From positions 739,665 through 803,664 of the forward strand of contig OY970172.1 in NCBI GenBank assembly GCA_963707655.1: a stretch of DNA of 64,000 bases, read 5' to 3'. The number at the start of each line of letters is the position of its first letter. Position 1 is the first letter of the stretch. This document shows, piece after piece, positions 1 to 64,000 of this stretch. The notes under the pieces were generated by a model. It was not told the origin of the DNA. It saw nothing but the letters and a program-made list of their open reading frames with translations, and searched no databases. This stretch comes from an uncultured bacterium (GTDB taxonomy: Bacteria > Babelota > Babeliae > Babelales > Vermiphilaceae). The translations under genes were made by a program, and so were the position numbers.

Positions 1-364
1 CTTTTGCAATGGCAATGCGCGAGCGTGGATCTTTTTCATCATCAATTCCCTGCATACTGCCGGAAATATCAAGCACCAACACAATATCAATACCATGCAT
101 GCTGGTTTTCGAATGCACATCTACCAGCTGCGGCATGGGGATAACAAAAATTAAAAGTAAAAATACCACCACGCGCATAAGGGCGAGAATTTTTTTATGC
201 GGATGTGTGGAGGCATGACCATGTGTTTGTAGTTGAGCACCCAATGAGTACTTATAGACGGTCCCCGTGTACCAAAATCTTTTTGCGTACAGTATCAACA
301 GCAAAACGGGGATAAGCAATAAAAACAAGTAAGGATAAACAAATTGGAAAGAAGTAGTGAACAC
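1..364 (-). CDS. VWA-domain membrane protein, BatA-like (N-terminal part only; gene runs off the window start)
   Basis: Absent from the ORF track because it has a GTG start at 362-364 and is cut by the window edge. My minus-strand translation reads MFTTSFQFVYPYLFLLLIPVLLLILYAKRFW (TM segment), then ...GIDIVLVLDISGSMQGIDD. The latter is the DxSxS MIDAS motif of von Willebrand A domains. Confidence 0.6.
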   Translation of the reverse strand, partial: MFTTSFQFVYPYLFLLLIPVLLLILYAKRFWYTGTVYKYSLGAQLQTHGHASTHPHKKILALMRVVVFLLLIFVIPMPQLVDVHSKTSMHGIDIVLVLDISGSMQGIDDEKDPRSRIAIAK

Positions 365-367
365 TTT

Positions 368-1090
368 TTATTCCTTGTTCTGCTCAATGAACCAGCGATG
401 CACTCTATCATGAAAAATTTCATCAGATTCATTGTCGCCTTTATAAAGCGGTTTGCCAACCGTCACGGTTATTGGTGCACAGTGTATCCAAAAAGTATCC
501 GGTGGATAGGCAATGTTTACTCCTTTAATAAAGATCGGCACTACTGGGCGATTCATTTTTTTTGCCAGTATAACAAAGCCGGCAAAAAAATCATGAATTT
601 TGCCATCATCATAGCGCCCACCCTCAGGAAAAATAATTACATGACACCGCTTGCCATTCACCCGCTTTATTGCCGCAATCAGAGTGCGCATGCCTGCTAT
701 AGGACTACTCACATCAACCAAGACGGCAACTTTGGGCAAGATAAAGCGCAAAATAGGGGACGACATCAAGGTATTAATCGCCATCCACACATGCGGGTAG
801 CCACGCAACGCATAAACAAGCAGAGGAATATCCAACGATGATTGATGATTGGCCGCAATAATTGCCGGCTCATGCGGCATGTTTTCCAAACCGCTATAGC
901 TGATCGGCATGCATGAAGTTTTGAGCATCAGCCAACAAAAGCTATATTCGAGCCAATAATAGAATTTTGTTTCAAATCCCCACCTGCGTGGCAATAGAAA
1001 AAGAATGAGCATCGGCGCCAAATAGGTCGCCATGAGAACAAAAAGAATGAACCGAGAAAAAAGTGTTTGAGCTACTACTGCTGCTTTCAT
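368..1090 (-). CDS. plsC: 1-acyl-sn-glycerol-3-phosphate acyltransferase
   Basis: HX4D acyltransferase motif NHQSSLD, second block IIFPEGGR, and an N-terminal TM segment. Confidence 0.85.
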   Translation of the reverse strand: MKAAVVAQTLFSRFILFVLMATYLAPMLILFLLPRRWGFETKFYYWLEYSFCWLMLKTSCMPISYSGLENMPHEPAIIAANHQSSLDIPLLVYALRGYPHVWMAINTLMSSPILRFILPKVAVLVDVSSPIAGMRTLIAAIKRVNGKRCHVIIFPEGGRYDDGKIHDFFAGFVILAKKMNRPVVPIFIKGVNIAYPPDTFWIHCAPITVTVGKPLYKGDNESDEIFHDRVHRWFIEQNKE

Positions 1091-1099
1091 AGATTCCTT

Positions 1100-1846
1100 T
1101 TAAGACTTTTTACCATAATAAAGATTAAATTGATCATGTATTTTTTTGACATAAAAGTTAGTTACATAGCAGATGGGTATCACGAGCGCCAATCCCCCAG
1201 CTATGAGCGTACCCGGCATTACAGATGCCGGCAAATATGCATAGATGGGCCAGAATATAGATTGCACCACCCACAGAGGTAAAAAATAACCAAATAACCA
1301 AAATGGCGCATTGTAGATAAACATTTTAATGGTGCGCCATAATGCCATGAAGCAATTAACAAAGCTCGGCTTGGTATCAACAAAAAAAAGAATCCAAGCC
1401 CACCACAATGGCTGATCTAATTTAAATATGAGATGAAATGAAGGGAACAACCCAAGTTTGAATAACAGAAATCCGAGAGCACTAACAGCCACACCGAACA
1501 GCGCGAGACAAACAACAAAATAAAGAAAATGCTTTTTATACGACAAGAAATAAGAAATATTTTTTTTAAGGGTTGAGGGCCGGGCAGCAAGTATTGTTGC
1601 AAAAAGTAAGAGCAACACAAATAACACAGCAAACGCAAAGACTACTACTGCATAAGCATAAGTGCGCGGAACTACGAAAGAAAAAACAAACAGCGCAGCG
1701 AAAAATAAACCAATAAACAACCCAAGACGAGTTATAAGAGTTTTGTAGGTTTGCACTATAGAATTGAGAGTGACCAATAAAAAAAGCTTAAAGTTTTTTG
1801 GTCGCAGTATCTCGAGTGAATCTTTCCATGCTTCTAACAAATTCAT
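1100..1846 (-). CDS. polytopic integral membrane protein, function unknown
   Basis: 248-aa ORF with about 6 hydrophobic helices. It lies 10 bp upstream of plsC on the same strand. No recognisable motif. Confidence 0.6.
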   Translation of the reverse strand: MNLLEAWKDSLEILRPKNFKLFLLVTLNSIVQTYKTLITRLGLFIGLFFAALFVFSFVVPRTYAYAVVVFAFAVLFVLLLLFATILAARPSTLKKNISYFLSYKKHFLYFVVCLALFGVAVSALGFLLFKLGLFPSFHLIFKLDQPLWWAWILFFVDTKPSFVNCFMALWRTIKMFIYNAPFWLFGYFLPLWVVQSIFWPIYAYLPASVMPGTLIAGGLALVIPICYVTNFYVKKIHDQFNLYYGKKS

Positions 1847-2006
1847 TTATTTCTCCTGAATATTGTATGTAAATTCAGGATTCATTTTACCTCGTTTTTT
1901 ATTTTTTTAAATGTTGGCACAAAAAAAGGAGGAGATTTTGAGTCTCCTCCTTTATAAGTTATATGTACTGTTTCAATACAAAAAATTATGTTTGTTGTTG
2001 AGATTG

Positions 2007-2645
2007 TTATTGATTGGTACCACATTTTTCTTGTTGATCATTGCCGCTTTGCGCTTGCTCAGTCGGGGTAGCATCTTTTTTGGCCATCCAGTCATAGAGC
2101 ATTTTAGCAGTTATCGCAACCAGACCTGTTCCGGCAATTGCGATTGCGAATATTGCTGCTCCTCTATTCACAGCACTCATGCGCCTTGCATGTTCAAAGT
2201 CCATTGCTGCTGCTGAGGAAAGCGCATCTCGCATCTTTTGTACCATCTCATGCTGAACGTCATTTTCTACACAAAGGTCAAGATATTCAACTATATCATG
2301 ATAGTTACAATAGCAGGTCATTTTTTTTGTAACGTCCCAAAACCTAGCCTCTTTGCCGTAAAACTCGATATGGTCTATTTGAAAGGATAAAAATCGCAGC
2401 AAGCTCTCGCCCATGGTCTCAAGAGATTGAGTACTTTCTGGATTACAAAAACGCTTCTTATTCTCTAAATAAGAGTCTATGTTAAACATTTTTTGCATAG
2501 CGCTCACCGTTGCGTCTCCGGCAATCTGATCCATGGCAAAGCTGTTGCTACAAAAGGTGATCCAAGTCAAAATTACCAATGCCAGGCGATTAAATTTATT
2601 ATTATTCATAACATTCCATCCATTAAAATAATTGATAATTATCAC
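2007..2645 (-). CDS. hypothetical protein with N-terminal signal-like segment and C-terminal TM anchor
   Basis: Signal-like LALVILTWITFCSNSFA and a C-terminal hydrophobic stretch AAIFAIAIAGTGLVAITA. The true start may be the internal MNNNK at about 2609. Confidence 0.55.
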   Translation of the reverse strand: MIIINYFNGWNVMNNNKFNRLALVILTWITFCSNSFAMDQIAGDATVSAMQKMFNIDSYLENKKRFCNPESTQSLETMGESLLRFLSFQIDHIEFYGKEARFWDVTKKMTCYCNYHDIVEYLDLCVENDVQHEMVQKMRDALSSAAAMDFEHARRMSAVNRGAAIFAIAIAGTGLVAITAKMLYDWMAKKDATPTEQAQSGNDQQEKCGTNQ

Positions 2646-3023
2646 ACTTATATATATTTTTCATTTTAGGCTGATTCAAAAAAAAGTCAACTTGAATTTA
2701 ACGCGCGACTCTCATTGAAACCTTATGTCCAGGTTTTCTCCCCCATCTTAGCGGGAATGGGCCAAAAACTTTTTTGAGAGCCATAAGAGGAAAACCTTGA
2801 GTGCTCCAGCGCCCTGACCTCCCTTCAATTCCTAATGAGCATTATTAATTGATGTTTTTTACCCATTTGGCCGATTATTTGACTTTTAGAAAATTTTTCA
2901 CATATTATAAAAAAGAGTAGTAGACAAAATAAGCTCACATGATACAAATATACATTACTTTTTACTATTCCAACCAAACACGACAAAAGGGTTTTACCCC
3001 ATTATTAGGGATTATAATTATTT

Positions 3024-5277
3024 ATGAAAAAATTATTAATTGTAGAGTCACCCGCCAAAATTAAAACGATTACCAAGTTCTTGGGAAAAGATTTCAAGAT
3101 CATGTCCACTATGGGCCATGTCAAGGATCTTCCTACCAAAGAGCTGGGGGTGACCATTAATAAATCTATAAATATTGATTATGTTCCCATTAAGAACAAA
3201 GAGAAAACTATTGCGGAAATCTGCAAAGCTGCTTCAACTTCTGATGAAATCTATTTAGCGCCCGATCCTGACCGTGAGGGTGAAATTATTGCCTGGCACA
3301 TTGAGCAGGAAATACAAAAAGTCGTTAAAAATAAGGCAAAAATTCATCGCATCACCTTTAACGAAATTACCAAACCGGCCATGCTTGAAGCAATTGATCA
3401 CCCGGGAGATGTTGATCTTGATAAAGTTGCCGCTCAACAAGCACGCCGCGTGCTTGATCGCTGGGTGGGCTATGAAGTATCCCCTATTTTATGGAAAAAA
3501 TTAGCTCCGGGCCTTTCTGCCGGGCGCGTGCAATCTGTTGCTCTCCGCCTGATTGCCGATCGTGAAGAAGCTATTCGCGCCTTTAAGCCAGAAGAATATT
3601 GGACCGTTGTCGGCCAATTTTTACATGGTAAAGATTCTATTGAAGCAGAACTGACTGAAATAGGCAAAAATAAAGCTGAAATCAAAAATCAACAGCAAGC
3701 TGATGAGCTGGTTGAAAACATCCAAAAAGAAAGCTATGTTATTGATTCGATTATTGATAAAGCAACGCACCAAAAATCCACTGCCTCCATTTATGACCAG
3801 TACTTTGCAGCAGGCAGCATTTAATCGCTTGGGCTTCAGTGTTAAAAAAACCATGCAAGTTGCCCAACAATTATATGAAGGTATGCCGCTAGAAGACGAA
3901 GCACTCCCGTTGCGTTAATTACCTATATGCGTACCGATTCGTTCCGCCTTTCTGATACGGCGTTAAAACAAGCGCGCGATTTTATTGGCAAAAATTTTGA
4001 TAAAGAATATTTGCCCAAAGAGCACAACGTTTATGAAAAAGCAAAAGGAAAAGGCAAAGCAGCTGCAGCGCAAGATGCTCACGAAGCGGTGCGTCCGATT
4101 AATGTGAACATCACTCCTGAGAAAGCACATAAATATCTACCCAAAGATGTTGCAAAGCTTTATGAACTTATTTGGAAGCGCTTTGTTGCCTGCCAAATGA
4201 AGCCAGCATTATATGCACAGCGCCAAGTGGTTATTAAAGGGGGAGAATTTACCTTTAAAGTCACCGGTTCAACCCTCATATTTGATGGATTCTTGAAAGT
4301 GTACGCCGCGGACGAAGATGAAAAAGAAGACAAAGAATTATTCCTCAAGGGCTTAAAGCTAAAGAAAAAGTTAATCTTAAAAAAGTGATGCCAAAGCAGC
4401 ATTTTACTCAACCGCCACCACGATATACTGAAGCTTCATTGGTCAAAGAGATGGAAAAAGAGGGCATTGGCCGACCAAGTACCTATGCCACTATCATGAA
4501 CACTATTCAGGCGCGCCACTATACCGCTCTTGATACAAAAAAAGATTTACTCCGACTGAACTGGGAATGACGGTAACCAAAATTTTGGTTGAAAATTTAC
4601 CAAAGATTATGGATCTCAAGTTCACGGCACATATGGAAGAAGATCTTGATAAAATTGCTCAAGGTGATCTTGATCGAGATACGTTATTGCGCGGGTTTTA
4701 TGAAGCGTTCCAGCAAGATGTAAAAGAATTCAAAGGCAAAGATGGTAAAAAAGTTGCCGAACCGACCGACATTACCTGTCCAGAATGTGAAAAACCCAAT
4801 CTGGTGATTCGATTTGGAAAAGCAGGAGAATTTTTGGGTTGCCCAGATTATCCTGATTGCGCGTTTACTACCAATTTTAAACGTGATGAAAAAGGGGATA
4901 TTGAAATTGTAAAAACTGAGGGCCCTAAACTGCTCGATGAAAAATGTCCAAAATGCGGCAAACATCTGCGCCAGGTTATTGGTAAGTTTGGTCCCTTCGT
5001 TGCCTGTTCAGGGTATCCTGACTGCAAATATATTAAGCAAAAAAAGGCGGAAGTTCCCTGCTTATCATGTGGCGGCTCATTGGTTGAACGTCGTTGGCGC
5101 GGCGGTACTTTCTGGGGATGTTCAAACTATCCAAAATGTAAGTTCGCCGTATTTGGTGATATTGAAGAAACCCCATGTCCGCAGTGTTCGCGCGCTTACA
5201 TGGCAAAGAAAGTTGATAAACAAGGAAACGCAACCCTGCTTTGCACCGATAAAAAATGTGGGTACAAAAGTAGTTAA
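3024..5277 (+). pseudogene. topA: DNA topoisomerase I; reading frame interrupted at least 4 times (5 ORF fragments)
   Basis: Toprim N-terminus [34 protein letters not shown] (active-site Tyr motif) and [13 protein letters not shown]. There are four C-terminal CxxC...C zinc ribbons (CPECEKP, CPKCGK, CLSCGG, CPQCS). The pieces lie in frames 0/1/0/2/1, with junctions near 3760, 3900, 4380 and 4545. Confidence 0.9.
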
Positions 5278-5311
5278 AAATAAATAACAAAAAAGAAAAA
5301 AAGGAGAAGAA

Positions 5312-5770
5312 ATGAAGAAGCTGCTCGTATTAATTCTTGGACTCTGCGCAACGCATGCTATGCAACAAAACCAAAAGCCATCTGCCGATGTTATGGCTTT
5401 ACTTAATCAACATCAGCAGGAACTAAATGCGCTTATTAGATTGGCGCGCCAAGATCAAAATCAACAGATAAAAAATGCTGCCAATCAGGTTGTGCACATT
5501 CAAAATCAACTTAACCAGATGCAGCATAGCGCAGCCGGCACCGCTTCACAAGGGGACCAACCACCTGCTGCGGTAAAAAAACTTGTTGAACAGCATCAAC
5601 AAGCGATACAAAACCTTATTAAACAGGCTCAAGGGGCCGGATCTGCTCAAGTCAAACAAGCCGCACAAAAACTTGAAGCAACACAAAATAATATACGCAA
5701 CAAGATGGAAAATTCATCGCAATCAAACGCCAATATTCGCCAACGCAAATTAGCAACTAGAATTCAATAA
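5312..5770 (+). CDS. secreted Gln-rich coiled-coil protein, unknown function
   Basis: Signal peptide MKKLLVLILGLCATHA. The Q/N/A-rich sequence contains an internal repeat (QHQQELNALIRLA / QHQQAIQNLIKQA). Confidence 0.6.
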   Translation: MKKLLVLILGLCATHAMQQNQKPSADVMALLNQHQQELNALIRLARQDQNQQIKNAANQVVHIQNQLNQMQHSAAGTASQGDQPPAAVKKLVEQHQQAIQNLIKQAQGAGSAQVKQAAQKLEATQNNIRNKMENSSQSNANIRQRKLATRIQ

Positions 5771-5780
5771 TTAAAAAAAA

Positions 5781-5820
5781 GATAGCGGAGCATCTCTATA
5801 ATGCCCCGCTATCTTTTTTT
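5781..5820. terminator. bidirectional Rho-independent terminator between convergent genes
   Basis: The arm GATAGCGG (5781-5788) pairs with CCGCTATC (5806-5813). An A-run lies upstream (5773-5780) and a T-run downstream (5814-5820). Confidence 0.6.
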
Positions 5821-5840
5821 GTGTCTTTTTTATCGCGCTG

Positions 5841-6566
5841 CTATTTTTTTGCCGCTGGTGCTGGCGCGCTGCTGGTCGCGGCAGTCTTTTTCTTCTTTGT
5901 GCCAAAGCAACCCTTAACATCTTGCTCTACCTCTTCCACACCAATCTTAAGTCTAGCCGCCAAATCTGCTTCAAGTTCTCCTATCCTGGCTTCATATTCT
6001 TCTGCTTGTGCTGCTGCTTTCTTTCGCGCTGCAGATAACTTTGTTTTCAGCGCAGCAATTTGTGGTGCGAACTTTGCTTCCAACGCAGCTAAATCCGCTT
6101 TCGCTGTTTCAAAATCAGTCTCTAATGTTATTACTTGTGGCGCAAGTAGTGCCGCTAAAGACAAAACCCCTTCAACCGCCGCACCGATCGCATCAACGCC
6201 GGTTTCAACTGCCGCAACTTGTGGCACGTACGTGCCTACTGTACCGGCAAAGGCATTAAATGTTGTTAATGCTGAGGCAAGATCATTCTTGTAACCATTT
6301 ATCTGCGTTGCTATAGCGGCCGCTTTAGCTTCCGATGTAGCAGCGCTGCTGCCCGGAATTGCTGGAATGGTTACGCCGGTCAGTGCCGAGCTTACTTTTG
6401 CAGTTTCTGAAGAGACGGCCGCAGCCGCTGCTTCTACCCCTACCGCCGAGCGTGTAGTCTTTCTTCCATTACTGGCAATCTTCAGAGCCGATGATGATTT
6501 TTCTGAACCCATGCTTGAAGCTGCAAAACATATAAGAGAAACTATACATAGATAATGCATTTTCAT
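5841..6566 (-). CDS. secreted Ala-rich coiled-coil protein, unknown function
   Basis: Signal peptide MKMHYLCIVSLICFAASS followed by an Ala-rich helical sequence with a Lys-rich tail. Locally GC-rich. The plus-strand ORF 5821-6294 is its antisense shadow. Confidence 0.6.
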   Translation of the reverse strand: MKMHYLCIVSLICFAASSMGSEKSSSALKIASNGRKTTRSAVGVEAAAAAVSSETAKVSSALTGVTIPAIPGSSAATSEAKAAAIATQINGYKNDLASALTTFNAFAGTVGTYVPQVAAVETGVDAIGAAVEGVLSLAALLAPQVITLETDFETAKADLAALEAKFAPQIAALKTKLSAARKKAAAQAEEYEARIGELEADLAARLKIGVEEVEQDVKGCFGTKKKKTAATSSAPAPAAKK

Positions 6567-6699
6567 AGAGAAACTCCTTAAAAAAGAGGATACCGCTACA
6601 ACGACACACCATGTATACCATTAACAGTCTTCATTTTTCTACAAAATGCAATTTTCAGGCAAAAAGCTTATTAAGCTCATGCTATCGAGCATGCGTTTT

Positions 6700-6752
6700 G
6701 AAGTTTTATAGATTCAAGAATTGGCTGTATGCATGCTGAGAAATTGTTGAAG
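6700..6752 (+). repeat. 53-bp intergenic repeat, copy 1 (51/53 identical to 12827-12879, same orientation)
   Basis: GAAGTTTTATAGATTCAAGAATTGGCTGTATGCATGCTGAGAAATTGTTGAAG, aligned by eye to copy 2 with 2 mismatches. Confidence 0.85.
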
Positions 6753-6810
6753 AAAAAACATTTTTAGTTTTCTTCATAATTTGAATTTTTTTAGATTGTA
6801 CAGCGCATGA

Positions 6811-6845
6811 TATTAAAAATAAACGGGCTCGATGTTCGAGCCCGT
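6811..6845 (-). terminator. Rho-independent terminator of the 6868-7527 gene
   Basis: 10-bp stem ACGGGCTCGA/TCGAGCCCGT (6823-6832 / 6836-6845) with a 3-nt loop. On the minus strand it is followed by TTATTTTTAATA. Confidence 0.7.
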
Positions 6846-6867
6846 CCAACAAAAATGTATTCAAAAA

Positions 6868-7527
6868 TTAACTAATAACGCATGAACTCCGTGGAACGAG
6901 CAAACTATCTTCATCTTCTCGACCATTTTCAACAGCATGAGCCATTTGTTGTATACGCTGCTCAAGCGCAACAAACTCTCCTAAATCTGTAGCGTTGTTG
7001 TGTGCAAGATTGATCCTATACACATCGCCTTCCTTTAAAGCTTGGACAAGAGCTGAACGGTTCTGTGCAATGTGTGACAGCTCTTGACTTCTTATAGGGC
7101 GCAAAAAATCATATAAACGAAGCATTTGAAATTGACTCTTATCTATCTCGCTTAAATTGTTGCGTAAATATTGCAGCCTTTCAAATCGTGACAAGCCCCA
7201 TAGTTTTATCTGTACTGCCATTTGCTCATCACCATCAGCCATCCAACGCGCTATACTATTTATCCGAATTAATGTGTTATGCGCCTCTTCTAGCGAGGTT
7301 TCATATATTTGAGATGAGTCTCTATAATCATTATAAGCAAGACTCTTCTTCGTTAGCACTTCTTTTGCTTGCAATTTTCCCGCCATGAAAGCTTCTATTA
7401 ATGAAATCAAGTTTCTCATGCCCGAATCTTCGACAGCATTCTGCTGAATTGCAGTTTTAGAACCGGTATCACTCATCCCATAAGCAGACAAACTCAATAG
7501 CAAGCTACACAATAAGATACTTTTCAT
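6868..7527 (-). CDS. secreted helical protein, unknown function
   Basis: Signal peptide MKSILLCSLLLSLSAYG. 219 aa with no recognisable motif. Confidence 0.55.
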   Translation of the reverse strand: MKSILLCSLLLSLSAYGMSDTGSKTAIQQNAVEDSGMRNLISLIEAFMAGKLQAKEVLTKKSLAYNDYRDSSQIYETSLEEAHNTLIRINSIARWMADGDEQMAVQIKLWGLSRFERLQYLRNNLSEIDKSQFQMLRLYDFLRPIRSQELSHIAQNRSALVQALKEGDVYRINLAHNNATDLGEFVALEQRIQQMAHAVENGREDEDSLLVPRSSCVIS

Positions 7528-7886
7528 TTTTTTCTTCCTACAGTGAAATATGGTGACAAAAATTATGACATACGCCCTATATTATACATTTATACGATCT
7601 TTACGCAAAATGCTTTGAGCAAAATACATAGCTGCTAGTGCGCATAATGGTCAATTCTTTGAGACTTAAAAGACCAAGCTTACTTTTGATGGATATAGTG
7701 CAACAACATTTTTCAGAATCCTTTATTTTTCTCTTAGCTTCCTTCTATAATCATAATGCAAAGGGTTATATAACGATCAATGCAAAAAAAGAAGCTTTGA
7801 AACAGTTCAGCCCGCATCATTTATGCATATTGATGAAGTGAATATTCTGTCATAACCTTTATGAGTATTACCCCTACAATCATGAA

Positions 7887-8477
7887 CTAAAATGCATAAC
7901 CCAAGCTTGCGCCAAATGCAAATCCACCTATTTGCATCCTGCCATTGCTGAATACATTTGCCATCTTTGGACAGACTCTTTTCTTTTCATACGAATATTC
8001 GCCGAAAATGCCGAGTGAGAAACAATCGGCGAGCAACACATTAAAACCGGTATTGGCAAATAAGCCGATACCACTGCCTTTGATTACGCAGTCAACATAC
8101 GGTGAATTGTTGTGTTGATGAAAGTGGAAGTAGCGTGGCCCTATTGCAAAGAAATAGTAAAAGCGTTCACAGAAATTTACTATGGGCCTTAAACCAATAT
8201 CAACCGGTACTACAGCCAAGCTTGTTTTTTCGCAGGAGTTCAATGCATGGCCCCGTGCGTGGCGATAGCCGATGCTGCCATAAAGATCAAGATAATCACA
8301 TAAAGGGAGCGATACACTCCCTTGAATTTCAAAGCCACCATGATTGTAGATGTTCTTAAGCGGAGATGCAGAAAAGAAAAAGTAGCTTGGCTTTATTTCG
8401 AGCAACGGTGTCACATCGGACGCATACTGTGTCAATGCGCACAGCAGCAGAGAAAGTCGGGCGATTTTTTTATACAT
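7887..8477 (-). CDS. small outer-membrane beta-barrel protein (OmpA-like/opacity-type barrel)
   Basis: Signal peptide, alternating hydrophobic beta-strand pattern with Gly/aromatic girdles, and a C-terminal GASLGYAF ending in Phe, typical of BAM substrates. The start is probably the ATG at 8477 (AAGGA Shine-Dalgarno (SD) sequence upstream); the track's GTG at 8498 is the alternative. Confidence 0.65.
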   Translation of the reverse strand: MYKKIARLSLLLCALTQYASDVTPLLEIKPSYFFFSASPLKNIYNHGGFEIQGSVSLPLCDYLDLYGSIGYRHARGHALNSCEKTSLAVVPVDIGLRPIVNFCERFYYFFAIGPRYFHFHQHNNSPYVDCVIKGSGIGLFANTGFNVLLADCFSLGIFGEYSYEKKRVCPKMANVFSNGRMQIGGFAFGASLGYAF

Positions 8478-8494
8478 ACTCATATCCTTTATTT

Positions 8495-11038
8495 TCACGG
8501 AACGGTGACGGTAACCGGTGCACTCATATTGCCATTGGCATCAAACGCAACTAACGAATATACTACCACAACGCCCGGTACCTGATTATGATCTTGGTAC
8601 ACGGACGTAGCGGCGCTTACCGTAGCGATTTGTAAGCCATCACGATACATAAGATAACCGGTCACTCCGGCTGATGAACTCGATGTCCATGTCAGCTGAT
8701 TATAGAGTTCATATTCAAATCCAAAATTATTTTTCTTTTGCATACCCTGAAGATTTGATGGGGGTAAAATAGTTGGTGCAAAACCCAAGAAATCAAATTG
8801 CACAAACGTAGGGTTGCCGATCGGTAGATAAGAGAGCGAATAATTCGGAGTTGTTCCCGTAAAGGTTACGGAATCAAAGGTGCCGGTAATGGCAGAGGAA
8901 GTGAGAATGGTGTATGTTCCCGGAATGGCACTTGGATCTAGGTCGATTTCCAAGGTGCCTGCTAAGGATGCAGGTCCGGTAACAGCGACTAAAGATGTGC
9001 CGCCGGAATCGATTTCGATATGGACAAGGCTTCCGAGGGTGCCCGTAACTGGATCTGCTGAATTGAGGGTCAAACTGCCAAGAGTGAGTGTTCCTCCCGC
9101 TATCTGGAGAGATCGTTCCGGAATTGACAAAGACATTTCCGGTCAATGTCCCGGTCCCGCTCAACGTACCTCTTTGCGCGCTAAAGCCAATGTTTCTACA
9201 GACAAAAATCGATGCTGAATCGATTGATCCATTCACTTTGAAATTCGCATTGTTGATCGTAATGTTCCCTTGATAATCAGTTGTTCCATTGTAAACAACA
9301 GTTCCATTTCCTTTGACAAAGACATTTGTTCCTCCTGCGCCGAAACTGGTGTCATCAATAAACGCGACTTGGTCTCCGAGTGTCAAAAGATCATTAGCAT
9401 CGTTCGCCATGAATGTGAGAGAAGAACCTGCGCGCAGGAAAATACTATTTCCCAATGCTGATCCATCGGAGCCATCTGAACCACCACCGGAGACCGCCAG
9501 TTCCATGAGTTCCTGCTTGTGTTGTATTATTTGACTGTATTGAACGTGGTTGGAATCCCCGGAGAGTGCTTGTAGGGTGAAATTCAAACCGCTATCCACA
9601 AAGATAGCGCCTCCCAGACCGCTTCCGCCGCCACCACCTCCGCCGCCAAAGCCTGATCCAACGGTAGCTGGCCCCAACTCCTCCAGATCCTCCACCCAGA
9701 TTTCCTATATCAGTTCCACCTGAGGCAGTGGAGCCATTAGAGGGTCCACCGCCTGCACCGCCACCGCCGCCAAGAGAATTACCACCTTCTGCAGGCGTAA
9801 TACCAGATTGGTTGACTCCTCCGCCACCGCCCCCTCCGCCAACTCCTCCCGATCCACCTTGTACCGTATAAGCATATATCAGAAGCACCCGGTGCCAGCG
9901 CCACCGCCACCGCCCCCGCCATAGCCACCACTCCCAGCTTGTCCGTCAAATTCATTGCTAGAACCAGTTATGACGACTCCGCCGCCTCCGCCTCCTCCCC
10001 CATCTCCTCCATTGCCTCCGGAAGGCATAATGCACTACCTCCTGGTGGTATAGATGCCTTGAGGCTGAGATCCATTCGATCCGGCGCTTCCACCACCGCC
10101 GCCGCCCGCATTACCGCCTCCGCTATCATCTCCACCGCCGCCGCCGCCCGCATTATTTCCTCCACTATTACCTCCTCCACCAGAACCAGCGGTAATTGAG
10201 AGACCATAACCATTTCCATCCTGTCCGCCATCTTGATCCGAGCCTCCATTCCCCAGATTCGTGAGCGTTCCTATAGTGGCGCGAGATCCTAGGCCTCCGC
10301 CTCCGCCACCGCCGCCTCCACCGACTGTCGTCTGTCGAAAGAGTGACATCTCCACCATCTCCACCAAAACCCCTCCTCCAGCGCCTCCGGTGCTTCCGGT
10401 GGTTGTAATAGAACCTCCATTTCCGCTAAAGCCGCCGCCACCGCCACCCCCTCATTGCCTGTAAAGAGACCTAAATAACTTCCTCCATTTCCACCAACAG
10501 CAGAGCAATCGTTGATCGATACATTCATCAAGGTAATTGAAGGATTTGAACCATTTAAAAAGGATTGAGGTGCGTAAATGGCCCCTCCGGCACCCATGCC
10601 ACCGCCGCCGCCTGAAATTCCGTCTCCGCCATTGCCTCCTTTTGCGGTCAGGTTTTGAAAGATCATGTTTTGGATCGTCACATTCCCCATTGGGATAAAA
10701 AATCCGCTGTAAGCGCCGCTGTTACCGTCAATAGTGACGGTAGGAGTAGAGCCTGGGTTGCCAATGGTGATATTCACAGGATTTGAGGAATTGTTAATAA
10801 TCGGCAGAATTCCATTGAGTTGAATAGTCATCGGAGAGGCAAAAACAATCGCATAATCATCGGGTGTTGTGTTTAAACCTTGATTCATTGTATTCAAGCA
10901 ATATCTCAGATCACCCACCTCTCCAATGCCACCCGGATTATTATCTGAGCTTATTGTTACATTGAGCGTTGTTAAGGCACACAAAGAATGTGAAGTGAAA
11001 AGAAAAATCAAATATTTGAATTTGAACATGAGAAACAC
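8495..11038 (-). pseudogene. Pmp-like / autotransporter-passenger-like Gly-rich surface protein, fragmented into at least 6 frames
   Basis: Signal peptide at 11038. FxxN+GGAI pair (IFQN...GGAIYA, about 10577-10588) and a second GGAIFV. Passenger-type beta-strand repeat GTLSGTGTLTGNVFVNSGTISP. Long (GGN)n tracts. C-terminal Fn3-like domain (LTWTSSSSAGVTGYLMYRDG...YSLVAFDANGNMSAPVTVTVP). One frame break maps to a G5 run near 10452. Confidence 0.6.
9590..10470 (-). repeat. GGN-rich low-complexity coding tract (poly-Gly; poly-Pro on the opposite strand)
   Basis: Runs of GGCGGTGGCGGAGG-type codons. Every frame on both strands gives G-, A/E/V-, R/W- or P-rich ORFs in the track. Confidence 0.8.
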
Positions 11039-11162
11039 CTTTAATTATTTTTTAGCGTCAGGCAACTATCTTTTTAGCATCATAGTGTGTAAGAAAAAAT
11101 TATTCAATGCTTAAAATTTGGAAGAGAGGAAAATTCGTTTTTTTGAGGAATGTAGTTAGGTC

Positions 11163-12014
11163 TCATAGCGAATGCAATCGTTGCATAGCGAATTTTGCCA
11201 CTTTGTGCGACAATGTGAGGAGTTGGGTAGATGGAAAATTCTGTGAGAAGCGCTCCGGGAATGAGTAAGATAGAATTTTGATCCTAACCGCGAGAAAACT
11301 TTCTGAGAGGAGAAGAAAAATCATCGACGGTGAATGATGATTTATACGGAGAAAGAAGAAGTGATTCGTTGTCTGTGCTATCAAGAAACAGAGAAAACGC
11401 AGTTCCATCGTAATGAGGCCTTGATGGCACTGTAAGAGGGAAGATATTTGATTACCTTGAAAAGAATAGGGGGCTGTCCGTATTGAGAAGAAAAAATCGT
11501 TTCCAAACCTAACTCAGCTGCCGCCTCATCAAATAGATCTCCGTATGGCTTTTGAATCTCAGAACAAGCTTCAAAAAAACGGATGATTTCAGGAACTGCG
11601 TTTAAATTCTGGGTAGTGAGAGCAAATAAATTCATGGAAATGGGTCGAATAATAGAAGGAGATCTGGCTTCTTCCTTCTCTTTCTGATTCGTCGTAGAAA
11701 CCAAAAAAATCAGTGGAGTAGTAATTTCTATCTTTTGAGCGAATAAAACGTTCTTTTGCGCTATATAATTTTTGTGCCCAAACGGGATTTGTTTGAAGAA
11801 ATTCGATGAGCTCATCAAAATATGCATAGAGAGAATCAAACGTTGCCGTTCCATGATTCTTATCGCAAATTTCGACATACCCTGCTTGCTTGAATTGCTC
11901 TGCCAGAGGCATTGCACAAAGAGATTGAAATGCAAACAGGAGAAAAATATAGAGGAACAAAGTCTTTCGAATAATCATGAAGGAATCGTATAATTTATTC
12001 TTCGAGGTTGTCAA
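11163..12014 (-). pseudogene. disrupted hypothetical gene, possibly 2OG-Fe(II) oxygenase-like
   Basis: Three overlapping ORF fragments in different frames. Reading across them gives ...KAxHYDGTAFSLFLD... and ...PTPHIV..., a possible HxD...H facial triad. The assignment is weak. Confidence 0.35.
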
Positions 12015-12075
12015 TTAATGCACATATTTTATGAAAATTAAGTTGGCGCGTGAATGAAGACAACTAGCAGGAAGG

Positions 12076-12723
12076 TTATGCCATCCGGGCGAGCACCTCG
12101 TCGGTAGATAGTACCGCGTGAGCCAGATAGCGGTAGTTGATCAACGCCGCCTCGTAGCCATCGCCCCATTCCGGATGGCGAGGCCCGGCGATCGCATCCT
12201 TTACAACGGCAACTTCAAAACCTTGCTCAAGGAATTCACGCAGATGGGATTCCACGCACATGTTCGCTAACATCCCGGCTAGTATGATCTTACCGATTCC
12301 TCTCTTGCGCAGCTGCAGAATCAGGTCATTGGTCTGTGGACCAAACACCTTGTGTGGGCTAACAACGGTTGTCTTGCCATCTTGTATGTACGGCTTGAAA
12401 CGATCTAGCCAGTCTGCGCCAGAATTTGAAAACCCCGTCAGATCGAGCGGTCCGACCCGTGCGAAAGTGTGCGTTTTCAACTCTACCTCTTCGAGCGGGC
12501 CATTAATCTTCCAGCCATGATCGGTGGGATAGAAGTAATGGGGTGAGATGAACAGTTCATAGTCATTCGATTTCGCGGACTTAAAAAGCCGCTCTAGATT
12601 CCCGATAATACCGTTCTGAATGACGCTGGCACCAACCAAACCCCAACTCGTGCCCTTCTCGCTTAAAAAATCATTTTGTGGATCGATTACAACAACAGCA
12701 GTATCACGATTATTGAATTTCAT
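12076..12723 (-). CDS. isochorismatase-family cysteine hydrolase
   Basis: VVVIDPQNDF (catalytic Asp) and IILAGMLANMCVESH (catalytic Cys). The ATG at 12723 is preferred over the track's TTG at 12789. Visibly more GC-rich than its neighbours. Confidence 0.8.
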   Translation of the reverse strand: MKFNNRDTAVVVIDPQNDFLSEKGTSWGLVGASVIQNGIIGNLERLFKSAKSNDYELFISPHYFYPTDHGWKINGPLEEVELKTHTFARVGPLDLTGFSNSGADWLDRFKPYIQDGKTTVVSPHKVFGPQTNDLILQLRKRGIGKIILAGMLANMCVESHLREFLEQGFEVAVVKDAIAGPRHPEWGDGYEAALINYRYLAHAVLSTDEVLARMA

Positions 12724-12826
12724 TCTTTGGGCTTCCCTTTTTTTTACTGATTTTACTGGAGTGTAATACCTCGTTGTCCCTGAGGTCAATATTTTTTTTT
12801 AGTGCAAAATAATAACTTCTTTTTTC

Positions 12827-12879
12827 GAAGTTTTATAGATTCAAGAATTGGCTGTATGCATGCCGAGAAATTGATGAAG
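12827..12879 (+). repeat. 53-bp intergenic repeat, copy 2
   Basis: GAAGTTTTATAGATTCAAGAATTGGCTGTATGCATGCCGAGAAATTGATGAAG; see copy 1 at 6700-6752. Confidence 0.85.
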
Positions 12880-12961
12880 GATAAGTGAGTGTTACTGTAT
12901 CCAGCAGTGGACGACCATTGAGCAGCGAAGAAGAATTTTTGCGTTTAAAGCGAACAATTTT

Positions 12962-13693
12962 TTATTTTTGGAAACGTTTTTTTACTTCTGTGATTTGCTC
13001 TTTATCACCAAAAACACACGCTAAGAATAATCTCTTACTGGTGATGTTTGGTTCTGAATGAACGGCCGCGTTGTCACAATCGCCGACTAAAAAGAAAGCG
13101 CCTTCACCTTGTTTTGGGGATACACTCTTGGCAGGATCCAGCTGCTTTGCCGCATGGATTCTTCCGGCTTTCTCATTCTCATTGCGCAGACCGTCAAGTA
13201 CTATTTCCCGCTCTTCACTTGTTGCGGGGAAAAAAAGTGTGTGCGGGCCTTGGAATGTTGCAACAAATTTTGGAGGATTCTTATCATATGGTTTGTAATA
13301 TCCACCGTCAATATGCCAGCGTGGTATGGCAAAGGAATCATTTGGCTCCGACGCACGTAAAAAAATCATGACAGCTTCTTTGTTAACCATAGTTCCTGCG
13401 TATTGCACAATGCTGTTAATTACCATGCATGCTCGAGCAATATCCTCTTCCTTGGTATTGCCAAGTTCTCGCAAAAAGGGTGCTACATGCGCTTTGATCT
13501 CTTTGATTGAGCCATAATACTCAAACTGTGGAGCGTCTTTTATTTCTAATTGCTCCAGCACAGCTATATCTTCCGTGCTAATCGGTAATGGAACAAACAC
13601 AAATGGTTGAGAAGCATCGGGAAGTCCGGCAAAGAGAGAAAAGTAAAAATTGCACAGTAATATAAGGATCATTTTTTTCATAAAAAAACTCAC
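12962..13693 (-). CDS. secreted hypothetical protein
   Basis: Signal peptide MKKMILILLCNFYFSLFA. Contains PRWHIDGGYY and AAVHSEP, a possible HxD...H metal triad that remains unproven. Confidence 0.5.
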   Translation of the reverse strand: MSFFMKKMILILLCNFYFSLFAGLPDASQPFVFVPLPISTEDIAVLEQLEIKDAPQFEYYGSIKEIKAHVAPFLRELGNTKEEDIARACMVINSIVQYAGTMVNKEAVMIFLRASEPNDSFAIPRWHIDGGYYKPYDKNPPKFVATFQGPHTLFFPATSEEREIVLDGLRNENEKAGRIHAAKQLDPAKSVSPKQGEGAFFLVGDCDNAAVHSEPNITSKRLFLACVFGDKEQITEVKKRFQK

Positions 13694-13895
13694 TATTCAA
13701 AAGATTGATAACACAATTTTTTAGCAAATGCTCTTCCGCATTGCGATTTTAAATACTTTGCAAATTATGCTCGTCTACTAAAAAATTATCCTAGGGATAC
13801 CGATGCATGGCTAATTTTAGCGATGATAGAGTGTACTCCTCCATTGGAAAATTTGAACGAATAAGGTTTTTTATAGACAAGCCTGAACTGCTGCC

Positions 13896-15608
13896 TCAAG
13901 CCCAAGGGGTTTCTTCTCTTTTTTTAAGTAACTTAATCGCTGTATCACCTTTTTTATTAACGTGATGAACATTAATTCCTGGAGTGTTTAAAAGAAGCTC
14001 AACAATATTTTGGCTATTTACACAATCAGCATACTCTTTTTTGTCGCTTTCTCTATACAAGGTCTTTATAGACTGTATAGCATTTATAAGAGCTGTATCC
14101 CCTGAGTCATTAGCATAGTTGATGTTAATCCCTGGCGCTTGCAAAAGAGCTCGCACCGCATCAATATTATGGCGTCGTATAGCGTGCATGAGGGGAGTAT
14201 CTTTATTCTCGCCTACATGATTAACATTCGTGTTCGCTTTTAAAAGAGCCTGTAAAATTTCTGTTCTCTCCTGCTCGGGACGATAACTGTAGCTATGATG
14301 GCTCATAACTTCAATAAGAGGAGTATTTCCAACCTCATCTGCACGATTAACATCAGCACCTGCTTGTATAAGATCTTTCACCACGGCTGCACGGCCTTCT
14401 TGTGCGGCACGTATAAGAGCTGTTGCCTTGCGTTTACCTGCACGATTAACATCAGCACCTGCCTTTATAAGTTCTCGCACCACGCCTGCATGACCTTCTG
14501 CGGCGGCCCGCATAAGAACTGTTTCACCGAGCCCATTTACAGTATTAACATTAGCGCCTGCTTGTATAAGCTCGCGTACCACCTCTGCATGGCCTTTTTG
14601 CGCAGCAACCCGAAGAAGACAATTGATATCATCATTTTTATTTTTTGCCTTTATGAGCTCTCTTACAATACCTACATAACCACGCGAGGCAGCATAGTAT
14701 GAAAGTGGGACCGTTTCATCCCTATCCCAGTCGCCATCGTGCAGAGAGTAAGTAATTCCTTCATTAACATTAGCACCAGCAGCCACGAGAGCTTTGAAAA
14801 CTTCAGTATAGCCACCTCTTGCAGCCTCTACAAGAGGAGTCCTACCAGATTTGTCTGCGATATTAACATCAGCACCCTCAGCTATAAGAAATTTAACAGT
14901 TTCCGTATGACCGCGAGCCGCAGCCTGGAAAAGAGCACTACTCTTAGACCCCGATGCGGCACCCGCATCTATAAGAACTTTAACAGTTTCCGTATGACCG
15001 CGATCCGCAGCTTTTACAAGAGCAGCACTACACCCAGGCCGACTATTGATATGAGCACCCTCAGCTATAAGAATTTTAACAATGTCGGTATGGCCTTCTC
15101 CGCAAGCCGCTACAAGAGCACTATACTCGGACTCAAACCCAGCATTAATATCAGCGCCTGCCTGTACAAGAGCTTTAACAATGTCTGCATGGCCTTTTCC
15201 GCAAGCCGCTACAAGAGCCGAAAAAGCGTTCTCAGGCTTATGATTAACATCAGCCCCTTTCTGTATAAGAACTTTAACAATGTCTGCATGGCCTGCATGT
15301 ATAGCCTTTATAAGAGGAGTAAGACCTCTGTGATCTCCAGCATTAACATCAACGCCCGCAGCTATAAAAGCTTTGACCGTGTCGGTGTCGCCTCCCTTTA
15401 GAGCTTCAAGGAACTTATCATGGTCATGGGGATCTTTTGTTGAAGCAGATTGGGTAAGACCAGTAAAAAAATCGCTAATTGCGCTCGAGATATAACGAAT
15501 AACAAGCCCAGGGCGATCTTCTACTGGAGCAGATGGAAACAAATATTCACCAAGCCAAATACAAAAAACAAAAAGTACAGCTACAAGAATCTTTTTGGAT
15601 AACTTCAC
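13896..15608 (-). CDS. ankyrin-repeat protein with N-terminal membrane anchor/signal
   Basis: About 14 tandem 33-aa repeats of the type G(x)TALxxAAxxGHxxVVKxLIxAGADVN. N-terminal hydrophobic KILVAVLFVFCIWLG. The plus-strand ORFs 14295-14702 and 14739-15401 are shadows. Confidence 0.9.
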   Translation of the reverse strand: MKLSKKILVAVLFVFCIWLGEYLFPSAPVEDRPGLVIRYISSAISDFFTGLTQSASTKDPHDHDKFLEALKGGDTDTVKAFIAAGVDVNAGDHRGLTPLIKAIHAGHADIVKVLIQKGADVNHKPENAFSALVAACGKGHADIVKALVQAGADINAGFESEYSALVAACGEGHTDIVKILIAEGAHINSRPGCSAALVKAADRGHTETVKVLIDAGAASGSKSSALFQAAARGHTETVKFLIAEGADVNIADKSGRTPLVEAARGGYTEVFKALVAAGANVNEGITYSLHDGDWDRDETVPLSYYAASRGYVGIVRELIKAKNKNDDINCLLRVAAQKGHAEVVRELIQAGANVNTVNGLGETVLMRAAAEGHAGVVRELIKAGADVNRAGKRKATALIRAAQEGRAAVVKDLIQAGADVNRADEVGNTPLIEVMSHHSYSYRPEQERTEILQALLKANTNVNHVGENKDTPLMHAIRRHNIDAVRALLQAPGININYANDSGDTALINAIQSIKTLYRESDKKEYADCVNSQNIVELLLNTPGINVHHVNKKGDTAIKLLKKREETPWA

Positions 15609-15869
15609 GATAAAACCTCAATGAATAACGTTTTGAAAAACATGTCCAAGGCGGAGTCTATGGCCCTTTCCTAATCAGCTTCGTATGAGCTTTAGTAGGG
15701 CACCTCCCGTCACCAACATGCCAATCGGGGGGGCGGTATAGTGAAGGCCTTCCATTTGAATTAAATAGTAATACTTTAGTATACTTTTTATAGCTGAATG
15801 AGCAAATTTAGGGGCGCTTCAGGGCTATCTTGCGGAACAAGGCGAGTCATATATCGTGTAGAAATGAAG

Positions 15870-15944
15870 TGGCGTCCCCAGGGAGAATCGAACTCCCATT
15901 ACCGCCGTGAAAGGGCGGTGTCCTAACCGTTAGACGATGGGGAC
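15870..15944 (-). tRNA. tRNA-Glu (anticodon UUC), CCA encoded
   Basis: Hand-folded cloverleaf of the reverse complement: GTCCCCA TC GTC..GAC A CCGCC CTTTCAC GGCGG TAAT GGGAG TTCGATT CTCCC TGGGGAC G CCA. It closely parallels E. coli tRNA-Glu. Confidence 0.9.
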
Positions 15945-16051
15945 GCGTATAGAATTGTATTGTGCCAGTCGCATGTCCGCCGAAGCGTTATGCGAAAACT
16001 GGCAGAGCCAGACGTAGTCTGCCAAGCCGGTAGGCCTGGATAGACGAAGAC

Positions 16052-16127
16052 TGGTGAGCCGCGTTGGAATCGAACCAACGACCCACAGCTTAAAAGGCTG
16101 TTGCTCTACCGACTGAGCTAGCGGCTC
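16052..16127 (-). tRNA. tRNA-Lys (anticodon UUU), CCA encoded
   Basis: Reverse complement: GAGCCGC TA GCTC AGTCGGTA GAGC A ACAGC CTTTTAA GCTGT GGGTC GTTGG TTCGATT CCAAC GCGGCTC A CCA. Confidence 0.9.
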
Positions 16128-16243
16128 ACACAAATTATTAAAATTTCAAAAGAAAGAAATGAATTTTTTTGCAATTCACTACTAGAATGTATAAATTCAT
16201 CATCTTTTTGTCAAGAAAAACAATATTTTATTATATATGTTCT

Positions 16244-17605
16244 TTATTTGCTCGGCAGTATTAATTGACTGATATAACAGTAAATCAATGTTCCCAAAAG
16301 ATCCATTAATGTTGCCAAAAATGGTCCCGCCGAAAATGCCGGGTCTATATTAAGCCTTTTAAGCAGCAGTGGAATTAAGCTACCCAAATTTACGGCAAAA
16401 AAGACAATGGCATAGAGTGCAGAACTGATCACCACACTATACAGCAAGCTGCCGGTCGTCAAATATGCGCGCACAAAGCCAACACTGGCGAGTGCAAACG
16501 CCAAAAGAAGCGACATGAAAAATTCTCTGCGTAAAAAACGAAAAATATTAGTTGAACGTAATTCACCGGCCATCAACCCTTGAATAACTACTGCTGAAGT
16601 TTGTGAGCTAGAATTCCCTCCAGCGCCTACAAGCATGGTGGTAAAAAACATCAATGGAACGATCATGGTATTTTCAAACGAACGCATAATAATAGCTGCA
16701 AACGATTGGGTAATCAGCAAAGTGATTAAAATTGAGCTGCGCTCGACAAAAAGACGCAAAAATGAGGTATCAAAATAGGCATATTTCATGGGAGCCAAGG
16801 CAGACATTTTTTGCAAATCCTCGCTGGCCTCTTCAACCAATACATGAATTAAAGTTCCGCTTGGAATCACCCCCAAAAAATGATTGCCATCGCCGACTAC
16901 CGGGATAGTGATTAAATCATAGTGCACCATTTTGCCGGCAATTTGTTCACGGTCCTCATCGGCCCGCGCCACAAATTCAGTATCTTTCATAATGGTAGAA
17001 ATGCGTGCATTGGGACGGTGCAACACTAAATCTTCAAGCTTAATATACCCTACCAAGCGATGGGCTCTGTCAGTTATGTAAATCTGCTGATGAATATCTT
17101 TACTCAGCTGCAGGCGCTGCATCAACTTAATACTTTTTTCTACGGTAAAGTCTTCCATCAAAGTAAAGACCTCTGTTTCCATGATACCGCCGGCAGACTC
17201 CGGATGAAATTTCATCAACGAAAGCACTCTTTGTCGCGCTTTTTTGTGGAGCAAATTTAAATTCTCTTTCAACTCATGATCAGAAAAGAGATCAAAAAGA
17301 TCGGTGAGCTCATCTGCAGGGAGGCCGTTCAGTGCTTCAGCCTGTTCATGCTCCGTCATAAAAGAGAGGCTTTGTGCCTTCATAACGTCAGAAAAATCAT
17401 TAAAGACATCCAGCTTGAGCGTCTTGGGAAGCCGCTCAAAGAGTTGCTGAAAAATTTCGGGTGAGCTGTCGGTAAAAAAATTTGCAATATCGGCCGGATG
17501 AAGATCAATAAATTCTTGCCAGAGAGGTTTACCCAGGGTTGGGTCTTCTTGCAAAACAGCCTGCATATTGTCTCTCATTTCTTGCAGAATATTTTTAGCA
17601 TCCAT
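16244..17605 (-). CDS. mgtE: magnesium transporter MgtE
   Basis: MgtE N-domain, two CBS-like segments, and a TM domain with GGNSSSQTSAVVIQG and DPAFSAGPFLATLMDLLG. The ATG at 17605 is preceded by GGAGGGGG. The track start at 17620 is a TTG. Confidence 0.9.
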   Translation of the reverse strand: MDAKNILQEMRDNMQAVLQEDPTLGKPLWQEFIDLHPADIANFFTDSSPEIFQQLFERLPKTLKLDVFNDFSDVMKAQSLSFMTEHEQAEALNGLPADELTDLFDLFSDHELKENLNLLHKKARQRVLSLMKFHPESAGGIMETEVFTLMEDFTVEKSIKLMQRLQLSKDIHQQIYITDRAHRLVGYIKLEDLVLHRPNARISTIMKDTEFVARADEDREQIAGKMVHYDLITIPVVGDGNHFLGVIPSGTLIHVLVEEASEDLQKMSALAPMKYAYFDTSFLRLFVERSSILITLLITQSFAAIIMRSFENTMIVPLMFFTTMLVGAGGNSSSQTSAVVIQGLMAGELRSTNIFRFLRREFFMSLLLAFALASVGFVRAYLTTGSLLYSVVISSALYAIVFFAVNLGSLIPLLLKRLNIDPAFSAGPFLATLMDLLGTLIYCYISQLILPSK

Positions 17606-17791
17606 AAGTGCCCCCTCCAACGGTCCAGAATTTATTATTCCACCGCCGTGAACATTGGTTTATCTGTTCTTTTATTTCTTTTAGTACCATACTAAAGCAT
17701 TCACTTCTCAATGTCTATGCTAATTCACCATTTGACTTTAAAATCCAATATTTTAAGCTAAATAAAGGGGTTTTATAAACAGAGGGACATT

Positions 17792-18775
17792 ATGACGCAA
17801 CCATTATCAATACTATCAAATAGCATTTTTACCTTTCAGGTAAAAGCCGATCAGGCAGCATGGCGCCTTGACAAGTTCATGGTTACCCAATTTCCCGCAT
17901 ATTCGCGTACTTTTCTGCAAGAAGTCATTAGCAATAGCCTGATTACTATTAATGGTATATCAGTGAGCAAATCAAGCGCACAGCTTAAAGAGCATGACAT
18001 TATTAAGGTGACGTTTCCTCCCGCTGCCACGCAAGCCACTCAAAACGCGGCCAAAAAAGATTATTCTTACAATATTTCTATTGTAGCCAAAGAGGAACAC
18101 TTTCTGATCATCAATAAGCCTGCCGGCCTGATGGTGCACAAAGCAGAAGGCAGTGATAGTGAGCCTACTGTTGTTGACTGGATCATCAATAATTTTGAAG
18201 AAATCAAACACGTGGGCGCTATTGATCGTCCCGGCATTGTACATCGCCTTGACAAAGAGACCTCCGGCCTTTTAGTTATTCCCCGCACCAACCACGCTCA
18301 CACTCAGTTTGGCGCCATGTTTAAGGACCGCACCATTCACAAAACATATCTTGCTCTTGTGCACGGAGCGCCGCCACAAGAGGGAACTATAAACCTTCCT
18401 GTTGGCCGCCATCCAACACTGCGCCACAAAATGACCACTTTTGCCCCCCACGATCGAAAATCAGGAATTATTCGTGATGCAATAACGCACTACAAAGTTT
18501 TACGCTATTTTAAGGATGCGGCGCTGGTGGAAGCCAAGCCGGTAACCGGCCGCACCCATCAAATCAGAGTACATTTTGCTGCGTTGGGCCACAGCCTTTT
18601 GGGGGACAAAACCTACGGGAGAGCATCAAAACTGATACACAGACACGCGCTGCATGCCCATGCCATTGAATTTGAATTTGAAAACAAGAGCCATCTGTTC
18701 ACCTGTCCACTACCACAAGATTTTGAATCAACGCTAGATAATTTAGAAGCTGTTGTGCTAAAATTGGTCCAATAA
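17792..18775 (+). CDS. rluD: RluA/RluD-family 23S rRNA pseudouridine synthase
   Basis: S4-like N-terminus, catalytic HRLDKETSGLLV, and GRTHQIRVH. Confidence 0.85.
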   Translation: MTQPLSILSNSIFTFQVKADQAAWRLDKFMVTQFPAYSRTFLQEVISNSLITINGISVSKSSAQLKEHDIIKVTFPPAATQATQNAAKKDYSYNISIVAKEEHFLIINKPAGLMVHKAEGSDSEPTVVDWIINNFEEIKHVGAIDRPGIVHRLDKETSGLLVIPRTNHAHTQFGAMFKDRTIHKTYLALVHGAPPQEGTINLPVGRHPTLRHKMTTFAPHDRKSGIIRDAITHYKVLRYFKDAALVEAKPVTGRTHQIRVHFAALGHSLLGDKTYGRASKLIHRHALHAHAIEFEFENKSHLFTCPLPQDFESTLDNLEAVVLKLVQ

Positions 18776-18855
18776 AAGCGTAATTGCAACGAGATAGAGC
18801 TCTATCAAAAAGAAGCACGATGGCCTAGACTGAACCGTAGAAAAAAGGGGATTTC

Positions 18856-19407
18856 ATGAAGCAATCACGATGGCTCATTGGTATCATGTTCTACGCAGCA
18901 CTATCACATGGTGCATATGTCTATAGTATGGAAGAAGCATCTGATAGGGACTCTACAAGTGGTCCGAGACGTTTTCATGACTACGTTGCATCACGCGTGA
19001 AAGATCTCGGGTCAGAAATCTCTTCCCCCATACCTATCGACGCATTGAGCTATTGCGAAAAAAAATATCATACAAATAAACCCTTGCTAAAAACAGATTC
19101 ATTTGGATTATCACTTAATGATTATCACAACTTGTACAAAGTAGCGCATGGAAAAAAAGGTGGAAAAACATTACGACGAATCTTAAAAAGGGTGCCTTAC
19201 AAATCTATTGCTATAAGGACTGATTCTGGGAGATTCACCGCTCTTCTACGTGAAAAAGAAATTATTGTTAAGATTCTTATGGATGAACATCATGAATTCT
19301 TATCTCGCTATAAGCGTAACTGGCCCATTACCTTTCTGCAAGAAAAGCGATTCAAAGCGCTCCGCAAATATGAAAACTACCCTTTTTTTATTAATGATCC
19401 GATATAA
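18856..19407 (+). CDS. secreted hypothetical protein
   Basis: Signal-like WLIGIMFYAALSHGA. 183 aa, basic, no motif. Confidence 0.5.
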   Translation: MKQSRWLIGIMFYAALSHGAYVYSMEEASDRDSTSGPRRFHDYVASRVKDLGSEISSPIPIDALSYCEKKYHTNKPLLKTDSFGLSLNDYHNLYKVAHGKKGGKTLRRILKRVPYKSIAIRTDSGRFTALLREKEIIVKILMDEHHEFLSRYKRNWPITFLQEKRFKALRKYENYPFFINDPI

Positions 19408-19502
19408 AAAATGAAATCGGCTGGGAACGTATTCATGTTTGAGCGCCTGTTGGGCAACTCGTACAGATAGTGCGACGAATGATGCCCCCGAACAAACAAT
19501 AT

Positions 19503-20048
19503 TCAATCAATTTTGTGTCTTGCCCGTTGCTCTGCCAAGAGTTCCACCTTATCCTCATCTTCCCAAGATAGCGCTACCATCTTCATGCCTCTTGAGGCCA
19601 CCAAGACACCCAAAACAGATAAGCAAACGTACGGACCGCATGCATAAAGATCAGTGGTAGGGATTTCTGGGCGCGTAAATAAGGCACCCCCTACTGTAGC
19701 AAACCCTGCACAACACCACAGCGCTCCACACTCGCACCCATAAGAAGCTTTATCTCGACCTTCACACATCAAGTCTCTACTTCGATTATGAAAATCCTCG
19801 TCCTGCATGTACTCGTGAATATTTTTCCGTAGTTCTCGCAGAGAGCCAAGACTTTTAAAATCAGTTGGCAATCGGTGAGCAACGGGTCCTTGCTCAGCAA
19901 ACACCACTTCTTCTTGAGGTGATTTATTTTTGTGACGCCGCACCGTGGGGCTTTCAGAATTTTCTGATGTTCCTGCAATCGATACCACGCAGAGTAAGAA
20001 AATAATGGAGAGAGAGTTCATATACAATTTCCTTGGGCTATTTTGCAT
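19503..20048 (-). CDS. hypothetical membrane protein, Cys-rich
   Basis: Signal/TM LSIIFLLCVVSIAG and a hydrophobic Cys-rich segment CECGALWCCAGFATVGGALF. No motif. Confidence 0.5.
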   Translation of the reverse strand: MQNSPRKLYMNSLSIIFLLCVVSIAGTSENSESPTVRRHKNKSPQEEVVFAEQGPVAHRLPTDFKSLGSLRELRKNIHEYMQDEDFHNRSRDLMCEGRDKASYGCECGALWCCAGFATVGGALFTRPEIPTTDLYACGPYVCLSVLGVLVASRGMKMVALSWEDEDKVELLAEQRARHKID

Positions 20049-20279
20049 GTATTCATATTCTTGCTGCCATTGTCTTATTTGTTCGAGTGCAGTATATCCT
20101 CACTTTGAAATCATGCAAATGAAAAGCTTCTCTCTTTCGTGCAGATGCGTGCACTCATGCGCCCGCCGGTCAAATTAAATCAAAAACAGATCATGAAAAT
20201 AAATTCAGAATGCACTATTCAAAACCAAAGCAAAAAAAATTTTCTTGCATTTTTCTGAAAGATCAATAGCATTGTGCTC

Positions 20280-20348
20280 GAGCTAAGAAGGAATTGTAGT
20301 AATGAAGCGGTCCCCAAAACGGACCTTTACACTCCTTAGCTCTTTTTT
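20280..20348 (+). terminator. orphan compound hairpin plus T-run on the plus strand (between two minus-strand genes)
   Basis: The arm GAGCTAAG(A)AGGA (from 20280) pairs with TCCTTAGCTC (20333-20342). An inner GGTCC/GGACC hairpin is present. TTTTTT follows at 20343-20348. Confidence 0.4.
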
Positions 20349-20364
20349 ATGCAAATGCTATCTT

Positions 20365-21129
20365 CTAGCAAACATCCGCAGCTTTTAACCTGTTCTTCTT
20401 ACGCTTATTTTTTTGATATGTATATTTCTTCGTCTGCATGTTTGATTCTTTATTGTTCTTGATGATCGCTTCTTTGATCTGATCAAATTTTTTATCATAT
20501 TGCTCAACAAGGGCCGGCTCTTGAATAATTACTACGTTCTCATGGTTGCGCTCGTTTGCCGATTTGGTCAAATTAAATGAACCGGTCCAGAGTAATGCTT
20601 TATCATGCACGTTCTTTTCAAAAACAAGAAATTTATGATGCATGATCTCAGAAAACATACCACTTTCATTTTTTGGCTCGTACAGGTACACCATCAAGCC
20701 GGCATCTTTTAACATGTTGATTTTACTAAATTTTTCTCTGCTCGAAGCCCCATTTGCAATAATCTCTAAGCGTACCCCGCGCGCTTTTGCATCAATCAAT
20801 GCCTGAGCAATAGATTTATCAGTTAACATAAAGATCGTTGCCTTGATACCGCTTTTTTCTTGCGCAATAAGATCAATCAATATCTTCTTTATATCATCAT
20901 CCGGACTGAAAAAAGCCTGCTTAATGCCTGCGACTGATGACGTGAACGGTAGATTACTTGAGCCCCGCTCTGCTGCTTGCGCGTCTTGCAATACATGCTG
21001 CTCTTTGGGCAAGCCAACAATGAAGTGTGTCTTGCCAAAAGTATGTACCGCATCACTGGCTGTAGTGATGCAAAGATTGCACAACAGGCTACTTAAAATT
21101 AGAGAAAAATATATACTCATCTGCTTCAT
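20365..21129 (-). CDS. secreted phospholipase D-family protein (Nuc-like, single HKD-type motif)
   Basis: Signal peptide MKQMSIYFSLILSSLLCNL. HHKFLVFE...GSFNLTKSA is an HxK(x)4[D/E]...GSxN block with E in the Asp position. The ATG at 21129 has an AAAGGAAG SD. Confidence 0.7.
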   Translation of the reverse strand: MKQMSIYFSLILSSLLCNLCITTASDAVHTFGKTHFIVGLPKEQHVLQDAQAAERGSSNLPFTSSVAGIKQAFFSPDDDIKKILIDLIAQEKSGIKATIFMLTDKSIAQALIDAKARGVRLEIIANGASSREKFSKINMLKDAGLMVYLYEPKNESGMFSEIMHHKFLVFEKNVHDKALLWTGSFNLTKSANERNHENVVIIQEPALVEQYDKKFDQIKEAIIKNNKESNMQTKKYTYQKNKRKKNRLKAADVC

Positions 21130-21205
21130 GCCACTTCCTTTCAACTTCTATTCATATGAGAGCAGCTTTTTTCTCTGCTGTTATTGAAAAGATAAAACTA
21201 TCTCT

Positions 21206-23755
21206 TCAAAATTTCCAACGAAATTCAACTTCTGCGCCAATATCGCGATGCTCATCACGAAATCCACGCACGGTGATCTCATCAGAAACAGCATACTCAG
21301 CTTCAAAACGAATATCTTCTGACAGACTAAAATTTTTCTGTATAAGAGCGTGCCAACGCTCGCCAATATCAATTTCTATGGCGCCGCGCAACCCTGCTCT
21401 GCCCGTCTGATCGCTAAAGCTGGGAATAAAGTGTACGTGTTTAAAGGGAGAAAAAAGTTGATCAATAGCCGCATGCAGTTTTGAATCGCTATGCTCACTA
21501 TCAAAAATGATATGCTTTACCGCATGCATAAGCGCACTTGATAAAGCGCCGCCCAAAGAATCTTCTGAGCCACCAAGCAAGAGTGAAACAATTTGTTCGT
21601 GCGTAAGGGGTGGTGATGATTCAAGCAGTATTGTTGGCTGCTGCAGCAAGCCGCTGAGTGACATGGTAATGTTATATTTTTTAATTTTGTTCTTTGCTAC
21701 AAACTCAATATAAGGATTACTGCCGCTGTCCGGCAAAAAATTCACCACCCCTTTGGTGATAAAAAGCGGTCGATATGGCAATGCTATGCTACCGGAAAGA
21801 ATAGACATGCTGCCGCTCATTACCGGCTCTTTGACGGAGCCGGTGATAATGAGTCGAGTCTTTATATTAGTATCCAGCAGTGGCGTTCTCACCCGAATGG
21901 CTTCTTTGGTTTCAATGACTAAATCAATATCTGCATCAAAGAGCGGTAATGATGTTTTTGTTTGAGAAAAAAGTTGTTTTTGAAATGCAGGTGAAAAAAT
22001 ATTTTCTTTAAATTGTGAACGATCAAAAAAGATATGCCCTTTCAAAGACGGACTCGCACCTTCACGCTTTTCACATACCACTGAGCCAGAGAGTATAGTA
22101 AATAAATCTTTTTTAAAATGAAGCAATACTGAATCAAAGACCAAAGGAGCATAGACAAACGTAGGCGCAAAGTTATCCTCGGCAAAGTGACACTGTAAAT
22201 TTTTGCAAACAATCTCACCCCGATGTAATGTGGCGCGTAGATCAGTGCCGGTTATTTTTCTTTTGGCGCAATCAATAATAAATGATCCGCGCAGATCACT
22301 CATGCAATTGTACGTTTGCGGCAAACGAATTACCGCCGATTCTAAAGATATAGTGCTGGTAATTTTATTATCAGCATACTGTCCTTGCACACGCATGGTG
22401 CCATCGCCTTGTATATCAAGCTGGACACACTGTTTAATCAGCCCTCGGATAAAAACAATCGGCATTTTTAAAGTGAATGTGGAGTTTTCTCCCGCTATGT
22501 GCGCCAGGGTGGTTTTTTTATTTTCACCATCGGTGAATTCAACAGATGCGTCGAGCGTCATGCTGTTCCAATCAGAAACGGTGCATTGCAAAGAGCAGCT
22601 GTTTTCAGGAACAGTAAGCTCTACAAAAGGAGCTGTCAGCGGCGTGACATTATTAAGCGCAAGACAAATTGTGCGATCAGTGCTGTTAACCGCATAAGCT
22701 CCCGCAACATTCCCTTGGTCGGAACGTATGACCACAGAGCCGCTGAGCTCTTGCATGTTTCCCGCAAAAGTTATTTTCGCATCAGTGGTGCAAGGCAAAG
22801 CGGCATGGCAAATGTTATTGCACGCAAGAGAACCTTCTACCTTAAAACCATTATTAAGTTGCCCTTTTGCTTCCAGCTGACACAAGCCTGAAGCTTGATC
22901 TGCTCCCAAGAGCGGGCCGCACACAGATGATAATGATGCAGTGCCAGCTACTTGGAACAGCCACGTATCATTGCTTTTAGTGAGCGTAATGTTATCAAGC
23001 GAGAGTGATTTATCAGCAATCGCCGCGGTACATGCTAATGCGTTATCTGCATAAGAAGCTGCAAGAGAACATTGTTGAGCGCTGAGTAAGGGCGATACAT
23101 ACACAAGCTCCGCTTGAGCCTTTAGCGGCTCATTTTCAGTACAATTGCAACTAAAACGACCGGCGCATTCTGTTAGCAAATGAGAGCCGTTGTTCGATGC
23201 TGCCGCATGATGCAATTGCATTCTTGCATCCAAGTTTTTTCCTCGCCGCTCAATAACGCAGCCCCACGAGCAGGAAAATTCTCTTTTGTTTGCATGGTCA
23301 TGCATCGCAAATGAACCGTCTTGCACTTTTACGCAATTGAGCGCTATAGCAACCGGCAACGGTGCATCTTCTATCATTTTTTGTATGTGTTCTTCGATGG
23401 CAAATGTACCATCTGAAAAGCCAGAATGAGCTAATAAGTTCTCCACTTCAATATCAAGCGCAATCGTTTTATGTGCGAGCAATTGCCACCAAGAAATATG
23501 CAGTATGAATTTTTTGCAATGCCACTGCCAATCACTGTTTTTATCATGCGGCATCATGCGCATGTTTTCAATAGAAATCGTGGGAGATATCAAGCTAAAT
23601 GTGTGCAATCTTCCTGAAACCGAGCAGCCCAGCGCCTGCGCAAAAGAATTATTAATTTTGTTCTCGAGCCACGTGTGCAACCATGGCTCATTAAGAAAAA
23701 GAGTAAAAGCAGTCAGCGCGCCAATAGCTAAAGAGAGAATAATTTTTTTAATCAT
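21206..23755 (-). CDS. tamB: TamB/AsmA-like translocation and assembly module protein
   Basis: 849 aa with an N-terminal TM anchor KKIILSLAIGALTAFTLF and a long beta-rich body. The DUF490-like C-terminus ends ...GAEVEFRWKF. Confidence 0.55.
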   Translation of the reverse strand: MIKKIILSLAIGALTAFTLFLNEPWLHTWLENKINNSFAQALGCSVSGRLHTFSLISPTISIENMRMMPHDKNSDWQWHCKKFILHISWWQLLAHKTIALDIEVENLLAHSGFSDGTFAIEEHIQKMIEDAPLPVAIALNCVKVQDGSFAMHDHANKREFSCSWGCVIERRGKNLDARMQLHHAAASNNGSHLLTECAGRFSCNCTENEPLKAQAELVYVSPLLSAQQCSLAASYADNALACTAAIADKSLSLDNITLTKSNDTWLFQVAGTASLSSVCGPLLGADQASGLCQLEAKGQLNNGFKVEGSLACNNICHAALPCTTDAKITFAGNMQELSGSVVIRSDQGNVAGAYAVNSTDRTICLALNNVTPLTAPFVELTVPENSCSLQCTVSDWNSMTLDASVEFTDGENKKTTLAHIAGENSTFTLKMPIVFIRGLIKQCVQLDIQGDGTMRVQGQYADNKITSTISLESAVIRLPQTYNCMSDLRGSFIIDCAKRKITGTDLRATLHRGEIVCKNLQCHFAEDNFAPTFVYAPLVFDSVLLHFKKDLFTILSGSVVCEKREGASPSLKGHIFFDRSQFKENIFSPAFQKQLFSQTKTSLPLFDADIDLVIETKEAIRVRTPLLDTNIKTRLIITGSVKEPVMSGSMSILSGSIALPYRPLFITKGVVNFLPDSGSNPYIEFVAKNKIKKYNITMSLSGLLQQPTILLESSPPLTHEQIVSLLLGGSEDSLGGALSSALMHAVKHIIFDSEHSDSKLHAAIDQLFSPFKHVHFIPSFSDQTGRAGLRGAIEIDIGERWHALIQKNFSLSEDIRFEAEYAVSDEITVRGFRDEHRDIGAEVEFRWKF

Positions 23756-23774
23756 AAAAATAATCGGGTACCAA

Positions 23775-24269
23775 TCAGATTACGTGCCAGGAACCATCAT
23801 AACGATATTTGCGTAAAAAAGAAATGTGCCCCACCCCGCTGGTAAGGGCATAGAGCGATTTTTTATTAACATCAACCAAGTAGACGGTGCCCGCCTGTAT
23901 AGTGCCGTCGGCATAAAAAATAATGTGATCATTTTCAAAAGATAGCTGCTTGCCGATCGGCGCATGGGGTGATGATGGGGGTCCCTGAACTCCCGGTATA
24001 AAACCGTAACAAACTCTGCTGTTGAGCTGTTGTGTCCCGTCATCATAAGCGTATGATTTTCTACCGACATCAAAGCGCAAAACCTGCTTAGTTTGACTGC
24101 TCAATGCCTTCTGCTGTAAATACATGCACACGGTATACAGTTTTTCTATATCGGCCCGCACCATGAGCCCGTAAAATGAGCGGAGATTGCACAGCCCCAG
24201 GCCCGCTATCAAGGTAATGAGCGCAAGTACCACCAATGCCTCGATAAGAGAAAAACCCTTATTTTTCAT
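23775..24269 (-). CDS. prepilin-type pseudopilin (GspH/FimT-like)
   Basis: N-terminal methylation/cleavage motif MKNKGFSLIEALVVLALITLIAG. Confidence 0.8.
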   Translation of the reverse strand: MKNKGFSLIEALVVLALITLIAGLGLCNLRSFYGLMVRADIEKLYTVCMYLQQKALSSQTKQVLRFDVGRKSYAYDDGTQQLNSRVCYGFIPGVQGPPSSPHAPIGKQLSFENDHIIFYADGTIQAGTVYLVDVNKKSLYALTSGVGHISFLRKYRYDGSWHVI

Positions 24270-24378
24270 ATCTTCTTCTTTTTAATTTTTAAGATACAAA
24301 AGAGGCGGCTGGTTTGTATAGAATCGGTTTTTGAGTGCGATAGAGGAGAACAGATATAGCTATTACGTTATTAATCTC

Positions 24379-24783
24379 TCAGAGCCTGTTGTTATTATTG
24401 CCGTAGGGATTGCGGAACTTGAGGAACATTACCTGCGCTTCCGGCCTTACGCCGAGCACTATATCACCCTGCCTCACCATTTGATTGTGGCGCTCAATAA
24501 TGTGACGCTGCCAGTCAATAACTTCTTCTCTGTGAATAATAGTTTTTTGCTGCAAGGCAATAGTTTGTTTCAAATTGGCGATTCTTTGGTGAACCGTTCT
24601 AATCCATATTGCGCCCAAGACTCCGCCCAAGGCCACCAAATATATCCCTGTAGCCAATGGAACATATTTTTTGAACCATTCAGATTTGCTCGCTGTTTGT
24701 TCACCGCCATGCAATCCAGTCAGCGGTGTGAATAAAATCGCAAGCGCCAGCGTTATTTTTATACTATTAGCTCTTATTTCCAT
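24379..24783 (-). CDS. small membrane protein, unknown function
   Basis: Two hydrophobic segments followed by a coiled-coil. It lies between the ATPase and the pseudopilin on the same strand. Confidence 0.5.
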   Translation of the reverse strand: MEIRANSIKITLALAILFTPLTGLHGGEQTASKSEWFKKYVPLATGIYLVALGGVLGAIWIRTVHQRIANLKQTIALQQKTIIHREEVIDWQRHIIERHNQMVRQGDIVLGVRPEAQVMFLKFRNPYGNNNNRL

Positions 24784-24997
24784 AGTAACCTCGTTTCTTT
24801 ATCTTATGGCAGCAGAACGTGCATAATTGCCATAATAATTTTCTGATATTTCTATTATGCATCATAATAGAAATATTTCAAACAGAAAAATCGCATAAAA
24901 AGGACAGTTTAGCGCTTAAAAAATCTGAACATTTGGCACTGCCTCCCGGCTACCTGCGTGAATGGATGTCTATTGGCGCATATCTTAAAACAGCCGC

Positions 24998-26709
24998 TTA
25001 CTCTGCCAAATCTTGCTCAATAGTGGCAACAGCAAGAACTTCATCTATCGTGGTTAATCCCTGCTTGATTTTACGCAAACCGTCCTGCACCAAGAGAATC
25101 ATGCCATCGGCAACTGCCTGGCGACGCAAACGAGCAGTATCGGCGCGCTCGATAGTCAGTTTGGCGATCTCACTGGTCATGCTCATTAATTCAAATATTG
25201 CAATGCGCCCCTTGTATCCCGTGTTTAAGCAGACTTCGCAGCCAACAGGAGCATAGAAAGTGATATCTTTTGCTTCTTGCGCAGTTAGCCCTATGCTCTC
25301 CAAAATTTCTTTAGAAGGTTGATATGGTTTTTTGCAGGCTTCACACAATTTGCGCACCAAGCGCTGTGCCATTGCCAAGTGTATTGAAGAAGCAATCAAA
25401 ATGGCTCAACTCCCATATCAATAAGACGCGTAATGGTTGCCGGCGCACTATTGGTATGCAACGTACTGAGCACCAAGTGTCCGGTAAGCGCTGATTGAAT
25501 AGCAATCTGAGCAGTTTCTGCATCACGCGTTTCACCGATCATGATAATATCAGGATCTTGACGCAAAATAGAACGCAATGCTGCAGCAAAGGTGAGCCCT
25601 ATTTTTTCTTTAACCTGCACTTGACCAATACCGGGCATCTGATACTCAACCGGATCTTCAACAGTAATAATATTTACTTCAGGAGTATTCAATTCACTCA
25701 AAATAGAATAGAGGGTAGTCGTTTTACCCGATCCGGTTGGACCGGTGATATAAATAATACCGTTGGGTTTTTGAATATTTTCTTCAAGTACTTTATAATC
25801 GCGCTGCGCTAAAATCCAGATCTTTAAGTTTTGCAAAGCTGCGTGTTTTATCAAGAAGACGCATAACCACCCGCTCACCAAACACTACCGGTAAAATAGA
25901 AACACGAATATCAATCGCCTTTCCGGCAACTTTAAGATCGATTCTGCCCATCTTGCGGAATACGCTTTTCTGCAATATTTAAGATTGGCCATAATTTTAA
26001 TACGAGAAATTAATGCACCTTGAATCCGTTTTGGTGGCGTCATGACAGGATACAAAACCCCATCAATACGATAGCGGACACTCAATTCTTTTTCAAAAGG
26101 CTCAATATGAATATCAGAAGCCCCTCGTTTTGCCGCCTGAAACAGAATATGGTTCACCAATTTAATGATGGGCGCTTCAGTTGCCATGGCCATAATATCT
26201 TTTTCTTCTATCTGGCTGAATTCAACATCTTTGAGCTCTTTGTCTTCCTCTTCTTCAAGCTCGGCAATAACCTGGCCGGCCCCCTGAATAGGATAATAGC
26301 GATTAATTGCTTCGGTAATTACCGGCTCGCTGGCAACCATGTAGCGTGCCGAGCCGCCAAGCAAAACATTTAATTCATCAAGCGGTTGAAACTTAATAGG
26401 GTTGGCCGTGGCAATCACGAGCTTGCCGTCAATCATGAGAGGCATTACTACGTTATCGCGCAAAAATTTAAGCGGCACTTTGGCAAGAAGAGTGAGATCT
26501 GCCATTCCATCAGTAATTTTATCTAAGTAGCCAAGAGATGCAAAATGCGCATATGCCTGGGCCAACTGAGCAGAAGTAAGCGCTTTTTTTTCAACCAAAT
26601 ACGCTTCAACACTCGCCGCGCCCGATGCAACGGCCTGCTCGGCTTCTTGTAATTGAGCAGGAGTAATTATGTTTTCATCAATAAGGAGTTGGCCGATAGT
26701 CTTTTTCAT
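24998..26709 (-). pseudogene. GspE/PilB-family type II secretion / type IV pilus ATPase; frame interrupted about 4 times
   Basis: T2SSE N-domain (GQLLIDENIITPAQLQEAEQ), [11 protein letters not shown] / [30 protein letters not shown], Walker [11 protein letters not shown], and C-terminal CEACKKPY...GCEVCLNTGYKGR. The conserved blocks sit in different frames. Single-base indels lie near 25978, 25944, 25806 and 25399 (a T-run). Confidence 0.85.
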
Positions 26710-26892
26710 AATAACTCCGCTTAGTACATACCTAATTCATATTATATAGTCTCTATCTTAGCAAAAAATTAATATTCTGAGATAGAGCTCCATTGGCATG
26801 ATGCTAAAAATCTAGTATGTTTTAATATATATTATGTCATCGTAACTTAAATTAAGTATAGGTATATATAAATACCCAAGCAAGGAATATCC

Positions 26893-27807
26893 ATGCATTT
26901 CTCCCGCACATGTTCCATTCTCATTATTAGCGGCCTATTATGTATCCTTAACAGTAAAGCCCTGCCCGGCTCTGGCTACTTGTGGTCCCACAAACACAAA
27001 GAGGGTGATGTCAAACCATTCAGAGGGGGCAGAACCGCGCGACAGGCCTATGCCAAAACCCATGTAACCAAAACAATGCGTTATATGAACTTTCAAGAGA
27101 TGGGGGAGCGCAAAAACCTGTTGGTTAGTTACAACGACAAATACACTGCCATTAAATATGCGGAAAAAATGATTCCCCTGTGCAATGACCTACAAGAAAA
27201 AGGGAATATCATTCTTGAACTTGCCGATCTCTATTTTGATTGTGGCAACCTGAAAGATGCAGAATTGCGCTACAAAGAGTTCTATACTTTTTATCCGGGC
27301 AACACGAGCATAGAGTATGCTCACTATAAAGCTATTTTATGCAGTTTTCACACCATCTATTCCCCTGACCGAGATCAGACAAAGACCAAAGAAACGCTTG
27401 TTCTGACTACCGAATTCCTCAAAAACAACGAACAATTTTCTACGTACCGCAAAGAAGTATTCAATGTTCATAGTCAATGTCAAAAGCAGATATTTGATAG
27501 CGAGGCTTCAATATTCCACTTCTACCTGAATCGCGACAGCTTTAAAGCCGCACAAAAAAGGTTGGAAAAACTTGAAAAAGATTTTGTCGATGTATTGCCC
27601 GACGCCTCTATGCAGATAGCGCACTTTAAGCAAGAATTTATTGCCAAGCAAAAAGAGCTTGGTCTTGCACCAACGCTGGAATTTAATCCTGACCACATGG
27701 TTACTTTCTCTGGACTCATGGCTGAAGAAGCGGCTGCAAAAAAAGAGAAAGAGGAACAGGCAAAAATGGCCTCAATCAACAAACAATCTATAGCTGACCG
27801 GCTTTAA
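26893..27807 (+). CDS. bamD: BamD/YfiO-like TPR outer-membrane assembly protein
   Basis: Signal peptide. The TPR-like pattern matches the BamD layout: FYTFYPGNTSIEYAHYKAILCSF...RDQTKTKE...FSTYRKEV...IFHFYLNRDSFKAAQKRLEKL. Confidence 0.5.
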   Translation: MHFSRTCSILIISGLLCILNSKALPGSGYLWSHKHKEGDVKPFRGGRTARQAYAKTHVTKTMRYMNFQEMGERKNLLVSYNDKYTAIKYAEKMIPLCNDLQEKGNIILELADLYFDCGNLKDAELRYKEFYTFYPGNTSIEYAHYKAILCSFHTIYSPDRDQTKTKETLVLTTEFLKNNEQFSTYRKEVFNVHSQCQKQIFDSEASIFHFYLNRDSFKAAQKRLEKLEKDFVDVLPDASMQIAHFKQEFIAKQKELGLAPTLEFNPDHMVTFSGLMAEEAAAKKEKEEQAKMASINKQSIADRL

Positions 27808-27810
27808 ACT

Positions 27811-28170
27811 ATGAGCAAACAACAAGGATTCGCGGCTGAAACTTTTGTTGCGCAATTTTTGGAAAAGAGCGGCTTTACCATTCTTGCACGCAACTATATG
27901 AGCCGCTATGGCGAAATTGATCTTATAGGCCTAAAAAGCGACATTCTTGTCTTTGTTGAGGTAAAGCAACGGACCAACAATTCCTTTGACCTCAGCGAGC
28001 TCATTACGGTGAGCAAACAAAAAAAAATTATTATTACCGCCAAAGAATTTCTTACCAAACATCATTATGATGAAAAAATATGCCGATTTGACGTAGCGCT
28101 GCTTGAAGGGGCGCTGCCTGCACCGGTATTAACGTATATTCCCAATGCATACACTGACGGTAACTCATGA
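27811..28170 (+). CDS. yraN: YraN-family (UPF0102) endonuclease
   Basis: GEIDLIG...ILVFVEVKQR...RFDV signature; 119 aa. Confidence 0.8.
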   Translation: MSKQQGFAAETFVAQFLEKSGFTILARNYMSRYGEIDLIGLKSDILVFVEVKQRTNNSFDLSELITVSKQKKIIITAKEFLTKHHYDEKICRFDVALLEGALPAPVLTYIPNAYTDGNS

Positions 28171-28808
28171 ACAATGTCACAAAACGGATAATAACCGGAT
28201 TATTACTTTTTTTGTTACTTATCATATTTCTTTTCTACCTGCCCCCATTTTATTTTTCAGCTGCATTGCTGCTTATGTTGGCAGAAGTTGTACTTGTTGA
28301 ATGGCCAACGCTGGCCAGGACCAGCACATGGTTGTGGCTTGTTACCCCCGCGTATCTCTTTGTCCCTTTTGGCTGTTTGATTTCTCTTAATTATTATTCG
28401 CCATGGCTCTTGTTTTTACTCTTCACCTTTGTTGCGCTGTTTGACACTGCTGCCTATGTGGCAGGAAAAATTGCCGGCAGACATAAAATCGCTCCGCGCA
28501 TCAGCCCGGGAAAAACGTGGGAAGGTTTTTGTGGCGGCTTTTTGGCACTCCTGTTCGCCATGCTTTTATTGAGTCATAAAGAAAATAATACGTTTATTGC
28601 TTCTTTTATGCTGGCTCTTATTATTGCGTGCCTGGCGCTGATGGGTGATTTGGCAGAATCATGGCTCAAAAGAAGGGCGAACATCAAAGATTCCGGCTCA
28701 TTATTACCCGGCCACGGTGGCCTGCTTGACAGAATTGACGGATTGCTGCCGGTAAGTATTTTCTTTTATATTGTAAAAAGCTCTATGCTCACGCTATTCG
28801 GCCAATAG
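28167..28808 (+). CDS. cdsA: phosphatidate cytidylyltransferase
   Basis: CdsA signature SWLKRRANIKDSGSLLPGHGGLLDRIDGLL, multiple TM helices, and a 4-bp overlap with yraN. Confidence 0.9.
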   Translation: MNNVTKRIITGLLLFLLLIIFLFYLPPFYFSAALLLMLAEVVLVEWPTLARTSTWLWLVTPAYLFVPFGCLISLNYYSPWLLFLLFTFVALFDTAAYVAGKIAGRHKIAPRISPGKTWEGFCGGFLALLFAMLLLSHKENNTFIASFMLALIIACLALMGDLAESWLKRRANIKDSGSLLPGHGGLLDRIDGLLPVSIFFYIVKSSMLTLFGQ

Positions 28809-28891
28809 ATAGGGATTGATACTATCTTTTCTGCAACGCATTTCAGTATACTTTAATTATAGAGTCAGTATTGAAGTGACGAAGAAAGAGG

Positions 28892-29686
28892 ATGGCAAGC
28901 ATGAAAGCAGTTTATATCTTCATTATCAGCATTTCTTTCACACTCAATGCAATGGACTCTTCCAGTAGTGACAGCACCGAAGATATGAGCCATCCAACAA
29001 TTGTACTTGACGTAGATCTTATTAGTGATGAAATGCCAACAGAAGATACCTATTCCTCGGGTCTTTCCGGCGCGCGAAAGATGTGTCGAAGTTTTAGTCT
29101 GCCAATATTGACAAAACTGGGCTGGAAAAAGAAACAAATAATAACCACGGGACAAGAATTGGCAAAAACAATACACGGCGCAACCAGCGTTACCAAGCAA
29201 ACATTTGAAAATCTCGGGTTCGAGTTCAATGAGGAGCAAATCAAGCTCCTGACCTCATTGGGTGTTAAACCCCGGCCAAAAGAAGAAGGAATACAACTTG
29301 CTCAAACCCTGCATAAAAAAGGGTTTTCTCTCATTCTTGCGACACATCACGATCTTCATCATTATCGAGAGTATATTAAGCATATGGAATCGGAGCACAA
29401 GATAGTAATTCCCGATATCTTTAAAGGAGCGGTGGTAATTAAGGGTCCTTATAAAAACGACTATGATACGAGCAATATCCCCTATTTTATTTCGCATAAA
29501 GCCCGTCCATCGGCAGAATATAGCAAGGGAATTCATTATTTGAATAATAATGCACCCGCTATCTTGTTTGATACTGATAAAAGCGCGGCAGACAAGCATG
29601 ATGAATCCAGCAACATTACTGCTCATCATGTATCAACTGCTGCTCAGGTAGAAGAAATCTTGCGTATGCTAGGATATCTGCAATAA
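28892..29686 (+). CDS. secreted hypothetical protein, weakly HAD-like
   Basis: Signal-like AVYIFIISISFTLNA. Possible HAD motifs VLDVDLI (DxD), LILATHHD and ILFDTDK. The assignment is weak. Confidence 0.4.
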   Translation: MASMKAVYIFIISISFTLNAMDSSSSDSTEDMSHPTIVLDVDLISDEMPTEDTYSSGLSGARKMCRSFSLPILTKLGWKKKQIITTGQELAKTIHGATSVTKQTFENLGFEFNEEQIKLLTSLGVKPRPKEEGIQLAQTLHKKGFSLILATHHDLHHYREYIKHMESEHKIVIPDIFKGAVVIKGPYKNDYDTSNIPYFISHKARPSAEYSKGIHYLNNNAPAILFDTDKSAADKHDESSNITAHHVSTAAQVEEILRMLGYLQ

Positions 29687-29688
29687 CT

Positions 29689-30939
29689 CTATTTCTTCAA
29701 ATAATCAACCAACGCGGCCTGCGCCACTGTTTCTTCCGTTCCGGTAACCATATTTTTTACCGTGATTATTTTGTTCTCTTGCTCCTGCGCACCAATAATT
29801 AATGCATGCGCCGCACCAAGCTTATTTGCCTTGCGCATCATGCTTTTCATTGATCCTTCAAGCAAAACTTCTGCCCCAATATCATGCGCGCGCAACTCAT
29901 CTGCAATTAAAAGCGCCAATGGTTGTTGCTCTTTTTCTACGGGAATTATTGCCTGTACCGCTTTTTGTTGCGGTAACTTGAGTGTATCTTTCATCTGCTC
30001 AAGCAGCAGCATTAATCGCTCAACCCCTATGGCCGCGCCAACAGCATGTTGATCAGTTTTGCCGCCCAGCATGGCAACCAAATGATCATAGCGACCACCA
30101 GCGCAAAAGGCATTTTGCGCTCCTAAATTGGCACTCACAAATTCAAATACTGTTTTGCTGTAATAATCGAGACCACGCACCAGCGTTGGTTGATGCGCAT
30201 ACGAGATAGAGAGCAGATCTAGCTGCTCTTTTACTTGCTCCCATTCCAGTGAACAAGCGCTACACAAATGATCGGTAATTTTTGGTGCTTTGGTAAAGAG
30301 CAGTTGGCACTGTTGATTTTTGCAATCAAAAACACGCATTACATTTTTTTCAAGACGCTCTTTGCACTGAGGGCACAGCTCTTCAAAGTGATTATTTTTT
30401 AAGAAGTTGTATAAAAGGTCGCGATATGCTTTTCTATCTTCTGCGCAGCCCAAAAAGTTTATAAGCAGCGCGTATGAAGTGATCGCCAATCGCTCATGAA
30501 ACAGACGATCAAGCATAGCGATCAGCTCAACATCATGCAAAATAGAAGGTGCACCAATAATTTCAAAGCTCATTTGATTAAATTGGCGATAACGCCCTTT
30601 TTGCGGACGCTCATAGCGAAACATGGGACCCCAGGTGAAGACGCGCCAGGGGAGTTGATCGATACCATTTTCAATAAAGGCGCGCGCAATGGGTGCGGTA
30701 GCCTCGGGGCGCAAACAGATGCTTTCTTCTTCATCATGAGTTTTAATATAAAACATCTCTTTGTTTACCACATCGGTCTCAATGCCCAAAGAGCGTTTAA
30801 AGAGATCGGCCTGCTCGAGCAGCGGCAGCATGATTTCTTTGAATTGATAGAGTGCGGCCTGCTTTGAAGCATGGGTGATGATAAAATTGAATAAAGTAAG
30901 GTCTAAAAAATCTTGGGTGCCTTTAACACGGGTAATCAT
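29689..30939 (-). CDS. hisS: histidine--tRNA ligase
   Basis: GTQDFL, class II motif 2 MFRYERPQKGRYRQFNQ, and GGRYD, with a C-terminal anticodon-binding domain. Confidence 0.95.
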   Translation of the reverse strand: MITRVKGTQDFLDLTLFNFIITHASKQAALYQFKEIMLPLLEQADLFKRSLGIETDVVNKEMFYIKTHDEEESICLRPEATAPIARAFIENGIDQLPWRVFTWGPMFRYERPQKGRYRQFNQMSFEIIGAPSILHDVELIAMLDRLFHERLAITSYALLINFLGCAEDRKAYRDLLYNFLKNNHFEELCPQCKERLEKNVMRVFDCKNQQCQLLFTKAPKITDHLCSACSLEWEQVKEQLDLLSISYAHQPTLVRGLDYYSKTVFEFVSANLGAQNAFCAGGRYDHLVAMLGGKTDQHAVGAAIGVERLMLLLEQMKDTLKLPQQKAVQAIIPVEKEQQPLALLIADELRAHDIGAEVLLEGSMKSMMRKANKLGAAHALIIGAQEQENKIITVKNMVTGTEETVAQAALVDYLKK

Positions 30940-31098
30940 AGTAAAATTCCTATCGGAATCAAATCATGTTTTTATTATTTTTCATAGCTTATCATACTAC
31001 AAATTTTTTTTGTTTAAAAAATTGATTTGTGCGAAAACAAAATGGTATGTATGGAATTAGTGTTCCATTTTCATCTTATTTAATACGGGAGTTGTATA

Positions 31099-32664
31099 AT
31101 GAATAAACGCATTGCATTGATGCTGCTGGTAGCAGCCAGTTCTGCATCGCATAAAATGCTGGCGATGAGTCAGTGTTTTAACCCTGAAGGAAATCTTGAG
31201 GTAAAAGCCTTAAGCAAATCATTTTTCTCGGTGCGCCCTCCTTTTCAATTAAACTCTCCTGAATTTTTAGCAGGCTGGTGGTATGACCGCCTTGATGCAA
31301 AAGGCAAAGAATGCCGCAACGGCACGCTGCAGCTTGTTGGCCTTGGTGGAAAATCAACCGATGCCTACAACTTGGCTCGCTATTTTACCTTTAATAACAG
31401 TTCAGTGCTGCACATTGTGGAACAATCGGGCATCCCTGCCACTGATATTTTATCTGAACAAGTGGATATTTACAGCGTAGACGGCACTTTTGAAAGCTTT
31501 CTTGCTTTAAAGCCCCGCTATAGTTTTGGCGGATTGGGCATTTCTTACCGTCAAGAATTTGCGCAACGCAGTGATGGCCGCGCCTTCTGGTTCTTGGCAT
31601 CCGCACCAATAATCAATATTAAAACCGGCATGCATTTAGAAGAAACCATTATTAATGATGGTGGCGGTGTAAATCCGGCGGTTCCCGGCGCCGTGCCAAA
31701 TGCGGTAGAAGCGTTTTCACAAACAGCTTTTGATTTTGGCAAAATTTTGTGCGAAAACAAAACCAAAACCGGGTTGGGTGACCTTACCTTGCTCCTTGGT
31801 TACAAAACAATAGCTCATGAAGATTATAGCATGAATGGCTACATTGGTATGATCGCGCCAACGGGCAGCCGTGTAAAATCAAAAGAGATGTTTGAAGCGG
31901 TAGTTGGTAACAATCACCACTTTGGCGCCTTGCTTGGCAGCTCTGCCAGTGTTTCTCTCTGGGAATGTGAAAATGGCTCCTGCCTTGATTTTGAATTTAG
32001 CGCTCACGGTCAATTTCTCTTTAAAAGACATGAAGTGCGTTCTTTTGATTTGAAAAACAAACCATGGAGCCGCTACATGCAAATGTACGCGAACGTAGCC
32101 GCTGCAGAAGCAGCTTTTGCTGCCGACGATCTTTATTCAAATACAACACCGGGGATCAACATTCTAACCCAACCGGTACAAGTGTATCCCGGTTTTTCAA
32201 GCACCAGCAATACGGCAGTGGTCTTTACCTCATGCGATGGCAACAAACAATTTGAATTGGGCTACAACTTTTACGCCCGCCAATCAGAGTATGTTGAGCT
32301 TGCCTGCCCGTGGCAAGTGGGTCCGGCGCTTAAATCATTACTTGGTTTAGGTGGCGCAACCGACAGCGTGCAACAAATAGGCAATAACTATGGCGGCAAC
32401 AACGTAGTTAATCCCGATGGTGCTCCTGCCGTGTTCTCAGTTGCTGACTATAACAGCACGCAAATACAGGTAACCGATCTTGATCTGCTTTCTGCTACCC
32501 ATCCGGCAATCATCAGCAATACGGTGTATGCAAATGTAACCTACCGTTGCGATGCACATGAATATCCACGATTCATCGCCTTGGGTGGCTCTTATGAATT
32601 TGAAGAGGACAACACTACGTTGAACCGTTGGACCATATGGTTAAAAGGTGGCATTTCATTTTAA
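31099..32664 (+). CDS. outer-membrane porin-like protein, Legionella-MOMP-like family (paralog 1)
   Basis: Signal peptide. GLGDLTLLLGY...MIAPTGSRVKSKEMFEAVVGNNHHFGALLG. C-terminal WTIWLKGGISF. Clearly homologous to 35935-37773. Confidence 0.6.
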   Translation: MNKRIALMLLVAASSASHKMLAMSQCFNPEGNLEVKALSKSFFSVRPPFQLNSPEFLAGWWYDRLDAKGKECRNGTLQLVGLGGKSTDAYNLARYFTFNNSSVLHIVEQSGIPATDILSEQVDIYSVDGTFESFLALKPRYSFGGLGISYRQEFAQRSDGRAFWFLASAPIINIKTGMHLEETIINDGGGVNPAVPGAVPNAVEAFSQTAFDFGKILCENKTKTGLGDLTLLLGYKTIAHEDYSMNGYIGMIAPTGSRVKSKEMFEAVVGNNHHFGALLGSSASVSLWECENGSCLDFEFSAHGQFLFKRHEVRSFDLKNKPWSRYMQMYANVAAAEAAFAADDLYSNTTPGINILTQPVQVYPGFSSTSNTAVVFTSCDGNKQFELGYNFYARQSEYVELACPWQVGPALKSLLGLGGATDSVQQIGNNYGGNNVVNPDGAPAVFSVADYNSTQIQVTDLDLLSATHPAIISNTVYANVTYRCDAHEYPRFIALGGSYEFEEDNTTLNRWTIWLKGGISF

Positions 32665-32690
32665 AATTTAATCAATAAAAAGGATATCTT

Positions 32691-34349
32691 ATGAATATCA
32701 AACAAAGCATACTACTCATCATGCTTTTTGCTGTCGCCGGCACTATGGCAATGGCCGCCAAGTACCCAAACACGAGTGTTGGCACGAACAAAGCTAATGC
32801 CGATGCAATGGCACTCTTAAAACAAGACATTTTTGGCGATACAGAGCTTACGGGTGTGACAAACATTATCAATCTCTTAAAAAGCAGAAAACAAAATTTA
32901 ATTGCTGCCAATCTAGAAAAAGCGCTTTATCGGAAAATTGCCGCTGGCAAGGAGCGTGATATCGAGACCTTGAAAGAAGGGATTAGAGCTAGAGCAGGAC
33001 AATTGGCCGGTCGAGAAGAAGAATACGCAGAGTTGGAAAACAAATATCGCGAAAAATTAGCACAAGCAGAAGAGTCTGCAGCAAGAGCTAATGATCTTAT
33101 GCAAGAGCGTGATAGCCTGCAACGTGAACTCGCAGACGCAACGAGCAAAGGGGACACAGCTGCAATCGACAAGCTCAAACAGGACAATCTTGATCTTCAG
33201 GTCCAAATAACAAGGGCCGCAACAGAGCAAGCTCAGGCTAAGCAAGCATTAGAGCTGGCTAAAGCAACAGCCGCAGAGGTAGAGCGAAAATTTAACGAAG
33301 AAAGACAAAGAGCTCTTGATGCCTTCACGGAACAGATTAATGATATTGTGAATCATTCAAAGCAATTGGCATCGGATATTGGAAAATTATTAGGTGATGA
33401 TGCAACACGCGCTGCAACACTGCCTATTTTATTATCTTCAACTAAAGAATCGCTTGACGTAGTTGCCCTTCGTGCTCAAGATGACAAGAAACTGCAAACA
33501 GCTTTACTCAACGAAGCCAACAACCACCAAAGTAGTGTTAAAGATTATGCTCGTTGGATAATTATTAATGCGGCTCAAGGTGGGCATAAGTGGGCAGAAG
33601 ACGCGTTAGTTAAGAATACGCACCTGGTAAAAAATGGTACAATTGAAGTACCAGCGCTCCATGAGTGGAGCCGTGATGCAATTGTACTTATGTCACCACA
33701 GTATGATTGGGCATTTAAAAAAGTAGTCGCATTGCTCGATCATAACGACAATGAACCTGCGCTACAAACGTTTGCCAAAGTGCAAGCTGACAAAGGCAAT
33801 GCGAACTTTGCAAAATATTTAGTGGAAAAAGCTGTTTATGCCGCATGGAACTATGATTCTAAGCTCGGCACAGACTACGGCACATGGGTTCTGTGTATTC
33901 TCAAGAATAGCTCAGCAGCAGGGAGAGCTTGGGCTAGAGACGCAATTAAGGCAATGGCCAGCGAGCAATTAGAAATGTTTAATGACCTTCATTACAAATT
34001 TACCAGTGAGAAGATAAGAGGAGCGATACGCAACAAAAACAGCGAAAAAACTTACATAGATCAAGCACGCGCATGGGCTGTCAACCCAAACTACAAATGC
34101 TCATACACGCCGAATAATGCTTACGCAGGAAAAAAACTTCCTGCGCAACCAAAAACGGGACGTTACAAAGTGCCTAAGCGGCCTGACTATATCCCTGAAG
34201 ATACTTCTAAGCCTGTCGCGTCGCCTAGCGAGCCTGCTGAAGAGTCTGAAATGCCAGAGCCAGTAGCAGAGCCTGTTGCATCGCCTAGCGAGCCTGCTGA
34301 AGAGTCTGAAACGCCAGAGCCAATTGGAGGAAATCCTTTTTCTGATTAG
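32691..34349 (+). CDS. secreted coiled-coil protein with acidic Pro/Glu repeat tail
   Basis: Signal peptide ILLIMLFAVAGTMAMA and a long heptad-rich region. The C-terminus carries the duplicated motif VASPSEPAEESE[MT]PEP. Confidence 0.6.
   Translation: MNIKQSILLIMLFAVAGTMAMAAKYPNTSVGTNKANADAMALLKQDIFGDTELTGVTNIINLLKSRKQNLIAANLEKALYRKIAAGKERDIETLKEGIRARAGQLAGREEEYAELENKYREKLAQAEESAARANDLMQERDSLQRELADATSKGDTAAIDKLKQDNLDLQVQITRAATEQAQAKQALELAKATAAEVERKFNEERQRALDAFTEQINDIVNHSKQLASDIGKLLGDDATRAATLPILLSSTKESLDVVALRAQDDKKLQTALLNEANNHQSSVKDYARWIIINAAQGGHKWAEDALVKNTHLVKNGTIEVPALHEWSRDAIVLMSPQYDWAFKKVVALLDHNDNEPALQTFAKVQADKGNANFAKYLVEKAVYAAWNYDSKLGTDYGTWVLCILKNSSAAGRAWARDAIKAMASEQLEMFNDLHYKFTSEKIRGAIRNKNSEKTYIDQARAWAVNPNYKCSYTPNNAYAGKKLPAQPKTGRYKVPKRPDYIPEDTSKPVASPSEPAEESEMPEPVAEPVASPSEPAEESETPEPIGGNPFSD
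34211..34321 (+). repeat. 60-bp in-frame tandem duplication (1.85 copies)
   Basis: 34221-34259 is nearly identical to 34281-34319 (TCGCCTAGCGAGCCTGCTGAAGAGTCTGAAA[T/C]GCCAGAGC), at an exact 60-nt period. Confidence 0.85.
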
Positions 34350-34378
34350 CATCATCTAGACTTATTTGCAAAATAATG

Positions 34379-34418
34379 ATTCCCTCTTTGTGTTACGCAC
34401 AGAGAGGGAATTTCTTTT
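34379..34418 (+). terminator. Rho-independent terminator of 32691-34349
   Basis: ATTCCCTCT (34379-34387) pairs with AGAGGGAAT (34403-34411), followed by TTCTTTT. Confidence 0.65.
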
Positions 34419-34431
34419 AGGGGCTTCATCA

Positions 34432-35154
34432 ATGATATACCATGAACCGAGAATAAAAATTTATTTTGGCGAAAAGGAAGATCAGCTGTATCAAGATGAA
34501 TATCGTAAACTTACAGATACTCATCAATTGCTTGAGCATGCTTCTTTCGCTCGCCTCAAGCCGCTTATGGGATTAGAAAATCTTATCTTTTTGCGTCAGA
34601 CTCACTCCATCCATGGCCTTACAGTAGGCAACAATGCAAAATCATTTTCCTCTTTTTTGCATGAAGGTGATTTTTTAATCACACAAGAGCGCGGCATAGG
34701 CATAGGAGTTATGACTGCCGATTGCGCACCGCTGTTGCTCTATGATATGAAAAACCATGCTATTGGCGCGGTTCATGCGGGCTGGCGGGGAACGGTAAAT
34801 CAGATTCTTGCTCACGCACTGCAGGCTATGCACACGGCGTTTAAAACCGATCCTGAGCATCTGCGCGTGTATTGTGGACCAATGGCACGCTCATGTTGTT
34901 ATGAAGTTACTCCCGATTTTTTATCTCATCTGCACCATTTTTCTTTTGCAGATCAGCTCATACAAAAGCGTGGCGAAAAACTTTTTTTCGATTCTCTTTT
35001 GTGCAACCGCCTGCAGTTGCAAGCTTTGGGCGTTGCGTCTGAAAATATTAGCCTGCGCTACGCACACTGCACGATTGAAAATGATTCTTTCTTTTCTCAT
35101 CGTCGCTCTCCTGCCGACTCAGGCAGACAAATGAGCGTCATTGCATTGCAATGA
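34432..35154 (+). CDS. pgeF: peptidoglycan editing factor / laccase-domain protein (YfiH/PgeF family)
   Basis: LRQTHS, GVMTADCAPLLLYD and GAVHAGWRGT. The track's TTG start at 34366 lies inside the upstream terminator, so I prefer the ATG at 34432. Confidence 0.8.
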   Translation: MIYHEPRIKIYFGEKEDQLYQDEYRKLTDTHQLLEHASFARLKPLMGLENLIFLRQTHSIHGLTVGNNAKSFSSFLHEGDFLITQERGIGIGVMTADCAPLLLYDMKNHAIGAVHAGWRGTVNQILAHALQAMHTAFKTDPEHLRVYCGPMARSCCYEVTPDFLSHLHHFSFADQLIQKRGEKLFFDSLLCNRLQLQALGVASENISLRYAHCTIENDSFFSHRRSPADSGRQMSVIALQ

Positions 35155-35165
35155 ATCAAGATTAC

Positions 35166-35840
35166 TCAGGTGTTGAGCAGTTCATTTTTTATAAAAAGAG
35201 CATTGCCAAAAAACCATGATGGTTGATCAGTAAAGTCTTGAGCGACCAATGCAAAACCTTGTGATTCGATCCACGTTTTCAGTTCATGGTACAGGGGTTG
35301 CTCTTTATACGCATGAATAAAATGCACTTCGGTATAAATTGCCTTTACTGTTTTTAAAATATGTTGAGCCCCCTGCAGTATAGCCAATTCATGCCCCTGC
35401 GCATCGAGCCAGAGAAAATCAACGGCAGAAACAGTATAGCGTTTTGCCCAGTCATCAAGAGTCGTGGTGGGCACTGTGATAGTTGTTGGATACACCGCAT
35501 CTGAATGCAGCAATCTTTCATGCGGTTCATGCAGTGAGCCGGCCTGGAACGGTTTATCTGGCCGTGAGGGCTTTTGAGAGACATGAAAAAGTGCCATGCC
35601 GGTTTTGTTGCTCAACCCCATGTTATAACGATGAATATGCGGATACGATGCAGTGTTTTGCTCGAGAAGCGCAAAAATTTCTGGCACCGGTTCAAAGGCA
35701 TGTATGGTAGCATTTGGCCAAAAAGCAGCCAATTTTTTTGTATCTGAACCATTGAATGTGCCGGCTTCTACAATGCATGGCGACGACGGCAAATATGGTT
35801 TTAACAGAGGAAAAAGTTCATGTTTTTTAATCAGAGTCAT
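35166..35840 (-). CDS. FkbM-family SAM-dependent methyltransferase
   Basis: IVEAGTFNGSDT...IHAFEPVPEIFALLEQN...FLWLDAQGHEL, typical of the FkbM domain. Confidence 0.75.
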   Translation of the reverse strand: MTLIKKHELFPLLKPYLPSSPCIVEAGTFNGSDTKKLAAFWPNATIHAFEPVPEIFALLEQNTASYPHIHRYNMGLSNKTGMALFHVSQKPSRPDKPFQAGSLHEPHERLLHSDAVYPTTITVPTTTLDDWAKRYTVSAVDFLWLDAQGHELAILQGAQHILKTVKAIYTEVHFIHAYKEQPLYHELKTWIESQGFALVAQDFTDQPSWFFGNALFIKNELLNT

Positions 35841-35934
35841 GGCTATATTTTTTTACGCGGTAGTTGTCATCCGTTGAGCGCGGATGTATTATCTAAAAAT
35901 CAGTCTTGATGATAGTATAGCAAAAAAAGGAATA

Positions 35935-37773
35935 ATGGTGATGCGCATTTTTCGTGATATTATTTTTTTCATATTTTTTCTGCATTCTTTTGCTTATGCG
36001 GAGCAAAACTCAACTCCTTTCTTTAATGCCCGATCTCAAAATGAAGATTCTACTCGCTGGCTGGTTGGTTGGACCCATCAAGTTAACCGTCCATGCGCAC
36101 AACAAAAATATTACACGCTTGCCATAACGCCAGCTTATAGCCAAACCTTTAAGTCTCTTGATTTGGCCCAATCTCTTTTTGGCAGTGACTTGATTGAGCC
36201 AGGTTTTGATACCCCATATATTACCATTTCCGGCAGCGCGGTTAATGGCCGATACGCGGTAAATCAATGGCTGGCCGATTATTTTGGCCTACCGCCCGAT
36301 TTTCAAAGTAATGTATTTTTTAAGCCGAGTATAAAAAACTCTATGCTCGATTTTAATCTGTATGTCGGCTTTTCTGACTGGGCAGAGGGTGCGTATATTA
36401 ATATTTTTGGTCCCTTGGTGTATACACGCTGGGATCTGGGCATGTCTGAAATAATAATTAGTCCCGGCAGCCTCGGTTATGCACCCGGATATTTTAATGA
36501 AACGGGCGTGCCACGCGCAAACCTGCTTAATAGTTTTACACAGTTCATTGCTGAAGAAAAAGCACCGGTTATAGATGATGTCACCACCTTTATGCCATTG
36601 CGCTCTTCTAAAATGGCCAATCGCGCACTTCACAAAATAGGATTTGCTGATTTACAAGTAGTTGCCGGCTACAACTTTATTCAAGATGAAGATTATCATA
36701 TCGGCGGCAATCTGCGCCTGGTAATTCCGACCGGTACGCGCCCTAAAGGTAAATTTTTATTTGAACCGATCGTTGGCAATGGTCATTTTTTTGAAGCGGG
36801 ACTTGGTTTTTCTACTCATGGTATTATTTGGGCCGATGTTGATCGCACACAAGAAATTGCCTTTTATCTTGAGGTATGGGTGACTCATCTTTTTTCCACG
36901 CTGCAACGGCGGGCATTTGATCTCAAGCTTGGGGATAACAGCCGCTACATGCTCGCGCTTGGTATGACCGATCTTATCAGTGGTGGATTGTCAGACGAAT
37001 CGGGGAAAGCTCCAAACTTTCAATATGATGAAGCGTTTAATCCCGTTGCCAATTTAACTACTATGCCCGCATGGGTCTCTGTTCCGTGGCAAGCGGATAT
37101 TACGCTGCTTTTTAATTTTACTCATCACAATCTTGAAGCTGATTGTGGTTTTAACTACTGGGTGCGTCAACCGGAACAGATAAAAACAATTAAATATGGC
37201 TGTGCCAATCCGGTTACCGTGCAATCATGGGCGTTAAAAGGAGATGCACAAATGTTTGGCTTTACTACCGGCACTCATGACCCCGTTGCGCTTTCTGCCA
37301 CTGAAAGCAATGCGACCATTCACGAAGGAGGAAATGTACTTATGAGCAATAGCAGCACCGCGGGCCAGGTTAATAATAATCTTGGCATCGATAATCCTGT
37401 GCCCGCTTATGCAGCCGGCATTGAATTATTAAATAGTAACTTTGATGCACCAATTAATACTTCTTTCCAGCCGGTATTGCTTGCCAACAAAAGCATTGCC
37501 CATTGCCGCTCAAGCACACAGGGGCTTTCGTATGCGGCCTTTATAAATCTTAACTATGTTTGGAACAATGAAAGCTGTTGGTACACCCCATATTTGGGTG
37601 GCGGTTGCAAAATTGAAATAGCTCCTGATGGGCCAAATAACACATGCCCAAGCGTCTGCACGGCAAATTCCATACCAAATTCTCTATGCGGTTTTTGTGA
37701 TGAAGACATTCGCCTTCAAGTGAATGCCTCGCAATGGACAGTGTGGCTTAAAGGTGGCGTTCGCTTTAATTAA
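35935..37773 (+). CDS. outer-membrane porin-like protein, Legionella-MOMP-like family (paralog 2)
   Basis: Signal peptide MRIFRDIIFFIFFLHSFAYA. GFADLQVVAGY...LVIPTGTRPKGKFLFEPIVGNGHFFEAGLG. C-terminal WTVWLKGGVRFN. The start could be 35935 or 35941; the track start at 35884 is less likely. Confidence 0.6.
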   Translation: MVMRIFRDIIFFIFFLHSFAYAEQNSTPFFNARSQNEDSTRWLVGWTHQVNRPCAQQKYYTLAITPAYSQTFKSLDLAQSLFGSDLIEPGFDTPYITISGSAVNGRYAVNQWLADYFGLPPDFQSNVFFKPSIKNSMLDFNLYVGFSDWAEGAYINIFGPLVYTRWDLGMSEIIISPGSLGYAPGYFNETGVPRANLLNSFTQFIAEEKAPVIDDVTTFMPLRSSKMANRALHKIGFADLQVVAGYNFIQDEDYHIGGNLRLVIPTGTRPKGKFLFEPIVGNGHFFEAGLGFSTHGIIWADVDRTQEIAFYLEVWVTHLFSTLQRRAFDLKLGDNSRYMLALGMTDLISGGLSDESGKAPNFQYDEAFNPVANLTTMPAWVSVPWQADITLLFNFTHHNLEADCGFNYWVRQPEQIKTIKYGCANPVTVQSWALKGDAQMFGFTTGTHDPVALSATESNATIHEGGNVLMSNSSTAGQVNNNLGIDNPVPAYAAGIELLNSNFDAPINTSFQPVLLANKSIAHCRSSTQGLSYAAFINLNYVWNNESCWYTPYLGGGCKIEIAPDGPNNTCPSVCTANSIPNSLCGFCDEDIRLQVNASQWTVWLKGGVRFN

Positions 37774-37803
37774 ATTTTTTTAAAAAAAGGTAGGGGTAGT
37801 ACT

Positions 37804-38808
37804 ATGTGTACCGGTATTCGTTTAAAAGCGGAAAATAAATCAATCATCTATGCACGCACCTTGGAGTTTGGCCAGGAGACCGCATCAAACATTATTATGA
37901 TTCCCCGTGAATATGAATTAAAAAGTGAAGCATCGCAAGGATTGTCTTGGCGCTCGCGCTACGCAGTTGTCGGTGCAAACATGCTCAATATCACCGGTGT
38001 TGTTGACGGCGTGAACGAAAAAGGGCTCGCCGGGGGTCTCTTTTATTTTCCTGGATATGCAGCGTATCAGAAAATTTCTGCCGATGAAATGGCACAATCG
38101 ATTGCTCCTTGGGAGTTGTTGACCTGGATCCTTACGACTTGTGAAACTGTTGATCAGGTGCGCACCGCATTACCAAAAATAAAAGTAGCAGAAATTGTTT
38201 TTAAAGAATGGAGCATAGTGCCACCCATTCATGCCATCGTACATGAAGCGCAGGGTAAAAGTCTGATGATAGAATATATTGCAGGTGAATTGGTAATGCG
38301 TGATAACCCATTGGGTGTTATTACTAATTCTCCTTCTTTTGATTGGCACATGATTAACATGAGCAACTATATTAATCTGAGTGCAACTAATGCAGCGGCG
38401 CTCAAATCTAATGGATTATCATTTGCGCCACTGGGCCAAGGCTCAGGCATGCTTGGGTTACCCGGTGATTTTACGCCACCGTCACGCTTTATTCGCGCTG
38501 CATTTTTTAGTCAGTCTGCACAAGATATAAAAACAGAACATGAAGCATGCAAGACAGCATTTCGCCTTCTTGATCTTTTTAATATTAGCGTTGGCCTGGT
38601 GCGTGAAACGCAAGAAGGCAAAAATTATTACGATTACACGCAATGGACAAGTGCAGCTGATCTAAGCAATAAACGTTATTATTGGCACACGTATGATAAT
38701 CGCCAAGTACAAATGGTTGATCTTATGCAGATGAATATTACCGGCAAAGAAACAACCATTATCAAAATGCATTATGATGAAATAAAATATGATCACTCAA
38801 AAGAATAG
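37804..38808 (+). CDS. choloylglycine hydrolase-family Ntn hydrolase (linear amide C-N hydrolase)
   Basis: The N-terminal MCTGIRL places the nucleophile Cys at position 2. ITNSPSFDWH block. 334 aa. Confidence 0.8.
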   Translation: MCTGIRLKAENKSIIYARTLEFGQETASNIIMIPREYELKSEASQGLSWRSRYAVVGANMLNITGVVDGVNEKGLAGGLFYFPGYAAYQKISADEMAQSIAPWELLTWILTTCETVDQVRTALPKIKVAEIVFKEWSIVPPIHAIVHEAQGKSLMIEYIAGELVMRDNPLGVITNSPSFDWHMINMSNYINLSATNAAALKSNGLSFAPLGQGSGMLGLPGDFTPPSRFIRAAFFSQSAQDIKTEHEACKTAFRLLDLFNISVGLVRETQEGKNYYDYTQWTSAADLSNKRYYWHTYDNRQVQMVDLMQMNITGKETTIIKMHYDEIKYDHSKE

Positions 38809-40047
38809 TTAATATATTGGGTGCTTCATACACAGCTGCTTTGTTTTTTCTTTAATCTCCGTGAGTTTTTGTTCATCGGCGCGATGAGTAATTGCGGCAT
38901 CAATTAATGCAACAATCTCTTTTGCCTCGTTTTCTTTCATGCCTCGCGTTGAGATTGCGGGAGATCCAATTCTAATGCCGCTGGTGATCCATGGCTTTTC
39001 CGGATCAAAAGGTATGGTGCTACGGCTTACGGTAATACCAACTTTTTCAAGCAACAATTCTGCTGCGCGTCCGGCAATTTCTTTTGAGCGTAAATCTACA
39101 ATGAATAAATGATTGTCGGTGCCACCGGCAACAATCCGATAGCCACGCGTAACAAATTCTTGTGCCATAGTTTTGGCATTGTTGATTACCTGTTGCTGGT
39201 ATTCAATAAAATCAGGTTGTAGCGCTTCGTTAAAGGCAACCGCTTTGGCTGCGATCACATTCATAAATGGGCCACCCTGCACCCCGGGAATAATGGTTTT
39301 ATCAATGCTTTGGGCAAATTCTTTTTTGCACATAATAAGACCGCCGCGTGGACCACGCAATGTTTTATGAGTGGTGCTTGTGACGAAATCAGCGTGAGGA
39401 AAAGGATTGGGATGCAGTTGCGCCGCAATAAGGCCCGCGATGTGGGCAATATCAGCCATTAAATAAGCACCTGCTTTTTTGGCGATCTGGCCAAAACGCT
39501 CAAAATCAATTGTGCGTGAATAGGCAGATGCACCGACAACAATCAGCTTTGGCTTGTGTTCCAGAGCTAATTTTTCAACCTCATCATAATCAATCATTTC
39601 TGTTTCTTTGTTGACTCCATATTGCACACTCTTAAAAAAACGGCCCGAAAAATTGACGCCGTGACCATGAGTGAGATGACCACCTTCTGATAAACTCATG
39701 CCCATAAGAGTATCGCCGGGATTGAGCACAGAAAAATAGACTCCCATATTGGCGTTTGATCCTGATAGTGGCTGAACATTTACATGTTCGGCATTAAATA
39801 ACTGTTTACAGCGCTCTATGGCTATTGTTTCAGCCTGATCAACGTATTGGCACCCGCCATAATAACGTTTTCCCGGGTATCCTTCTGCATATTTATTAGT
39901 GAGCACAGAACCGGTTGCTTCCATTACGGCGCATGAAGCATAATTTTCAGAAGCAATGAGATCAATTTCTTGTTGCTGGCGCGTTTCTTCATTATGAATG
40001 ATTGCAAAGAGTGCGGGGTCTGTTTTTTGTAAAGAAGTATTAATCAT
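38809..40047 (-). CDS. glyA: serine hydroxymethyltransferase
   Basis: LIASENY and the PLP-Lys motif [13 protein letters not shown] prefer the start at [14 protein letters not shown] (40047) to the track start at 40110. Confidence 0.95.
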
Positions 40048-40308
40048 TTTTTTGCCTATTAATGGGTTATGGAGAAGAGTTGCATTGCGGCTATTAATGT
40101 TTGATAACAAATGTTACTACATCTTAAAAAAATCAATGAAAAATGCAAATGAGATACGCGTTAAAGTGAACGGTTTAAAAAAGCTGTTGTATTGCCTTTG
40201 TTTTTATGTTAATTACTTACGGTGTATAATAACTATTTTATTTTTTAAGTAAGGATTATAACAATCATGGTGGTTTCCAGACGCGGCGTAATGTCTTATT
40301 GTAAAGGT

Positions 40309-40350
40309 AAAATGCCGTTTTTTGACCACACTATCAAAAAACGGCATTTT
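40309..40350. terminator. strong hairpin terminator downstream of 40414-41262
   Basis: Perfect 15-bp inverted repeat AAAATGCCGTTTTTT (40309-40323) / AAAAAACGGCATTTT (40336-40350) with a 12-nt loop. Confidence 0.7.
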
Positions 40351-40413
40351 AAAATTTCTTCAATTATTTGGCTGGTAATTGTAACTCTTTATATAATGCG
40401 ATGATAACGCATA

Positions 40414-41262
40414 TTATTCAGTTTCGACCTGAATATTCCCACCGCGTTCGAATATATAAAGATCTGTATCGTCCGTTTCGAAAGTGCCTGAGGCATTATC
40501 GGCAGTAGTTACAGAAAATCTCTTTGTATTGCCATGATCAACAGAGACCGTTTGGCCCGCAGGAGCAGTGTATTCTTTGCCATTTACGCCAAAAGTAACC
40601 TCTCCGCCTGTTCGATTGGTGACATTCCACTCACCTTGGTTTTTATTATTTATCAGTTGTTCATCAGAGTTATCATATACTGGCGCATAGTCATAATCAG
40701 CATCAGAATCAACGTTAGAACCTATGGACGGCCATAACCAGAACCATGGGTAAAACCCAAATCCGAGCCAGCCCCACCAAGGGAGTCCCCACCATAAGCC
40801 ACCAAACCAGCCCCAACCACCCCAGCCGCCCCAATTATTGTGCCAGCCATGATTATTGTTAAAATGACCGTTGTGACCGTGTGCGCCATGAGCACCGTGA
40901 GCGCTATGAGCGCCATGTGCTCCTGCAGCGTGTGCCGTATGACCAGTTGCTGCGTGACTTGCGCCAACAGAACGTGCTGAATGCATGGTACCACTTCGTG
41001 CAGCTGCAGTATGCGCTCCGGCTGCACCGCCGGCACGAGCATAGCCGCCTCCGCGTGCGTATCCGCCATGATAACCTCCGCCACCGCCAAAACTACGTCC
41101 GCCGCCGCCAAAGCCGCCGCCACGTCCGCCTCCTCCTCCAAAGCCGTGGCCTCCGCCACCGCCGCCATGACCTCCTCCGCCACCGCGGCTCAATAATGAA
41201 TGGGATACATTGAGTAATCCCAATACCGCTACAGCGATCATACTGTATCGTAAAATTTTCAT
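40414..41262 (-). CDS. secreted Gly/His/Trp-rich low-complexity protein with a globular C-terminal domain
   Basis: Signal peptide MKILRYSMIAVAVLGLLNVSHS. A (G)n-H/R/F/Y block is followed by a GAHGAHSAHGAHGAHGHNGH block and then WGGWGGWGWFGGLWWGLPWWGWLGFGFYPWFWLWP. An ordinary domain of about 100 aa ends the protein. GC-rich codons. Confidence 0.65.
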   Translation of the reverse strand: MKILRYSMIAVAVLGLLNVSHSLLSRGGGGGHGGGGGGHGFGGGGGRGGGFGGGGRSFGGGGGYHGGYARGGGYARAGGAAGAHTAAARSGTMHSARSVGASHAATGHTAHAAGAHGAHSAHGAHGAHGHNGHFNNNHGWHNNWGGWGGWGWFGGLWWGLPWWGWLGFGFYPWFWLWPSIGSNVDSDADYDYAPVYDNSDEQLINNKNQGEWNVTNRTGGEVTFGVNGKEYTAPAGQTVSVDHGNTKRFSVTTADNASGTFETDDTDLYIFERGGNIQVETE

Positions 41263-41486
41263 AATGATTCCCTTTCTAAATATTAAAATTTATCGCTATT
41301 GTCACAATATTGCCCTTTATACAAGCAAATAATCGAGACAAACCCCTTTATAGATATCATTCTTATTCAAGGCTTCATATATAGATATTAATACAATTAG
41401 AGTATCAAAGACAACGATATTGCAAGTTTTTATTGTTGATAATCTTTTTAATGATGCATAAGATCAGAAAATATATCTTCGGTATT

Positions 41487-41520
41487 AAAAAAAACCGCTT
41501 TTTTATGAGCGGCTTTTTTT
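41487..41520. terminator. hairpin plus U-run downstream of 41543-42076
   Basis: CCGCT (41495-41499) pairs with AGCGG (41508-41512), flanked by an A-run and a T-run. Confidence 0.5.
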
Positions 41521-41542
41521 AGTAAAGAGAAAATAGAGGATT

Positions 41543-42076
41543 TTAGTTAGCCATTGGATTGTGATCTTCACTTACGTCTATTTTGTATACGGGAGCGATA
41601 TTGTTTTCGCTATCTTTATTGAATTCTAAAGAGATTCTATAAAGATGTGGTTTACTCACTTCTTTTTCTCCACTCACTTTGTTTTGCCAAAATGCTACGG
41701 TTTTATCATTTTTGGTGAGTTTTATGGTATTGGTAATCATTGAACCATGACCTTTTCCGGTATGTTCCGCCGATACATGAAGTTGGAACATGCTTGGCAC
41801 TTCTTCTGAGCCAATTTCAATAATATTCTCATTAAAGTTCTTATTACCGACTGTTTTAAGGCGTAAATCGCTAATATCTTCTTGTGGTTTGCAGGTAATG
41901 TCTTTACCGCAGCGTTGGTGCACCAAATTATTTCTTTCAGTAGTAAATACGTTGATCAGCAATTGCTGGCCAGTGTGATTGGTAAGGTCAGCTAACTTAA
42001 ATTGTGACCCTGCAAGTGCAGATCCGCTGATTGTCAGGCATAACAATGCGGCAATTAATTGTATATTGTTTTTCAT
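41543..42076 (-). CDS. secreted hypothetical protein
   Basis: Signal peptide IQLIAALLCLTISGSALA. 177 aa, beta-rich, no motif. Confidence 0.55.
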   Translation of the reverse strand: MKNNIQLIAALLCLTISGSALAGSQFKLADLTNHTGQQLLINVFTTERNNLVHQRCGKDITCKPQEDISDLRLKTVGNKNFNENIIEIGSEEVPSMFQLHVSAEHTGKGHGSMITNTIKLTKNDKTVAFWQNKVSGEKEVSKPHLYRISLEFNKDSENNIAPVYKIDVSEDHNPMAN

Positions 42077-42460
42077 AGGGGGACCCTTTTTGGTTAATAA
42101 AAAAATTAAAAATATTTATTTCTAATTCTAATTGTAAATTATTTACCACCTCGTTAGTCAACATTTTTGAATAACATTTTTTATTTTTTTTATTGAAGCG
42201 TAAAAAGGCTCATATCTGCGCGCTAATTTTTATGGTGAATCAAAAAATTAGTGAGTTATTTGTTTTGGTTTAGAAGTACTTATTCCGGAGTCATATAGGC
42301 ATTTGTGTGAAATTTTGGATAATAAGCGTCTCTTGGTATCAAAAAAAGAGCTATTATGCATGGCTTGAGCTCCGCATTTCCTTGGTCCCTCATAAACAAG
42401 TGCAGGCGCGTGGCTTATTAATCAGGTGGATGGGTATCTGTCCGGCTGCTGTTAACCAAT

Positions 42461-42492
42461 AAAAAAGCTCTGACCTTCATCAGAGCTTTTTA
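42461..42492. terminator. hairpin terminator downstream of 42514-42942
   Basis: GCTCTGA (42467-42473) pairs with TCAGAGC (42480-42486), flanked by AAAAAA and TTTTT. Confidence 0.65.
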
Positions 42493-42513
42493 TTAATTAC
42501 CATTTTGCCTGTT

Positions 42514-42942
42514 TTACAGTTGTGGCAGCGGCTCTATCTGGCTGAGCCGCAACAGTTCTTGTATGTTTTCGAGCTTTTCATCTCGTTTTCTTTTAATTTT
42601 TATTCTTTGTTTTTTGAGATTGTTTCTTTGTGCAATCTGCGGCATTAATAGGTTATCATATATCCACATGCGGTCAGATATATCTCCTGCTTGCGCAAAC
42701 ATGGCCCTTCTAATCTGTATTTGTTTTTCTGCTTGGGCACTCTGTGCTTTTAAAGCTTCTTCTTGCGCATATAAGGCCGCCCTGTCTTCGTATTCCAAAG
42801 GCAAGCATCTTTCTGCCGCTAATTGCGCCAATGCTTCAAGCCCTGCTCTGTTTTCGCTGTTTTCATAGCCATCGTGCTCCATGGATAATGCAATACTGCC
42901 AGAAACCAGCAACAATGTGGCTATAACTATCTTGATATTCAT
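42514..42942 (-). CDS. secreted coiled-coil protein, unknown function
   Basis: Signal peptide MNIKIVIATLLLVSGSIALS, followed by a charged helical sequence. Confidence 0.55.
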   Translation of the reverse strand: MNIKIVIATLLLVSGSIALSMEHDGYENSENRAGLEALAQLAAERCLPLEYEDRAALYAQEEALKAQSAQAEKQIQIRRAMFAQAGDISDRMWIYDNLLMPQIAQRNNLKKQRIKIKRKRDEKLENIQELLRLSQIEPLPQL

Positions 42943-42966
42943 AAGTAACCTCTCATAAAAATTATT

Positions 42967-43530
42967 TTAATTGCTCTTGTATTTACTTTTTGCTTCTTGT
43001 ATCTCGGTATTGAGCGCATTTATCTTGCTCTTATAACGATCTCGCTGAACCAGCGATTTTTTATATTCAGCTAAGGCAACCCTACGTTGTTCAGGAGTGT
43101 GAGAACTAGAGTCACTGGTGAGCTGACGAAACTCTTTGCCCAATTCATCTTCCATGATCTTGCCCTGCTCCTCAAGTATATTTTTAGCATCCTCAAGAAG
43201 CTCAACCAATGTCGCATTTTGTGGCAGGCCATTTCTTTTTTTCACCGGTGCTCGCGGCCTTAAAAGATACCAGCCGGCAAACCCAGCAATACCGATACCC
43301 GCTACAGTGCCGCCCGCTAACATCATCTTTTTTTTGTTCCAACGGCTTATTTGATGGTTTGATGGGGATATTTCTTTGAGTGCGGCAAGCAATCCGCCGA
43401 CATATCGATCAACCCATGATGATGTGTGGCCATCAGCCCATGCCCCCGGCACTACACACAACAGACTGATTACAATAAACAGTGTGCGCGCGAGGATTAT
43501 CACTCCCCGCCTATTATTTCTTACTGACAT
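42967..43530 (-). CDS. membrane-anchored coiled-coil protein, unknown function
   Basis: N-terminal signal/anchor plus a second TM (MMLAGGTVAGIGIAGFAGWYLL), then a charged helical tail. Confidence 0.55.
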   Translation of the reverse strand: MSVRNNRRGVIILARTLFIVISLLCVVPGAWADGHTSSWVDRYVGGLLAALKEISPSNHQISRWNKKKMMLAGGTVAGIGIAGFAGWYLLRPRAPVKKRNGLPQNATLVELLEDAKNILEEQGKIMEDELGKEFRQLTSDSSSHTPEQRRVALAEYKKSLVQRDRYKSKINALNTEIQEAKSKYKSN

Positions 43531-43653
43531 AAAAAACCTCTATGAAATATGATTTTGAACCATGGTGAATCACTGATTAACCACTTCTAAAAATTTTACC
43601 ATAGAAATTAATTTTTATCCAGGCGCACCACGCTGTGCCGTAAATGGGTATTG

Positions 43654-44646
43654 CTAAAAGCGTTTTGATTTGAGATCGTTTTCCAATATTACAAGGTCGC
43701 GATACACCATCTCTGCCACGCAGGCTCTGCCGGGATAACACCTAGACCGTGGATTCATTGCTTCACGATTGATCATACAAAATTTTTGAGCCTCCTTCAG
43801 GCACTTCATTTCAGGCAATATGTTATCTGCGCCCACATATTTCATCGCGATTAATAGATTGGCTTTTGCTCTTGTGATTGCCTGGCGTCTTGTCATCCCT
43901 CGCTTGCCATACGCTTTTTTCTCGGGGATACGCGATTGTTTTTTGGGTTGCGGCGTGGCCACCGGTTGCCCGGTGAGTTCGGCAATGATCTGCGCCTTGA
44001 GAGATCTGGCATGATCTATATGCGTTTTTTTGAGATTTTTTATGACTTTTCTCAATGCTTGAGTATCATCGCCATTTATACGATAAGATTTGGGCATCCA
44101 CCGACACTCCTCGTTATAAATTATTGTGTAGCATTGCAAATATTGTTTTTGTACAAGCTCTTTTTCTGCTTTCAGTTTTAGCGATATAGACTCCAACGTC
44201 GTGATCTTGGCACAAATCGATTTGATCGTTGGATCGCGGATAATCATTGCCTCACGCACAAGCACATCATTATCTGTGCCACATGGATTAATTGCATCAG
44301 AAGCAAGGAGCTCTTCAAGAAGGGAATTCAGTTCACGGGTCTCATTTTCTACCAGCGTGTGATCGCGAATAGTTTTAGCCAACGATTCACACGTCCGCAC
44401 AAAAAGATCGTATTCCCGTTCGCGTTTGCCTCGCGAGCAGCAGAAGATGCGATCAACAGAAGCACCAATGCGAAAAGCAATTGTTTCATACCGGTTGTTG
44501 GTTTGATTATTGGAAAACCCATTGTATCCATCTTTGAACGCATAAAGAGGCCGCAGATGCCATGGCGCATCGCTAGAAGATTCACCGGCGCGCATGGTAT
44601 GTAGCGCGAGAGCACATTGCACAATTATGAAAATGGTAATACGCAT
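43654..44646 (-). CDS. secreted hypothetical protein
   Basis: Signal peptide MRITIFIIVQCALALHTMRA. 330 aa, Cys-containing, no motif. Confidence 0.55.
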   Translation of the reverse strand: MRITIFIIVQCALALHTMRAGESSSDAPWHLRPLYAFKDGYNGFSNNQTNNRYETIAFRIGASVDRIFCCSRGKREREYDLFVRTCESLAKTIRDHTLVENETRELNSLLEELLASDAINPCGTDNDVLVREAMIIRDPTIKSICAKITTLESISLKLKAEKELVQKQYLQCYTIIYNEECRWMPKSYRINGDDTQALRKVIKNLKKTHIDHARSLKAQIIAELTGQPVATPQPKKQSRIPEKKAYGKRGMTRRQAITRAKANLLIAMKYVGADNILPEMKCLKEAQKFCMINREAMNPRSRCYPGRACVAEMVYRDLVILENDLKSKRF

Positions 44647-44895
44647 GAGCTATTTTCTCCGTATTAACTCAGTGAAGTTTTTTGAATAGTAAACTTTGGA
44701 GGTAAGTCTAATCGTAATCATCTGAAACTTCAATAGCATGCTCTGGTTCTGCAACGAAGAAAAGCATTCTGCAAAATTACCTAATTGAATTTCAATGCGC
44801 AACTGATACTCTTAATTAAAGAGGGTTTGTTCATCCACAAACAGTGTGGCCAAACACCCATTCGAAGTAATCTCAAATAAAGTGGAGAACATATC

Positions 44896-45363
44896 ATGAC
44901 CATCGTTAAAAAAATAAGGTTGTATATCTGCCTCGCGCTTACGACCATAACCATGGGCAATGCGCACGGGGCTGAGAGCTCCACTCAAGACGAATGGCCA
45001 GCTTATTCTTTAACGCTCGACATACACAGAAGAAATGAAACACCGGCATATGTTAAGTTTACGCTGATGGACAGAGGGCATGAGATAGGGCACATAAACG
45101 GATACCTGCCATATGCCGATGATGTTTATGGATGTATTCTGAGTCTGAATGTCGAGAATGCTTGGCAAGGCAAGGGTGTTGGGAGCTGGCTCCTGCAATT
45201 ATTTACCAAAGAATGTGATAAGCGGGTGCATGGCGATCTGAACCAAGGCCTCAAGTTATACTCGCTGACGGGGAGTGTTAGTTTTTATGAAAAACATGGT
45301 TTTGTTAAAGAAAATCCGAACGCCATAAATGGTCCTTTTGACATGATTCGGAAAAAAAATTGA
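44896..45363 (+). CDS. GNAT-family N-acetyltransferase with signal-like N-terminus
   Basis: Acetyl-CoA binding block NVENAWQGKGVGSWLLQLF and C-terminal FYEKHGF. The N-terminus is LYICLALTTITMGNAHG. Confidence 0.7.
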   Translation: MTIVKKIRLYICLALTTITMGNAHGAESSTQDEWPAYSLTLDIHRRNETPAYVKFTLMDRGHEIGHINGYLPYADDVYGCILSLNVENAWQGKGVGSWLLQLFTKECDKRVHGDLNQGLKLYSLTGSVSFYEKHGFVKENPNAINGPFDMIRKKN

Positions 45364-45450
45364 TCAACATGGGTAATCTTTACCAAAACAGTATTTCGTT
45401 TGATTTGCAATAACATACTATCTGTACAAGATTGATGCTTGAACAAATAA

Positions 45451-45497
45451 AAAAGCCGCCGTATCTGATTTTTAACAGGCACCGCGGCTTTTTTATT
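45451..45497. terminator. hairpin between convergent genes
   Basis: AAAAGCCGC (45451-45459) pairs with GCGGCTTTT (45484-45492). The loop is long (24 nt). A T-run follows. Confidence 0.45.
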
Positions 45498-45514
45498 GTA
45501 CTTTTTATGGTTAT

Positions 45515-45976
45515 TTAAAATCCATAGCCATTACCAAAAAAAGGCCCATTTTTATAGCCTAAATAATAGGGATATGCACGATAATAAGGGGGCAAATAAT
45601 CTACATATGTAGGGCTTTTGTAAGAATAATAATTAGAATAATAAGGGTAATCCCACTCTGAATCATTATAATCTTCAAAATTTTGTCGTATGGGCTTATA
45701 GCTGTCTTTAAAATTTTCATCATCTTCTCTTAACCCAACAGGATTTGCATAACTATAGCCGGACCTATTGTGTCGCAATGGGCCTGAATCAGTACTTCGT
45801 GTATATCTTTCAGTAGATTCTCCTGATCCTCTACCATGATGATGGTGCATAGAGTGCTCAGAATTTTCATAAGGGCACGGTACATCATCAGCAACATCGC
45901 AATCTGCGCGCAAGGATGCCGCTTGAAGCATGAGTGCAATGGCAAAAATTCTCAATAATAGTGTTTTTTTATTCAT
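45515..45976 (-). CDS. secreted Tyr-rich low-complexity protein
   Basis: Signal peptide LLLRIFAIALMLQAASLRA, an HHHH tract, and the tail YPYYSNYYSYKSPTYVDYLPPYYRAYPYYLGYKNGPFFGNGYGF. Confidence 0.55.
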   Translation of the reverse strand: MNKKTLLLRIFAIALMLQAASLRADCDVADDVPCPYENSEHSMHHHHGRGSGESTERYTRSTDSGPLRHNRSGYSYANPVGLREDDENFKDSYKPIRQNFEDYNDSEWDYPYYSNYYSYKSPTYVDYLPPYYRAYPYYLGYKNGPFFGNGYGF

Positions 45977-46122
45977 TGTAGCCCTTTTTTTAATAATCTT
46001 GATATACGATAATTTTAATACAGATTAGATTAAATAATCAATGGTTTTGCAATATTATCATTGCAGTCTGAATATTTTTAATGTTATTTTGGTAATGGCA
46101 GAAAAACAAAGGAGAAACAATA

Positions 46123-48126
46123 ATGATACGTATGATAAAAATAGCGCTTGTGCTCGGGCTATATTCCTCTTTTTTGATCCATGGCGCTGAAATTCCCGCT
46201 CAAAATTGGGATGTATCAATACAATGTAGCGACGGAACGGTTCACTTAACTCAACAGGAATGGGCTTCTCTCGTGAATGCATCTGAAACAATGAGAGATC
46301 TTGCAAATAATAGCCAGCAACCAGAAGACAATGCGGTGGTTCTAGACATGTCTACGATGAATAAAGAGAGACTGAAGCGTGTATTATCTCTTATACAAAA
46401 TCAAACAGATATTAACAAAAAGCTGCAAACACTGAATTTTGAAGAACAACTATACTTATTCGGAGATAGTGATTTTCTGAATATTCCCTCCATTCTTCAT
46501 CCTTTAAACCCCATCATAATTGAAGGTTTATCTGCAGATAAGGGTAATTTTTTGAAAGAATTCTCCAAAAACAAACAGGATGCCGTGATACGCTTAAGCT
46601 CTTATGGCATCGATATGAGCAACACTGATATTGGCTACGGCATGATTAAGCCCCGCCTCAATGATCTATGGGCTCCTTCGGTCATGCGTCTTACCGGCCA
46701 TACAAATGACATAACGTCAGTAGCATGGAGTCCCGATGGCACCAAGGCTGCCTCTGGATCATGGGATAACACTATACGCGTAAATGATTCTCGTACGGGA
46801 GCTTTGCTCCTAACGATCACCGGCCATACAGATGCGATTACCTCAGTGGCATGGAGTCCTGATGGCACCAAGATTGCCTCTGGCTCACGCGATGAAACGG
46901 TATGCATCTGGAATGCTGCCACGGGCCAGCTGCTAAAAACGCTGCGGCCGCCTGCTGCATCTGTTATTACATCAGTAGCATGGAGCCCTGATAGCACCAA
47001 GATTGCCTCTGGCTCACGCGATGAAACGGTATGCATCTGGGATGCCGCCACGGGCCAGCTGCTAAACGTGCTGAACGGCCATACAGACATTGTCACATCG
47101 GTAGCATGGAGTCCTGATGGGACCAAAATTGCTTCCGGTTCGCAGGACAAAACAGTACGCATCTGGCACGCTGACACGGGCCAGCCGCTAAACGTGCTCA
47201 ACGGCCACACAGACATCGTCACATCAGTGGCGTGGAGCCCTAATGGCACCAAGATTGCCTCCGGTTCGTATGACAAAACAATACGTATCTGGGATGCTAT
47301 CACACACCAGCAGTTAAACGTGCTCAGTGGTCATACAGACATCGTCACATCAGTGGCGTGGAGTCCAGACAGCTCCAAGGTAGCCGGCTCACACGGCAAA
47401 ACGATACGCATTTGGGACGTCATTACAAGCCAGCCATTATATACGTTGGCCGACCTTAAAAAAATAAGTAATCCTACTCCTAATAACCGTCCTGCGCTTT
47501 CTCCTGTTGCGCGCGCGGCTCTTCCTAGACTTTTCGTGTTTGGTGGTACGTTTCTTTACGCCGTTGTTGGATATCTTGCCTTCTTGCGCCCTGGCACGGT
47601 TAAAAGGAGGCGTGAAATAAATGAAATGATCACCCTTAATAATACCTACAAACACAACACCAGCTTTGAACCAGGCCCTCTTCTATCAACAAATATGGCG
47701 CGTCTTGATGCAATCTATGCCATACTTCTCGCCCCACTTGGTGTCCTCGCTGGCCTGGATAGCATACCTATACTCAAAAGTATCACTCAGAAACACCTTG
47801 CTCCCGAGCGCATTACTTCAGTGGCATGGAGCCCTGATGGCGTCAAAATTCTGTCTGGTTCAACAAATAGGCTTGTTCGCATCTACGACGTAAAGCCACT
47901 TTTTTTTATTCGACACATTACCATGCTAGAAGCCTTTGAGCTGCTTACCACTTTTCAAGACAAGCCACTTGCGGTTGCGCAAGAGCTCTTTGATGCAATA
48001 ATATTTAAGAAAATAGAGAAACAAGAAACATACAAGCTACCATTATCGAAAAAAGAGGTAATTCAATCGCTTGTGCGCACGCGCAACAACCCAAAAGCTT
48101 CTTCTTCGAATGCTACTCAACAATAG
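46123..48126 (+). CDS. WD40-repeat protein with signal peptide and an internal two-TM insertion
   Basis: AAGGAG SD and signal peptide MIRMIKIALVLGLYSSFLIHGA. Six contiguous blades follow the pattern HTDxxTSVAWSPDGTKIASGSxDxTxRIWD. Two hydrophobic helices come next (FVFGGTFLYAVVGYLAFL and AIYAILLAPLGVLAGL). A seventh blade (ERITSVAWSPDGVKILSGSTNRLVRIYD) ends the repeat region. Confidence 0.85.
   Translation: MIRMIKIALVLGLYSSFLIHGAEIPAQNWDVSIQCSDGTVHLTQQEWASLVNASETMRDLANNSQQPEDNAVVLDMSTMNKERLKRVLSLIQNQTDINKKLQTLNFEEQLYLFGDSDFLNIPSILHPLNPIIIEGLSADKGNFLKEFSKNKQDAVIRLSSYGIDMSNTDIGYGMIKPRLNDLWAPSVMRLTGHTNDITSVAWSPDGTKAASGSWDNTIRVNDSRTGALLLTITGHTDAITSVAWSPDGTKIASGSRDETVCIWNAATGQLLKTLRPPAASVITSVAWSPDSTKIASGSRDETVCIWDAATGQLLNVLNGHTDIVTSVAWSPDGTKIASGSQDKTVRIWHADTGQPLNVLNGHTDIVTSVAWSPNGTKIASGSYDKTIRIWDAITHQQLNVLSGHTDIVTSVAWSPDSSKVAGSHGKTIRIWDVITSQPLYTLADLKKISNPTPNNRPALSPVARAALPRLFVFGGTFLYAVVGYLAFLRPGTVKRRREINEMITLNNTYKHNTSFEPGPLLSTNMARLDAIYAILLAPLGVLAGLDSIPILKSITQKHLAPERITSVAWSPDGVKILSGSTNRLVRIYDVKPLFFIRHITMLEAFELLTTFQDKPLAVAQELFDAIIFKKIEKQETYKLPLSKKEVIQSLVRTRNNPKASSSNATQQ
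46690..47430 (+). repeat. 126-bp tandem coding repeats (WD40 blades) with high nucleotide identity
   Basis: Long near-identical stretches such as AAGATTGCCTCTGGCTCACGCGATGAAACGGTATGCATCTGG occur at about 46871 and about 47000. AACGTGCTxAACGGCCAxACAGACATxGTCACATC is also repeated. Confidence 0.85.
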
Positions 48127-48258
48127 CCATTTTTTATGTATTGTTTTAGTAGAATTTTTTTTGTAACGGGCTTCATAATCTTTTTATTGTAATTCCCCCA
48201 GTTTTTATTATAATCTCCGATAGTGCCTTTTGGTCAATAAACTCACGCGATAAAAAAG

Positions 48259-49116
48259 ATGTTTGTAATGAAGAAGTTAGGGATAGTATTAATAATATTT
48301 TTTATGCTGTTGCCAGGATGCGCGCATATCAAAAGAACAAAAATCGCGCAGCAAGACGCCCCCTTAAAACAACAAAAAAATAGTGTGCCCACCGTACAAC
48401 AAAACAGCGAAAAAAAACCTATTCTTGTCTCATTTGCTCCGGCAATGTTGTACAAAAAAGATACGGACAGCAGCAGTGCACAGCTAAAAAACATGCAAGA
48501 AATCCTTGATTTGCTTCCTTCTTTAAAAGCAAGTAGCTACCTGTCACTTGCCTATCATGTATTGCTTCAAGAAACATCTCCCCTTAAAGATAAAATCACC
48601 CTGTACCATGCATTAAAAAAATTATCTCATGACCAATCAACCAATGATGTATTACAGTTTTTTATTCACGTATTATCTGAAAATGAAGCCTATCTGACCG
48701 AACATCCTTTACGTGATTTACACACTTCTTTGGTAAATGCCTCTTCTCTTGAGTCATCTGATTTTTTTAAAGAGCATCCTGAGATTAGTGATGTAGTCTG
48801 GCCACTTGAGGAATTATACAAAACGGGAAATAACCTGCTGCAGGAGGCGGTACGCCTTAACAATTATGCAGCGGTGCACTATTTGCTTAAAAAAGGAGCG
48901 CTGCCGCGCCACCTTGATGATCCGCGTGGAGCGGTGCTTGCTTTGGAATGGGCAGATAAATATAGATATCAGAATATTGCCCAAGAGCTTTCATTAACGC
49001 TTAATCAAATCAGCGGCGAGCATATTACGATCCTTGACGAACTGTTATATAAAGATCCCCATGCTGCACAATTAGTGCGTAAATACGGGGGCAAAAGAGC
49101 AATTGAGCTTATTTAG
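48259..49116 (+). CDS. lipoprotein with a possible C-terminal ankyrin repeat
   Basis: Lipobox FFMLLPGC. The C-terminal GNNLLQEAVRLNNYAAVHYLLKKGALP resembles one ANK unit. Confidence 0.55.
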   Translation: MFVMKKLGIVLIIFFMLLPGCAHIKRTKIAQQDAPLKQQKNSVPTVQQNSEKKPILVSFAPAMLYKKDTDSSSAQLKNMQEILDLLPSLKASSYLSLAYHVLLQETSPLKDKITLYHALKKLSHDQSTNDVLQFFIHVLSENEAYLTEHPLRDLHTSLVNASSLESSDFFKEHPEISDVVWPLEELYKTGNNLLQEAVRLNNYAAVHYLLKKGALPRHLDDPRGAVLALEWADKYRYQNIAQELSLTLNQISGEHITILDELLYKDPHAAQLVRKYGGKRAIELI

Positions 49117-49168
49117 AACTTGTCACAAGAATGTAAGGGGTTTGATCCCTTGATCACCAATGATCAAT

Positions 49169-49633
49169 CTAGCGGGTAGATCGCTTTTGCAACACGTCAT
49201 CCTCTTGAGAACCATTGTGTCGATCGATATGTATAAAGAAATCATCGGTAGCGCCTCGTTCCGTGGCGGTACGGCGAGGCTCGCTATAACCGTTGCCCTC
49301 ATCTAGTCCCAGGACGAATTCACCATCACGGTTTTCACGCACCCTTACCTTATGACGCTCAAGAAAAGAACCCATTGTTCCCTGCTTGTGCGCAGCTCGC
49401 AAACGCTTGTCAACATTACAATCTGACACAGAGTGTATTTTACCGTCCATCAAGACAAAAAATGATTTTCGATTATAGCCCACCTCTATATTTTTAACAG
49501 AACTGGCTGCATTGATTGTTTTTTGCGATTGGATAAAGCTGACATCCATTTGCGCCTCATGATTATTGTTTTCTGCCGCGCATAATATGAGGGGGAAGGT
49601 GAAGAATAATTTTTTAAACATAAACTCTTTCAT
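49169..49633 (-). CDS. secreted hypothetical protein
   Basis: Signal peptide KKLFFTFPLILCAA. 154 aa, no motif. Confidence 0.5.
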   Translation of the reverse strand: MKEFMFKKLFFTFPLILCAAENNNHEAQMDVSFIQSQKTINAASSVKNIEVGYNRKSFFVLMDGKIHSVSDCNVDKRLRAAHKQGTMGSFLERHKVRVRENRDGEFVLGLDEGNGYSEPRRTATERGATDDFFIHIDRHNGSQEDDVLQKRSTR

Positions 49634-49887
49634 TGAGATGCACTTTCCATGCGCATCACCTTTTAAAAACTTTACTTATTGTCAAATATATATTTCTATC
49701 TTATATAAATTAATTCACCCCTGTCAACAACAAAGGCCCTGGTGATCTGGAAACACCGCATACGCCGCTTTCGAATCACCGTAATTTTCCGATACGCTCT
49801 TCATAAGTGCCTATGCGTAAATTGACGAGCAATACCAAATGATTTATTCTTCTCCTCGATTAATAAATATATTGTAAGGAGATTTGC

Positions 49888-51249
49888 ATGAAGAGTTTAT
49901 ATTCTGTTGTACTGTTTTTTAGTCTCATCAATAACAACTACGCTCACTCAACATATGACGGCTTGATAGAAAATCTTCATGCTGCCTGCGTTGACACCGT
50001 TGATTTCTTATTCACCGACATTCTTGGCTCGTTGCGCTGTGTAACCGTTCCCCTCCTCGCTGCTGCTGACGCTTTTAAGAACGGTATGGAATTTGATGGC
50101 TCATCTATTCCCGGCTATGTATCAATCTATGAAAGCGATATGCATCTCAAGCCCGATATGAACACATTGCAGATCGTAGACAATAAAGCACATGTCATAT
50201 GCGATATTTATTGCTCCGCTTGCGATCCTTATGAGGGGGATCCGCGTTACTTATTGAAAAAACAATTAGAGCGCGCGAAAACATTAGGATATGAATTTTA
50301 TGTAGGTCCAGAATTAGAATTCTTTTTATTAGATAATCAAAACAACGATCCTGTTGATGCAAGCTGTTATTTTGATGCAAGCGACACAACTTCTCTTGAC
50401 TATCAAAAACGCACATTGATAAATGCATTGGTACGAAACGAGATTGGTGTTGAAAAATGGCATCACGAAGTCGCCAAAGGCCAACACGAAACAAGCCTTC
50501 ACTATGCTGACGCATTGGTTATGGCTGACCAAATTGTGCGCGCAAAACAAGTACTAAAAATGCAAGCGTATGAATTGGGCCTTCGCGCATTGTTCATGCC
50601 AAAGCCCTTTTTCGGCATGAACGGCAGTGGCATGCATATTCATTTTAGTTTGTATGATAGCGCTTTATGCAAAAACGCTTTTTACGAAAAAGATAACCCA
50701 CTCTATTTATCAGACACCGCGCACCATTTTATTGCCGGTGTTTTAAAATATGTGCCCGCAATGAGCGCGATTTGCAATCCTACCGTTAATTCATACAAAA
50801 GATTGGTTGCCGGTTATGAGGCGCCGGTCTATGTTTGTTGGGCGTCAAAAAATAGAAGTGCCTTAGTCAGAATTCCACAAATTGATGCAACGCAAGCATC
50901 TGCTGCTCGTGCTGAATTACGTTCGCCCGATGCCATGAGCAATCCGTATGCGTTGTTTGCTTTGCTGTTGGCCGCAGGCTTGCAGGGCATAGAAGATGAG
51001 CTGGAATTGGCTCCTCCCGTAGAACAAAATTTGTACAAACTTTCTTTAGAACAAATAAAAACGAGCGGCATCACTATGTTGCCCGAATCGTTGCAAGATG
51101 CGCTGATATGCTTGAGCCAAAATGATTTTGTTAAGCGCGCATTGAGCGATCGTTTTGTCCAAGAGTTTGTATACATAAAGCAAAAAGAAGTTGAGCAATT
51201 TAATCGTACAGTTACTAATTGGGAATGGAAGCAATATGCGTCAAAATGA
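49888..51249 (+). CDS. glnA: type I glutamine synthetase
   Basis: FTDILGSL (beta-grasp), FMPKPFFGMNGSGMHIHFSL, NSYKRLVAGYEAP and ELRSPDA. An unusual hydrophobic 20-aa N-terminal extension is present. Confidence 0.85.
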   Translation: MKSLYSVVLFFSLINNNYAHSTYDGLIENLHAACVDTVDFLFTDILGSLRCVTVPLLAAADAFKNGMEFDGSSIPGYVSIYESDMHLKPDMNTLQIVDNKAHVICDIYCSACDPYEGDPRYLLKKQLERAKTLGYEFYVGPELEFFLLDNQNNDPVDASCYFDASDTTSLDYQKRTLINALVRNEIGVEKWHHEVAKGQHETSLHYADALVMADQIVRAKQVLKMQAYELGLRALFMPKPFFGMNGSGMHIHFSLYDSALCKNAFYEKDNPLYLSDTAHHFIAGVLKYVPAMSAICNPTVNSYKRLVAGYEAPVYVCWASKNRSALVRIPQIDATQASAARAELRSPDAMSNPYALFALLLAAGLQGIEDELELAPPVEQNLYKLSLEQIKTSGITMLPESLQDALICLSQNDFVKRALSDRFVQEFVYIKQKEVEQFNRTVTNWEWKQYASK

Positions 51250-51434
51250 CTGTATGATCATTGTTTCCGCGATGTTTCGTATTGACTGAATATCAAGATC
51301 TTGACATGTATATAATAGGTTGTTACGATCATCCTCATAAATAGTTTTTGCTATTAACAATGTCCCTAAATGAACAATACATCTTTGTATTGTTCACCCC
51401 CCTAACCCTTCAGCTTTCATAGTTGGAGGGATTT

Positions 51435-52004
51435 TTATTTCTGGCTGATTGCAGTAATCATCTCTAGATGGCAACTCATTTTATAGTGGTCATGAGTATG
51501 AGATTGCAGCGTGAAGTTGTTGCACAGCAACATTGGCCTGCCACGCAAAGCTTGAAGATAATTTTGAATTTTATTCGCATCTCCCTCTGCTTGCAGAACA
51601 AGAGCATCGACTTGATACCAAGTATATTTTTTTGAAATTTTATTGTGTGTGCATGACGTAACAACGAGCCCTGCTTTTTGTGCATCTTGCATAATCATTA
51701 GCAGAACATTTTTTATGCTCTGCGCAGCATAAGCAGCATACTCTGTTTGCAATAACGCGAGCGCCTGCTCCGTAGAGGTCGTTAAGTGGTGAATATGCTT
51801 AATCTCTTTTATTCTGTTTTGGCAATGCACCATTTCAGCTTCGTACCTTTGTTGCTGCTGTGTAATCGGTTTATGCAGCAGTAAATACCAACTCATTATG
51901 CATGCACTTATTATTGTTAGGCTCAGTAGATAACGTGTGGCGCGAGAGAGTCCCGCTATGGCACCATAATAACGATTGCCACGAGGAATAAAATATGACA
52001 TCAA
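51435..52004 (-). CDS. bitopic membrane protein, possibly PilO-like
   Basis: N-terminal TM (YLLSLTIISACIMSWYLLL), a coiled-coil, then an alpha/beta domain (AGLVVTSCTHN...YQVDALVLQAEGDANKIQNYLQAL), as in PilO. The call rests on architecture only. Confidence 0.35.
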   Translation of the reverse strand: MMSYFIPRGNRYYGAIAGLSRATRYLLSLTIISACIMSWYLLLHKPITQQQQRYEAEMVHCQNRIKEIKHIHHLTTSTEQALALLQTEYAAYAAQSIKNVLLMIMQDAQKAGLVVTSCTHNKISKKYTWYQVDALVLQAEGDANKIQNYLQALRGRPMLLCNNFTLQSHTHDHYKMSCHLEMITAISQK

Positions 52005-52044
52005 GCTACTCTTCCTTTTTTATGAAGGCTTGTTCAAACTAAAA

Positions 52045-53250
52045 TTAAAATGTTGATTTTGTCCACTGCATTGGATCAACGGCAGTGTTGTTCACGCGCA
52101 ATTCCCAATGAAGATGATAGCCCGTTGCATAGCCGGTTTTTCCTAATGTACCGATAGGGTTCCCTTTGCTCACCTTTTGGCCAACAGTAATATTGGCAAA
52201 ATCTTCGAGATGATAGAAGAGCGAAAGCACGCCGCAGCCATGATCAATAACTACCGTGTTTCCGCTAAATGCGTAACGGTCCTTAACCACAACAACCCCG
52301 TCTTGCGTTGCCCAAATAACGCTCTTTGGAGCATTAATGACATCAAGAGCTTTGTGCATGTAGCGGCCGCGCTCTTGAGTGGTGCGTATGGTGCCAAAAT
52401 CGCACGTAATTTTTGCTATATCAATCGGCGTGCAAAAAGTGCCGCGCCACAATTTTTCTTGTGGGGATTGCAACGCCAATTTTTGCAAGTTTTCTTCTAG
52501 ATCCGCCATGGCAAGATCGATCTGCTTTTCTTTTTGTACTGTTTCTGCACTCACTTGCAAATTCTGCTTTTTGAAAGGGTACATAATGATTTGGAATTTA
52601 TTTTCCAAGTTCAAGACGTTCCCAACATGATCGGCAACTTCTATTGAAAAGAGATATTCATTAGGAGTCTCTTCACAAGGAATCGGGATAAAACACTCAT
52701 AAATAGGTGATTTGGAAGACTCTTTTACGCAGTGATAGCCGGTTGCCAAGGCATTTATTTTTGCTGCTTTAATTTCTTTATTTACTTGAAACTGAATGTG
52801 TAATGTTCTTCCCTGGAATACCTTATAATCGGCATCGGGCCTTACAAGAGCTGCTTGCAGCGGCATGTTATCAACTATAAAATTATACTGCACTGAATTC
52901 TTATTCTTGTGAAACGTTGAATCAGTCAATTCAACAGTAAGATTATGGGCACCATTTGCGATTGTTTTGGTAGGAATGGTGAACGGATAATTTTGTTGTT
53001 TACTGCCAAGGCGATAGTTGCTGCTCAGCGGCTGGCCATCGAGCAAAACGCACAGATCACCTGCTTTACTGCTCGCTATTTGACAGACAAGATCTCCCGA
53101 ATAAAAACAACCCTCTTGTATACCTTGAACAGCAATAACCGGAAGCGCTCTATCAAAACAATAGATATATATTCCCCAGCCCAGCCAACCAGTCAGAATA
53201 GTTCCTGCAACTATTCCCGCATATTTAATTTTGAATTCCACTGAAAACAA
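52045..53250 (-). CDS. M23-family (LytM) metallopeptidase, membrane anchored
   Basis: N-terminal TM. C-terminal HxxxD/HxH-type block: VIDHGCGVLSLFYHL...GKTGYATGYHLHWELRVNNTAVDP. Confidence 0.85.
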   Translation of the reverse strand: MFSVEFKIKYAGIVAGTILTGWLGWGIYIYCFDRALPVIAVQGIQEGCFYSGDLVCQIASSKAGDLCVLLDGQPLSSNYRLGSKQQNYPFTIPTKTIANGAHNLTVELTDSTFHKNKNSVQYNFIVDNMPLQAALVRPDADYKVFQGRTLHIQFQVNKEIKAAKINALATGYHCVKESSKSPIYECFIPIPCEETPNEYLFSIEVADHVGNVLNLENKFQIIMYPFKKQNLQVSAETVQKEKQIDLAMADLEENLQKLALQSPQEKLWRGTFCTPIDIAKITCDFGTIRTTQERGRYMHKALDVINAPKSVIWATQDGVVVVKDRYAFSGNTVVIDHGCGVLSLFYHLEDFANITVGQKVSKGNPIGTLGKTGYATGYHLHWELRVNNTAVDPMQWTKSTF

Positions 53251-53562
53251 CCTCTTTTTTATAGTGCATTGAAAACAACTTTTTGACCGTGTCTTAATAT
53301 AAATCTTTTTGTGCTACTTTACCAGAAAAAACCCAAGATTTTGCAGCTGTCGAATGATATGTTTGATGCCACCATACCGCATCGAGTTATTTATGTAATG
53401 ATATCGCCGGAAACGTTATTAGAAATAGCCTTTTGCTTCACACGCTTTTATTGAATTATAATTTCAAATATAAACATGTGTTGACAGTGGTTGCTGTTTT
53501 TGTGGTAAAATTGCATTAATAAAGATAATTTCTCTATGCTCATGGTAAAATAAGGAAATTTC

Positions 53563-56500
53563 ATGAATTTTAAAACAATTTTATATACATTCATGTTAAT
53601 GTTGACCCCTGCACTTCTCCATGGAATGGCACAACCGCCACAACCGGTTCAGTCTATTGCCAATGATGCCAAAGCACGAGTAACCGAGGCCATACAAAAA
53701 AACGATTTTGCGGCAGCACAAAAAGTCATCAATGAATTACAGATCACACACCAGAGCGTCAGGGCTCCAGGGCCAGCATCTGTCCTGGCAGACATGGTAA
53801 AACAGTTGCAAGTAATTTTGCAGCAAGCAATGGCGAATTATCAACAACTGAATCAGCCGATAGCTCCCGCGCCACAACCGGCATTAGTTCTGCCTGCACC
53901 TAAATTTAATCCCCAAGCTGGGATGCTCCCAAAACCTCAACCCGCGCCGAGCACGCCAGCGCCAATGGCCTATCCGCAAGCGGGGATACTCCCAACGCCT
54001 CAGCCAATGCCAGGAGTTATACCTGCACCTAAATTTAATCCCCAAGCTGGAATGCTCCCAAAACCTCAAGCCGCACCGAGCGCGCCAGCGCCAGTGGTCT
54101 ATCCGCAAGCTGGACGACTACCGGCATATCAACCGGTTCCAGTGAGCTATTCGCAGCAACCAGCGCAATCACCAACAGCTCAGCTCATGCCAGGAGTTGT
54201 ACCTGGACGCCTACCGATACTTCAACCAGCGTCACCAAATACCCCGGCAACACCGCAAATAATGCCTGGACAACAACTCCAAGGACAACCAACGCCAGTA
54301 GGCTACCCGCAAGCTGGTCGACTGCCTACACCAGCAGCCCCGGTGGTAAATCCGCCCCAACAAGCTCCATCGTTGCGGGGGCAGCCCGTTGTCCCGGCAC
54401 ATGTACTTGCAACAATGGCAAAGAACAAACCGGCACTCTATCCTGCAATGGCATATCTAGGGCAATACATGCAATCACCAGCACCAAGCGCACCAGCAAA
54501 CATTGCGGCTGGACAGCTGCAAGTACCGGCTGCAAATGAAATCCCCACGAGCATAGAAAATTTATCAGAGATGGAGGCGAAAACCGCGATAATCAAAGCT
54601 CTTCTTCATGGTATAGAACAAGGAATACGGGCCGGGAATACCTTCAATGCCATTGCTGCAAAAAATTGCTGGCTCCAGCATGTAATGCAGGAATGGGGTG
54701 CCGGTGCCGCCTATCAAAAATATGTTGAAGATACAATTATCAAAGGGGTCAAGAGCCGCTATGGGTCGCTGGACACAAGCAATCAGAACACCGTAAATGC
54801 GTTCATCAGAGCCAGCGCGAGCGACCCACTTTTTGCAGCGGCTTATATATTTACTTTAGACAAAGCGGCTTTCCCTACCGTTGCAAACACTATCAAGTCT
54901 TATCAAGTCTTTAATCCATTGCAGAATCAGATAGATCAATTCATTAAAGATCAAGAGTATGAAAAAGCCATTAGTTATGCTTACCTTTTTAAGGATTTGA
55001 GTTCAATATACCGTGAAAATCGAAGTCCTCAGCAAAACACCGCAGGAAATCCTTTTTTGCTTGATACATTAACAATGGCCCCAGATACGTTTAAGAATAT
55101 CGATGAGCAATTAAAAGGGTTATTGAGGGTCAATGACAATACAAAAATCAGAGAGATGATTAATAATTTGTATGCAGAAAAAAAATACATCACTGCCAGT
55201 TATGTGTGGATGATTTCATCAGCATACAATGTCGTTTACTCTCAAATCCCAGCAGCAACAAGTGCAAATCAGCCCGCCGCCAGCGAGATAACGGATAGCG
55301 CTCCGTTCAATATTGCCTTTGATCAGTGGTACAGCAGCTGTAACGCGGCGCTACAAAATTCTGCGGTTAAACCATTATCTTTTGATGCATTTAAGCAGGC
55401 CATGAATATATTCATAAATAAGACCAAAGCACGATTTGCCAATGCAAATAAATGGTTCAACACCGATAACTTGAATACCAATATTCCCGAAGGAAACATA
55501 CCTTATGTTGAACGCGTGCATATTCCCAAAGGCTCTATTGTTGGGTTCCATGCTGATATTCATGGCAACGTGCAGGCATTAAACAGTTATTTGAGAGCGC
55601 TTGCAGATAAAGGTTATCTAGATAAGCAGAACCAATTTAAAATAGCTGATCCTAATTTTTACCTCATATTTTTAGGGGACTATGTTGATCGCGGCATTTT
55701 TGGCGTAGAGGTTTTATACACTCTCATGCGCTTAAAACTCACCAATCCCGATCGTGTATTCTTGGCACGCGGGAACCATGAAGACGCAGACTTCCAAAAC
55801 GTGCTGCCTAATGGCCTACTTACCAGAGAAGTGGCTACCAAATTTGGCGTTCAGATTGAGAATGAGCTTGCCAAACTCCTTCCATCGCTCTATAACTGCC
55901 TGCCTGTTGCACTATACACACAAGTGGGCAATGCAGCTAAAAAAGAATATATTTTGTGTTGCCATGGTGGTTGGGATGTAGGTTATGATCCAGTGCCGTT
56001 TTTAACAGCAAATAAAACCTACCATGCTTTTGATACGCTACATTACAAAGACATACTTGATCAATTACCCGGTGACATTCGCACCACACTTCAATCGTTT
56101 GCCAACAGGTATCCGCGAGGCGCGGGGAAATACACGCAAAATCCTAAAATAACAGATATAACTAGTTTAGACTTTTTGTGGAACGATTTTTATTATGAGG
56201 ATGAAACAACAGTTGCTGAATTCATGGACGGGAGAGGCTTGCAAATGGGCCAACCGCTCATACAAGCGCTTCGTAGCCTGACGGCACACAATGGTATTAA
56301 TATTCAGGCTATTTTTAGAGCGCATCAGCATTCCGGCCTCAGCAGAGCCCCAATGTGGATGCGCGCAATGGTCGATAATAAAGTTACTAAATTGTGGCCA
56401 CTTGCAAGATCTGCGGACCCTGCCCTATGGCTCGGCATGGTTATTACCTTTTTAGTTTCACCTAATGAAGGATACCCAAATACCTTTGATTCCTGGGGAG

Positions 56501-56649
56501 AATTGCACGTGGGAGACGATTTTGTCTCATCAAGCATGGAAACGTTCCAAAATAATAAAAATGTCGGCATCAAGACTGAGGTCCCAACGCCAAGTCCATC
56601 GTCGCGTTCGTTATTCCCCATGTCCTTTGGATCATCGGAACAGCTATAA
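53563..56649 (+). CDS. large secreted protein: Pro/Gln-rich repeats plus a C-terminal PP1/PP2A-like (PPP family) Ser/Thr phosphatase domain
   Basis: Signal peptide MNFKTILYTFMLMLTPALLHG. PPP motifs: ADIHG (55552-55566), LGDYVDRG (55672-55695), RGNHE (55768-55782), CCHGG and FRAHQHSG. Confidence 0.8.
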   Translation: MNFKTILYTFMLMLTPALLHGMAQPPQPVQSIANDAKARVTEAIQKNDFAAAQKVINELQITHQSVRAPGPASVLADMVKQLQVILQQAMANYQQLNQPIAPAPQPALVLPAPKFNPQAGMLPKPQPAPSTPAPMAYPQAGILPTPQPMPGVIPAPKFNPQAGMLPKPQAAPSAPAPVVYPQAGRLPAYQPVPVSYSQQPAQSPTAQLMPGVVPGRLPILQPASPNTPATPQIMPGQQLQGQPTPVGYPQAGRLPTPAAPVVNPPQQAPSLRGQPVVPAHVLATMAKNKPALYPAMAYLGQYMQSPAPSAPANIAAGQLQVPAANEIPTSIENLSEMEAKTAIIKALLHGIEQGIRAGNTFNAIAAKNCWLQHVMQEWGAGAAYQKYVEDTIIKGVKSRYGSLDTSNQNTVNAFIRASASDPLFAAAYIFTLDKAAFPTVANTIKSYQVFNPLQNQIDQFIKDQEYEKAISYAYLFKDLSSIYRENRSPQQNTAGNPFLLDTLTMAPDTFKNIDEQLKGLLRVNDNTKIREMINNLYAEKKYITASYVWMISSAYNVVYSQIPAATSANQPAASEITDSAPFNIAFDQWYSSCNAALQNSAVKPLSFDAFKQAMNIFINKTKARFANANKWFNTDNLNTNIPEGNIPYVERVHIPKGSIVGFHADIHGNVQALNSYLRALADKGYLDKQNQFKIADPNFYLIFLGDYVDRGIFGVEVLYTLMRLKLTNPDRVFLARGNHEDADFQNVLPNGLLTREVATKFGVQIENELAKLLPSLYNCLPVALYTQVGNAAKKEYILCCHGGWDVGYDPVPFLTANKTYHAFDTLHYKDILDQLPGDIRTTLQSFANRYPRGAGKYTQNPKITDITSLDFLWNDFYYEDETTVAEFMDGRGLQMGQPLIQALRSLTAHNGINIQAIFRAHQHSGLSRAPMWMRAMVDNKVTKLWPLARSADPALWLGMVITFLVSPNEGYPNTFDSWGELHVGDDFVSSSMETFQNNKNVGIKTEVPTPSPSSRSLFPMSFGSSEQL
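53893..54150 (+). repeat. 129-bp in-frame tandem duplication encoding PAPKFNPQAGMLPKPQ[PA]APS[TA]PAP..YPQAG
   Basis: The copy starting at 53893 (CCTGCACCTAAATTTAATCCCCAAGCTGG) recurs at 54022 with few mismatches. Confidence 0.85.
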
Positions 56650-56660
56650 AAAGACGGATT

Positions 56661-56697
56661 GAAAAGCTCTCGCGCATCCAACTGACGAGAGCTTTTC
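56661..56697. terminator. bidirectional hairpin between the convergent phosphatase and ligase genes
   Basis: Perfect 12-bp stem GAAAAGCTCTCG (56661-56672) / CGAGAGCTTTTC (56686-56697). It overlaps the ligase stop codon by 2 nt. Confidence 0.65.
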
Positions 56698-57721
56698 AAT
56701 CTTTAGGCCCTATTGCTTTGGGAACTTCTTTGACTACGTCTTTGGCATCTTTATCATCACGCAGTCCTTTATAGCGCCCTACGCGAAGCTTATTTGCTTG
56801 TGTCCAATTTGCAAAATGGACCTCGGCTACCATTACAGGCTTCACCCAGAAAATATCTTTTGTCTCTCCATCATAATTACTAAAAGGGCATTTTGCGGTA
56901 GTTATTTTTGCCAATTTTTTTCCAAGCATTTCAAGCACCGTCTGAGTATAACCGGTACCTACCTTGCCCGCGTATACAAGTTTTCCTTTATCGTAGTAGC
57001 CGACCAACAGAGCGCCAAAATATGTACGCGCACCTTTGGGTTTGGTGTACCCACCAATAACCAATTCCTGTTGCATGATGCATTTGAATTTAAGCCAATC
57101 GTGTGAGCGAACCCCAACATAGGTGCCATCGATACGTTTTGCAATAAGTCCTTCCCATTTCAGTTGGCACGCCTTTTTAAAAAATGCTACGCCATTGCCC
57201 ACTTTATGTTCGGTGTAGACAAGCATTTTATTGTAATCAAGCAGCTTTTTTAAGAGCTCCTTGCGCGCATACAGTGGCAAATTGCGTATATCATATCCTG
57301 CAACATACATGAGATCAAAGATACAATATTGAATCGGAATACTTTTTTCTTTTGTTGTACCGGCTTGGCTATTGATCCGGCCCTGCAACAATTGAAAATC
57401 TGATACCCCCGCTTTGTTTTTGCTTACTATTTCACCATCGATAATAAAATTATCTGCTTTCTGCTTGAGCAAGGCATCTACCAGCTCGGGATAGGTATTA
57501 TTCATGCTTTTTTGATTGCGCGATACAAGATATACTTTGCCTTTTTTCTTAATCACCAGGCAGCGTTCCCCATCAAACTTGTGTTCGTAAAGCCAATCAT
57601 TGCGGGAGAAATACTCTTTTGTGAGAGTCGCCAGCATGAGTGGCATGAATAACGGTTCGTCTGTTTTTTTACGTTTTTTTAAATTTTCTGCAGAGAGGCC
57701 GGTAAATAGATCTTTTTTCAT
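56696..57721 (-). CDS. ATP-dependent DNA ligase (adenylation + OB domains only)
   Basis: Motif I EHKFDGERC (KxDG), motif III CIFDLMY, motif IV WEGLIAKR and motif V DWLKFK. 341 aa. Confidence 0.85.
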   Translation of the reverse strand: MKKDLFTGLSAENLKKRKKTDEPLFMPLMLATLTKEYFSRNDWLYEHKFDGERCLVIKKKGKVYLVSRNQKSMNNTYPELVDALLKQKADNFIIDGEIVSKNKAGVSDFQLLQGRINSQAGTTKEKSIPIQYCIFDLMYVAGYDIRNLPLYARKELLKKLLDYNKMLVYTEHKVGNGVAFFKKACQLKWEGLIAKRIDGTYVGVRSHDWLKFKCIMQQELVIGGYTKPKGARTYFGALLVGYYDKGKLVYAGKVGTGYTQTVLEMLGKKLAKITTAKCPFSNYDGETKDIFWVKPVMVAEVHFANWTQANKLRVGRYKGLRDDKDAKDVVKEVPKAIGPKD

Positions 57722-57779
57722 TTATTTTTTCCCCCTGTCATACTATACAATACAGATCCTGATGTTCTACATAAAATTT

Positions 57780-57811
57780 AAAGGGGCAAAACAGAGAAGA
57801 GTCTTGCCCCT
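57780..57811 (-). terminator. terminator of 57833-58174
   Basis: AAGGGGCAA (57780-57788) pairs with TTGCCCCTT (57803-57811). On the minus strand it is followed by TAAATTTTAT. Confidence 0.6.
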
Positions 57812-57832
57812 TTATGCGCGATATTGGTTACA

Positions 57833-58174
57833 TTACTTAATCATTGCAAGCAATTGTTCCGCTGCTTTTTTGATCTCTTGATCCCCATCTTGGCCGGCTT
57901 GTTTTATTGCAACAAGCAGGGCGCTTTTATGCACTACGCTAAAATCGCCAAATGGGTAAACAAATTTTGATTTATCTTTTGGGTCTGCGTCTGTATTGGT
58001 CCCCAGAAACCAGGTGCCATATTGCTCAAGGCCGTGGGTATTCAGGTAGCGGACCTGTTCACTCGGAGTTGCCTGTACTTCATCCCAGTTATTGGTATCG
58101 TGTTCAATTTCGAGCCCTTTTTTAATCATTGATGCGGCAAGATCATAGGCTGCTTTATTTAATTTTATAGCCAT
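57833..58174 (-). CDS. small acidic hypothetical protein
   Basis: 113-aa ORF with its own terminator and no signal peptide. No motif recognised. Confidence 0.5.
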   Translation of the reverse strand: MAIKLNKAAYDLAASMIKKGLEIEHDTNNWDEVQATPSEQVRYLNTHGLEQYGTWFLGTNTDADPKDKSKFVYPFGDFSVVHKSALLVAIKQAGQDGDQEIKKAAEQLLAMIK

Positions 58175-58352
58175 GAAATCTCCTTTTTTTGGAAAAAATT
58201 AAGATATAATTCTTTTTTGTAGCCTATATGGTCGCCCTCCTAAAAGTCAATTATCCGAATGGATGGGACAAGGATTATTTTCATACGTTTTCCACCAATT
58301 ATTGCATTTGTTATGAGCCGATTTATGTGTTATAATTTCTATTAAATAATTA

Positions 58353-59642
58353 ATGAATGAGGCAAAAACCATGGATCGATCATACCCAAACAGTCCCGGG
58401 GTCTATTTCTTCAAAGACCAGAACAATGTCATTATTTATGTTGGTAAGGCGCTTTCTTTGCGCGACCGCATTCGTTCCTACTTTCAAAAAACAACCTCCG
58501 GCGATTTTCGATCTGACTGGAAGGTCAAATCTTTGCAAGAAGAATATCGGACCATTGAAGTGATAGTCACCGCCAATGAGACCGAAGCCCTTTTATTGGA
58601 AGCGCAACTAATCAAGGAGCATCAACCCAAATACAATGTGTTGCTCAAAGACGGACAGCCTTTTTTATATATTATGATTACCGGCGGACACTTGCCGGAA
58701 TTTAAAATTGTACGTAATAAAAAGCTAAAAGGGCGTTATTTTGGCCCTTTTATAGAAAAAATGCAAGCGCGCAAAGTATACAGCTTTTTACAGCAAACTT
58801 TTCAGCTCACCTTGTGTAAAATGAAGATTGAGCAAGGGTGTCTAAAATACCACTTGGGTACCTGTGCCGGCAACTGCCGACCCGATTTTAATGCCGCCGA
58901 TTATCAATTTAGAGTCAATCTGGCTCTTGCCGCGCTTACTGATGATCAGGTAGCTTTTAAAAAACAGATACAAGAAAAGATCGTTGATTACAATCGCCAA
59001 TTTTTATTTGAAAAAGCAAAGCATTTGCATGAATATTTACTGAATATCCAACACATTTTCAGAGTATTGAAAATCCGTTTTTCTGAAGATAAATTTGCGG
59101 CTCAGGTTGCACGCATTACGGCGCCACAAACAATCCCTGCCGACATGCAGGCTCTGGCCACAGAGCTACAAAACTTTTTGGGTGTTGAAAAGCCACTCAT
59201 CACGATTGATTGTTTTGACATCTCCCATTTTCAGAGCCAGGCAATAGTTGGTTCTTGCGTGCGCTTTACCAATGGGACACCCGACAAACGAAAATTTCGT
59301 CATTTTAAAATTAAAACACTACAAGAACAAAATGATTATGCGGCACTGCATGAAATTGTGCTCCGCCGCTACAAAGAGGGAAACGATCTTCCTGATTTAA
59401 TTCTTATTGACGGAGGCAAGGGTCAATTAAATGCAGTCAAGCACCTTTATCCGCAAGCACTTTTTGTCTCATTGGCAAAGCGTGAGGAGACATTATACTC
59501 TCCTACATTTCCTGATGGCAAAAAGCTTGATCTTCATACCGGCGTTGGGCGATTATTAATTGGACTGCGTGATTATGCGCACCATTTTGCTATCACCTAT
59601 CATCGCAAAAGAAAACAAATGATATTTAAAGGAGCGGTATGA
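58353..59642 (+). CDS. uvrC: excinuclease ABC subunit C, short form lacking the C-terminal (HhH)2 domain
   Basis: GIY-YIG domain (PGVYFFKDQNNVIIYVGKALSLRDRIRSYF), a Cys cluster, a UVR-like helix, and an Endo-V-like domain (IDCFDISHFQ...LILIDGGKGQL). At 429 aa it is short compared with about 600 aa typical. 4-bp overlap with clpB. Confidence 0.8.
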   Translation: MNEAKTMDRSYPNSPGVYFFKDQNNVIIYVGKALSLRDRIRSYFQKTTSGDFRSDWKVKSLQEEYRTIEVIVTANETEALLLEAQLIKEHQPKYNVLLKDGQPFLYIMITGGHLPEFKIVRNKKLKGRYFGPFIEKMQARKVYSFLQQTFQLTLCKMKIEQGCLKYHLGTCAGNCRPDFNAADYQFRVNLALAALTDDQVAFKKQIQEKIVDYNRQFLFEKAKHLHEYLLNIQHIFRVLKIRFSEDKFAAQVARITAPQTIPADMQALATELQNFLGVEKPLITIDCFDISHFQSQAIVGSCVRFTNGTPDKRKFRHFKIKTLQEQNDYAALHEIVLRRYKEGNDLPDLILIDGGKGQLNAVKHLYPQALFVSLAKREETLYSPTFPDGKKLDLHTGVGRLLIGLRDYAHHFAITYHRKRKQMIFKGAV

Positions 59643-62200
59643 GCCCTGAACAATTTACCAATGCCAGCCAAGAACTTATTAACGCCAGTGCCACCATTGC
59701 GCGCGAACATCATCACGGTACACTGTTGCCGATTCATACACTAGCCGCCGGCCTTAACCAAAGTTTGTGCCTCGATTTTTTTAGCACACTAGGTGTACCC
59801 GTTGAGCAATTAAAAAATATAGTTGAAAAAGAGCTCGCAAAATTGCCCCAAGTGAAGGGGAGCGAGCTTGCTGTTGACCCGTCACTCGATACCTTTTTGC
59901 GTGCATGCAAACAAGAAGCAGATGCCTTGGGAGATGCTTACATCAGTCTTGAGCAATTTTTAATTCAGTGGGTCAGCAACAGTGTAATGCCAAGCTCAAT
60001 ACAAGATTTTTTTAAGAACTTAAAAATTAACAAAGCAACTGTTCTTGCTTATTTAAAAGAGTTGAGGAAAGGGAAAACCGTGACTGATAAAAATGCTGAA
60101 AACAAATATCAAATTTTAGAAAAATATTGTATCGATGTCACTTCTCTTGCGCGCCAGGGCAAGCTGGATCCGGTGATTGGTCGCCATGAAGAAATTAGAC
60201 GCGTGATTCAAATTTTGTCCCGCCGCACTAAAAACAATCCGGTTCTTATTGGAGAGCCCGGTGTGGGCAAGACGGCAATAGTAGAGGGCATCGCACAACG
60301 CATTATTAATCATGATGTGCCGGAAAGTTTACAGAATAAAAAAATATTCTCGCTCGATTTGGGCCTTCTAATTGCCGGTGCAAAATATCAGGGAGAATTT
60401 GAAGACAGATTAAAAGGAGTCCTGAAAGAGATTGAATCGGGTGAGGATCAAGTTATTCTCTTTATTGATGAATTGCATATGCTCGTTGGCGCCGGTTCTG
60501 CCGGCGGGGGCATGGATGCATCAAACCTTTTAAAGCCGGCATTGGCACGCGGCACCTTGCACTGTATCGGTGCAACTACACTGAAAGAATATAAAAAATA
60601 TATAGAAAAAGATGCTGCGCTTGAGCGCCGTTTTCAGCCTGTTGTGGTGCAGGAACCCAGCGTTGATGATGCGATTTCTATTTTGCGCGGTTTAAAAGAG
60701 CGCTATGAATTGCATCATGGTATTCGCATTACTGACCAGGCATTGGTTGATGCGGTGCTGCTCTCTACCAAATATATCCCCGATCGTTTTCTGCCGGACA
60801 AAGCAATAGATGTCATTGACGAAGCAGCGGCGATGGTAAAAATGTCTATTGATTCCCAGCCTGAATCGCTTGATAAAATTGAACGCAAAATTCGCCAGCT
60901 TGAGATAGAAAAAGTTGCTTTAGCCAAAGAGAAAGAAATTGAAGCTTCAAAAAAACGGCTTGCCGAACTTGAAAAAGAGCTTGGTGAATTAAAAGAACAG
61001 CATACAAAACTGCGTGCGCAATGGCAGGCAGAAAAGGCACCGCTCGAAAAAATAAATAAAATTAAAGAAGATATCGAAGCCGCATCGGTGCGATTTCAGG
61101 AAGCTGAGCGCAATGGAGATTTTGCCAAAGCGTCGGAAATTAAATATGGTGCGATTGCAAAACTTGAGCGTGAATTGATTGATGAACAAAACAAATTGAA
61201 AACGAGTGATGCGCCGCTCATCAAACAACAGGTTGACGTTGATGACGTGGCAAGCGTACTTGCGCGTTGGACCAAAATTCCTGTCGAAAAACTTAAAGCA
61301 AGCGAAGCTGAAAAGCTGCTCAATATGAGCTCATTGCTTGAACAAAAAGTGATTGGCCAAAATGAAGCAATAGAAAAAATTGCGCAAACTATTCAAATGC
61401 ATCGTGCCGGCTTGACCGACCCTGACAAACCCATTGGCTCATTTCTTTTTCTTGGCCCAACGGGTGTAGGCAAAACAGAAGTGGCAAAAACATTGGCCGA
61501 TTTTCTTTTCAATGATGAAAAACGCATTATCCGCATTGATATGTCTGAATATATGGAAAAGCACACGGTAGCGCGTCTTATTGGTGCGCCGCCGGGTTAT
61601 GTTGGCTATGAAGAAGGGGGCCAATTAACGGAACAGGTCCGCAGACATCCCTATAGCGTTATTCTATTTGATGAAATTGAAAAAGCGCACCCTGATGTTT
61701 TCAATATCTTTTTACAAATTCTTGATGAAGGCCGCTTAACTGATAGCCAAGGGCGCACCGTATCTTTTAAAAACTGTATTATTATTATGACCTCAAATCT
61801 TGGATCAGATATAATTTTGCGTGAAACAACAATTACTCCGGCAGTGCGTTCGGCAGTAGATGCATTGTTACACAAAACATTTAGACCTGAGTTTTTAAAT
61901 CGTATCGATAGCATTGTTTTCTTTAGAAAACTGAGTGAAGAAGATGTGCAAAAAATTGCGTATATTCACATAGGCGAGTTAACACAACGATTGCAGGAAA
62001 AACAGATTCAGCTCAGCGTTGATGATGCTGTTGTTGCCCATGTAGCACGTGAAGGCTATGCCCCTGAATTTGGCGCACGACCTCTTAAACGCGTAGTGCA
62101 GCAACAGATTATTGTGCCTATTTCACGATATTTGCTTGTGCACGCGGGGGTAAAAACAGTAAAAGTATCCATGCGCAATGATCAGGTTGTTGTTGAATGA
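59639..62200 (+). CDS. clpB: ATP-dependent chaperone ClpB
   Basis: Clp N-domain, two AAA+ modules (GEPGVGKTA and GPTGVGKTE) and a long coiled-coil middle domain. 853 aa. Confidence 0.95.
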
Positions 62201-62204
62201 TTGT

Positions 62205-62633
62205 TTATTTGTCGAAACAATCTTCTTCTTGGGTAACGCTGATACCAGATCCATTTGATACCAATGCTGCGCCATCCCATAAAAACACTGCCGACATTGC
62301 AGGATTATAATTGGCGACAGCGTATTTTTTGCATACGTGTTTCCCGTACACCCAAACTTGATATCCGCTCGATATCTCTTCTAGCGTTTTTATCAACCGC
62401 CGCACAGAAGATTCGGCAGGAATCTCTAATGCTTTAATTATCATTGGTTGTCCATGGCGCGAAGTGTCTGCATAATCATAATAAGAGATATCAACAATGC
62501 CAATACTGATGGGTTCAGGCGATGCATTACAAACAATGAAATTGGCTTCGCCATGCTCAGGAAAAGATTCTGCGGCATATGAAGGCGTAAACACCAGTAG
62601 AAACACGGTACTGAGTATTATTTTGTAATTCAT
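62205..62633 (-). CDS. small secreted protein, tandem paralog family member 1
   Basis: Signal peptide MNYKIILSTVFLLVFTPSYA. Shares the core and C-terminal pattern (VFLWDGAALVSNGSG) with the next three genes. Confidence 0.6.
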   Translation of the reverse strand: MNYKIILSTVFLLVFTPSYAAESFPEHGEANFIVCNASPEPISIGIVDISYYDYADTSRHGQPMIIKALEIPAESSVRRLIKTLEEISSGYQVWVYGKHVCKKYAVANYNPAMSAVFLWDGAALVSNGSGISVTQEEDCFDK

Positions 62634-62670
62634 TTTTTTATCCTGGAGGGTAGATGCGTTGACTAAATAT

Positions 62671-63228
62671 TTAATTTTCGAAATTTACATCACCATCATG
62701 CTCTTCGCCTATTGTTGGCCAGAAGTCATCCTCTTCCTCATCTTCAGAATCTCGATCAGAAACAATATTATTATCAGTAAACGTACTTTGAATCGTAAGA
62801 CCCGATCGTGTTTTTGTGCCATTTTGTGCTTTTAACTGATTGTTATTCCAGACAACATATGCATTGTTTTCATCGGGATGAATAGCATACGTGGCAAAAG
62901 GGGCATCATCTGGGCCGTTATTCCATATTGAAATGTCATAACCCCACAAATCTGGTAACTTTTTCTTGCTCATTCTCAAGACACCAGGCTCATTGTCTCG
63001 CATCGCAGCAACTCTAGTTTTAGGAAGTAATACTTTCTCCGGAAACTCCCAACTATCAACAATTCGTACCCAAATTGGAGTCTGATCCATGTTAACTATT
63101 TCAAATTCCCATGATGAAGAGCGTTGAGTAGCTAATGGTGTAGTTTCAGTAAGATATCCCCGCTCGCTTGCCTGCAGCATATTGCCGGCAACAAAGATCG
63201 CGATACTCAGTATTATTTTGTAATTCAT
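62671..63228 (-). CDS. small secreted protein, tandem paralog family member 2 (acidic tail)
   Basis: Signal peptide MNYKIILSIAIFVAGNMLQA. SWEFEIVNMDQTPIWVRIV...YVVWNNNQLKAQNGTKTRSGLTIQ. DE-rich C-terminus. Confidence 0.6.
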   Translation of the reverse strand: MNYKIILSIAIFVAGNMLQASERGYLTETTPLATQRSSSWEFEIVNMDQTPIWVRIVDSWEFPEKVLLPKTRVAAMRDNEPGVLRMSKKKLPDLWGYDISIWNNGPDDAPFATYAIHPDENNAYVVWNNNQLKAQNGTKTRSGLTIQSTFTDNNIVSDRDSEDEEEDDFWPTIGEEHDGDVNFEN

Positions 63229-63265
63229 TTTTTTATCCCCAATACATGATTCTTCATAATTATTT

Positions 63266-63760
63266 TCATTTCAATGTCTCTATGTTGTTTTTTAAACTCA
63301 AGCCCGATTGTGTAGTTTTATCAAAAATGCCTTTGCCTTTTTGCGGGCGCAATGAACCATCTTCCCAGCTCACGTAAATAGTTTTACCTGTGCCATCTAT
63401 TTTGTACTGAGCAACAGGCATTATTTGAGTTTTATACGAGTACACAGTGATGCTGGTTTGTTTGTTCAAATCAAGGCCCGACACACGCACATAACCAAAG
63501 TCTTTTTCTTTGGCCAAATCAAAACGGACCGCCGGCTTTGGAACTTCAAATTTATTCAGAAGCTCGCGTCCATTATTAGTAACGGTTATGTACACGGGCG
63601 CCGCATATTTATTTTTAAATTCAAGATCCCAGATTGATGCGCCAAGGAGTTTGCTTGCAGGAAATCCTGTTTCTATTTTCGGCGCAAGTGGAGCAGCGAA
63701 TGCCGATACCATTGATACAATCGCGGTAATGAAAACAAGACTTTTTGTTATTTTCATCAT
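63266..63760 (-). CDS. small secreted protein, tandem paralog family member 3
   Basis: Signal peptide KSLVFITAIVSMVSAFA. SIWDLEFKNKYAAPVYITV...IYVSWEDGSLRPQKGKGIFDKTTQSGLSLKNNI. Confidence 0.6.
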   Translation of the reverse strand: MMKITKSLVFITAIVSMVSAFAAPLAPKIETGFPASKLLGASIWDLEFKNKYAAPVYITVTNNGRELLNKFEVPKPAVRFDLAKEKDFGYVRVSGLDLNKQTSITVYSYKTQIMPVAQYKIDGTGKTIYVSWEDGSLRPQKGKGIFDKTTQSGLSLKNNIETLK

Positions 63761-63774
63761 GATATTTTTCTACC

Positions 63775-64000
63775 TTATTTTTTTGCTATTTCATTGTCAG
63801 CAATATTTCCCAACAGAGGAAGTCCTGACTGTGTCTCATCCCCTGAACCTTTTTGCACGCGCAACTTATTGCCTTCCCACGTGAGATACATCGCTTTTCT
63901 ATTTTTGTTTTGTTTTATAAAAAATGAATAGGTCGGCTTTTCTTGTATATTAACCGTAAGCCCGGGATTTTTCACCGCATTTTGATCCCATATGAATAAG
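63775..64000 (-). CDS. small secreted protein, tandem paralog family member 4 (3' part; gene runs off the window end)
   Basis: The frame is open to the window edge. ...IWDQNAVKNPGLTVNI...MYLTWEGNKLRVQKGSGDETQSGLPLLGNI matches the family motif. Confidence 0.55.
   Translation of the reverse strand, partial: LFIWDQNAVKNPGLTVNIQEKPTYSFFIKQNKNRKAMYLTWEGNKLRVQKGSGDETQSGLPLLGNIADNEIAKK

Follow-up and report, generated by a model that had tools for sequence, protein, structure and literature searches.

In a genome of the Babeliales (Dependentiae), a cassette of three genes encodes, in 5' to 3' order, a putatively exported accessory protein of 290 aa, an adhesin-like passenger protein of about 840 aa that would be exported by Sec, and an outer-membrane barrel protein of 196 aa. 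We consider it probable that the Fn3-like C-terminal domain (CTD) of the passenger and the small barrel form a conserved display module, derived from an autotransporter, in which a CTD is paired with an anchor barrel. The arrangement of a passenger followed by a separate barrel recurs among amoeba-associated bacteria.

Coordinates refer to the window, that is, the whole stretch of 64,000 nucleotides that was analysed, and all three genes lie on its minus strand. The accessory gene (11104..11978) was located by tblastn with P0122 and would encode 290 aa if intact; in the window it is spread over three frames. The passenger gene (8495..11029) comprises a leader, an N-terminal beta-helix, a Gly-rich middle, a C-terminal beta-helix, and the Fn3 CTD, is interrupted by 12 frameshifts, and ends with a TGA stop at 8497-8495; its CTD (8498..8791, minus strand; AF2, Foldseek, CTD profile, alignment A4) is intact in the window. 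The barrel gene (P0001; 7887..8477, ATG at 8477, stop at 7889-7887) encodes a 196-aa outer-membrane protein with a signal peptide, a predicted 8-stranded beta-barrel, and the C-terminus ...GYAF. The first-pass annotation had placed the passenger stop 17 nt ahead of the barrel ATG, and this is what the sequence reads (8494-8478); the spacer (8478..8494, minus strand) contains AAGGA and is without a terminator-like site, the promoter and terminator scan scoring no higher than shuffles. L002 likewise has a gap of 17 nt, and the other main-type loci have gaps of 13-31 nt. A 6.1-kb block is flanked by a 62-nt direct repeat (left copy, 6696..6757; right copy, 12823..12884; 92% identity between copies), which occurs genome-wide in these two copies only.

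In the AF2 model of an intact passenger orthologue (P0121), a Gly-rich middle lies between two beta-helix blocks and an Fn3 sandwich forms the C-terminus, in agreement with the beta-helix, Gly-rich stretch, and terminal Fn3-like domain that had been proposed from the DNA alone. The Gly-rich middle is 46% Gly across 280 residues, and 679 homologues with a length of about 840 aa were found. Where a signal peptide had been proposed, the product has a hydrophobic N-terminal leader (MFKFKYLIFLF...CAL), kept across alignment A2. The passenger was also said to have no C-terminal translocator, and this is correct: PF03797 matched neither the window pieces nor intact P0121 at E<=5, was not found genome-wide at E<=0.01, and intact orthologues stop at the Fn3 domain. 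The label 'Pmp-type' and the FxxN and GGAI motifs found no support. GGA[ILV] and FxxN are each present two times, which is chance level (shuffle means 0.55 and 2.4, respectively; for GGA[ILV], a count of 2 is reached in 10% of shuffles), and neither PF02415 nor PF12951 matched the orthologue or any window piece at a cut-off as lax as E<=5. Membership in the Pmp family was rejected on these motif counts and on the silence of PF02415. P0278, a relative of the C-terminal helix, exceeds the PATR threshold, which speaks for autotransporter kinship. When the barrel, the accessory protein, the intact orthologue, and all window pieces were scanned, neither Pfam nor NCBIfam gave a match, and no model of either database covers passenger or barrel. 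Where homologues of passenger and barrel bear a source name, it reads 'hypothetical protein' or 'putative secreted protein'.

The CTD corresponds to an AF2 beta-sandwich at residues 755-849 of P0121, for which Foldseek returned many Fn3 structures (target-normalised TM 0.6-0.75); the Fn3 model PF00041 reached 24.6 against its 25-bit threshold in the relative P0250 and had no match in P0121. A CTD query matches 1038 representatives, and of 116 representative proteins, 108 have the profile match at their very C-terminal end, among them YVTN/lactonase propellers, sialidase-like proteins, and beta-helix proteins. To judge from these sequence matches, the CTD is a portable tag on varied cargos. A few other CTD cargos carry names, for example YVTN beta-propeller or sialidase family.

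As far as sequence identity can tell, the kinship of this passenger with those of classical autotransporters is real. Over residues 2-754 the intact orthologue shares 66% identity with P0253, which then continues with PF03797. At least 80 protein clusters (about 1150 aa; Rhabdochlamydiaceae and other PVC genomes) are about 65% identical along the whole passenger body up to one sharp junction, after which a classical PF03797 barrel follows instead of the Fn3 tail; some of them are named 'autotransporter domain-containing protein [Rhabdochlamydiaceae bacterium]'. In classical type Va autotransporters from environmental chlamydiae, such as P0460 (annotated 'autotransporter domain-containing protein'), the whole passenger is about 65% identical up to the motif FVQF-x-F/L-LG, with leader, N-terminal beta-helix, Gly-rich middle, C-terminal beta-helix, and upstream 290-aa gene in common, whereas the locus described here is without the linker and the PF03797 12-stranded barrel and has the Fn3 tail and an unrelated 8-stranded barrel gene. 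The exchange is a domain swap: linker and 12-strand barrel out, Fn3 tail and separate gene in. Two further forms (P0254, P0252) are fusions in which the same passenger continues into an Ig domain plus an OmpA_membrane barrel. Type Va proteins combine a beta-helical passenger homologous to bona fide autotransporters, which was found here, with PF03797 on the same polypeptide, which the passenger does not have. Classical autotransporters occur in 18 of 261 Dependentiae genomes and are unrelated to the passenger. A Pmp-like autotransporter described in Waddlia (PMC6490308) stands with P0460 among the nearest known counterparts.

The separate small beta-barrel with an aromatic end, as originally read, was recovered in the AF2 model of P0001 (8 strands; pLDDT 84.6; C-terminus ...GYAF). 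Best Foldseek matches were the OmpA TM domain, OmpW (TM 0.73/0.78), NspA, OmpX, and Ail, with a Foldseek probability of 1.0 to 1bxw, 2f1v, 1p4t, and 1qj9; the eight antiparallel predicted strands and the final F are those of the OmpA/OmpX/OmpW fold class. Homologues number 172, at 60-81% identity. Among sequence models, OmpA_membrane (PF01389), OMP_b-brl (PF13505), and OmpW had no above-threshold match to P0001 or P0009, PF13505 gave weak signals in relatives (E 0.003 and a precomputed hit for P0058), and a profile search of the PDB with the barrel found nothing. The barrel is like OmpX, Ail, NspA, OmpW, and OmpA-TM in fold, long protruding strands, and aromatic C-terminus, and unlike them in having no sequence-family match, in being genetically coupled to tagged cargo, and in having loops that are conserved and not variable. 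Conservation is about equal in loops (0.65-0.78) and strands (0.72-0.94), and such conserved loops are atypical of a free surface porin. In the model the periplasmic turns are 2-4 residues and the strands are long, protruding past the membrane. In profile comparisons, the small barrel showed no similarity either to the OmpA-type barrel of the fused form P0254 or to the PF03797 barrel of P0460. For this reason the 'fused 8-strand' forms are considered analogous, homology to the small barrel being undetected.

The idea of an autotransporter-like pair is thus upheld for the kinship of the passenger (66% identity to PF03797 carriers) and fails for a literal cut between passenger and barrel, since the small barrel has a closed 8-stranded fold and no detectable PF03797 similarity. 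On the model, this fold is unlikely to serve as a translocation pore. The same properties weigh against a true split translocator, which we consider improbable. In this alternative the small barrel would be required for the passenger to cross the outer membrane, perhaps by forming a short-lived hybrid with BamA during its own assembly; the CTD would engage the nascent barrel in the periplasm, and the pair would act as an autotransporter cut in two. The occurrence of the same body with a built-in PF03797 or a fused OmpA_membrane-type barrel, which puts the barrel in the position of the translocator, speaks for such a mechanism, as do a genome with two Omp85-family genes and no PF03797 domain and the tightly kept order of passenger, then barrel, across a gap of 13-31 nt; a folded Fn3 domain, however, would be an odd substrate for threading, and CTD cargos far outnumber barrels in several genomes.

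Linkage between CTD genes and barrels was observed directly. In Dependentiae, a CTD-bearing ORF ends <=250 nt upstream on the same strand for 35 of 40 distinct barrels; the source genome has a second, different CTD-barrel pair, and one genome (G097) has three tandem pairs. In Chlamydiota, a CTD gene ends just upstream of 11 of 20 barrels, 2 more are adjacent but divergent, and 7 are orphan. Across 261 Dependentiae genomes, CTD and barrel co-occur in 34, the barrel is alone in 3, and the CTD is alone in 15; when the barrel profile was broadened, barrels came to light in 8 of 10 tested 'CTD-only' genomes, mostly directly after a CTD. Co-divergence across 13 modules gave r=0.75 for barrel-CTD identity versus 0.41 for barrel-body identity, a correlation that ignores shared ancestry. 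The linkage is strong yet not obligatory: the source genome has one orphan CTD propeller, and G193 has 19 CTD hits and only 2 barrels.

Passenger and barrel had initially been read as one unit, and the arrangement is indeed conserved, in fact as three genes, and is not a chance neighbourhood; the suggested synteny check in relatives ties the barrel strongly to genes whose products terminate in this Fn3 tail. That the barrel might be generic and unlinked in relatives is contradicted by Dependentiae, with 35 of 40 barrels linked, and is borne out in part by the 7 orphans among 20 chlamydial barrels. It is unlikely, in our view, that the barrel is a generic small porin-like protein merely co-transcribed with secreted proteins and making no specific contact with the CTD. 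Its fold is the commonest among small outer-membrane proteins, and besides the chlamydial barrels with no CTD gene nearby there are the 3 Dependentiae genomes with a barrel and no detected CTD; against these stand the adjacent CTD genes in Dependentiae, paralogous pairs within one genome, three tandem pairs in G097, a barrel that is tracked better by the CTD than by the passenger body, and loop conservation atypical of a free surface porin.

The passenger of the window is not one ORF. Frameshift-aware alignment to P0121 needs 12 frame changes (at about 10453, 10373, 10320, 10052, 10033, 9881, 9874, 9666, 9563, 9535, 9492, and 9098), several of them in or beside G runs, and has 664 of 834 codons identical with 0 in-frame stops; the passenger pieces were recovered from their own genome by genome search. 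The breaks most likely stem from assembly indels and not from decay, because the essential topA nearby (3024-5277) is likewise split, into 5 ORFs, and the passenger gene is intact, at about 840 aa, in relatives. The 'decayed' unit offered as an option in the first-pass annotation was dismissed, since the breaks are indels only and resemble assembly errors, with orthologues intact. Reduced endosymbiont genomes accumulate pseudogenes, the adjoining accessory gene is broken too, and the number of frame changes and their G runs would suit a pseudogene or G-tract phase variation; there is little chance, even so, that the copy is truly broken and the cassette non-functional in the source organism. 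The aligned path is free of nonsense codons, identity to intact P0121 (80%) equals that between intact orthologues, genome completeness is just 88.6% despite a single contig, and a sister long contig is fragmented in the same way, whereas its 97%-identical counterpart in another public assembly (Logan) is intact there.

In the display module that we favour, the passenger would have arisen from the classical type Va autotransporters found in environmental chlamydiae; in one passenger subfamily, the Fn3-like CTD presumably took the place of the linker and 12-stranded barrel at the C-terminus. The small barrel next door would be the cognate outer-membrane partner of the CTD; it would be inserted into the outer membrane by BAM and would bind the CTD physically, holding it non-covalently via the unusually conserved loops and long protruding strands. 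This hold may anchor the passenger to the outer membrane, at the cell surface. Since the termini of an 8-stranded barrel are periplasmic and the barrel offers no pore, anchoring at the outer face would need a separate export step, for which a secretin pathway or a BAM-coupled step are candidates. Type Va autotransporter passengers are surface-exposed. A periplasmic scaffold, with cargo staying in the periplasm and tethered beneath the outer membrane by the barrel, is very unlikely: the periplasmic termini would make the N-terminal passenger of the fused P0254 and P0252 start there, and no dedicated exporter was identified, but the periplasmic turns of the barrel model leave little to bind and the sister form is a classical, surface-exposed autotransporter.

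The accessory gene immediately precedes the passenger in each of the 11 Dependentiae loci with enough upstream sequence, and also in L002, L003, L004, L007, and L008. Its product has an N-terminal hydrophobic leader and the residues H188-x-D190 ... H254 ... R263, invariant in 13 sequences (alignment A3). They may correspond to the facial triad (HxD...H) and the basic 2OG-binding residue of 2OG-Fe(II) oxygenases; the protein had no Pfam or PDB sequence match and no oxygenase model match. Because the same 290-aa gene also accompanies the barrel-fused (PF03797) form, upstream of its passenger, the accessory protein probably acts on the passenger body, either by modifying it or as its chaperone. 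In the AIDA-I/Aah and TibA/TibC operons, an adhesin autotransporter is accompanied by a dedicated modifying enzyme encoded directly upstream. The likeness lies in a small accessory gene invariably ahead of a repetitive beta-helix passenger; the difference lies in the accessory protein itself, which has a leader peptide and the HxD..H..R signature and not a heptosyltransferase fold.

Among known systems with separate partners, two-partner secretion (type Vb) also encodes cargo and outer-membrane partner as separate polypeptides in one operon. It was rejected, the partner being of the wrong type (a 196-aa 8-stranded barrel, not an Omp85/POTRA 16-stranded transporter) and the cargo having no TPS or other Pfam domain. 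T9SS type-B cargos carry a CTD and are associated with PorP/SprF-like anchor barrels, for which non-covalent anchoring has been proposed (PMC9143113), as we propose for the CTD-barrel pair. Both systems have a beta-sandwich CTD on diverse large cargos, a barrel gene directly downstream, and paralogous pairs per genome; they differ in that the 8-stranded barrel is much smaller and that the hosts are Dependentiae and Chlamydiota, not Bacteroidota. Neither cargo nor barrel matched the T9SS CTD or PorP/SprF (PF11751) models of Pfam/NCBIfam at E<=5, and SprA (PF14349), of the T9SS core, had no match in the genome, a search in which control genomes were silent too.

One passenger body is thus found with three C-terminal solutions, namely a 12-stranded translocator, a fused OmpA-type barrel, and an Fn3 tail with a separate barrel, a natural experiment on the need for the autotransporter barrel in type V secretion. 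We would tentatively raise the possibility, doubtful as it is at present, that Fn3 tail and 8-stranded barrel make up a self-standing system, not described before, by which Chlamydiota and Dependentiae sort proteins to the outer membrane and anchor them there; with the same reserve, it might be a counterpart of the T9SS type-B CTD/PorP pairs that is independent of both the T9SS and the type V barrel. If so, many tagged cargos would be exported and displayed via the small barrel, possibly during BAM-mediated assembly. To our knowledge, almost nothing has been established about the surface biology of intracellular amoeba-associated Dependentiae and Chlamydiota. The CTD is a candidate sorting signal on many secreted proteins in these two phyla, and could help to predict their surface proteome.

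The Gly-rich beta-helix passenger (8495-11029, minus strand) and the small outer-membrane barrel (7887-8477, minus strand) are encoded by separate genes. The passenger stop TGA lies at 8497-8495, followed by a 17-nt spacer that includes AAGGA and by a barrel gene running from an ATG at 8477 to a stop at 7889-7887; this confirms the separate barrel ending in GYAF that was proposed in the first-pass annotation, with an ORF of 196 aa. From 11029 to 8495, the passenger consists of pieces in all three frames and comprises more than one ORF. Two 62-nt direct repeats (6696-6757 and 12823-12884; 92% identical, the sole two copies in the genome) enclose a 6.1-kb block. Within it lie the genes for the barrel and the passenger, an accessory gene, a gene of 219 aa, and one resembling isochorismatase genes. 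The repeats may represent promoter regions that were duplicated, or the borders of an island.

Eight strands, three of them of 18-19 residues, are predicted for the barrel in an AF2 model based on 28 homologues (pLDDT 84.6), with 2-4-residue turns on one side and longer loops on the opposite side; its Foldseek neighbours are OmpA-TM, OmpW (TM 0.73/0.78), NspA, OmpX, and Ail. The barrel sequence gave zero matches in Pfam, NCBIfam, and PDB. Close homologues number 172 (identity 60-81%), the named ones being from Babeliales or Dependentiae. Loops and strands of the barrel show about equal conservation, an atypical feature in a free surface porin. No similarity is detectable to either of the barrels fused to beta-helix relatives of the passenger (PF03797 or OmpA_membrane type); that the small barrel itself acts as the translocator of the passenger, as the gene order might invite, is unlikely.

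Frameshift-aware alignment of the window passenger with its intact orthologue P0121 needed 12 frame changes, with 664 of 834 codons identical and zero in-frame stops. The 290-aa accessory gene upstream is likewise spread over three frames, and the essential topA (3024-5277, plus strand) is present as five consecutive ORFs (266, 71, 153, 61, and 236 aa), which points to single-base indel errors throughout the assembled genome; completeness of this single-contig genome is only 88.6%. In a sister genome (L001, G192; 995,664-bp contig) the passenger gene is in five pieces, whereas L002, a contig of 97% identity in a separate public assembly (Logan), carries P0121 intact (849 aa), the two differing by 22 one- or two-base indels within 4.2 kb. 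Given the split accessory and topA genes, the low completeness, and this contrast, the passenger frame breaks are probably not real; decay or phase variation of the gene is quite improbable.

Modelled on P0121 (mean pLDDT 67.9), the passenger is predicted to comprise an N-terminal beta-helix (residues 17-180), a low-confidence stretch with 46% Gly (186-465), a confident beta-helix (470-750), and a beta-sandwich (755-849) matched by Foldseek to Fn3 domains, so the Fn3-like domain first placed at the passenger end is borne out. None of the Pfam models matches P0121, including PF02415 (Pmp repeat), PF12951 (PATR), and PF03797 (classical autotransporter barrel); the passenger was thus rightly described as lacking a translocator barrel. 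The label "Pmp-type" is unsupported, since its two GGAI and two FxxN motifs are no commoner than in shuffled sequences and PF02415 finds no match.

When the last 370 aa of the passenger were searched against 1.84 billion representative proteins, beta-helix relatives with different C-termini were retrieved: the Autotransporter beta-domain PF03797 in P0253 and P0248 (E 5e-33 and 2e-35, respectively), and an Ig-like domain together with an OmpA_membrane (PF01389) barrel in P0254 and P0252; a further relative, P0278, has a PATR repeat above threshold. P0253 and P0121 are 66% identical over residues 2 to 754, and the likeness ends at the motif FVQF-x-F-LG, the exact start of the Fn3 tail in P0121. 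In a follow-up search, the fused kind (passenger body plus PF03797; proteins of about 1150 aa) amounted to at least 80 clusters, some annotated as 'autotransporter domain-containing protein [Rhabdochlamydiaceae bacterium]'. Both forms occur on one contig (L007): a tailed cargo end with the small barrel and, 3.8 kb on, the accessory gene directly followed by P0460, a PF03797-fused passenger. By sequence, the passenger is an autotransporter relative, and a sharp domain swap separates its PF03797-fused and Fn3-tail forms. On a contig from a MAG labelled Rhodanobacteraceae (L006:4971-7292), flanked by RNase R and cytochrome bc1 genes, the same passenger (68% identity) ends just past the beta-helix without tail or barrel, which might reflect truncation, a released form, or mis-binning of the contig.

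The Fn3 tail is a tag that sits at the C-terminus and is portable between proteins. It is carried by 116 of the best 150 representatives, and in 108 of the 116 it is located at most 8 residues from the C-terminus, the exceptions being mainly long proteins in which Fn3 repeats stand in tandem. Among the cargos are YVTN/lactonase beta-propellers, BNR/sialidase-like proteins, and right-handed beta-helices. In G053, a Gly-rich protein and a propeller protein both carry this tail. Outside the window, the same genome holds a second pair (G000:C1:1026551-1029976, plus strand), in which an 897-aa right-handed beta-helix protein (PF13229) ending in the same tail is followed 70 nt downstream by a diverged barrel of 221 aa (G000:C1:1029314-1029976). 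Synteny is kept in relatives: for 35 of 40 distinct Dependentiae barrels, the 250 nt upstream contain the end of a tail-bearing ORF in the same orientation, and of the other five, three have a tail gene in the vicinity (broken, divergent, or 1 kb off). Among 261 Dependentiae genomes, the narrow profile found barrels in 37 and tails occurred in 49 (both in 34, barrel only in 3, tail only in 15); a broader profile found barrels in 8 of 10 tail-only genomes tested, usually directly after the tail. The barrel family is present in 90 of 300 sampled Chlamydiota genomes; at 20 Chlamydiota loci, the tail gene was directly upstream in 11 and adjacent but divergent in 2, with 7 orphans. In 13 full modules, conservation fell from body (71%) to tail (55%) to barrel (50%), and barrel identity tracked tail identity (r=0.75) more closely than passenger body identity (r=0.41; shared ancestry uncorrected). 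The system is expanded in some genomes, with three cargo-barrel pairs in tandem at G097:C2:41142-46476 and 19 tail hits, only two barrels, and a classical autotransporter in G193. Linkage is not absolute and tagged cargos can stand apart from a barrel, as seen in G193 and in a 449-aa YVTN-type beta-propeller with Fn3 tail in the window genome (G000:C1:671974-673320, minus strand), which has no adjoining barrel gene.

The accessory protein, with its hydrophobic leader, precedes the passenger at all 11 Dependentiae loci reaching far enough; the same order is found in L002, L007, L008, and two chlamydial loci (L003, Estrella lausannensis; L004). Because it goes with the PF03797-fused form too, its association is with the passenger body rather than the anchor. 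No family model or solved structure matches it by sequence; its invariant residues (H188-x-D190, H254, R263) form a pattern resembling the 2OG-Fe(II) oxygenase triad. Near the cassette, a second exported protein (12962-13693, minus strand; 243 aa, no Pfam match) has a WHIDG ... VHSEP pattern (HxD...H) and may be another oxygenase-like secreted protein.

Passenger identity is 64-79% among Dependentiae and 68-73% with chlamydial copies, and in a tree the chlamydia-labelled sequences are grouped to one side by a branch that is supported but very short. Main-type barrels (E below about 1e-49) are found in 17 of the 261 Dependentiae genomes, and these 17 are spread across five families. This distribution agrees with transfer between the two phyla, both of them amoeba-associated. 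When Dependentiae and Chlamydiota are compared (L003, L004), identity is about 70% for the cassette and only about 41% for the barrel, which suggests such transfer, followed by faster change of the anchor parts.

The window genome encodes two Omp85 genes and two secretins, and PF03797 was not found in it. BAM would insert the barrel into the outer membrane, where its conserved loops and protruding sheet may bind the Fn3 tail and so anchor the cargo; that the cargo stays in the periplasm is very improbable. Full-text literature searches on split autotransporters, and on Dependentiae with autotransporter or outer-membrane terms, turned up no description of this arrangement, and the passenger and barrel homologues with a source name are listed as hypothetical or 'putative secreted protein'. 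The proposed binding has a parallel in type-B CTD proteins of the T9SS, whose tails are reported to be bound by PorP/SprF-like barrels (PMC9143113). The arrangement is best read as a passenger of type V descent combined with a probable two-gene anchor, and the tail-barrel pair might, as a tentative reading, be an independent sorting system.

Follow-up and report, generated by a model that had tools for sequence, protein, structure and literature searches.

Dependentiae are widespread, nearly uncultured parasites of protists, and we know of no presumed effector from this phylum with a known activity. Phosphatases of the PPP superfamily share the motifs GDxHG, GDxxDRG and GNH[ED], and in PP1 the metal ligands and general acid are D64, H66, D92, N124, H125, H173 and H248. 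PPP enzymes of the lambda/PrpA type are ~220 aa long, place the second clamp Arg in domain 3, and have a bacterial-type C-terminal half.

A bacterial group with eukaryotic features, the EukaryoticPPP-Like enzymes, was described by Kerk et al. (2021, Sci Rep 11:13681; PMC8249667); that census counts only 59 bacterial sequences, mainly from Deltaproteobacteria and Firmicutes, and already includes two Dependentiae proteins, which may or may not belong to the family described below. It also reports variants of the 'DP' doublet among bacterial 'region C' sequences, and the supplementary data, as far as available, do not mention Verrucomicrobia (PMC8249667). In Legionella, the Dot/Icm substrates WipA and WipB combine an N-terminal phosphatase, with the motifs GDLHA/GDELVDR/NHG, and a C-terminal targeting domain, and the non-catalytic domain of WipB directs localisation (PMC5572681). 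Signal peptides mark 44% of all proteins, and 78% of the ANK proteins, in the cultured Dependentiae Chromulinavorax destructans, whose effectors have been proposed to leave via Sec export (PMC6561590).

Results

Gene and domain architecture

The gene studied here lies in the window, by which we mean the whole 64,000-nucleotide stretch of DNA that was analysed. Its features are as follows.

53481..53511, + strand: possible promoter, weak and picked by eye (TTGACA at 53481-53486, 19-nt spacer, extended -10 TGgTAAAAT at 53503-53511)
53553..53556, + strand: Shine-Dalgarno-like AGGA read from the sequence, at -10 to -7, 6 nt ahead of the ATG
53563..56649, + strand: whole gene (ATG ORF) for a 1028-aa eukaryote-like PPP phosphatase, predicted to be exported, with a lineage-specific N-terminal extension
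53563..53631, + strand: signal-peptide-like N-terminus, aa 1-23 (MNFK, TILYTFMLMLTPALL, HGMA, then Q), with the most hydrophobic 15-mer of the protein
53641..53850, + strand: three-helix bundle, aa 27-96 (AF2 single-sequence model, pLDDT 75-92 for this segment only)
53851..54417, + strand: disordered Pro/Gln-rich repeat region, aa 97-285 (27% Pro, 12% Gln; pLDDT 31-50 and no secondary structure in the AF2 model)
53886..54142, + strand: 129-bp tandem duplication (copies 53886-54013 and 54015-54142), two units of 43 aa that share 83% identity; sub-period 63-66 bp
54418..55299, + strand: orphan all-helical region, aa 286-579, ~295 aa (helical in the AF2 model at low confidence, pLDDT ~35-45)
55300..55527, + strand: family-specific helical lead of the phosphatase module, aa 580-655, aligning with the mature N-terminus of a 446-aa paralogue right behind the paralogue's signal peptide
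55528..56562, + strand: PPP catalytic core, aa 656-1000 (Metallophos E 6.6e-15; AF2 pLDDT 87.1, pTM 0.89)
56563..56646, + strand: Ser/Pro-rich disordered C-terminal tail, aa 1001-1028 (by composition; pLDDT < 50 for aa 1014-1028)

The reading frame given in an earlier note on this DNA holds, being intact over 1028 codons from its ATG. Because of the AGGA, this first ATG, which brings the signal peptide with it, is favoured over the P0003 gene call, which starts downstream at Met13. The candidate promoter was missed in a consensus scan because its spacer falls outside the scan's 16-18-nt range. Two other assemblies, probably from the same sample, are 100% identical to the window throughout the gene, and a third, slightly different assembly (P0002) preserves the full 1028-aa frame. 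At 42% GC, chance is no plausible source of so long a frame without stops, and the gene is no assembly artefact. The window also encodes a ClpB whose named relatives are all Babeliales, Dependentiae or TM6, at 68-72% identity, which assigns the window to Dependentiae (Babeliales).

Catalytic residues

Pfam Metallophos (PF00149) matches aa 664-923 with 56.5 bits against a cut-off of 21.5 (E 6.6e-15). All of the motifs cited in the earlier note are present, at aa 664-668 (ADIHG), 702-711 ((I)FLGDYVDRG), 734-740 (LARGNHE), 799-803 (CCHGG) and 918-922 (FRAHQ), although the second, given there as LFLGDYVDRG, reads LIFLGDYVDRG. The sole departure from the superfamily motifs is G664A in GDxHG. The catalytic residues D665, H667, D706, D709, R710, N738, H739, H801 and H921 are kept, along with D875, R891 and Y971; D665, H667, D706, N738, H739, H801 and H921 align with the PP1 ligands and general acid and are invariant in 86 family sequences. 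The AF2 model has the beta-sandwich metallophosphatase fold, matched by Foldseek with probability 1.00 to PP5, PP1, PP2A and calcineurin. By analogy with the known PPP mechanism, a two-metal centre would be held by D665, H667, D706, N738, H801 and H921, H739 paired with D709 would serve as general acid, and R710 and the loop residue R891, the latter placed by D875, would clamp the phosphate of a phospho-Ser/Thr substrate. The protein is thus predicted, with high confidence, to be an active PPP-type phosphatase; from these residues we infer both the activity and the Ser/Thr specificity.

The core is preceded by a helical lead (pLDDT 85-96 in the part modelled by AF2) that carries an F-x-x-W-x-x-x-C motif (FDQWYSSC, aa 586-593), also present in the family consensus, and two insertions peculiar to the family interrupt it, one behind HGG (aa ~805-870) and one behind RAHQH (aa ~925-960). 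The C-terminal tail is missing in the closest relatives, and the alignment with the paralogue stops at aa 1002.

Placement within the PPP superfamily

Within the PPP superfamily, the catalytic domain falls with the eukaryote-like enzymes and not with those of the PrpA/ApaH/lambda side. In phmmer and profile searches of the PDB, eukaryotic PPPs take all of the best 60 places (down to E 1e-29), and they also make up the top 50 Foldseek matches of the AF2 core model (PP5, PP1, PP2A, calcineurin and RdgC), with E ~1e-15 to 1e-16 and target-normalised TM scores of 0.63-0.70 for eukaryotic PP1, PP2A, PP5 and calcineurin. In a viral library, giant-virus PPPs matched at ~1e-15 vs ~1e-8 for phage lambda-type enzymes. 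Profile alignment with hhalign joined the family to PP1alpha over 202 columns (E 2.8e-26) and to lambda phosphatase over 124 columns, all of them in the N-terminal half (E 4.2e-8), and NCBIfam PrpE scored 14.8 bits against a cut-off of 340. PrpA/PrpB and lambda phosphatase (1G5B) have motifs one to four and the metallophosphoesterase core in common with the protein; the present family differs in its eukaryote-type C-terminal half, and in a eukaryote-type Asp and candidate loop Arg that replace the domain-3 Arg of those enzymes. The earlier statement that this is not a small bacterial PrpA/ApaH enzyme is therefore borne out, since eukaryotic PPPs head every PDB sequence and fold list and the lambda match covers the N-terminal half only.

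Several of the features that define the EukaryoticPPP-Like group of Kerk et al. recur here, among them all six PPP motifs. W873-N-D875 aligns with W206-S-D208 in both hhalign and MAFFT, the Asp being invariant in 86/86 sequences and D875 (the Asp208 equivalent) replacing the bacterial second clamp Arg. An RG doublet conserved in the following loop (G890-R891-G892, 16 residues past D875) is kept in at least 90% of the family, in a register that is off by 1-2 residues, in both aligners, from Arg221, the second clamp Arg of PP1. The motif-6 Tyr lies within a SAPNY-like string, V-S-P-N-E-G-Y971 vs S-A-P-N-Y272, with Tyr in 69/86 and Pro in 84/86 family sequences. In contrast to the Kerk group, the present family has a 2-residue insertion in motif 6, two large insertions, and D-F at the loop entrance (F in 83/86 sequences), where the 'DP' doublet is absent. 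It further differs in its mostly signal-like N-termini, its helical lead with conserved Trp and Cys, and its extent, at least 293 loci mostly from Verrucomicrobiota and Dependentiae.

Relative to eukaryotic PPPs, the metal ligands, general acid and first clamp Arg are identical, and GDYVDRG, RGNHE and RAHQ nearly so. However, identity is 16-27%, no residue occupies the Cys273 position and Tyr134, kept in the rest of the family, is Leu here, whereas PP1/PP2A proper is marked by Cys273 and the toxin-sensitivity residues; the protein also has extra lead helices and insertions, is predicted to be exported rather than cytosolic, and has bacterial proteins as its closest relatives. The domain labelled 'eukaryote-type PP1/PP2A' in the earlier note is not a borrowed PP1/PP2A, since the nearest relatives are bacterial and PP1 is only 27% identical over 202 profile columns.

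The same comparison makes recent horizontal acquisition of a eukaryotic PP1/PP2A from a protist host or giant virus very improbable. PP1-resembling motifs (GDYVDRG, RGNHE, CCHGG, RAHQ) and the eukaryotic and giant-virus PPPs among the best solved and viral structure matches would fit such an import, but structural alignments with eukaryotic PPPs give only 16-20% identity (27% over the 202 profile columns), against 31-49% for over 200 bacterial proteins that align over ~85-93% of the domain. The family's own lead helices and two large insertions, the lack of Cys273 and DF for DP, and the nesting of the window sequence in a Dependentiae clade also speak against it. With bacterial relatives closer, insertions specific to the family and this nesting, we regard a recent eukaryotic or viral import as effectively refuted.

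A family in Dependentiae and Verrucomicrobiota

A family search gave 232 protein matches, and reference genomes hold at least 293 loci, the best 80 of which are from Dependentiae/Babeliales and Verrucomicrobiota. Members are ~490 aa long, mostly with a signal-like N-terminus. The nearest relatives are 45-49% identical within the protein's own clade and 31-37% elsewhere, and a neighbour-joining tree (no bootstrap, single outgroup) places this clade amid Dependentiae sequences. Several Dependentiae genomes carry two or more copies. Free-living Verrucomicrobiota carry the family at least as often, so its ancestral role cannot be host manipulation. No linked secretion system, chaperone or conserved partner gene was found beside the gene.

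A lineage-specific N-terminal extension

The lead before the first catalytic motif is 663 aa long, against a family median of 140 and maximum of 255, and the 1028-aa architecture is known from a single lineage only. The unusually long N-terminus singled out in the earlier note indeed has no detectable relative: an exhaustive phmmer search of aa 280-615 against 1.84 billion representative proteins returned the protein itself as sole match, and the region at aa 286-579 has no Pfam family and no internal repeat. The extension is an orphan. Its subdivision needs some revision, in that the Pro/Gln-rich stretch, put earlier at about 280 aa, exists but is ~190 aa long (aa 97-285) and preceded by the three-helix bundle at aa 27-96; the helical stretch without recognised motif, put at about 300 aa, is found at aa 286-579, but the conserved phosphatase module already starts at ~aa 580. 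The 129-bp tandem duplication is present as described, and its nested sub-period yields five copies of a [YF]xPQAGxLP core. A Pfam search of the three-helix bundle gave no match, and its Foldseek matches, which resemble MIT domains, fall short of significance (E > 2, TM 0.6-0.66). A scan of the Pro/Gln-rich region found no canonical SH3 class II, WW or EVH1 ligand motifs.

A canonical paralogue of 446 aa (P0246), very probably in the same genome as the window gene, is 44% identical to aa 565-1002 in an alignment that spans all of its mature part. The window gene would then be a derived duplicate of this canonical copy that gained ~555 aa between signal peptide and enzyme, namely the three-helix bundle, the orphan helical domain and, between them, a long disordered Pro/Gln linker in which tandem duplication is still adding sequence.

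The duplicate has drifted. It deviates at seven of 58 conserved family columns against a median of one, tied for the most divergent member, and the changes hit non-catalytic positions, including G664A in GDxHG and the YGF substrate-groove motif, which has become LP..L. These seven substitutions could mark relaxed constraint rather than new function. An extreme form of this reading is a decaying or neutrally drifting duplicate, with an enzyme losing function behind filler from repeat expansion and de novo sequence; divergence at family-conserved positions, an architecture known from a single lineage only, and an extension without homologue, ~190 aa of it low-complexity repeat, agree with it. 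We nevertheless think it improbable: the 1028-codon frame is intact behind a ribosome-binding site and preserved in a slightly different assembly, all nine catalytic and metal-binding residues and the predicted clamp residues are kept and avoided by the seven changes, the three-helix bundle folds confidently in AF2 even without an alignment, and genomes of ~1.1 Mb seldom retain 3 kb of junk.

Predicted export and possible site of action

The N-terminus resembles a Sec signal peptide by a hydrophobicity heuristic, in agreement with the earlier description, with Lys4 as n-region, small residues at -3/-1 (G-M-A) and a putative cleavage between A and Q. The same heuristic finds an equivalent segment in ~75-83% of the family (25/30 Dependentiae-like and 33/44 Verrucomicrobiota members). 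We consider it probable that the protein is exported, and it would cross the inner membrane via Sec.

Whether it acts on the host is a more tentative matter. The source organism is, as judged from sequence, an obligate-intracellular-type Dependentiae (Babeliales) symbiont of protists, and the ANK, WD40 and orphan ORFs of the window also bear signal-like starts. The earlier proposal of a host-targeting effector, which drew on the ANK and WD40 proteins of the window, gains partial, circumstantial support from these points, from the multiple family copies in several Dependentiae genomes and from the divergence of the present copy. It is weakened by the abundance of the family in free-living bacteria, a circumstance which the earlier note had itself counted against a host role and which applies in part, Verrucomicrobiota carrying homologues. 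Moreover, with ~44% of Dependentiae proteins bearing signal peptides, one signal says little on host targeting. The lack of a linked secretion system, chaperone or conserved partner gene and of eukaryotic ligand motifs in the Pro-rich region also counts against it, and at pLDDT ~35-45 the orphan domain yields no readable targeting function. The putative effectors of C. destructans, namely ANK proteins and secreted ORFans, likewise combine a Sec-type signal with a eukaryote-like or orphan protein, and that class is defined by prediction alone, as here (PMC6561590).

A periplasmic or cell-surface housekeeping role offers a different account of export, in which the enzyme scavenges phosphate, organic or protein-bound, or dephosphorylates the envelope, with the Pro-rich stretch as a spacer like those of TonB-like tethers and no host target. 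We rate it as rather unlikely, though several observations suit it. The family is abundant in free-living Verrucomicrobiota, mostly with signal-like N-termini; the closest canonical relatives (P0004, P0006) lie immediately upstream of PBP1a, with MurG and a PASTA-like gene close by; the window gene adjoins an M23 peptidoglycan peptidase; and the Pro-rich stretch lacks eukaryotic ligand motifs. Against it, no phosphate-uptake or Pho-type genes were linked in the 80 loci checked and no neighbour is conserved across the Dependentiae loci, while the features that set protein phosphatases apart from general esterases (a putative two-Arg clamp, the Asp208 equivalent, the SAPNY-like motif) are kept. 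The canonical copy is probably in the same genome, so the divergent long copy more likely has a different role.

The comparison with Legionella WipA made in the earlier note is a poor one. General analogy exists, in that both are modular proteins of intracellular bacteria with a PPP-fold phosphatase fused to a non-catalytic domain (PMC5572681). However, the motifs here are ADIHG, GDYVDRG and GNHE, the phosphatase is C-terminal, a Sec-type N-terminal signal is predicted in place of Dot/Icm export, and neither the best 60 matches by sequence in the PDB nor the top 50 by fold include a WipA/WipB chain. With no specific relationship detectable, membership in the Legionella type IV-secreted PPP-fold phosphatases is scarcely credible.

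Discussion

Our preferred reading is a Sec-exported, catalytically competent, eukaryote-like PPP that acts on host phosphoproteins, which as a full statement, host-directed step included, we put at slightly short of even. The host-directed action taken by itself we likewise regard as possible, not as probable; both export and the host as site of action are inferred. Outside the bacterial cytoplasm the enzyme would act on host phosphoproteins, and the extension may tether or target it. A more specific version, in which the three-helix bundle is an MIT-like module on host ESCRT-III or a related membrane remodeller and the linker and orphan domain place a Ser/Thr phosphatase on host membranes, is speculative and distinctly unlikely.

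Eukaryote-like PPPs are rare in bacteria according to the published census (PMC8249667), vs hundreds here, mostly apparently exported, which suggests an under-sampled bacterial side of the branch. If this is correct, the signal-bearing Verrucomicrobiota/Dependentiae family would be a major unrecognised bacterial branch of eukaryote-like PPPs and would bear on the origin of the eukaryotic enzymes. Should the MIT-like version hold, the protein would become the first Sec-dependent phosphatase effector of the phylum Dependentiae to be defined mechanistically. As an enzyme that is predicted to be secreted, has an intact active site open to assay and carries a lineage-specific addition, it offers a tractable entry to Dependentiae symbiosis.

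Architecture of the window protein

The open reading frame at 53563–56649 (+ strand), which starts with ATG and encodes 1028 aa, had been placed exactly right in the earlier note, and AGGA lies 6 nt 5′ of the ATG. The gene finds a 100% match in two further assemblies, probably from the same sample, and the frame is likewise complete in P0002, a database match from a third assembly, which shows minor local changes. All five motifs that the note had listed for a phosphatase are present (ADIHG at aa 664–668, IFLGDYVDRG, written LFLGDYVDRG in the note, at 702–711, LARGNHE at 734–740, CCHGG at 799–803 and FRAHQ at 918–922), and Pfam Metallophos covers aa 664–923 (E = 6.6e-15). From the N-terminus, the protein is laid out as follows.

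Layout of the window protein (+ strand)
aa 1–23: signal-peptide-like segment, MNFK / TILYTFMLMLTPALL / HGMA-Q, the top hydrophobicity in the protein
aa 27–96 (53641–53850): three-helix bundle, AlphaFold2 (AF2) pLDDT 75–92 without an alignment
aa 97–285: Pro/Gln-rich (27% Pro, 12% Gln), predicted disordered by AF2
aa 286–579: predicted all-helical region, AF2 at low confidence
aa 580–655: helical lead of the phosphatase family, F-x-x-W-x-x-x-C at 586–593
aa 656–1000: PPP catalytic core, from Pfam and AF2
aa 1001–1028 (56563–56646): Ser/Pro-rich disordered tail, from composition, AF2 and paralogue alignment

Pairwise alignment with a short paralogue, together with motif position, puts the beginning of the family module near residue 580; the family alignment and the AF2 model built on it omit the first ~30 residues of this module, which leaves the catalytic analysis unaffected. 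The C-terminal tail, ending …TEVPTPSPSSRSLFPMSFGSSEQL, is not present in the closest relatives.

A eukaryote-like catalytic domain

With the single window protein as query, PP1 was the top match in a PDB sequence search (E = 3e-10) and the best 60 matches were all eukaryotic PPPs; a 61-sequence family profile matched BSU1, calcineurin, PP1, RdgC and PP2A at E = 1e-29 to 1e-25. An AF2 model of aa 610–1028, computed from the family alignment (pLDDT 87.1, pTM 0.89), gave the same picture in Foldseek: the best 50 PDB fold matches were all eukaryotic PPPs (E ~5e-16 to 4e-14, 16–20% identity, target-normalised TM 0.63–0.70 against catalytic-domain chains). In a viral structure library, giant-virus PPPs matched at ~1e-15, versus ~1e-8 or worse for phage lambda-type enzymes. 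Likewise, PP1alpha (reference sequence identical to 1FJM_A) aligned to the family profile over 202 columns, extending to the RAHQ motif (E = 2.8e-26, score 189), whereas lambda phosphatase (1G5B_A save one C-terminal mismatch) aligned over 124 columns in the N-terminal half only (E = 4.2e-8, score 61).

Kerk et al. 2021 (PMC8249667) give criteria to tell "EukaryoticPPP-Like" from "BacterialPPP-Like" enzymes. Among the residues concerned, Asp208 has its counterpart in D875, an Asp in every one of the 86 family sequences. A conserved G-R-G (R891) follows 16 residues after D875 in the PP1 Arg221 loop, with a register ambiguous by 1–2 residues, and motif 6 reads V-S-P-N-E-G-Y971, with Tyr in 69 of the 86. 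In place of the "DP" doublet the 86-sequence alignment has "DF", and in the alignment with PP1 the Cys273 equivalent is absent. By fold, profile and the Kerk residues, the assignment of the domain as eukaryote-like was right. Unlike PP1, the family has lead helices of its own, in which a Trp and a Cys are conserved, and two large insertions. No family sequence deviates at the metal ligands, the general acid or the first clamp Arg (D665, H667, D706, D709, R710, N738, H739, H801 and H921), and since these are intact the enzyme should, judging by its residues, be active.

WipA, which had been cited as a precedent, is a poor one: membership of the WipA/WipB family was rejected, because the catalytic motifs, domain order and secretion route of WipA/WipB (PMC5572681) differ and neither is among the best 50 fold matches.

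A bacterial family in Dependentiae and Verrucomicrobiota

A full-length word-based search returned the window protein only, because low-complexity words took up all 8000 candidates; repeated with the catalytic part alone, it gave 232 protein matches. Five of these share 45–49% identity with the window protein (440–530 aa), and more than 100 share 31–37% across ~85% of the domain (median length 492 aa); the few named matches carry Verrucomicrobia, Pedosphaera, Babeliales or Kapabacteria labels. Scanning one genome per species yielded 293 family loci. The window genome is not among these reference genomes, where the top locus is 40% identical to the window protein. The best 80 of the 293 loci belong to Dependentiae/Babeliales/TM6, to unclassified small genomes clustering with them and to Verrucomicrobiota, with a few under other labels. 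A neighbour-joining tree, drawn without bootstrap and with PP1alpha as its single outgroup, unites the window protein and the five sequences closest to it in a clade among Dependentiae sequences and sets the Verrucomicrobiota apart in another. By a simple heuristic, 25 of 30 Dependentiae-like and 33 of 44 Verrucomicrobiota members have a signal-like N-terminus.

The nearest relatives are thus bacterial proteins at 31–49% identity, and the "PP1/PP2A" label does not hold in the sense of a borrowed domain. Recent transfer from a eukaryote was rejected on the bacterial relatives, the fold matches and the PP1alpha profile comparison. In Kerk et al. 2021 (PMC8249667), the tally of eukaryote-like PPPs in bacteria reached just 59, most of them from Deltaproteobacteria and Firmicutes, with two Dependentiae proteins on the list; "Verrucomicrobia" is not mentioned in its main text or in the accessible supplementary files. 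Our literature search found no paper describing the phosphatase family.

Several Dependentiae-like genomes carry at least two family copies, some in tandem.

Dependentiae-like genomes with several family copies
Locus L006: two genes, ends 3378 and 6062
Locus L059: two genes, ends 1557 and 4491
Contig OY968766.1: loci L026 and L048
CAVXAV01: loci L027 and L028

This multiplicity points to a lineage-specific expansion. Other members have extensions of their own (loci L071, ORF end 5907; L078, end 4898; L005, end 6746; proteins P0011 and P0019), among them an ORF of 1526 aa, an N-terminal lead of 418 aa and stretches of ~130–300 aa added at the C-terminus; none is related to that of the window protein.

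Around the best 80 of the 293 loci, no gene neighbourhood is conserved in Dependentiae; Verrucomicrobiota loci show synteny at lineage level only, with no Pho or kinase genes next to them.

A probable diverged duplicate with an intact active site

A paralogue, P0246 (446 aa), lies like the window protein on an NCBI/ENA contig of 1,091,075 bp from the same data sources, and probably belongs to the same genome. Its residues 17–445, beginning just past its own signal peptide, align with aa 565–1002 of the window protein at 44% identity, which places the extension between the signal peptide and a complete family module. Its near-identical variant P0004 (L086, 1533–2873, same sequencing run; identity at least 90%) is, like P0006 (L083, 6001–7335), a relative from another sample, a canonical copy directly upstream of PBP1a; MurG and a PASTA-like gene are nearby in L083. 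The neighbours of the window copy differ, since it lies between an M23 peptidase and a LigD-like ligase, and the 64-kb window holds no second family copy.

Of 58 columns with at least 90% conservation across the family, seven are changed in the window protein (G664A, G749P, F753L, E805D, G870D, G940K and W990S), the joint maximum of 86 sequences with a median of 1. Two of the seven abolish the YGF motif at the PP1 Tyr134 position, in the substrate/toxin groove; catalytic residues are untouched. That the window gene is a decaying duplicate is disfavoured, as its 3-kb frame and its active site are both intact. On the best reading, a duplication within a Dependentiae lineage would have given rise to the window gene, which would later have acquired an N-terminal module unique to it and changes in the substrate groove.

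An orphan N-terminal extension

The first catalytic motif is preceded by 663 aa in the window protein, ~520 aa above the family median of 140 aa (maximum 255 aa). The earlier note described about 280 aa of P/Q-rich sequence; the P/Q-rich part is real but spans ~190 aa, and the remainder is a small folded domain. The 129-bp tandem duplication it reported is confirmed (copies 53886–54013 and 54015–54142), and a nested 63–66-bp period yields five [YF]xPQAGxLP core copies. The 83% identity of the 129-bp copies shows recent expansion of the Pro/Gln linker. Among proline-ligand motifs it has a single class I-like site; canonical SH3 class II, WW and EVH1 motifs are absent.

The ~300 aa of helical sequence without a recognised motif corresponds to aa 286–579, which has no relatives and no Pfam family. 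Exhaustive phmmer with aa 280–615 against 1.84 billion representative proteins returned the protein itself only, Pfam on sub-regions gave nothing significant (sub-threshold noise from PspA_IM30, UVR, PepSY_like and Vps54_N), and the helical part has no internal repeat. With no relatives, alignment-based structure prediction is impossible for this region; the single-sequence AF2 model of the N-terminal region is poor (pLDDT 45), informative for the three-helix bundle only, and gave no significant Foldseek match (all E > 2). The bundle recurrently matches MIT domains (katanin p60, MITD1, Vps4, ULK3 and NRBF2) at TM 0.6–0.66, non-significantly. This model likeness is a weak lead rather than a finding, since three-helix bundles match each other easily and Pfam MIT gave no match even at E up to 10.

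Genomic setting

Every relative of the window's ClpB that carries a name belongs to Babeliales, Dependentiae or TM6 (68–72% identity; best unnamed 87%), and P0124 and P0125, from sister-species genomes, are 85–87% identical in ClpB. The ANK and WD40 proteins noticed earlier are indeed encoded, together with TamB and several large ORFs without a Pfam match.

Window genes with signal-like starts
13896–15608, − strand: ankyrin-repeat protein, 570 aa, hydrophobic, signal-like N-terminus
31099–32664, + strand: no-Pfam ORF, 521 aa, signal-like start
32691–34349, + strand: no-Pfam ORF, 552 aa, signal-like start
35884–37773, + strand: no-Pfam ORF, 629 aa, signal-like start
46123–48126, + strand: WD40 protein, 667 aa, hydrophobic, signal-like N-terminus

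The three no-Pfam ORFs are candidate secreted orphans. In Chromulinavorax destructans, a cultured member of Dependentiae, signal peptides are carried by 44% of all proteins and by 78% of those with ankyrin repeats, and effectors are proposed to leave by Sec export (PMC6561590); the signal-like starts in the window match this pattern. The WD40 leader end, LIHGAE, resembles LLHGMAQ of the phosphatase.

An ATP-dependent DNA ligase of 341 aa (LigD-like, with DNA_ligase_A_M and A_C; 56696–57721, − strand), an unusual repair gene for a ~1.1 Mb genome, is convergent with the phosphatase gene, whose stop codon is 46 nt away. The window also encodes a choloylglycine hydrolase/linear amide C-N hydrolase family protein (37804–38808, + strand; CBAH E = 1e-77), here in an intracellular symbiont. 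Two tRNA genes (15873–15944 and 16055–16127, − strand) are its sole Rfam matches, and promoter and terminator sites are no more numerous than in shuffled sequence.

Possible role

The best reading of these data is that the window protein would be an exported, active, eukaryote-like Ser/Thr phosphatase, derived by duplication and then refitted. The interpretation in the earlier note is partly supported, and the host-targeting role that it proposed is plausible: a duplicated and refitted copy is typical of host-interaction proteins, and against it the family occurs in free-living Verrucomicrobiota, so that its ancestral role cannot be host manipulation. These same free-living carriers favour the main rival, in which the window protein may be an envelope, periplasmic or scavenging enzyme and its Pro-rich segment a spacer.

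The window protein is a eukaryote-like PPP of bacteria whose extension is both a singleton and an orphan. As a by-product, the analysis brings out an uncharacterised PPP family, large and apparently exported, that Verrucomicrobiota and Dependentiae share; for those who study phosphatase evolution it may be of no less interest than the window gene itself.
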